A stretch of DNA of 25,241 nucleotides from Clostridia bacterium (lineage in GTDB: Bacteria > Bacillota > Clostridia > Oscillospirales > CAG-272): contig JAFOAB010000040.1 of assembly GCA_017382555.1 (NCBI GenBank), positions 1 through 25,241 of the forward strand, in the 5' to 3' direction. Numbering within the stretch: the stretch's first letter is position 1; the number at the start of each line of letters is the position of its first letter. Position numbers and translations under genes: made by a program. Positions 1-25,241 of the stretch are shown here, in pieces. The notes beneath the pieces were generated by a model that did no database searches, had not been told where the DNA came from, and was given only the letters and a program-made list of their open reading frames with translations.

Positions 1-559
1 CGGGGATAAATGCCTCTATCTCCCTTTCTCTTTCAACGATTATACGGGTTGCAACGCTCTGCACTCTTCCCGCGGAAAGCCCGCTTTGTACGGTCTTCCA
101 AAGGTAGGGGCTGAGCTTATAGCCAACTATTCTGTCAAGAATTCTGCGTGTCTGCTGGCTGTTTACAAGGTCCATATCAACGGGACGGGGATGCTTTACA
201 GCGTCCTTTACAGCGCTTTTTGTCAGCTCGTTAAAGGTTATACGGCATGCCTTGGAGGGGTCGATGCCGAGTGCGGTCGCAAGGTGCCAGGAAATAGCCT
301 CTCCCTCGCGGTCAGGGTCGGTTGCGAGGAAGACCTTGTTTGCCGCCTTAGCCTCTTTTTTGAGCTGACGGATAACGTCTCCCTTGCCGCGGATGTTTAT
401 ATAATGCGCCTCAAAATTGTTGTCGATATCGATACCGAGCGAGCTTTTGGGCAGGTCACGAACGTGTCCGACGGACGCCGTTACCTTGTAGTTAGAGCCA
501 AGATAGCCCTTAATGGTGTTTATCTTAAAGGGTGACTCAACGATAATGAGATTTGCCAT
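1..559 (-). CDS. topA: DNA topoisomerase I (type IA), 5' part; runs off the left edge
   Basis: Not in the ORF track; translated by hand from ATG at 559: [38 protein letters not shown]...[15 protein letters not shown]...[17 protein letters not shown]...SAGRVQSVA. These are TOPRIM/TopA motifs, and the gene lies downstream of dprA as usual. Confidence 0.97.
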
Positions 560-602
560 CGTTTATTACGGGTTGCCCCGTTCCTCCGTTAAAATTAGCT
601 TT

Positions 603-1901
603 TTATATATTTCTGCGCTTTGCCTTATATCTTCCGCCGGGCACGGCACGTACAAGACCGTTTACCTCCAGAAGCGTCAGCGCGCACATAATATCCACAC
701 AGTCAAATTCCGCACCGGCCGCCTCATCAGGCAGAAATGCGGTATCGGGCAACGACATAAATATAGCCCGTGTTCTTTCGTCTATCAGCGCAAGCTCCGC
801 CTCCGTTACGGCGGCTTCTTCCTTCTTCTCGCTGATATATATGTCTTTTTCTGCTTCTCTTATGCGTATTTCGGGTACGGGGATACTGCGCTTTTCCTCT
901 TCCGTGCGCTTTCTCCGCTCCCTTGCATAATCTCCCATATCAATACCGTACGATATGGCGGAAAGCTCCGCCTGCTCCGCACTTCGCATCTCTGATGCGT
1001 TAACGGAAACGGCATCGGGATACAGGAAAAGAAAATCCTTCAGAACGTCATCGGCATTTGTTGCCGTTTCCGCTCCGTCCTTGAGAAGCGAGTTTACACC
1101 CGCGCTTCCCTTTTCGCCCACCTTACCGGGCACCGCAAATACGGCACGCGCCTGAAGCCTTGCCCTTCTTGCCGTTATAAGCGCACCGCTGTGCGCATCC
1201 GCCTCCGTTACGATAACGGCGCGGGAAAGACCGCTTATGATACGGTTTCTTTCGGGAAAATTCTGCCTTCTTACCTCTGTTCCGGGAGGGTATTCGCTTA
1301 TTACTGCGCCTCTTTCCGCAATCACCTGCATCAGGCGTGCGTTCCCCGTGGGATATGCGCGGTCAACACCGCATCCGAGCACCGCAACGGTATATCCACC
1401 CGCATCAAGCGCACCGCAATGCGACATACTGTCACCGCCCGCGGCCATACCGCTTATTACGGCGGCACCGCCCTTTGCAAGCCCGTAGCCCATCGAGTAC
1501 GCCATAAGCATACCGTACTCCGTCATCTTGCGCGTGCCAACAACCGAAACCGCGGGGATGCGCGAAAAATCGGGAAGTCTCCCCTTGACGTAAAGCACCG
1601 CGGGAAGATCCGGCAGATCGCGCAAAAGCGCAGGGTATTCCTCATCGCTCGGGAAAAGCACGGCTATTCTGTTAAGCGAGCAAAAATCCGCAATTCTTGA
1701 GGCCTCGGAAAGATCCTTATCCGCAAGCGCGGCAATTATCTTGCGCGAGAGTGCGCCGCTTGGCTTAGCCTTGGAGAGATCGGCATTATACGCACCGCGC
1801 GCCGAGCCGAATTCACTTATCACTGCGCTGTAAGCACCGGGACGGCTACCGACACAAGCGGCAAGCCATATTCCGTAACGGGTGTCCTGTCGGGATGCCA
1901 T
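603..1901 (-). CDS. dprA: DNA-processing protein DprA (Smf)
   Basis: Motifs VSVVGTR, VISGMAAGGD, AVLGCGVD, ISEYPPG, FPERNRIISGLS, SGALITA. Start moved from 1928 to ATG 1901, which has an AGGGGG SD and sits just after the trmH stop. Confidence 0.95.
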   Translation of the reverse strand: MASRQDTRYGIWLAACVGSRPGAYSAVISEFGSARGAYNADLSKAKPSGALSRKIIAALADKDLSEASRIADFCSLNRIAVLFPSDEEYPALLRDLPDLPAVLYVKGRLPDFSRIPAVSVVGTRKMTEYGMLMAYSMGYGLAKGGAAVISGMAAGGDSMSHCGALDAGGYTVAVLGCGVDRAYPTGNARLMQVIAERGAVISEYPPGTEVRRQNFPERNRIISGLSRAVIVTEADAHSGALITARRARLQARAVFAVPGKVGEKGSAGVNSLLKDGAETATNADDVLKDFLFLYPDAVSVNASEMRSAEQAELSAISYGIDMGDYARERRKRTEEEKRSIPVPEIRIREAEKDIYISEKKEEAAVTEAELALIDERTRAIFMSLPDTAFLPDEAAGAEFDCVDIMCALTLLEVNGLVRAVPGGRYKAKRRNI

Positions 1902-1903
1902 AA

Positions 1904-2719
1904 TTACCCCCTGAGGCTTTGATGCCACATAAGCACCGCCGCTGCCGCCGCCGCATTAAGAGACTCGGAGCGTGCGTTTATGGGGATATATACGCTTCCG
2001 TTCGCCTCGCGCGAAACGTCCTCGGGTATTCCGGTGCCCTCGTTGCCGATTATAAAAACGTCCTTGCCGTTTACGTCCGTATCAAGCAGGCTGACGGCAC
2101 CCGCCCTCAGCTCGGCGGCATAAACACGTCTGCCGCTCTCCCTTATAAGGCGCACCGCCTCTGCCCCATCGGCAACAACGGTTATATCCAGCTTGAATAT
2201 TGCGCCCATAGCGGCGCGAAGCGTTTTTGCGGAATAAATATCCGCGCAGTCGGATGTGAGTATGAGACGGGTTATGTTAAACGCGTGCGCGGAACGCGCA
2301 ACGGTACCGAGATTGCCGGGGTCGCGAAGGGACGTAAGCATAACGGCGCGCTCGCCCTCGCAAAGCGCGGCATCGCCCGCATTATGACGGGAAATGAACG
2401 GTGCCTCGCACACTATACCCTCACTGCCGTTTTCCTCGGTAAGCTTGGAAAATGCCGAATCGGAGGCAAGCCTTACGTTAAAGCTGCGTCCGCATTCCCT
2501 TTCCTTTGCCTCTATAAGGGGCAAAATACGCCCACTCATATCCTCGTTTACCCAAACAAGAGATATCTCACAGCCCGCATCGCAAAGCTCGTAAAAAAGC
2601 TTGATTCCATCACAAAGAAACGCCCCGTTTTTGCGGCGGTATTTCTTATCCTTAAGTGATGCGGCACGTACCAAAGCGGGGTTGGAACGGCTTGTGACTG
2701 TTTCACTGCTGATTATCAT
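1904..2719 (-). CDS. TrmH/SpoU-family RNA 2'-O-methyltransferase
   Basis: SPOUT motifs LRDPGNLGTVARSA, IIGNEGTGI, ESLNAAAAAAV; GGAG SD; typical position after rplT. Confidence 0.93.
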   Translation of the reverse strand: MIISSETVTSRSNPALVRAASLKDKKYRRKNGAFLCDGIKLFYELCDAGCEISLVWVNEDMSGRILPLIEAKERECGRSFNVRLASDSAFSKLTEENGSEGIVCEAPFISRHNAGDAALCEGERAVMLTSLRDPGNLGTVARSAHAFNITRLILTSDCADIYSAKTLRAAMGAIFKLDITVVADGAEAVRLIRESGRRVYAAELRAGAVSLLDTDVNGKDVFIIGNEGTGIPEDVSREANGSVYIPINARSESLNAAAAAAVLMWHQSLRG

Positions 2720-2740
2720 ACTATCTCCGTATTCAGGTCA

Positions 2741-2785
2741 AAAAATAGAAAAACCGAAGGGCGCACGCATACGCGAGGCCCTTCG
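2741..2785 (-). terminator. Rho-independent terminator after rplT
   Basis: 8-bp arms CGAAGGGC (2755-2762) / GCCCTTCG (2778-2785), followed by a U-rich tract on the minus strand. Confidence 0.75.
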
Positions 2786-2797
2786 TTTCTTGTTTAA

Positions 2798-3151
2798 TTA
2801 AAGCGCAGCCTTTGCCTTTGCAGCAAGCTCTGCGAATGCAGCCTTATCGGAAATTGCGATCTCGGAAAGCATCTTTCTGTTGAGGGTGATGCCTGCCTTC
2901 TTAAGACCGTTCATAAAGGTAGAGTAGTTCATACCGTTTACCTTTGCCTGAGCGGAAATACGAGCGATCCAGAGACGACGGAAGTCTCTCTTCTTCTGCT
3001 TTCTGCCGATGTATGCATACATGCCGCTCTTCATTACGGCCTGCTTAGCCATCTTAAAATGCTTGCTCTTTGCGCCCCAATAGCCCTTGGCAGCCTTCAG
3101 GATCTTATTTCTTCTCTTGCGAGTCGCCATGGCGCCCTTAATTCTTGCCAT
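2798..3151 (-). CDS. rplT: 50S ribosomal protein L20
   Basis: [26 protein letters not shown]...[11 protein letters not shown]...[10 protein letters not shown]. Confidence 0.99.
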
Positions 3152-3186
3152 TTTATATATTCCTCCGTATTTTCGTTATGTTTGTC

Positions 3187-3381
3187 TTACTTCTGGATAA
3201 GAGTTCTGTAGATAGGTGCAAAGCTCTCGCTGAGAGTAGTGCCCTTACGCAGATTTCTCTTACGCTTCTGAGTCTTGAGTCCGAGGTTGTGGCGATGCTG
3301 AGAGTGGTTGCACTTAACCTTGCCGCTTCCGGTTACGGAAAAACGCTTTGCGGAAGCCTTATGAGTCTTAATCTTTCCCAT
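3187..3381 (-). CDS. rpmI: 50S ribosomal protein L35
   Basis: MGKIKTHKASAKRFSVTGSGKVK; lies between infC and rplT. Confidence 0.98.
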   Translation of the reverse strand: MGKIKTHKASAKRFSVTGSGKVKCNHSQHRHNLGLKTQKRKRNLRKGTTLSESFAPIYRTLIQK

Positions 3382-3417
3382 GGTATATCTCCTTGAATTT
3401 TATTAACTGTTTAAGTT

Positions 3418-3990
3418 TCAGTTTTCTTCTTTTGCTTCCTCCTGCGCAGGCTTTTCCTTCTTAGCCTTTGCGGGAGTGTTCTTGATAGGCGAGAGCACAA
3501 CGGACATAAATCTGCCCTCCATAACGGGCTTCTTTTCGGACGCACCGAACTCGGATACCGCGTTCTCAAAGCGCTCGATAAGCTCGCGACCGATATCAAG
3601 ATGTGTCATCTCTCTTCCGCGGAACACAACGATAACCTTGACCTTATCCCCGTCGGTAAGAAAACGCTTTGCGTGGTTTACGCGGGTGTCGAAGTCATGA
3701 GTGTCGATACGGCAGGAGAGCTTAACCTCCTTGACCTTAACGATCTGCTGCTTTTTGCGTGCTTCCTTTTCCTTTTTATCGCGCTCAAAGCGGAACTTGC
3801 CGTAGTCCATTGCGCGTGCAACGGGGGGCACTGCCTGGGGAGCGATAAGCACAAGGTCAAGTCCTCTGTCATACGCGTAGGTCTTTGCGGAGTCAAGGCT
3901 CTTAACGCCAAGCTGCTCGCCCTCTTCGCCGATAAGACGGACTTCCTTTGCTCTTATTTCGTCATTGATAAGCAATTCCTTAGTGCTGAT
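3418..3990 (-). CDS. infC: Translation initiation factor IF-3, non-canonical ATC start
   Basis: INDEIRAKEVRLIG...MDYGKFRFE...RGREMTH. GGAGGT SD lies 8 nt before ATC at 3990; the track's 4041 start lies inside the leader terminator. Confidence 0.96.
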   Translation of the reverse strand: MSTKELLINDEIRAKEVRLIGEEGEQLGVKSLDSAKTYAYDRGLDLVLIAPQAVPPVARAMDYGKFRFERDKKEKEARKKQQIVKVKEVKLSCRIDTHDFDTRVNHAKRFLTDGDKVKVIVVFRGREMTHLDIGRELIERFENAVSEFGASEKKPVMEGRFMSVVLSPIKNTPAKAKKEKPAQEEAKEEN

Positions 3991-4007
3991 GGTAAGGCAC
4001 CTCCAAG

Positions 4008-4131
4008 AAAAATTAAAAAATGTGCGAAAAACATTCCGCACATCAACACAAACAGCCCGTAGGACTGTTAAGGTATTGGACCGAGCTCGCTTTGCGGCAC
4101 GGTGAGAACGGAGCGTTCTTCTTCATTTACA
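4008..4131 (-). ncRNA. L20-leader-like autoregulatory 5' UTR with attenuator hairpin
   Basis: Leader contains GAAGAACGCUCCGUUCUCACC, resembling the conserved Firmicute L20 leader segment, and ends in hairpin GAUGUGCGGA...UCGCACAU plus a U-tract (4012-4044) before the infC SD. Confidence 0.75.
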
Positions 4132-4137
4132 TCGCGA

Positions 4138-4166
4138 ATTATATCACCCTTTTATGCGCTTGTCAA
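4138..4166 (-). promoter_or_regulatory. sigma-A promoter of infC-rpmI-rplT
   Basis: Perfect TTGACA-17bp-TATAAT with an extended TG (TGaTATAAT). Confidence 0.9.
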
Positions 4167-4249
4167 TAGCTTTTTTAATTTTTTTGCCGCCTTTTTCAAA
4201 ATCGTAAGTTTCGACAAACTTTTTACCTTTTTTTCGTCTCTTTTGCGTC

Positions 4250-4278
4250 TTTACATTTGCCTTCGGTATTGCTATAAT
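4250..4278 (+). promoter_or_regulatory. sigma-A promoter driving a short non-coding transcript
   Basis: TTTACA (4250-4255)-17bp-TATAAT (4273-4278) with an extended TG and an upstream T/A-rich tract. Confidence 0.75.
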
Positions 4279-4284
4279 TGTCTC

Positions 4285-4383
4285 ACCCTTTACGGAGCGG
4301 GTCGCCGCTCCGTGTAAAGCACATGTCGCTTTCCCGGGATCAAGCTTATGATCTTGGCGGAAATCCACATGTGCTTTTTTATT
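4285..4383 (+). ncRNA. Candidate ~100-nt structured small RNA
   Basis: Starts just after the 4250-4278 promoter. Hairpin 1 is ACGGAGCGG-GUCG-CCGCUCCGU. Hairpin 2 is long (GCACAUGU...GGGAUCA-AGCUUA-UGAUCUU...ACAUGUGC) and ends in a U-run. No ORF with an SD. Confidence 0.55.
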
Positions 4384-4430
4384 TAAATGTTAAAAAATTT
4401 TAAATTATTTTAAATAATTGTAAAAAGGTA

Positions 4431-4459
4431 TAGAAATTTGAAAGTCGTTGTGATATAAT
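4431..4459 (+). promoter_or_regulatory. Putative sigma-A promoter of the lon operon
   Basis: TAGAAA-17bp-TATAAT with an extended TG (TGaTATAAT 4451-4459) and an AT-rich upstream region. Confidence 0.65.
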
Positions 4460-4502
4460 GTACCATCTATATCTATGCAATCGCAAAATGAAAGGAACCA
4501 GA

Positions 4503-6926
4503 ATGTCCGCAACCGTAGAAACGATCGATAAATATATATTACCCGTAGTGCCCCTGCGCTCCATTGCCGCATACCCCGGTATGCCCATTTCGCTTGAGCT
4601 TGGTCGCAAGCGCTCCATCACCGCGCTTGAGGAGGCAAACGCAACGACGGGCAAGCTTTTTCTCATCCCCCAGAAGGATCCTAACACAGAGCACCCGTTT
4701 GCAGAGGATCTTTACGAAATCGGCGTTATCGCCAAAATAAAAAGCGTATCCAAAACAAAGGATAACACCGCCCGCGTGCTTTTCGAGTGCGAGGACAGGG
4801 CTATGATAACCAACGTTATGCAAAGAAAGGGCTACATAGCCGCAGAGGGTCTTCGCAAGCGCGTCGAGCTCAAGGAGAACGGCGGAGTAAAGGGCGAGGC
4901 TATGCTTGGCGAGGCAAAGAGGATCTTTACAAGATTTTCCGAGCTTTCTCCCGGTCTTCCCGATGAGGTGAAGTTTGCGGTGGATACGGTAAGAGACCCC
5001 GGTCTGCTTGCCGATTTCCTTGCCGCAAACGTGCTTACCCGCTTTGAAAGCAAAATTAAAATTCTTTACGAATTCGACCCCATGCGCCGTATTGAAATGC
5101 TTCTCTTCTGTATGGAGGAGGAGATAACGGTGCTTGAATACGAGGCAGACATCGCACGCAAGGTGCGCAGTGCCATTGACGATAATCAGCGCGATTACTA
5201 TCTGCGCGAGCAGCTTAACGTCATCCGCGACGAGCTTGGCATGAACGATGACGACGATGATTACGAAAATCGCATTCGCGCTGCAAAGCTCCCCGAGGAG
5301 GTTGAGGCTAAGCTTTTAAAGGAAAACGGCCGTCTTTTGAAGACCCCCTTCGGCTCTGCGGAGGGTAACGTCATCCGCAATTATATCGAAACGTGTCTCG
5401 AGCTTCCGTGGGGCAAGAACACTACGGAAAAGAAGACCTTAAAGCAGGCGCGCAAGATCCTTGACCGCGACCACGAGGGTATCGAGGACGTTAAAAAGAG
5501 AATACTTGAATACATCGCCGTAAGACAAATGACGGATACCCCATCCACGCAGATAATCTGCCTTGTGGGCCCTCCCGGCGTTGGTAAGACCTCCGTTGCG
5601 CGCTCCATTGCCGATGCACTCGGCCGTAAGTACGTGCGCGTTGCGCTCGGCGGTATCAGGGACGAGGCTGACATAAGAGGTCACAGAAAGACCTACGTCG
5701 GCGCTATGCCCGGCAGAATAATCGAGGCTATCGGCCGCGCGGAAACCTCCAGCCCCCTCATACTGCTTGACGAGATCGACAAGCTTGCAAACGATTTCAG
5801 GGGCGATCCCGCCTCCGCCCTTCTCGAGGTGCTGGACAGCGAGCAGAATAAGTTCTTCCGCGACCACTTCCTTGAGCTTCCCTACGATCTTTCCGACTGC
5901 GTGTTCATTGCCACCGCAAACGATCCCGCAGGCATTCCCGCGCCGCTTTACGACCGTATGGAGATAATTGAGCTGAAGACCTACACCTATGCGGAGCGCC
6001 TTGCGATAGCGAAGCGCCATCTCATTCCCAAGCAGCTCAAAAAGCACGGAATCACCTCCGCACAGCTGAAGATAACCGATGCGGCGATAAACAAGATAAT
6101 CCGTAGCTACACACGCGAGGCGGGTGTGCGTAATCTTGAAAGAGAGATTGCGAACGTTTGCCGCAAATGCGCCGCAGGCATCGCGGGCGGAGACTTCGAA
6201 AAGCTTACCGTACGTCCCGATACGCTTACCGAGCTTCTCGGACCCGAAAAGCTTATCCCCGAATCCATCCCCGCAAAAAGCACCGTTGGACTTGTCAACG
6301 GTCTTGCATATACCGAAAGCGGCGGAGCAATGCTTCCCATCGAGGTTGCGCTTCTCCCCGGCAGCGGCAAGATCGAGCTTACAGGCTCCCTTGGCGACGT
6401 TATGAAGGAAAGCGCGCGTATTGCCGTAAGCTTTATGCGCAGCCGCGCCGATATTCTCGGCATCGATCCCGACTTTTACAAAACAAAGGACATCCACATC
6501 CACGCACCCGAGGGCGCAGTGCCGAAGGACGGCCCCAGCGCGGGTATTGCAATGTGCGTATGCCTTGCAAGCGCGCTGACGGGCAGACCCGTTGACAGAA
6601 CGATTGCCATGACGGGCGAGGTCTCCCTGCTCGGTCGTGCGATAGCGATCGGCGGACTGAAGGAAAAGACACTTGCCGCGCTTCGTGCGGGTGCAAAGAC
6701 CGTCATCATCCCCGCGGACAACGCGCGCGATATGCAAAAACTGCCCGACGAGGTGAAAAACGGACTCCGCTTTATTTGCGTTGAGGATGCGGACACCGCA
6801 ATCGACATTGCTCTGCTTCCCGCAAAAAAGGCGGCAAAGGCAGAAAAAACGGAGGAGAGCGAGTTTTCCCCCATTTCCACCGCAAAGAAAAGCTACGTTC
6901 CCCTTAACTGTGCATCAAAAAAATAA
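4503..6926 (+). CDS. lon: ATP-dependent Lon protease
   Basis: Walker A GPPGVGKT, LLDEIDK, PKDGPSAG (catalytic Ser), IGGLKEK (catalytic Lys). Start moved to ATG 4503 after an AAAGGA SD. Confidence 0.98.
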   Translation: MSATVETIDKYILPVVPLRSIAAYPGMPISLELGRKRSITALEEANATTGKLFLIPQKDPNTEHPFAEDLYEIGVIAKIKSVSKTKDNTARVLFECEDRAMITNVMQRKGYIAAEGLRKRVELKENGGVKGEAMLGEAKRIFTRFSELSPGLPDEVKFAVDTVRDPGLLADFLAANVLTRFESKIKILYEFDPMRRIEMLLFCMEEEITVLEYEADIARKVRSAIDDNQRDYYLREQLNVIRDELGMNDDDDDYENRIRAAKLPEEVEAKLLKENGRLLKTPFGSAEGNVIRNYIETCLELPWGKNTTEKKTLKQARKILDRDHEGIEDVKKRILEYIAVRQMTDTPSTQIICLVGPPGVGKTSVARSIADALGRKYVRVALGGIRDEADIRGHRKTYVGAMPGRIIEAIGRAETSSPLILLDEIDKLANDFRGDPASALLEVLDSEQNKFFRDHFLELPYDLSDCVFIATANDPAGIPAPLYDRMEIIELKTYTYAERLAIAKRHLIPKQLKKHGITSAQLKITDAAINKIIRSYTREAGVRNLEREIANVCRKCAAGIAGGDFEKLTVRPDTLTELLGPEKLIPESIPAKSTVGLVNGLAYTESGGAMLPIEVALLPGSGKIELTGSLGDVMKESARIAVSFMRSRADILGIDPDFYKTKDIHIHAPEGAVPKDGPSAGIAMCVCLASALTGRPVDRTIAMTGEVSLLGRAIAIGGLKEKTLAALRAGAKTVIIPADNARDMQKLPDEVKNGLRFICVEDADTAIDIALLPAKKAAKAEKTEESEFSPISTAKKSYVPLNCASKK

Positions 6927-6945
6927 CGAATAAGAGCTGTTTGAA

Positions 6946-7548
6946 ATGATAAAAATCAACGTACAAAACGCAAAGCTTGCGATAACCGCGGGACTGCCCA
7001 AGCAGTTCCCCGGCGCGGCTGTGCCGCAGATAGCCTTCTCCGGCCGCTCCAACGTGGGCAAAAGCTCGCTTATGAACACTCTGCTGGGCAGAAAATCCCT
7101 TGCAAGAGTTTCCTCCACACCCGGAAAGACCATAACCGTAAATTTTTACGATATCGACGGAAAGCTGTTTCTTGTCGATCTGCCCGGATACGGCTACGCT
7201 AAGCGCAGTCCCGAGGATAAAAAGCGCTGGTCACAGCTTACCGACGGATACTTCACGCGCAACCCGCGCATAGATCTGCTTCGCGGTGTTATCCAGCTTG
7301 TGGACTGCAGAAGCGGTGCAACCGCAGACGATTTGATGATGATAGACTTTCTCCGCCAATCGGAGCTGCCGTTCATCATCTGCGTAACGAAGACCGACAA
7401 GCTCGGCAAGACCGCACTGAGCGAATCGCTTGATTCCATTGCCGAGAGCTGCGGTGTAGAAAGAGAGGAGCTTGTACCCTTCTCCTCCCTCTCCGGCGCA
7501 GGCAAGACCGAGCTTTGGAACCGCATCTACGAACTTCTCGAAAGGTAA
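6946..7548 (+). CDS. engB: Ribosome biogenesis GTPase EngB/YihA/YsxC
   Basis: GRSNVGKSS, PGKT, DLPGYG, TKTDK; canonical lon-engB order. Confidence 0.96.
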   Translation: MIKINVQNAKLAITAGLPKQFPGAAVPQIAFSGRSNVGKSSLMNTLLGRKSLARVSSTPGKTITVNFYDIDGKLFLVDLPGYGYAKRSPEDKKRWSQLTDGYFTRNPRIDLLRGVIQLVDCRSGATADDLMMIDFLRQSELPFIICVTKTDKLGKTALSESLDSIAESCGVEREELVPFSSLSGAGKTELWNRIYELLER

Positions 7549-7552
7549 AGCT

Positions 7553-8239
7553 ATGCTTATTAATCTGTTACAAAACGGACTTGACAAGTGGGCGATTATT
7601 GAGATAATCCTCGCGCTGCCCGTTGTGCTTTTTGCGCTCACAGTACACGAGGTCAGCCACGGATACGCCGCATACAAGCTGGGCGATCCCACGGCGCACA
7701 ACCTCGGCAGACTTGATCTGAACCCCTTAAAGCATCTCGACCCGCTCGGCACGCTTTGTATGCTGATTGCGGGCTTCGGCTGGGCAAAGCCGGTGCCGGT
7801 AAACCCCCGCTACTTTAAAAACTACCGTCGCGATATGGCACTTACAGCCGCCGCAGGTCCCGCATCCAATTTTATTATGGGCACTATTGGGGCACTCCTT
7901 TACGGAGGTGTTATACGCGGCTTTAACGCTTGGCTTGAAATTAATCCCTCGATGTCCATATACAATCTCGGATACGCGATATCCCTTCTCTTCTTTTATT
8001 TCTCTTTTCTCAACTTCTCCCTCTGCTTCTTCAATCTCATTCCCATCCCGCCCTTTGACGGAAGCAGAATTCTTTTCACCTTTTTGCCGGATAAGCTTTA
8101 TTTCGGCATAATGAAGTATGAGCGCTACATCATGATAGCTCTGCTCGTTTTACTGTGGACGGACGTGATCCCCCTGCCCATCGGCAGTATTTCGTCCTTC
8201 CTGCTCGATAAAATATCCTCACTTGTCATAAACGTTTAA
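7553..8239 (+). CDS. Site-2 protease family (M50) membrane metalloprotease
   Basis: HEVSH zinc motif, AAAGPASN, NLIPIPPFDG. Start moved from 7472 to ATG 7553. Confidence 0.92.
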   Translation: MLINLLQNGLDKWAIIEIILALPVVLFALTVHEVSHGYAAYKLGDPTAHNLGRLDLNPLKHLDPLGTLCMLIAGFGWAKPVPVNPRYFKNYRRDMALTAAAGPASNFIMGTIGALLYGGVIRGFNAWLEINPSMSIYNLGYAISLLFFYFSFLNFSLCFFNLIPIPPFDGSRILFTFLPDKLYFGIMKYERYIMIALLVLLWTDVIPLPIGSISSFLLDKISSLVINV

Positions 8240-8252
8240 AAGGAAGTACCGC

Positions 8253-9059
8253 ATGCAGCAGCCTACACTTAAGCTGGAGATATTCGAGGGTCCTCTTGAT
8301 CTTCTTTTATCGCTTGTTCACAAAAACAAAATGAATATCAATGACATCGTCATTTCCGTTATTTGCGAGCAGTATCTCGACTACCTCTCGCAGGCGGAGG
8401 CGATGGACGTGGAGCTTGCCTCGGAATTTATCGTTATGGCAAGCGAGCTTATGCTCATCAAGAGCCGTATGCTTCTGCCGCGCAAGGAGGAGGACGAGGA
8501 TCCCCGTGCACCTCTTGCCGAGGCGCTTCTGCTTTACGAAAGAGCGCGTGAGGCGGCAAAGGTCATGCTTCCGCTTTATGCGGAATTTTCGGGCCGTATG
8601 GTAAAGGATGAGGACGAGCTTCTCCCCTCAAACGAGCTGCCGACGGGCCTTGACCCCGATAAGCTTACCGCCGCGTTTTTAAAAATGCTGTCGCGTATGA
8701 AAAACAGCGAAACAAGCAGCGAAACGCTTATCTCCCCCATAGTTAAAGCCAAGCCCGTGCCCGTAAGGATGATGGCAAACAACATCCTCGGCTACGTGCG
8801 CGAAAAGAAAAAGGCAAGCGTTGTTACCCTGCTTGCGGGCGCAACCACAAGGGGCGAGCTTGTTGCCTCCTTTATTGCGCTTTTGGAGCTTATAAAGCAA
8901 AAGGTGCTTCTTTTGTGCGAAACGGAGGAGCAGGCGGAGAGAGGAGATATCGACTACTCCATTTCCCTTATGCTTAACCCCGAGGCGGACAGCTCCGCGG
9001 TTATGACGGAGTATGACGGCGACGAGCCCGAAAAGGAAGGAGAAAGCGAAAATGAGTGA
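8253..9059 (+). CDS. scpA: Segregation and condensation protein A
   Basis: FEGPLDLLLSLV, SEFIVMASELMLIKSRMLLP, FIALLEL. Confidence 0.95.
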   Translation: MQQPTLKLEIFEGPLDLLLSLVHKNKMNINDIVISVICEQYLDYLSQAEAMDVELASEFIVMASELMLIKSRMLLPRKEEDEDPRAPLAEALLLYERAREAAKVMLPLYAEFSGRMVKDEDELLPSNELPTGLDPDKLTAAFLKMLSRMKNSETSSETLISPIVKAKPVPVRMMANNILGYVREKKKASVVTLLAGATTRGELVASFIALLELIKQKVLLLCETEEQAERGDIDYSISLMLNPEADSSAVMTEYDGDEPEKEGESENE

Positions 9060-9705
9060 ACAGATCGTAGAAAATATTGACGGAACCGCAGAGACATTGC
9101 CCGACATAAACGGCGCAGATGCGGAAAACATAATAGAAGCGGTGCTTTTTGCCGCAGGTCACCCGCTTGAATATTCAAAGATAGGCAAGCTGTTCGGTGC
9201 CACACCCGGAGAGACGAAAAAGCGCATTGCCGCCTTTGCCGAAAAATTTAATGCAAATAACGGCGCACTTACCATGCTTTGCCTTGACGAGTGCGCGCAG
9301 ATATGCACGCGCGAGGAGTTTGCACCCTATATACGCGAGGCACTCGGCATCCGCAAGGGTGGAAACCTTTCCAACTCCTCCATCGAAACGCTTGCGATAG
9401 TAGCGTACAACCAGCCCGTTACACGCGTGTACATTGATACCGTAAGAGGTGTTGACTCCTCCTACGCGGTAACAAGCCTGCTTGAGCGCGGGCTTATCGA
9501 GGTTGTAGGCAGACTTGACCAGCCCGGCAGACCGATGCTTTACGGCACAACGCCCGACTTTTTGCGTTGCTTCGGTCTTAACTCCGTACGCGAGCTTCCC
9601 GAGGTGGACGGCGCTGGCAGTGCACCCGAGGTCCTCCTCAATATGACCATCGACGATATGCTGACGGAGTCCGAGGGCACCGAAGGCACCGAAGCGGCAC
9701 AATGA
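9052..9705 (+). CDS. scpB: Segregation and condensation protein B
   Basis: IEAVLFAAG, ETLAIVAYNQPVTR, PGRPMLYGTTPDFLRCFGL. Start at ATG 9052 (GGAG SD) overlaps the scpA end. Confidence 0.96.
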   Translation: MSEQIVENIDGTAETLPDINGADAENIIEAVLFAAGHPLEYSKIGKLFGATPGETKKRIAAFAEKFNANNGALTMLCLDECAQICTREEFAPYIREALGIRKGGNLSNSSIETLAIVAYNQPVTRVYIDTVRGVDSSYAVTSLLERGLIEVVGRLDQPGRPMLYGTTPDFLRCFGLNSVRELPEVDGAGSAPEVLLNMTIDDMLTESEGTEGTEAAQ

Positions 9706-10385
9706 ACGCGCTGTGGCTTATTCTGCTTATTCCGCTTTTTATTATCCTTGCCGCTTTATTTATCCGCGTGCGCTTCCGCATAATGGCGGAAAATGACGTT
9801 AAGCTGATATTGGAGCTTCCGTTTTTTAAAACGCAGCTTTATCCGGAAAAGGAAAAGCGCCCCAACCCAAAAAAATTTACACGCAAGGGGCTTGAGCGAC
9901 AGATACTTAAGGAGCGCAAAAGACAGGCAAAGCAAAACAGAAAAAGGGCCGAAAAGGCGGCAAAAAAGCAAGCGAAGGCAACAGCTCCCGCGCAGAAGCA
10001 GAAAAAGAAGCTGTCCGTTACGGAGATAATTGAGCTTGTCACTCTGCTTGCGGGCAAGCTGCTCTCAAGCCTCTCACGCCGCTTGCGCATAGACGTGAAA
10101 AGGCTGCACGTGATCGTAGCAACGGGCGATGCGGCAAGCACCGCAATAACCTACGGCGCCGCAAGTGCCGCAGTAGCCGCCCTTACGGAAACGCTGTACC
10201 TTGCCACACGCACCACACTTCCCGCCCCCGAAAACGGCGGTGTTTATGCCGACTTTACGGGTAGCAGCTCACGGGTGGATATCGACATCGTGCTTTCTAT
10301 GCGCGTTTACGGCATTTTGGCAACACTCGTCTCCCTTGCTTACAATTATCTCAAAAAACAATTCTTATCCAATACGAAAGGATGA
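9702..10385 (+). CDS. DUF2953-type (YtfI-like) membrane protein
   Basis: N-terminal hydrophobic helix, Lys-rich middle, TGDAASTAITYG motif; sits upstream of ytfJ. Confidence 0.75.
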   Translation: MNALWLILLIPLFIILAALFIRVRFRIMAENDVKLILELPFFKTQLYPEKEKRPNPKKFTRKGLERQILKERKRQAKQNRKRAEKAAKKQAKATAPAQKQKKKLSVTEIIELVTLLAGKLLSSLSRRLRIDVKRLHVIVATGDAASTAITYGAASAAVAALTETLYLATRTTLPAPENGGVYADFTGSSSRVDIDIVLSMRVYGILATLVSLAYNYLKKQFLSNTKG

Positions 10386-10390
10386 ATGAT

Positions 10391-10828
10391 ATGGCAGATA
10401 CCAATGCAACCGGAAAGATCAATGACATAATGACAGCCGCCCTTGAAAGGATACGCACCCTTGCGGACGCGCAGACCATAATCGGCGAGCCGATCCCCAC
10501 CCCCGGCGGAACCACCATCGTACCCGTTTCCAAGGTATCGGTAGGCTTTGCCTCCGGCGGACTTGACTATAACGGCAAGCAGCCCGAAAAGGCAAAGAAC
10601 TTCGGTGGCGGAGGCGGAACGGGCATAAGCGTTACCCCCGTTTGCTTCCTCGTTATCTCACCCACGGGTGCTGTTGAGCTGCTTAACGTAAATATGGCTG
10701 CCGATCCCGTGGAAAAGATTGCATCCCTCGTTGATAAGACCCCCGACATCGTCGAAAGACTTAAGGGAGTATTTGCAAAAAAGAAGGATGAAGCGCCCGA
10801 GGCTACCACCGAGGCTACCGAGGCGTAA
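10391..10828 (+). CDS. ytfJ: GerW/YtfJ-family sporulation protein
   Basis: TIIGEPI, TTIVPVSKVSVGFASGG, FGGGGGTGISVTPVCFLVI. ATG 10391 is preferred over 10382 because the AAAGGA SD is 8 nt upstream. Confidence 0.9.
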   Translation: MADTNATGKINDIMTAALERIRTLADAQTIIGEPIPTPGGTTIVPVSKVSVGFASGGLDYNGKQPEKAKNFGGGGGTGISVTPVCFLVISPTGAVELLNVNMAADPVEKIASLVDKTPDIVERLKGVFAKKKDEAPEATTEATEA

Positions 10829-10829
10829 G

Positions 10830-10859
10830 GTATAACTATGTCCGTTTCGGGCATACTTG
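10830..10859 (+). promoter_or_regulatory. Putative sigma-E-type promoter of the D,D-carboxypeptidase gene
   Basis: GTATAAC...TGTCC...CATACTTG fits the ATA-(16-18 bp)-CATAcnnT pattern; B. subtilis dacB is sigma-E dependent. Confidence 0.5.
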
Positions 10860-10863
10860 TACC

Positions 10864-11970
10864 ATGAAAAGATTTATTTTGATATTACTGTGCGCCGCAA
10901 TGCTTCCCGTATGCGTGGGCGCAGATGAGCCGAGTGTACCCCTATCCGCAAAAAGTGCTGTGCTTTACGAGGCACAGGGCGGAAGATGGGTGTACGAAAA
11001 GGATGCGGACGTACGTCTGCCGATGGCAAGCACCACAAAAATTATGACAGCGCTTATCGCCCTACGCACGCTTGAGCTTGATGCGGAGTATAAAATACCC
11101 GCAGAGGCTTGCGGTATCGAGGGCTCCTCCCTTTATCTTAAGGAGGGGGATACGGTAAGCGTGCGGGATCTTATGTACGCACTGCTTCTGCGCAGTGCAA
11201 ACGATGCCGCATCCGCACTTGCTATCCTCTCATTTGGCTCGGAGAGCGCATTTGCCGACGAAATGAATGCGGAGGCAAGGCGGCTCGGACTTCAAAACAC
11301 AAGCTTCAAAAACCCGCACGGACTTGACACGGAGGGGCATTACAGCAGTGCGCGCGATCTTGCCGTAATGCTGGATGCCGCGATGCGTGACGAGCGTTTT
11401 CTTGAGATCTGCGGGTGCGAGAAATACACCGTAGCCCTTGACGGTCGCTCGCAGGTGCTGTATAACCACAACAAGCTGCTCTATCTTACCGATTACGTTA
11501 CCTGCGGAAAAACGGGCTATACGAAAAAGAGCGGCAGATGCCTTGTAAGCGCCGCGGAAAGGGACGGCGTACGGCTTATCGCCGTAACAATGAGCGCCTC
11601 CGATGACTGGAACGACCATATAAGGCTGTTTGACTACGGCTTTGGGCGCTTTGAAAGGCGCACCGTCATAAGCAAGGCCGACCGCATATATGCGGACGTT
11701 GCGGGCGGAACAAAAGCGGGCGTGCAATGTGCCCCTACGGAGGATTTTTCCGCCGTTTTGGAAAAAGGAAGCACCGTAACGTGTGATACCCTTCTTCCCT
11801 CCCTTATCCTCGCACCGATATGCGAGGGGGAGATAATCGGCATTTTGCGCATATATGAAAACGAAAGGCTAATAGGCGAAATATGCCTCGCCGCCTGCGA
11901 GGCTATAGAATATAAGGAACAAAGGATACCGCTTATCAGGCGTATTTTCAAAGCGGTGTCGGGAAAATAG
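10864..11970 (+). CDS. D-alanyl-D-alanine carboxypeptidase (S11, DacB/DacF-like)
   Basis: Signal peptide; SxxK (ASTTK), SxN (SAN), NPHGLD and KTG motifs. Confidence 0.93.
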   Translation: MKRFILILLCAAMLPVCVGADEPSVPLSAKSAVLYEAQGGRWVYEKDADVRLPMASTTKIMTALIALRTLELDAEYKIPAEACGIEGSSLYLKEGDTVSVRDLMYALLLRSANDAASALAILSFGSESAFADEMNAEARRLGLQNTSFKNPHGLDTEGHYSSARDLAVMLDAAMRDERFLEICGCEKYTVALDGRSQVLYNHNKLLYLTDYVTCGKTGYTKKSGRCLVSAAERDGVRLIAVTMSASDDWNDHIRLFDYGFGRFERRTVISKADRIYADVAGGTKAGVQCAPTEDFSAVLEKGSTVTCDTLLPSLILAPICEGEIIGILRIYENERLIGEICLAACEAIEYKEQRIPLIRRIFKAVSGK

Positions 11971-11983
11971 AGGACATCAGCAA

Positions 11984-12703
11984 ATGGAAAAAATGAGACT
12001 TCAAAAATACTTCAGCGAGTGCGGCGTTATGTCTCGCCGTGCCGCGGAAACCGCAATTACCCAAGGTAGAGTGACGATAAACAACCGAAAGGCAGAGCTT
12101 GGCGAGAGTGTTGATCCGGATCGCGACGTTGTCTGCCTTGACGGTAAGCCCATAGCGCGCAGAAGCACCGAGTACTCCTACTATATGCTTCACAAGCCGC
12201 GCGGCTACATAACCACCCTTTCCGACGAGAAGGGCAGAAAGTGCGTTACCGAGCTTCTTACCGACATTGAGGAGCGCGTATACCCCGTCGGCAGGCTTGA
12301 CTACAACTCCGAGGGTCTTCTTATCTTCACAAACGACGGTGCGCTTGCAAACCGCCTGATGCACCCCGGCCACGGTGTTAAAAAGACCTATATCGTAGTT
12401 TCCGATTCCGCAATCGACGATATAACTGCAATGGAGCTTGCAAAGCCCGTGGAGTGCGACGGCGAAACGCTTAAGGCGGATTCCGTGGAGCTTATCTCCC
12501 CCGGTGACAAGCATTCCGTTTTGAAGATCGTTCTCTCCGAGGGCAAAAACCGCGAAATACGCCGTATTTTTGAGGCGAACGGACTTTCCGTACGCAGACT
12601 GAAGCGTATATCCATGGGTAAATTGGAGCTTGGCGACCTCAAAAAGGGCGAGGTGCGCAAGCTTACCGCCAAGGAAGTTACCTATCTTAAATCCATAAAG
12701 TGA
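11984..12703 (+). CDS. rluB: 23S rRNA pseudouridine synthase, RluB/RsuA family
   Basis: S4 domain (RLQKYFSECGVMSRR), KPRGY, YPVGRLDYNSEGL, EGKNREIRR. Confidence 0.9.
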   Translation: MEKMRLQKYFSECGVMSRRAAETAITQGRVTINNRKAELGESVDPDRDVVCLDGKPIARRSTEYSYYMLHKPRGYITTLSDEKGRKCVTELLTDIEERVYPVGRLDYNSEGLLIFTNDGALANRLMHPGHGVKKTYIVVSDSAIDDITAMELAKPVECDGETLKADSVELISPGDKHSVLKIVLSEGKNREIRRIFEANGLSVRRLKRISMGKLELGDLKKGEVRKLTAKEVTYLKSIK

Positions 12704-12713
12704 GGCACAGAAA

Positions 12714-13121
12714 ATGTTTGACGTTTTAAGTGTTCAAAATAAGGAAGATCAGAAAAATTATGCCGCACTCTGCGGCACCGAATACCTCCCCGCCGCGCTT
12801 GCCTACTCCCTTACCGTGGACGGCACCCTTGTTGGCCTTTGCCAGTTCAATATAGGCGCAGGCTACGGCGAGATCGCAAGCCTTGATGCCGTTTCCTCCT
12901 TTGAGGGAAATGCGGACGGCTCGCGTGAGCAGTATCTTGCCGCGCTTTGCCGTACCTCCCTCTCCTTTCTCGAGCTTATCGGCATAAAGGACGCGTATTA
13001 CGTGGGCGCGGAAAAGACCCGCGCACTGATGCTTATGTCGGGCTTCAAGCAGGCGGATGACGGACGCTGGCAGACGAACCTCAAGGAGCTGTTCGCGCAC
13101 TGCCCGTCGGAGGGAAAGTAA
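12714..13121 (+). CDS. Hypothetical protein, possibly a degenerate GNAT-like fold
   Basis: 135 aa with a GAGG SD, tightly packed in the operon. The pattern 'LVGLCQF...GEIASL...MSGFK' is weakly acetyltransferase-like. Confidence 0.7.
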   Translation: MFDVLSVQNKEDQKNYAALCGTEYLPAALAYSLTVDGTLVGLCQFNIGAGYGEIASLDAVSSFEGNADGSREQYLAALCRTSLSFLELIGIKDAYYVGAEKTRALMLMSGFKQADDGRWQTNLKELFAHCPSEGK

Positions 13122-14737
13122 TGAACGCAACAAAAGCACACAGAACAAGCTATATGAAAAATATCCTGCTGCCCGGATTAGTCCTGTCGGGTGCGGCAGG
13201 ATTTTTCACGGGAATACTGATATTCATATTCAAATACGCGGCAAATTACGTATTCAAGCTCTCCGATAAGATATACGAGGCGGCGCGCCTTAACCCTCTC
13301 GGCCTTGTATGGCTTGCGCTCGGCGCGGCAGCAATCGGACTTGTCGCGGAGCTGATACTGCACTTCTTCCCCGTTTTAAGAGGCGGCGGAATACCCACCG
13401 CAATTGCGGTTTTGCGCGGTATTACCCCCATAAAGTGGGCGGCAAACGTATTTTTGCTGTTCATCTCCGCGCTTCTCACCTTCCTTTGCGGTATCCCCCT
13501 CGGTAATGAGGGTCCCAGCGTTCAGATGGGTACGGCAATGGGCAAGGGTACGGTTCAGGCATTTGCAAAAAAGCATTCCGCATGGGAGCGATACATAATG
13601 ACGGGCGGTGCCTGCGCGGGCTTTGCCGCCGCTACCTCCGCACCCCTTTCCGGCATTCTTTTTGCATTCGAGGAGGCGCATCGTCGCTTCTCCCCTATGA
13701 TATTCATCACCTCCGCCTGCTCCGTAATTACGGGAACGGCGGTTTCCTACGACCTTTGCCGCATCACAAACACGAAGTTCAGCTTGTTTGAGCTTGCAAA
13801 CGTCGAAAAGATGCCCCTAAAATACGCGTGGTGCGCACTTATCATCGGTGTTGCGTGCGGTCTTGCCGCCGCAATATTCACGAAATGCTACCGCGCGGTC
13901 GGCAAATTCCTTTCCACAAAGCTGCGCCGCATTCCTTTCTTTGTAAAGACCGCATGCATATTCGTTTCCGTTGCCGTTATCGGCTACTTTATGCCTCTTG
14001 CACTCGGCACGGGACACCACCTTGCCGACGAGCTGCTTGAGGGACACGGCGTATGGTACGTGCTGATACTCGCCTTCATCATACGCGCAATGCTCCTCTT
14101 TATCGCAAACAACTCGGGCATCACGGGCGGTCTGTTCGTGCCTACGCTTGCCTTCGGTGCCATCATCGGTGCGCTTTGCGCCATTCCGCTTACAAGAATG
14201 GGTGCCCTGCCCGCAGAGCTGTTTACCGTTGCCGTGGCTGTGGGTATGACCTCGTTTATGAGTGCGAGCGCACGTACACCGCTTATGAGCATCGCATTCG
14301 CAATTGAGGCATTAAGCGGACTTCAAAATGCGATCCCCGTTATCCTCGGTGCCGCAATTGCGTACATCACCGTGGAGACGCTCGGCATCACCGCATTTAC
14401 CGATACGGTAGTGGAAAAGAAGGCGGAGCGCGCCCACAGAGGCAAGACCGCGATAGTTATCGAGGCGGAAATGACCGTCGGTAACGACGCCTTTGCCGCA
14501 GGCAAGGAGATACACGACGTGCTTTGGCCGCCGTCCTGCTCCATCCTCTCCGTACATAGGGAGGGTGTTAAGCACATCTCCCCCGCGCTTGAGGCGGGCG
14601 ACGTGCTTCATTTGCATTTCAGTACCTATGATAAGGAGCAAACGGTAGCACAGCTTTTCTCCATTCTCGGTGAGCAGGAGATGACCGTTCTTTCCGAAAA
14701 CACGGTAGACGAGAGCATCAGCGTGCCGGAGCTTTAA
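13121..14737 (+). CDS. CLC-family anion/H+ transporter with a C-terminal TrkA-C (RCK_C)-like domain
   Basis: GGGIP, GNEGP, ILFAFEE, GGLFVP motifs; multiple TM helices; soluble ~90-aa tail. Confidence 0.9.
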   Translation: MNATKAHRTSYMKNILLPGLVLSGAAGFFTGILIFIFKYAANYVFKLSDKIYEAARLNPLGLVWLALGAAAIGLVAELILHFFPVLRGGGIPTAIAVLRGITPIKWAANVFLLFISALLTFLCGIPLGNEGPSVQMGTAMGKGTVQAFAKKHSAWERYIMTGGACAGFAAATSAPLSGILFAFEEAHRRFSPMIFITSACSVITGTAVSYDLCRITNTKFSLFELANVEKMPLKYAWCALIIGVACGLAAAIFTKCYRAVGKFLSTKLRRIPFFVKTACIFVSVAVIGYFMPLALGTGHHLADELLEGHGVWYVLILAFIIRAMLLFIANNSGITGGLFVPTLAFGAIIGALCAIPLTRMGALPAELFTVAVAVGMTSFMSASARTPLMSIAFAIEALSGLQNAIPVILGAAIAYITVETLGITAFTDTVVEKKAERAHRGKTAIVIEAEMTVGNDAFAAGKEIHDVLWPPSCSILSVHREGVKHISPALEAGDVLHLHFSTYDKEQTVAQLFSILGEQEMTVLSENTVDESISVPEL

Positions 14738-14743
14738 TAAAAA

Positions 14744-14790
14744 ACATTATTTGCCCTCCCCCCTCATACAATGTATGGAGTGGGAGGGCA
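14744..14790 (+). promoter_or_regulatory. Putative sigma-E promoter embedded in an SD-sequestering hairpin
   Basis: CATTATT...TTGCCC...CATACAAT (14765-14772). TGCCCTCCC (14752-14760) pairs perfectly with GGGAGGGCA (14782-14790), which contains the SD. Confidence 0.55.
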
Positions 14791-14795
14791 TTGCT

Positions 14796-16412
14796 TTGGA
14801 AAAAACAAAAAGGTTTCTTGCAGACACGCTGATAATGACTGCGGTATCGCTTATAATGCGCACCGTGGCTGTCAGCTTCAATTCCTACGTAACGGCAAGG
14901 ATAGGCGCGGCGGGAATGGGGCTTTATACGCTGATAACAAGCGTGTACGCATTTTCCGTAACCCTTGCAACGTCGGGCATCAACCTCGGCGTTACTCGCA
15001 CAGTGGCAGAGGCACTGGCAAAAAACCGCTCCGCAAAAAAGGAAATGGCACGTGCACTTGCGTATGCCGCGTTTTTCGGCTCGCTTGCGTTTTTTGTGCT
15101 GTTTTTGGGTGCAGAGACCATCGGCAGAGATCTACTTGCCGATACACGCACAATAAAAAGCATACGCATATTCGCCGTCAGTCTGCCATTCATTGCCCTC
15201 TCCTCCTGCTTTAACGGATATTTCTGTGCCGTAAGGCGCACGTGGAAGAATGCCGCCGCCATGCTTTTCGAGCAGGCGATAAAGATATTCCTTTCCGCCG
15301 CTCTGCTTACCGTGCTTCTGCCCTCGGGCATCGAATACGCTTGCATTGCGCTTGTTCTCGGCGGTGCGCTTGCGGAAAGCGCATCCGTCCTTTTTGCGTG
15401 GCTTTTTTACCTTTTCGACAAAAGCAGAAAAACGAGCGCAAAAACGGACGGCGGAAGCATACGCGCGCTTGCCTCCGTTGCCTTGCCCGTTGCGCTTTCC
15501 GCCTACGTGCGCTCCGCGCTCGTTACCGTGGAGCATATGTTGATACCGCGCGGCCTGAAGAAATACGGACTCGACCACGAAGGCGCACTTGCCGCATACG
15601 GAGTTTTGCAGGGTATGGCACTTCCCGTGGTGCTGTATCCCGCCGCATTTTCCACCGCATTTGCCGGTCTGCTTGTACCCGAAATGACGGAATGCGCCGC
15701 ATCAAACGATAAGGCTCGCCTTGCCCGCCTTACGGAAAGAGCGATATACTCCATCCTCGTCTTTGCCGTTTGCGTTTCGGGTATTATGGTTGCGGAGGCG
15801 TACAGCATCTCCGCACTTCTCTACCCCGATACGGAGGCGGGCGGCTACGTGCGTTGTCTTGCCCTGCTTATCCCCGTAATGTACTGCGATACGGTCTGCG
15901 ACGGTATACTGAAGGGCATCGGCAAGCAGGTCTACTCTATGGCAGTGAACATATTCGATGCATCCCTAAGCGTTATCCTTGTCGCCCTTTTCATCCCCAA
16001 ATACGGCATCACCGCTTACCTTTATATCATTATAGGCTGTGAGGTCATAAATACCGCCCTCAGCCTGATAAAGGTGCTCGAGGCGACAAACGCGCGCATC
16101 TCTCCGTTGCGTGCCGTAGGCGTTCCTTTTTTCGCCATTTACATATCCGCACGCACTGTACGCGCAATCTCCCTCCGTCTTACCCCGCTGCCCGAGGGGG
16201 CGGAGCTGTTTTGCCGCATTGCGCTGTGCGTTTTTATATACTGCGGAGTTTTATATGCCCTTTCAGCATTGAAAAAAGCCTTGCCAAAGCTGTGCCGTTG
16301 TGGTAAAATAAATAAGATATCTACACAAAGGCGGTCGGCTTATGATCCTGATAATCGCGGAAAAACCCAGCCTTGCGCGCAATATTGCGGGCGCTATCGG
16401 CAATCCGAATAA
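14796..16412 (+). CDS. SpoVB-like MOP/MATE-superfamily flippase (polysaccharide/lipid II export)
   Basis: RIGAAGMGLYTLI, LATSGI, GYFCAV, EQAIKI, DGILKGIGKQ; many TM segments. TTG at 14796 follows GGGAGG by 8 nt. Confidence 0.85.
   Translation: MEKTKRFLADTLIMTAVSLIMRTVAVSFNSYVTARIGAAGMGLYTLITSVYAFSVTLATSGINLGVTRTVAEALAKNRSAKKEMARALAYAAFFGSLAFFVLFLGAETIGRDLLADTRTIKSIRIFAVSLPFIALSSCFNGYFCAVRRTWKNAAAMLFEQAIKIFLSAALLTVLLPSGIEYACIALVLGGALAESASVLFAWLFYLFDKSRKTSAKTDGGSIRALASVALPVALSAYVRSALVTVEHMLIPRGLKKYGLDHEGALAAYGVLQGMALPVVLYPAAFSTAFAGLLVPEMTECAASNDKARLARLTERAIYSILVFAVCVSGIMVAEAYSISALLYPDTEAGGYVRCLALLIPVMYCDTVCDGILKGIGKQVYSMAVNIFDASLSVILVALFIPKYGITAYLYIIIGCEVINTALSLIKVLEATNARISPLRAVGVPFFAIYISARTVRAISLRLTPLPEGAELFCRIALCVFIYCGVLYALSALKKALPKLCRCGKINKISTQRRSAYDPDNRGKTQPCAQYCGRYRQSE
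16281..16309 (+). promoter_or_regulatory. sigma-A promoter of topB, inside the flippase 3' end
   Basis: TTGCCA-17bp-TAAAAT with an extended TG. Confidence 0.7.
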
Positions 16413-18447
16413 GAAAAACGGTTACCTTGAGTGCGGTGAATATCTCATCACCTGGGCATTCGGTCACCTTTTTTCGCTTTGCGATATCGAGGAATATACC
16501 CCCGGCACCGAGGGACAGCGCTGGACGATGGATAATCTGCCCTGCTTCCCCGAGAAGTTTAAATTCCGCATTAAAAGCGGTGCGGACAAAAAGCCCGATG
16601 CGGGAGTGGAGCGGCAGTTCGGCGTTATACGCGCGCTTTGCAGAAGAGAAGACGTCACGACCATCGTAAACGCGGGCGACTCCGACCGCGAGGGTGAAAT
16701 CATCGTACGCCTTTGCGTTGAGAACGCTATGCGCGATTTCGGTGAAAAGCCCGTGTGCCGTCTGTGGCTTCCCGACCAGACACCGCAGACCATCAAGGCG
16801 GCAATTGAAGAAATGCGCTCCGACAGCGAGTACGATAATCTCGCAAACGAGGGCTTTGCGCGCACGTATATCGACTGGCTCTACGGCGTTAACCTCACGC
16901 GCTACGCAACGCTGAAGACCGGCTCACTTTTGCGTGTCGGCCGCGTTATCGTGCCGATAGTTAAGGCCATCTATGACCGCGATATGGCGATACGCAATTT
17001 CGTGCCCGAGAAATACTACGTTATCCGCAGCTGTGAAAAAACAGACGGCGAAGAGGTTGAACTTGTAAGCAAGGAAAAATTCGCCGCAGATAAGCTGGAG
17101 GATGTAAAAAAGCTGTGCGATAAATACAACGCGCAGACGGCAACCGTAACCTCGGTAAAAAAGAAGCGCGACACGCTTCAGCCGGGTAAGCTTTACTCCC
17201 TTTCAAAGCTTCAAAGCATGCTTGGCAAAAAATACAAGATGCCGATGGAAAAGAGCCTTGAGGTTCTGCAAAAGCTGTACGAGGACGGATACGTAACATA
17301 CCCCCGTACCAACTCCGAGTATCTTGCAACGGCAGAGCAGGGCAAGATGAAGAAAATAATCGAGGGTGTCAGCAAGCTCGGTTACCCCGTGCAGTTCCGA
17401 TTCTCCAAAACGATATTTGACGATAAGAAGATAGAAAGCCATTCCGCACTCACCCCCACCTACAAGATACCCGACGTAAAAAGCCTTACGGAGGATGAAA
17501 GAAAGGTTTATTCCGCCATTTTCCGCCGCTTTGTTGCCGTTTTCTGTGCCGAGGAATGCAAGGTGGATAAGACCACCATCACCATCTCCGTCGGGGAGCT
17601 TGAGGAATTCACCCTCAAGGGCATGATGATTGCCGAGGCGGGCTGGACAAAGTACGACGATTACGATAAAAAGGACAAGGTGCTTCCCTCCCTTAACAAG
17701 GGCGATACGGTAAACATCAACTTCCAACCGCAGGAAAAGGAGACCACACCACCGAAGCACTACACCATAGAAACGCTTAACAACTACCTCAAGAACCCCT
17801 TCCGCGAGGAAAAGGCAGCCGTTGAAACGGAAAATGACGAGGAGGAGTACCGCGCGGTATTCGAGGGCCTTGAGCTTGGTACCGAGGCCACCCGAACCTC
17901 CATTATTGATAACGCAAAGAAAAGCGGCTACATAGAGCTGAAAAAGGACGTGTACCACATTCTTCCCGGCGGCGAATTCCTTATCGAATCGCTTATCCGT
18001 ATGGGCATTTCGATGGACAAGTATAAAACCGCAGAGCTCGGCAAGGCGCTTAAAAAGGTGTTTAGGGGCGAGATTGAGGTTAGAGACAGCGTAAAAATAG
18101 CGGAAACGGAGATAGCCGAGGTATTTGACCAAAAGAATCTGCCAACCGACAGCGATGACGGAATAATGGGTGATATCGTGGGAAAATGCCCCCTTTGCGG
18201 CGGTGACGTGCGCCGTACCACCTTTGGCTACGGATGCGGCAATTACCGCGAGAACGGCTGTAAATTCGGCTTTAGGAACGTTATTTGCAAGCGCACCGTT
18301 TCCCTTGAGAACGCGCGTTTACTCCTCTCCGAGGGTAAAACCGCACTCATAAAGGGCTTTATCTCCAAGGCGGGCAAGCCGTTTGACGCTTTCCTTACCC
18401 TGCAAAACGGCGAGGTCAAATTTGAATTCCCGCCCAGAGGATATTGA
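16342..18447 (+). CDS. topB: DNA topoisomerase III-like type IA topoisomerase with C-terminal zinc ribbon
   Basis: IAEKPSLA, WAFGHL, NAGDSDREGE, catalytic TYPRT, ELGTEATR, CPLCGG...C...C and a GKT..IKGFISKAGKPF repeat. Confidence 0.9.
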   Translation: MILIIAEKPSLARNIAGAIGNPNKKNGYLECGEYLITWAFGHLFSLCDIEEYTPGTEGQRWTMDNLPCFPEKFKFRIKSGADKKPDAGVERQFGVIRALCRREDVTTIVNAGDSDREGEIIVRLCVENAMRDFGEKPVCRLWLPDQTPQTIKAAIEEMRSDSEYDNLANEGFARTYIDWLYGVNLTRYATLKTGSLLRVGRVIVPIVKAIYDRDMAIRNFVPEKYYVIRSCEKTDGEEVELVSKEKFAADKLEDVKKLCDKYNAQTATVTSVKKKRDTLQPGKLYSLSKLQSMLGKKYKMPMEKSLEVLQKLYEDGYVTYPRTNSEYLATAEQGKMKKIIEGVSKLGYPVQFRFSKTIFDDKKIESHSALTPTYKIPDVKSLTEDERKVYSAIFRRFVAVFCAEECKVDKTTITISVGELEEFTLKGMMIAEAGWTKYDDYDKKDKVLPSLNKGDTVNINFQPQEKETTPPKHYTIETLNNYLKNPFREEKAAVETENDEEEYRAVFEGLELGTEATRTSIIDNAKKSGYIELKKDVYHILPGGEFLIESLIRMGISMDKYKTAELGKALKKVFRGEIEVRDSVKIAETEIAEVFDQKNLPTDSDDGIMGDIVGKCPLCGGDVRRTTFGYGCGNYRENGCKFGFRNVICKRTVSLENARLLLSEGKTALIKGFISKAGKPFDAFLTLQNGEVKFEFPPRGY

Positions 18448-18454
18448 TAAAAAA

Positions 18455-18554
18455 CGACCGCAAGATCCTTCACTGCGTGTCCGCAATGTCATCCTCGAGG
18501 AAGCGAAGCGACCGAAGGATCTGCGGACACTACGTTCATGGATGACGGCGGTCG
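18455..18554. repeat. ~100-bp multi-palindromic intergenic element, copy 1 (TGTC/CGTC-tagged class)
   Basis: Core TGTCATCCTCGAGGAAGCGAAGCGACCGAAGGATCT plus four inverted-repeat pairs; homologous to 25053-25152. Confidence 0.75.
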
Positions 18555-18568
18555 GCAAAACATTTATA

Positions 18569-18598
18569 TTGACAAGTCGCCAACAATGGTGATAGAAT
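18569..18598 (+). promoter_or_regulatory. sigma-A promoter of asnA
   Basis: TTGACA-18bp-TAGAAT with an extended TG. Confidence 0.7.
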
Positions 18599-18638
18599 AA
18601 TCAAGTATATTTGTATATTTGATTTTTGGAAGTGTATT

Positions 18639-19643
18639 ATGAAAAACCTTTATATACCCGAGGGCTACACGCCCGCACTTGATCTGCGTATGACGCAGGT
18701 TGCAATTAAAAAGGTAAAGGACTTTTTTGAAAGAGATCTTGCCATTGCAATGAACCTCACCCGTGTTTCCGCGCCCCTTTTCGTTCAGTCCGACAGCGGT
18801 CTTAACGATACCCTAAGCGGTGTGGAGCGCCCCGTTGGCTTTGATATCTTCTCCGGCGAGAGCTTTGAGATCGTGCAGAGCCTTGCAAAGTGGAAGCGTA
18901 TGGCACTTGAAAGCTACGGCTTTGAAAAGGGCGAGGGCCTTTATACCGATATGAGCGCGATAAGACGCGACGAGGAGCCGGATAACATCCACTCCATCTA
19001 CGTTGACCAGTGGGACTGGGAGAAGGTCATCACCGAGGAGGATCGCACCCTTGATTACCTCAAGCGCGCGGTAAGACACATCTACGGCGCCCTCCACCAC
19101 ACCGAGATATACATAGCGCAGGAGTATAAGTTCATCGACCGTCTCCTGCCCGAGCATATATTCTTCATCACCTCGCAGGAGCTTGAGGATATGTACCCCG
19201 AGCTTACCGCGAAGCAGAGAGAATACGAGATCACAAAAAAGCACGGCGCGGTGTTCATCGCCCAGATCGGCGGCAAGCTGAAGTCCGGCAAGCCCCATGA
19301 CGGACGCGCACCCGACTACGACGATTGGTCATTAAACGGCGATATCCTCGTTTACTACCCTGTGCTTGATATAGCACTCGAGCTTTCCTCCATGGGTATC
19401 AGAGTTGACCGCAAGGCTCTCCTTTCCCAGCTTGAGGAGCGCGGCTGTATGGAAAGAACGAATCTCCCCTTCCATAAGGCTCTGCTTGATAATAAGCTCC
19501 CCCTCACCATCGGCGGCGGTATCGGCCAGTCCAGAATGTGTATGTTCTTCCTCCGCAAGGCGCACATAGGCGAGGTACAGTCCTCCTATTGGTCCCCCGA
19601 GGTAAGAAATGAATTCTTAAAGCGCGGCATCGAGCTGCTCTAA
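18639..19643 (+). CDS. asnA: Aspartate--ammonia ligase
   Basis: [51 protein letters not shown]. Confidence 0.98.
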
Positions 19644-19647
19644 TAAA

Positions 19648-19686
19648 CAAAACGCCCCGTGAACTGCCGTTCACGGGGCGTTTGTT
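19648..19686. terminator. Bidirectional terminator hairpin, twin A
   Basis: AAACGCCCCGTGAAC-TGCC-GTTCACGGGGCGTTT, a 15-bp perfect stem between convergent genes. Confidence 0.85.
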
Positions 19687-19687
19687 A

Positions 19688-19933
19688 TCAAAAATCGTGT
19701 CTTGACCCTCCGTCGCTTCCAAACAACTCAAATGTTTTTACTATTTCCTCAATTTTTTGAAAGCATTCCGAATCCTCAAGGCTTTCGTCCTCTATTATTG
19801 CTTTTATTTGTTTGAGCATATTGTAACACGTCATTTCAACTGCTGCATTCGGGTCTATCGTACAATTTGTAAACTTCACCTCCACCAACCGGCTTCTCAA
19901 CATTCTCACCAATATATCCTTATATAATTCCAT
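19688..19933 (-). CDS. Small hypothetical protein (81 aa)
   Basis: MELYKDIL...IKAIIEDESLEDSECFQKIEEIV...GGSRHDF; GAGGTG SD before ATG 19933; has its own promoter; AT-richer than the core genes. Confidence 0.8.
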   Translation of the reverse strand: MELYKDILVRMLRSRLVEVKFTNCTIDPNAAVEMTCYNMLKQIKAIIEDESLEDSECFQKIEEIVKTFELFGSDGGSRHDF

Positions 19934-19948
19934 ACACACCTCGACAAT

Positions 19949-20008
19949 GTATGGGGATTATATCCCCTTAATAATTTAGATTATGACCCCCATAATAGAT
20001 AATGTCAA
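19949..20008. promoter_or_regulatory. Divergent promoter/operator region
   Basis: Minus-strand TTGACA (20003-20008)-17bp-CATAAT (19980-19985); palindromes ATTATG-N5-CATAAT (19980-19996) and GGGGAT-N3-ATCCCC (19953-19967). Confidence 0.65.
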
Positions 20009-20024
20009 GTTATGGAGGGCAATT

Positions 20025-20225
20025 ATGATAATTTTCGATAAGCTTTGGATCATTATGGAGCAAAAAGGCATATCCACCTATACATTGCGCGAAAAATGCG
20101 GCATCGACAGCAAAACCGTTCGCCGTCTTAAAGCGAATGAAAATATTGAAACAAAAACGCTTGATAAGCTTTGCTGTGCATTGGATTGCAAAATTGAAGA
20201 TATTGCCGAATACGTAAAGGAATAA
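20025..20225 (+). CDS. Cro/C1-type (XRE-like) HTH transcriptional regulator, 66 aa
   Basis: MIIFDKLWIIMEQKGISTYTL...TVRRLKANENIETKTLDKLCCALDCKIEDIAEY; GGAGG SD before ATG 20025. Confidence 0.9.
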   Translation: MIIFDKLWIIMEQKGISTYTLREKCGIDSKTVRRLKANENIETKTLDKLCCALDCKIEDIAEYVKE

Positions 20226-20263
20226 AAAACGCGCCCCGTGAGCATTTGCTCACGGGGCGTTTT
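20226..20263. terminator. Bidirectional terminator hairpin, twin B
   Basis: CGCCCCGTGAGCA-TT-TGCTCACGGGGCG with A/T tails; the outer arms are identical to twin A. Confidence 0.85.
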
Positions 20264-20463
20264 GCTATTCGTCTTCGGAATTATCCTCCTCCAAAAGCCG
20301 TTTTCTCGGATTATCCGATATGTAGTTTTTATGCTTGCGGCAGTCATCAGCATCGCGGATTATGTGGTCGAAATACGAGCGTTGAAACATTTTTTCAACT
20401 CCGCATTTTTCCTTGCACATTTTTGAGGTTATGGATTTAAAAGCACAAATGACATCATTAAGC

Positions 20464-20489
20464 GTAGGGGAGGGGCGTGCTCCTCCCGC
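20464..20489 (+). repeat. GTAG-type REP, copy 1 (inside the RAYT CDS)
   Basis: GTAG-GGGAGGGG-CGTG-CTCCTCCC-GC: a GTAG tag followed by an imperfect palindrome. Confidence 0.85.
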
Positions 20490-20655
20490 CCCTTCGGGCA
20501 CTATAATTATCGCGTGAATATGCTCCGGCATTATTACGTAATCGGATATTTTCAATCCGGTATACCGCTTTTCTAAGGCAAGCAACTGTTCTTTTGCAAT
20601 CTCGCCGCAGGGCTTCAAAACAACATTTGCACACATAAATGATCGATCAAGGATC

Positions 20656-20681
20656 GCGGGAGGAGCAAGCCCCTCCCCTAC
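20656..20681 (-). repeat. GTAG-type REP, copy 2 (inside the RAYT CDS, inverted)
   Basis: Reverse complement GTAGGGGAGGGGCTTGCTCCTCCCGC, 25/26 identical to copy 1. Confidence 0.85.
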
Positions 20682-20827
20682 CTCGTCATCGTTATCTTTT
20701 ACGGTAATTTCAGACAATATCGGTCTACGGTCCCGCACACAGATTGTTACAAAGTACATTCCTGCCAAACCGTAATCATACCCCTGCCATCTTGTGCCTT
20801 TCCTTTTCGGCAAATCCTTTTCCGCCA

Positions 20828-21862
20828 TCAGTCAAGCAGCTCATCCACGGAATAATAACGCGTATCCGCGGTATTGCCGCGCATATCGGTTACGGTAACG
20901 CGGATGCGGCCGTCATCCTTGGTTATCGGGATAACCGCGGAATTGATAACGTCGCCTGCCTTGGTGTAATTATATACGGAGCGGCCCTTTCTGAGGGGGC
21001 AATGCACCTTGATGGAGAACGCATCGGAGCAGCTTACGTACAGCTTTCCGTCCTCCACGTACAGCTCCTTTATCTCCGGTCCGCGGGAGGCATAGAAATC
21101 TCCATTCTTAAGAGACGCAAAGATATTCTCATACGTCAGGCTTTCCGCCTTTATCATTACCCACGCGCCGCAGGAATCGAATCGTGCGTGGCCGAGGGGA
21201 TGAACGTTGTGGTTATCGTCCGCCGCAACAACGTAAAGCTTATCCTTGCCATGGCGATACATTTCCTCATATACCCACGGAACGTAATCCTCATATCCGC
21301 CTACAAGGCAGGAGTAATTTGCTATCTCCATAGCATCCATACCCTCGTAGCGTACTATATCCTCGATATGCTCTCTTGACCAAACGGGATGATTGTAGGT
21401 AACGAAAAATCCGCTTTCCTTTGCGAGTGCAATGGCCTTATTTACGCATTCAACGGAATACTCTCTTTCAAAATCCGGAAGAGACTCATCAAACATCGCT
21501 CTGTCCTTATAATAGGGCGCATTGCCGAAGAGATATTTTTCCCTATGCCAGCACACCTGCTTCGTATCACTCTCGGTGGGGGAGATGAGGCACATATGCG
21601 CCGTGCGCTTTGAGAAGCCGGGTGCCGCAACGGGCTCGGTAAACTCCATCTCATAGCCCGTGAGGGGGAGAAACTCCTCGTCCTTTAATTCGGGATGAGG
21701 GAGCATAAGATCGTGGTCGGTAAATGCAACAACGGAGTAGCCCTTTTCCTTATACACCTTTTTTACTATTTCGGGCGGAAGCTTACCGTCGGACACGGTG
21801 GTATGGCAATGCAAATTAGCTTTGTAGAACTGACCCTCGTTTGGCAAAAGATACTTTCTCAT
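20828..21862 (-). CDS. PHP-domain metallohydrolase (CehA/McbA-like)
   Basis: KANLHCHTTVSDG, FTDHD, TGYEME, YNHPVWS, ADDNHN metal-ligand motifs. Start moved to ATG 21862 (GAGGAG SD). Confidence 0.88.
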   Translation of the reverse strand: MRKYLLPNEGQFYKANLHCHTTVSDGKLPPEIVKKVYKEKGYSVVAFTDHDLMLPHPELKDEEFLPLTGYEMEFTEPVAAPGFSKRTAHMCLISPTESDTKQVCWHREKYLFGNAPYYKDRAMFDESLPDFEREYSVECVNKAIALAKESGFFVTYNHPVWSREHIEDIVRYEGMDAMEIANYSCLVGGYEDYVPWVYEEMYRHGKDKLYVVAADDNHNVHPLGHARFDSCGAWVMIKAESLTYENIFASLKNGDFYASRGPEIKELYVEDGKLYVSCSDAFSIKVHCPLRKGRSVYNYTKAGDVINSAVIPITKDDGRIRVTVTDMRGNTADTRYYSVDELLD

Positions 21863-21873
21863 ATTTCCACTCC

Positions 21874-22713
21874 TCATAATAATATAGAGATAATAATTCC
21901 GATAACCGAAAGCGCACATCCGATAGCCGAGAGCGCGGTATATTTCTTTTTATACAGCACTGCGGATATCAGCATAACGAAGAATACGGACATACTTTCT
22001 ATCGCATTTACGATAACGATATTGGCATAAATAACTGCCCAGCCGGATAGGATCATTCCTGCGGCAACCATTGCCGCCTGCGCAAAATACGGCTTCACGG
22101 GCACGTTTTTCACGTCAATGCGAGGTCTTAGAACAGCAAGCAGAATAAGAAGCGCAATCACCATACTGAAGAAAAGCATGGTTTCGTTTGAGATAAGTCC
22201 GCGCTTCACGCAGGTCTTGAGTATGAACGGCTTGAACGTACGCGAAATAACGGAGATTATCTCGAAGATTATACCCGCCGCGCCCGTTCTGTCATCATTC
22301 TTGCTTTGGAAGTTGATGGTAAGCACGGCGCCGATAACGAACACCGCAATACCGATAACTCCGCCAAGGGAAAGCGTGTCGATAACCAGCACAAAGGATA
22401 CTATCATTGCAAGAAGCACCTTTGATTTCGCTATCATCTCCACGTGCACGGCATTGGAGTGCTTTACTGCAAGCTGATGGGTAAAAATATTTACCGCCTC
22501 AAGCACACCGTAGAGCAGCAGAAGACCTATGCATTCCGCATCAAGCCGCCAGTTAAAGAGCGACGCGATGAAAAAGATGGGGATAACGAACATTATCCTC
22601 AGCACCGTGTGCTCCTCGGCGGAACGGGTTCGCATTATTTTTTTGTTTAAAAGGGTATCAACCGCCTTGCTGAGGGAATCAAGCAAGGCAAACAAAAATC
22701 CCAAAACCGCCAT
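21874..22713 (-). CDS. DMT/EamA-family transporter
   Basis: 279 aa, about 10 hydrophobic helices in two repeats; GAGA SD; tightly packed between its neighbours. Confidence 0.8.
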   Translation of the reverse strand: MAVLGFLFALLDSLSKAVDTLLNKKIMRTRSAEEHTVLRIMFVIPIFFIASLFNWRLDAECIGLLLLYGVLEAVNIFTHQLAVKHSNAVHVEMIAKSKVLLAMIVSFVLVIDTLSLGGVIGIAVFVIGAVLTINFQSKNDDRTGAAGIIFEIISVISRTFKPFILKTCVKRGLISNETMLFFSMVIALLILLAVLRPRIDVKNVPVKPYFAQAAMVAAGMILSGWAVIYANIVIVNAIESMSVFFVMLISAVLYKKKYTALSAIGCALSVIGIIISILL

Positions 22714-22731
22714 TGGTTCTCCTTTATAACG

Positions 22732-24924
22732 TTACTTTTGCTTTTTCTTTGAAAAACGCTTAATAATATGCTTTGCAAACGGAATAATGATCGCACCGAC
22801 GAATGCGGGCCACCAGTTTACCGCCTTTTCTATCATATTATCGACAATCGGCTCACCCAGATCCACAAGTTTGATAGTAAGATCGACTACCAGATAAATA
22901 GCAACGACACAAACGAAAAGTGCAAGATAGAGGGCTATCTCAAGGCGGCTCTTATGCCTTACCTCCCGCTTCAGCTCGCTTACCTTTTTTTCCATTCCGG
23001 CGCACTCTTGCGCAAGCCTTTCCTTTTCCAGATAGAGGCTGTCGTTTTTCAGCCTTACACTCTGATAAGAATCAATGTACCCCTCCTGCTCGCACTTCTC
23101 CTTGGGGAAGGTTCCGGTTTTGAAGAGAAGCTCCGCAAGGTCGGCAACGGGGAACGATGTAACGCTTTCAAATTTATAAAGCGCACACGCAACGCGAAGC
23201 CTTTCGTCCACACGACTGCATATGTATGAATCGGAGTTAAAATACTTGATGAGATCGAAGAGCAGTCTCTCGATCCTGCGGCAAATATCACAGCTTACCG
23301 CATCGCTTCGATTGGAGAGGCACTGATAAATATCCGTTAGGCGAGATGCCGTAACCGCGGCGGCATAAATGCCAAAGCCCACGTGATGCCCGTCTATATG
23401 CTTCTCCGCATAGCCCACAAGCTTCTCGGTAAGCGCGGTATCATCCGTAGTGTACGCTATGTCAAGCAGCATAAGCATATCGTATTCGTTTATATCATCA
23501 ATATCCGTTGCGTTGATGATGGGTGCGCAGTTAGCGCGCAGATATTCCGCTCTATTTGCCTCAAAGAGAGAAAGCATATTGTACTTATCCAGCTTTTCCC
23601 TTGCGGCATTACGGCACACGTCACATTCCGAAACGTACTTATATACGCGCCTTGTATATTCATCCTCCGCACCGAGGAAGGTGTAAAACAGCCAAAGCAC
23701 TCTGCAGGTTGCACCGAACGTATCATCATACGATCCGTTGCCCGAATCGTCCACACGGCGCTTTGCATCGGAAAGAAGCACCTCCAGCTTATCCGCAGTA
23801 TACTCACCGCGGCAAAGCCCCTTAAACTCGGAAAGCGCGGAAAGCAGGTCCACACGCACCATAAAGCTGCTTTCCCTTGAGGATTTTGCAAGCTCCTCCT
23901 GAACCTCGCGTTCTGCTCTTGCAAAATTCAGACAGCTTGTTTTATCAACGGAATGAACCTCAAAGAAGTCGTCTCCGTCATTTTTGCGATCGCGAAGCTT
24001 GATAAGCTTAACGCCCGCCATATCAATGGCACGCAGATCCTCGTCCGTCAGCCTTTCCATCATTCCGCTGCCGACAAGCACACCGCTGTGCACACCGCAT
24101 TTTATATTCTCAAGCATATATTCGCGCTCGTCCGCGGAATAGTGCTTGAAATAAAGCTTTTGATTTTCAAGATGATTTAAGAAGTAGCTGAAGCCGAGAT
24201 TGTTTTCGGCACGCTCCTTGAAAACCGCAAGAGACATATTGGAGGTAAGCAGGTTAACAAGTACGTTTTCAAGCAGCTTGAGATGGCGCTGATAATCGAG
24301 CATAACGGAGGAAAAAACTATCTTCTTATCCACCGCGCGCTTGATAACGCCCCTGCCCTGCGCATCCGTCATTACCGTCAGCCATTCGTTTTCATTACCC
24401 TCAAGTATCATGGAGTAATCGCCGGGGATACCGGGACAGCCTATGGCATGCGCAAACGTCTCTGCGGGCGATACCACGTTCGGGAAGCTGAGGTACGCCT
24501 TGCCCTGCGGAGCGGCAAGATAGCATCGCTCATCCGATTCACGCTCCTCCTTGGTGCGCGAATCCTTTATAAGCCTTATATTCTTGCCAAGGAAGGGCAA
24601 CGTGGGTACGCAATCCGCATCCTCTGCCTTCACAGCAAGCTTATATTGGTGCATAACAAGCACAGCACCGTTCTCGAGATATTTCTCAAACGCACGGCAA
24701 AACTCCTCGCCGTACACGTGGGATTTAAGCGCATCATCGTGAAGCGAGTTGGAGGCAAACACAACGCAGTCAATACCGTGCGAAAGCTCCGTATCAAGGC
24801 TACCGATATTCTCGCTTGTGAAGTGCACAACGTCAAAGCCCATCTCCGCAAGCGGTGCGCGGAGGTCGGCAAAGGAGTAGCTGCGCATTTCCGACGTATT
24901 CTGTACCAAAGCAATTCTGTACAT
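22732..24924 (-). CDS. Orphan 730-aa protein with C-terminal coiled coil and 2 TM helices
   Basis: Uninterrupted 730-aa ORF with a GAGGG SD and its own promoter. The N-terminus has an alpha/beta pattern, the middle is helical, there are two hydrophobic stretches near the C-terminus, and the tail is basic. Confidence 0.85.
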   Translation of the reverse strand: MYRIALVQNTSEMRSYSFADLRAPLAEMGFDVVHFTSENIGSLDTELSHGIDCVVFASNSLHDDALKSHVYGEEFCRAFEKYLENGAVLVMHQYKLAVKAEDADCVPTLPFLGKNIRLIKDSRTKEERESDERCYLAAPQGKAYLSFPNVVSPAETFAHAIGCPGIPGDYSMILEGNENEWLTVMTDAQGRGVIKRAVDKKIVFSSVMLDYQRHLKLLENVLVNLLTSNMSLAVFKERAENNLGFSYFLNHLENQKLYFKHYSADEREYMLENIKCGVHSGVLVGSGMMERLTDEDLRAIDMAGVKLIKLRDRKNDGDDFFEVHSVDKTSCLNFARAEREVQEELAKSSRESSFMVRVDLLSALSEFKGLCRGEYTADKLEVLLSDAKRRVDDSGNGSYDDTFGATCRVLWLFYTFLGAEDEYTRRVYKYVSECDVCRNAAREKLDKYNMLSLFEANRAEYLRANCAPIINATDIDDINEYDMLMLLDIAYTTDDTALTEKLVGYAEKHIDGHHVGFGIYAAAVTASRLTDIYQCLSNRSDAVSCDICRRIERLLFDLIKYFNSDSYICSRVDERLRVACALYKFESVTSFPVADLAELLFKTGTFPKEKCEQEGYIDSYQSVRLKNDSLYLEKERLAQECAGMEKKVSELKREVRHKSRLEIALYLALFVCVVAIYLVVDLTIKLVDLGEPIVDNMIEKAVNWWPAFVGAIIIPFAKHIIKRFSKKKQK

Positions 24925-24946
24925 ATACTTCCCTCTTAACAGATAA

Positions 24947-24993
24947 TAAACTGTATCTTTTTACAGTTTAGCACATAAACATACGAAATACAA
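24947..24993 (-). promoter_or_regulatory. sigma-A promoter with an overlapping palindromic operator
   Basis: TTGTAT (24988-24993)-17bp-TAAACT (24965-24970) with an extended TG; perfect TAAACTGTA-N6-TACAGTTTA (24947-24970) covers the -10 and the predicted start site. Confidence 0.7.
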
Positions 24994-24995
24994 TA

Positions 24996-25074
24996 TTATT
25001 CGCCAAAAAGCCTGTCCTCGTTTACCGGCGCGTTACCAAGCTTCGTATCAACAGCCGCAAGAGCCTCCTCGCGC
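24996..25074 (-). pseudogene. Orphan duplicate of the 3' end of the gene at the right edge
   Basis: 25005-25074 matches 25160-25229 at 67/70 nt. Reads REEALAAVDTKLGNAPVNEDRLFGE* with no plausible start or SD. Confidence 0.8.
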
Positions 25075-25152
25075 TGTCCGCTTTTGTCATTCTTGAAGGA
25101 GCGACAGCGACTGAAGAATCTAAGCGGACAGCACAAAGAATGACAGGCGGCT
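25053..25152. repeat. ~100-bp multi-palindromic intergenic element, copy 2
   Basis: Core TGTCATTCTTGAAGGAGCGACAGCGACTGAAGAATCT; arms GCTGTCCGCTT/AAGCGGACAGC, TGTCATTCTT/AAGAATGACA and AGCCGC/GCGGCT. Confidence 0.75.
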
Positions 25153-25153
25153 T

Positions 25154-25241
25154 TTAATTAAAAAGCTTATCCTCGTTTACCGGCGCGTTACCAAGCTTCG
25201 TATCAAGAGCCGCAAGAGCCTCCTCGCGCGTGTCATACACC
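25154..25241 (-). CDS. 3' end of an unidentified gene entering from the right edge
   Basis: Open frame VYDTREEALAALDTKLGNAPVNEDKLFN* ending at TAA 25154-25156, with codon usage like the core genes; too short to identify. Confidence 0.65.
   Translation of the reverse strand, partial: VYDTREEALAALDTKLGNAPVNEDKLFN

Follow-up and report, generated by a model that had tools for sequence, protein, structure and literature searches.

TnpA_REP transposases (RAYTs) cleave their cognate single-stranded REPs in vitro and have co-evolved with them, and the Escherichia coli enzyme (RayT, yafM; 4ER8) requires a bulge in the REP, as reported in PMC8266576; in E. coli the REP/BIME elements flank the gene. 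Di Nocera et al. (2013; PMC3733652) described RAYTs with flanking REPs or TIRs, and also intragenic REPs in other genes. REPs lying in frame inside the tnpA_REP genes themselves were described by Quentin, Siguier, Chandler and Fichant (2018; BMC Genomics 19:475; PMC6006769) for subclass 2.4 (RAYT Group 4), in a sample consisting mainly of Cyanobacteria and Bacteroidetes, where the insertions are placed 'generally between HuH and Y' and are regarded as tolerated. Table 1 of the same paper gives subclass 2.4 the motifs NH[IFV]H, WQ and YIxNNP and a median length of 194 aa, together with an 8-aa insertion at alphaB and a variable beta3:alphaC insertion. The core phenomenon, in-frame REPs within RAYT genes, has accordingly been in print since 2018 (PMC6006769). 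For Group 4, the counts of Bertels et al. (2017) were restricted to flanking 16-mers, and the RAREFAN paper makes no mention of intragenic REPs. The main text of PMC6006769, figures aside, states neither a fixed site before the HUH motif nor an outward-tagged inverted pair, neither a match to the genomic REPIN layout nor preservation of the local hairpin, and neither co-divergence with the enzyme nor persistence without extragenic copies, and the comparative results given here appear to extend beyond that short description.

The window considered here, by which we mean the whole stretch of 25,241 nucleotides that was analysed, is contig C321 of a 1.9-Mb MAG (368 contigs, 69% complete), and it carries a RAYT-like gene with an inverted pair of GTAGGG-tagged REPs inside its reading frame. 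Its features are as follows, a slash marking a codon boundary.

20265..20828, minus strand: RAYT-like HUH/Y1 nuclease gene, 187 aa (from the ORF list, profile matches, AF2 and Foldseek).
20656..20681, minus strand: REP copy 1 (site 1), GTAGGG tag on the coding strand, frame GTA/GGG, read as VGEGLAPPA, residues 50-58.
20490..20655, minus strand: inter-arm spacer of 166 nt, residues 59-114, comprising a strand, helix 73-88, a strand and the HUH strand.
20514..20522, minus strand: HUH motif codons H103-I104-H105 (from the sequence; H103 and H105 are invariant in A1, an alignment of 56 sequences).
20464..20489, plus strand: REP copy 2 (site 2), GTAGGG tag on the template strand, the coding strand being read as GGARPSPT, residues 115-122.
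20310..20324, minus strand: Y169-I-S-D-N173, presumed catalytic Tyr and metal-ligand Asn of the YIxxNP motif (from A1 and the alignment to YIYINP of 4ER8).
20232..20259, no strand assigned: perfect 13-bp GC-rich hairpin with a T-run (an inverted repeat), between a convergent HTH gene (19983..20225) and the RAYT gene.

The sequence-only reading of this DNA had reported an inverted GTAG-tagged pair, alike at 25 of 26 positions and 166 bp apart in the coding sequence, translated in frame as VGEGLAPP and GGARPSPT on either side of YVIMPEHIH, and had seen no GTAG REP flanking the gene, and all of this was confirmed. The repeat finder returned arms of 26 nt each at 20464-20489 and 20656-20681, complementary at 25/26 positions (96%) and spaced by 166 nt; the ORF list places both in frame within ORF 20265..20828 (minus strand, 187 aa), where they bracket the HUH motif; and the ORF translation gives the two peptides with YVIMPEHIH encoded between them. 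The two copies are inverted with their tags facing outward, and since the 25-kb contig, which is the whole window, holds no further GTAGGG-tagged REP, the statement about flanking elements holds and the REPtron layout, with REPs flanking the gene, is not that of the window RAYT on this contig. The accompanying generalization that REPtrons carry flanking REPs is right for the E. coli type and incomplete for the class, given the in-frame REPs that PMC6006769 describes in subclass 2.4.

An inverted repeat of 26 nt with at most one mismatch has a chance expectation of 2e-9 in the RAYT-like gene, and the longest inverted repeat among 500 shuffles of that gene was 14 nt. REP copy 1 equals the genomic master sequence without any difference, and the sole mismatch between the arms is a G at 20477, a private loop variant in REP copy 2; this position is T in contigs of 4/4 gut metagenomes from four studies, so that the arms are 26/26 in those samples, and G20477 is either a private variant of this MAG or an assembly error. 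In the contigs of the same four metagenomes the RAYT gene is colinear, two records spanning it. The summed contig word depth rises over REP copy 1 (20658-20688) from ~5-8 to 310-529 in 3/4 of these metagenomes, which means that 31-mers of the window REP are very abundant in those three gut communities. The 166-nt spacer, searched with tblastn, has no second copy in its own genome. An assembly artefact was ruled out, as four independent metagenomes, one isolate genome and a complete 4.2-Mb chromosome show the layout too.

The start codon of the RAYT gene and the stop of an upstream PHP-like ORF (363 aa, 20828..21919, minus strand) overlap at base 20828, and the nuclease is probably the last cistron of a PHP-like operon, without a promoter of its own, while the hairpin at 20232-20259, which is not a GTAG REP, is probably a bidirectional terminator shared by the HTH and RAYT genes. 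The protein scores 22.7 bits against PF01797 (Y1_Tnp), below the gathering cut-off of 23, and only residues 89-172 align, because the inserts and an N-terminal extension interrupt the alignment; the NCBIfam equivalog NF047646 (REP_Tyr_transpos) likewise aligns to the C-terminal half only, at 66.1 bits for the protein and 56.8-72.4 in the genomic family search (whose control genomes included no cyanobacterium) against a cut-off of 80. A profile built from the 56 homologues of A1, however, reaches E. coli TnpA_REP (4ER8) at E 4.8e-13. N173 is invariant in A1 and Y169 is conserved in >=90% of its sequences, and this polar ligand lies four residues downstream of the tyrosine (YISDNP), as in HUH/Y1 enzymes; the roles of Tyr and Asn in the YIxxNP motif are those given in PMC6006769. 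The AF2 model, built with the homologue alignment, has a mean pLDDT of 90.1, and Foldseek returns 4er8_A first (E 2.9e-7), then the ISDra2 and IS608 TnpA proteins, all 30 matches at E<=1e-3 being Y1 transposases. In this model the HUH motif sits on beta-strand 103-110, the site-1 peptide forms a beta-hairpin loop between strands 39-44 and 66-71 (block pLDDT ~68-79), and the site-2 peptide forms the loop joining strand 103-110 to helix 123-142 (block pLDDT 73). The model thus places both peptides in predicted surface loops, as had been anticipated from the sequence, and these are its two least confident internal stretches.

The window protein resembles E. coli TnpA_REP in its HUH/Y1 fold and, going by PMC8266576, in enzyme/REP co-evolution; the REPs of both are GTAG-tagged imperfect hairpins with a stem mismatch, and the mismatch in the window family resembles the bulge required in E. 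coli. The E. coli REPs, however, lie outside the gene and those of the window inside it, and the E. coli protein has a six-residue gap in the profile alignment exactly at site 2 and is without the beta-hairpin that bears site 1 in the window protein. The intragenic REPs and RPE-type palindromes of PMC3733652 are also GTAG-tagged and translated in frame in protein loops, but they are scattered through unrelated host genes, whereas in the window clade they occupy the cognate enzyme gene at two fixed sites kept across the clade. Nor is the pair a REPIN in the sense of Bertels and Rainey (2011; PMC3116915): it is inverted, but its spacer is coding and unique and there is no extragenic repeated unit.

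The closest likeness is to subclass 2.4. As that subclass is described in PMC6006769, it shares with the window clade the in-frame REPs, a variable insertion that follows the HuH strand (beta3:alphaC), intragenic short tandem repeats, long or 'double foot' REPs tagged GT[AG]G, a length of ~190 aa and, closely though not exactly, the motifs N/E-H-[IFV]-H, W/F-Q and YIxxNP, and it differs in that the window clade belongs to gut Clostridia rather than mainly to Cyanobacteria or Bacteroidetes. The window gene itself has the in-frame REP insertions and the variable beta3:alphaC insertion, and its motifs (EHIH, FQ and YISDNP in 187 aa) come near to those of subclass 2.4 without being exact; the family consensus reads NHIH, FQ and YIxxNP, and the paralogues in the MAG read NHIH/NHFH, WQ and YIYENP/YIHENP. 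Matched by description, the window gene probably belongs to the TnpA_REP subclass 2.4 clade (RAYT Group 4) or to a close Clostridia sister of it.

The embedded element is one of many in its genome. Other contigs of the MAG hold 10 further exact copies of its 24-nt core, as well as near variants, and the reversed-pattern control gave 0 matches in the MAG, so the genome-wide count proposed for the 26-mer came out in favour of genuine REP family members: the 24-mer is a bona fide member of the MAG's GTAG-tagged REP family, and the genome thereby offers the gene a cognate GTAG-tagged REP family, as expected of a RAYT or TnpA_REP. Altogether the MAG contains at least 10 GTAGGG-tagged hairpin families with ~109 elements in total. 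An energy-based census (GT[AG]GG followed by any hairpin of <=-9 kcal/mol) was dropped, as it gave 563 matches against 873 in the reversed-genome control; a strict definition with the stem at the tag found 5 REPs only, and the working definition gave 164 matches against 88 in the control, for which reason only families with at least two members were counted. Of the 109 REPs, 54 fall in ORFs, mostly frames of 72-113 aa or open-ended ones, and the greedy ORF calls behind this figure take in 91% of the genome and cannot be relied on where contigs are short. The elements are often clustered in a BIME-like manner, with different families in alternating orientation, and these extragenic clusters are of mixed family, not homotypic REPINs. 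Four GTAGGG REP families alternate at ~22-25-nt spacing at C4:2397-2562, and similar clusters lie at C105:67-879 and C160:3993-4109.

Four more RAYT-like loci were found in the MAG by tblastn (C340, C343, C342 and C310). C340 and C343 are intact, each with a GTAGGG-tagged inverted pair of a different sequence at the two positions used in the window protein; C342 lies at a contig end with three tandem 30-nt REP units at site 1 (C342:18-197), read as VGDGASTSRI repeats, on which the assembly probably broke; and C310 is a truncated paralogue with diverged and decayed arms. The internal REPs of C340, C343 and C342 belong to separate genomic families, each being the master of its family or close to it; these families have at least 11, ~6 and ~8 copies. 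C340 also has a GTAGGG REP ~330 nt downstream of the gene.

Beyond this genome, homologues are present in 19/41 related genomes, and a scan of GTDB species genomes added 80 more homologous loci, mainly from Clostridia (Oscillospiraceae, Acutalibacteraceae, Ruminococcus, Gemmiger) with some from Chloroflexota, Desantisbacteria, Bacteroidota and others; a tblastn search of plasmids, aimed at named Cyanobacteria and Bacteroidota members, gave 3 weak matches. A GTAGGG pair brackets the HUH motif in 83/110 homologous loci, and because the sampled loci are related and mostly from Clostridia, these counts and those that follow are not independent. Site 1 is in frame GTA/GGG in 80/83 paired loci, and site 2 ends ..CCT/ACN (..PT) in 75/83, the remaining 8/83 using an alternative frame (..PLQ or ..PLR); the intragenic spacer ranges from 116 to 224 nt. 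Some family members, including most of the non-Clostridia matches, are without both inserts, which makes the inserts dispensable for the protein. Among 79 non-identical genes, compared over the 18 nt after the tag, the arms within a gene are 93.7% identical and those of different genes 42.5%, and 30 REP types can be told apart. With the REP peptides masked, genes whose RAYT proteins are more similar also have more similar REPs (rho 0.29; 0/2000 permutations as high), and site positions and site-1 frame stay constant across proteins ~30% identical and ~30 REP types. The expectation that the two insertions would sit at constant positions and co-vary with the REP family was borne out in the homologue alignment, both per genome and per paralogue, and the REP type tracks the RAYT phylogeny, the enzyme gene and its embedded hairpins being inherited and diversifying together.

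The relation of internal to extragenic copies was followed in five of these genomes by searching each with the five internal REP patterns, on both strands and with up to two mismatches. Apart from 4 and 2 related matches in G042, each pattern matched the genome it came from, and the matches were distributed as follows.

Gemmiger formicilis isolate (G041): 9 REP matches.
Complete 4.2-Mb chromosome (G042): 49 REP matches.
G020: 53 REP matches.
G044: 15 REP matches at ~8 sites.
Anaerolineales MAG (G043): 4 REP matches, all at the two internal sites.

Most of the extragenic copies in G020 and G042 are homotypic inverted pairs with tags outward, and these REPINs share that orientation with the intragenic pair; only the REPs themselves match between the two, not the coding spacer. 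The 2.1-Mb MAG G043, by contrast, has no extragenic copy of its internal REP, and in G015 (98% complete) the internal REP is confined to the gene, with no other copy in the genome; there the gene (L020:1614-1905) carries in-frame tandem hairpin units of 27 nt, three of them at site 1 and two at site 2. The internal REPs of G043 (L087) are perfect 'double-foot' palindromes (GTAG...CTAC), so that both sites encode the same peptide, VGAGLKPAP. The window REP type, for its part, is multi-copy among the 41 relatives only in the five genomes whose RAYT carries it and in one 72%-complete MAG; it is a single degenerate copy in two further genomes and absent from the remaining 33.

Each arm in the window forms an imperfect hairpin of 6 bp, a G.T mismatch, 2 bp and a short loop, with a DNA folding energy of -5 to -9 kcal/mol that is no better than that of composition-matched shuffles. 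The 'palindromes' first seen in the sequence stand as GTAG-tagged hairpins, then, but each is imperfect and energetically unexceptional, and the case for the hairpin is drawn from comparative covariation, which points to its preservation, and not from energy. Of the differences between arms of the same gene, 24 are compensated double changes in the local hairpin, 4 are wobble-preserving single changes, 34 affect the loop or bulge, 42 lie outside the hairpin and ~14 break the stem, several of these at doubtful outermost pairs. Internal stem mismatches on the GTAG strand are G.T in 21 cases and A.C in 0, again in related sequences whose counts are not independent, and a G.A stem mismatch recurs at one fixed position; this pattern is in keeping with a hairpin whose relevant strand is the one bearing the tag and which includes a recognition mismatch.

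Considering these observations together, we lean, if only somewhat, towards the reading that the embedded pair is the co-inherited cognate substrate pair of the encoded RAYT, of the subclass 2.4 clade or its sister, kept alike and hairpin-competent and linking enzyme and substrate. The gene holds two copies of the genome's own GTAGGG REP hairpin, in frame in two surface loops before and after the HUH strand, and we infer from sequence that these would be cognate single-stranded substrates that the encoded enzyme binds and cleaves. What keeps the arms alike and able to form hairpins may be selection for recognition, homogenisation driven by the enzyme or by template switching, or both. Intragenic REPs would keep enzyme and substrate physically linked, a single gene could persist with, and possibly seed, a REP family, and self-binding or autoregulation might follow as a side consequence. 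A bolder and more tentative proposal, which we think rather unlikely in its full form, is that the gene by itself makes up an autonomous REPtron, with the intragenic pair as its heritable master REPIN; if so, enzyme specificity and substrate would be transmitted together, vertically or by transfer, the unit would survive without extragenic copies and could found or replenish a REP or REPIN population, and the enzyme itself would keep both arms recognisable.

The main rival to the substrate reading is that the inserts are tolerated and without function: the RAYT acts preferentially in cis, its own REPs recurrently enter or replace each other at two permissive loops, and the likeness of the arms reflects turnover from the genomic pool. 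This is essentially the reading of Quentin et al. (2018), as their main text presents it, and we regard it as possible though distinctly short of probable. Members without inserts exist, both sites are low-confidence loops in the AF2 model, and the arms of C310 are decayed, as is that paralogue itself; the two frames at site 2 and the tandem in-frame expansions at C342 and L020 fit recurrent insertion and the substrate reading equally well. Further points against the substrate reading are that compensated changes can come from quasipalindrome template switching without selection, that the inserts are dispensable for the protein and that the local hairpins of the window REP are energetically unremarkable. 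However, tolerated insertion does not explain persistence without an extragenic donor, as in G015 and G043, and against it stand also the constancy of positions and of the site-1 frame over such divergent proteins and REP types and the co-divergence of REP type with protein. The two fixed sites, this co-divergence, the preservation of the local hairpin and the two genomes with gene-only REPs argue that the inserts are more than accidental.

An improbable alternative is that selection acts on a long-range 26-bp mRNA stem between the arms, which would hold nuclease levels down by hampering translation or by providing an RNase III site. In the minimum free energy fold of the 238-nt RNA the two arms do pair with each other (-99.1 kcal/mol, z -6.05, 0/200 shuffles as good), and the within-gene arms are 94% identical, so that the stem suggested by the sequence-only reading is thermodynamically possible, but where arms differ, it is the local hairpins that stay intact and the long stem that is broken. 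Every one of the 24 compensated double differences leaves the local hairpin paired and puts two mismatches into the arm-arm duplex, from which it follows that the maintained unit is the individual REP hairpin; in several genes the arms differ at 3-5 of 24 positions with both hairpins intact. Similarly, the asymmetry of G.T over A.C follows the GTAG strand, which is mRNA-sense at site 1 only, and the same hairpins occur extragenically as DNA repeats.

Far less probable still is a DNA switch, in which the catalytic segment is flipped or cut out, either by recombination between the two inverted copies or by the RAYT working on them. A flipped segment would bring in stop codons and loss of the 218-nt unit a frameshift, either of which amounts to an OFF state; nevertheless 83/83 paired loci are in the ON orientation, and the deletions or inversions between the copies that had been proposed found no support, as no such joints occur in contigs of the 4 metagenomes (4 studies), where the two records are colinear, which is weak evidence given that contigs drop rare variants. 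Both the mRNA stem and the DNA switch are possible side effects, less likely as explanations, and not what the comparative data preserve. That the peptides are conserved for protein reasons, with an incidental inverted repeat, is scarcely credible and was rejected: VG.. and ..PT are consensus columns of A1, but these are dictated by the GTAGGG tag, the residues beyond them vary freely (VGEGLAPP, VGTGVLDCP, VGAIHESP and others) while the DNA remains an inverted pair each time, the same 24-mer is repeated extragenically, and the REP type co-diverges with the protein.

For the question of how REP and REPIN families originate, stay matched to one RAYT and persist for long, the window clade offers a compact and testable system: with one gene and two hairpins, synonymous recoding would allow effects of the protein to be told apart from those of the DNA. 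Among its relatives, G020 (L119-L127) holds ~25 homotypic REPINs of ~124 nt in both orientations, with a conserved spacer of ~75 nt and a single cognate RAYT. That spacer shows no relation to the coding spacer; a 12-14-nt A-rich match lies beside REP2, but its relative arrangement differs, which leaves derivation from the coding spacer unproven. G020 would be a clean REPIN population for study.
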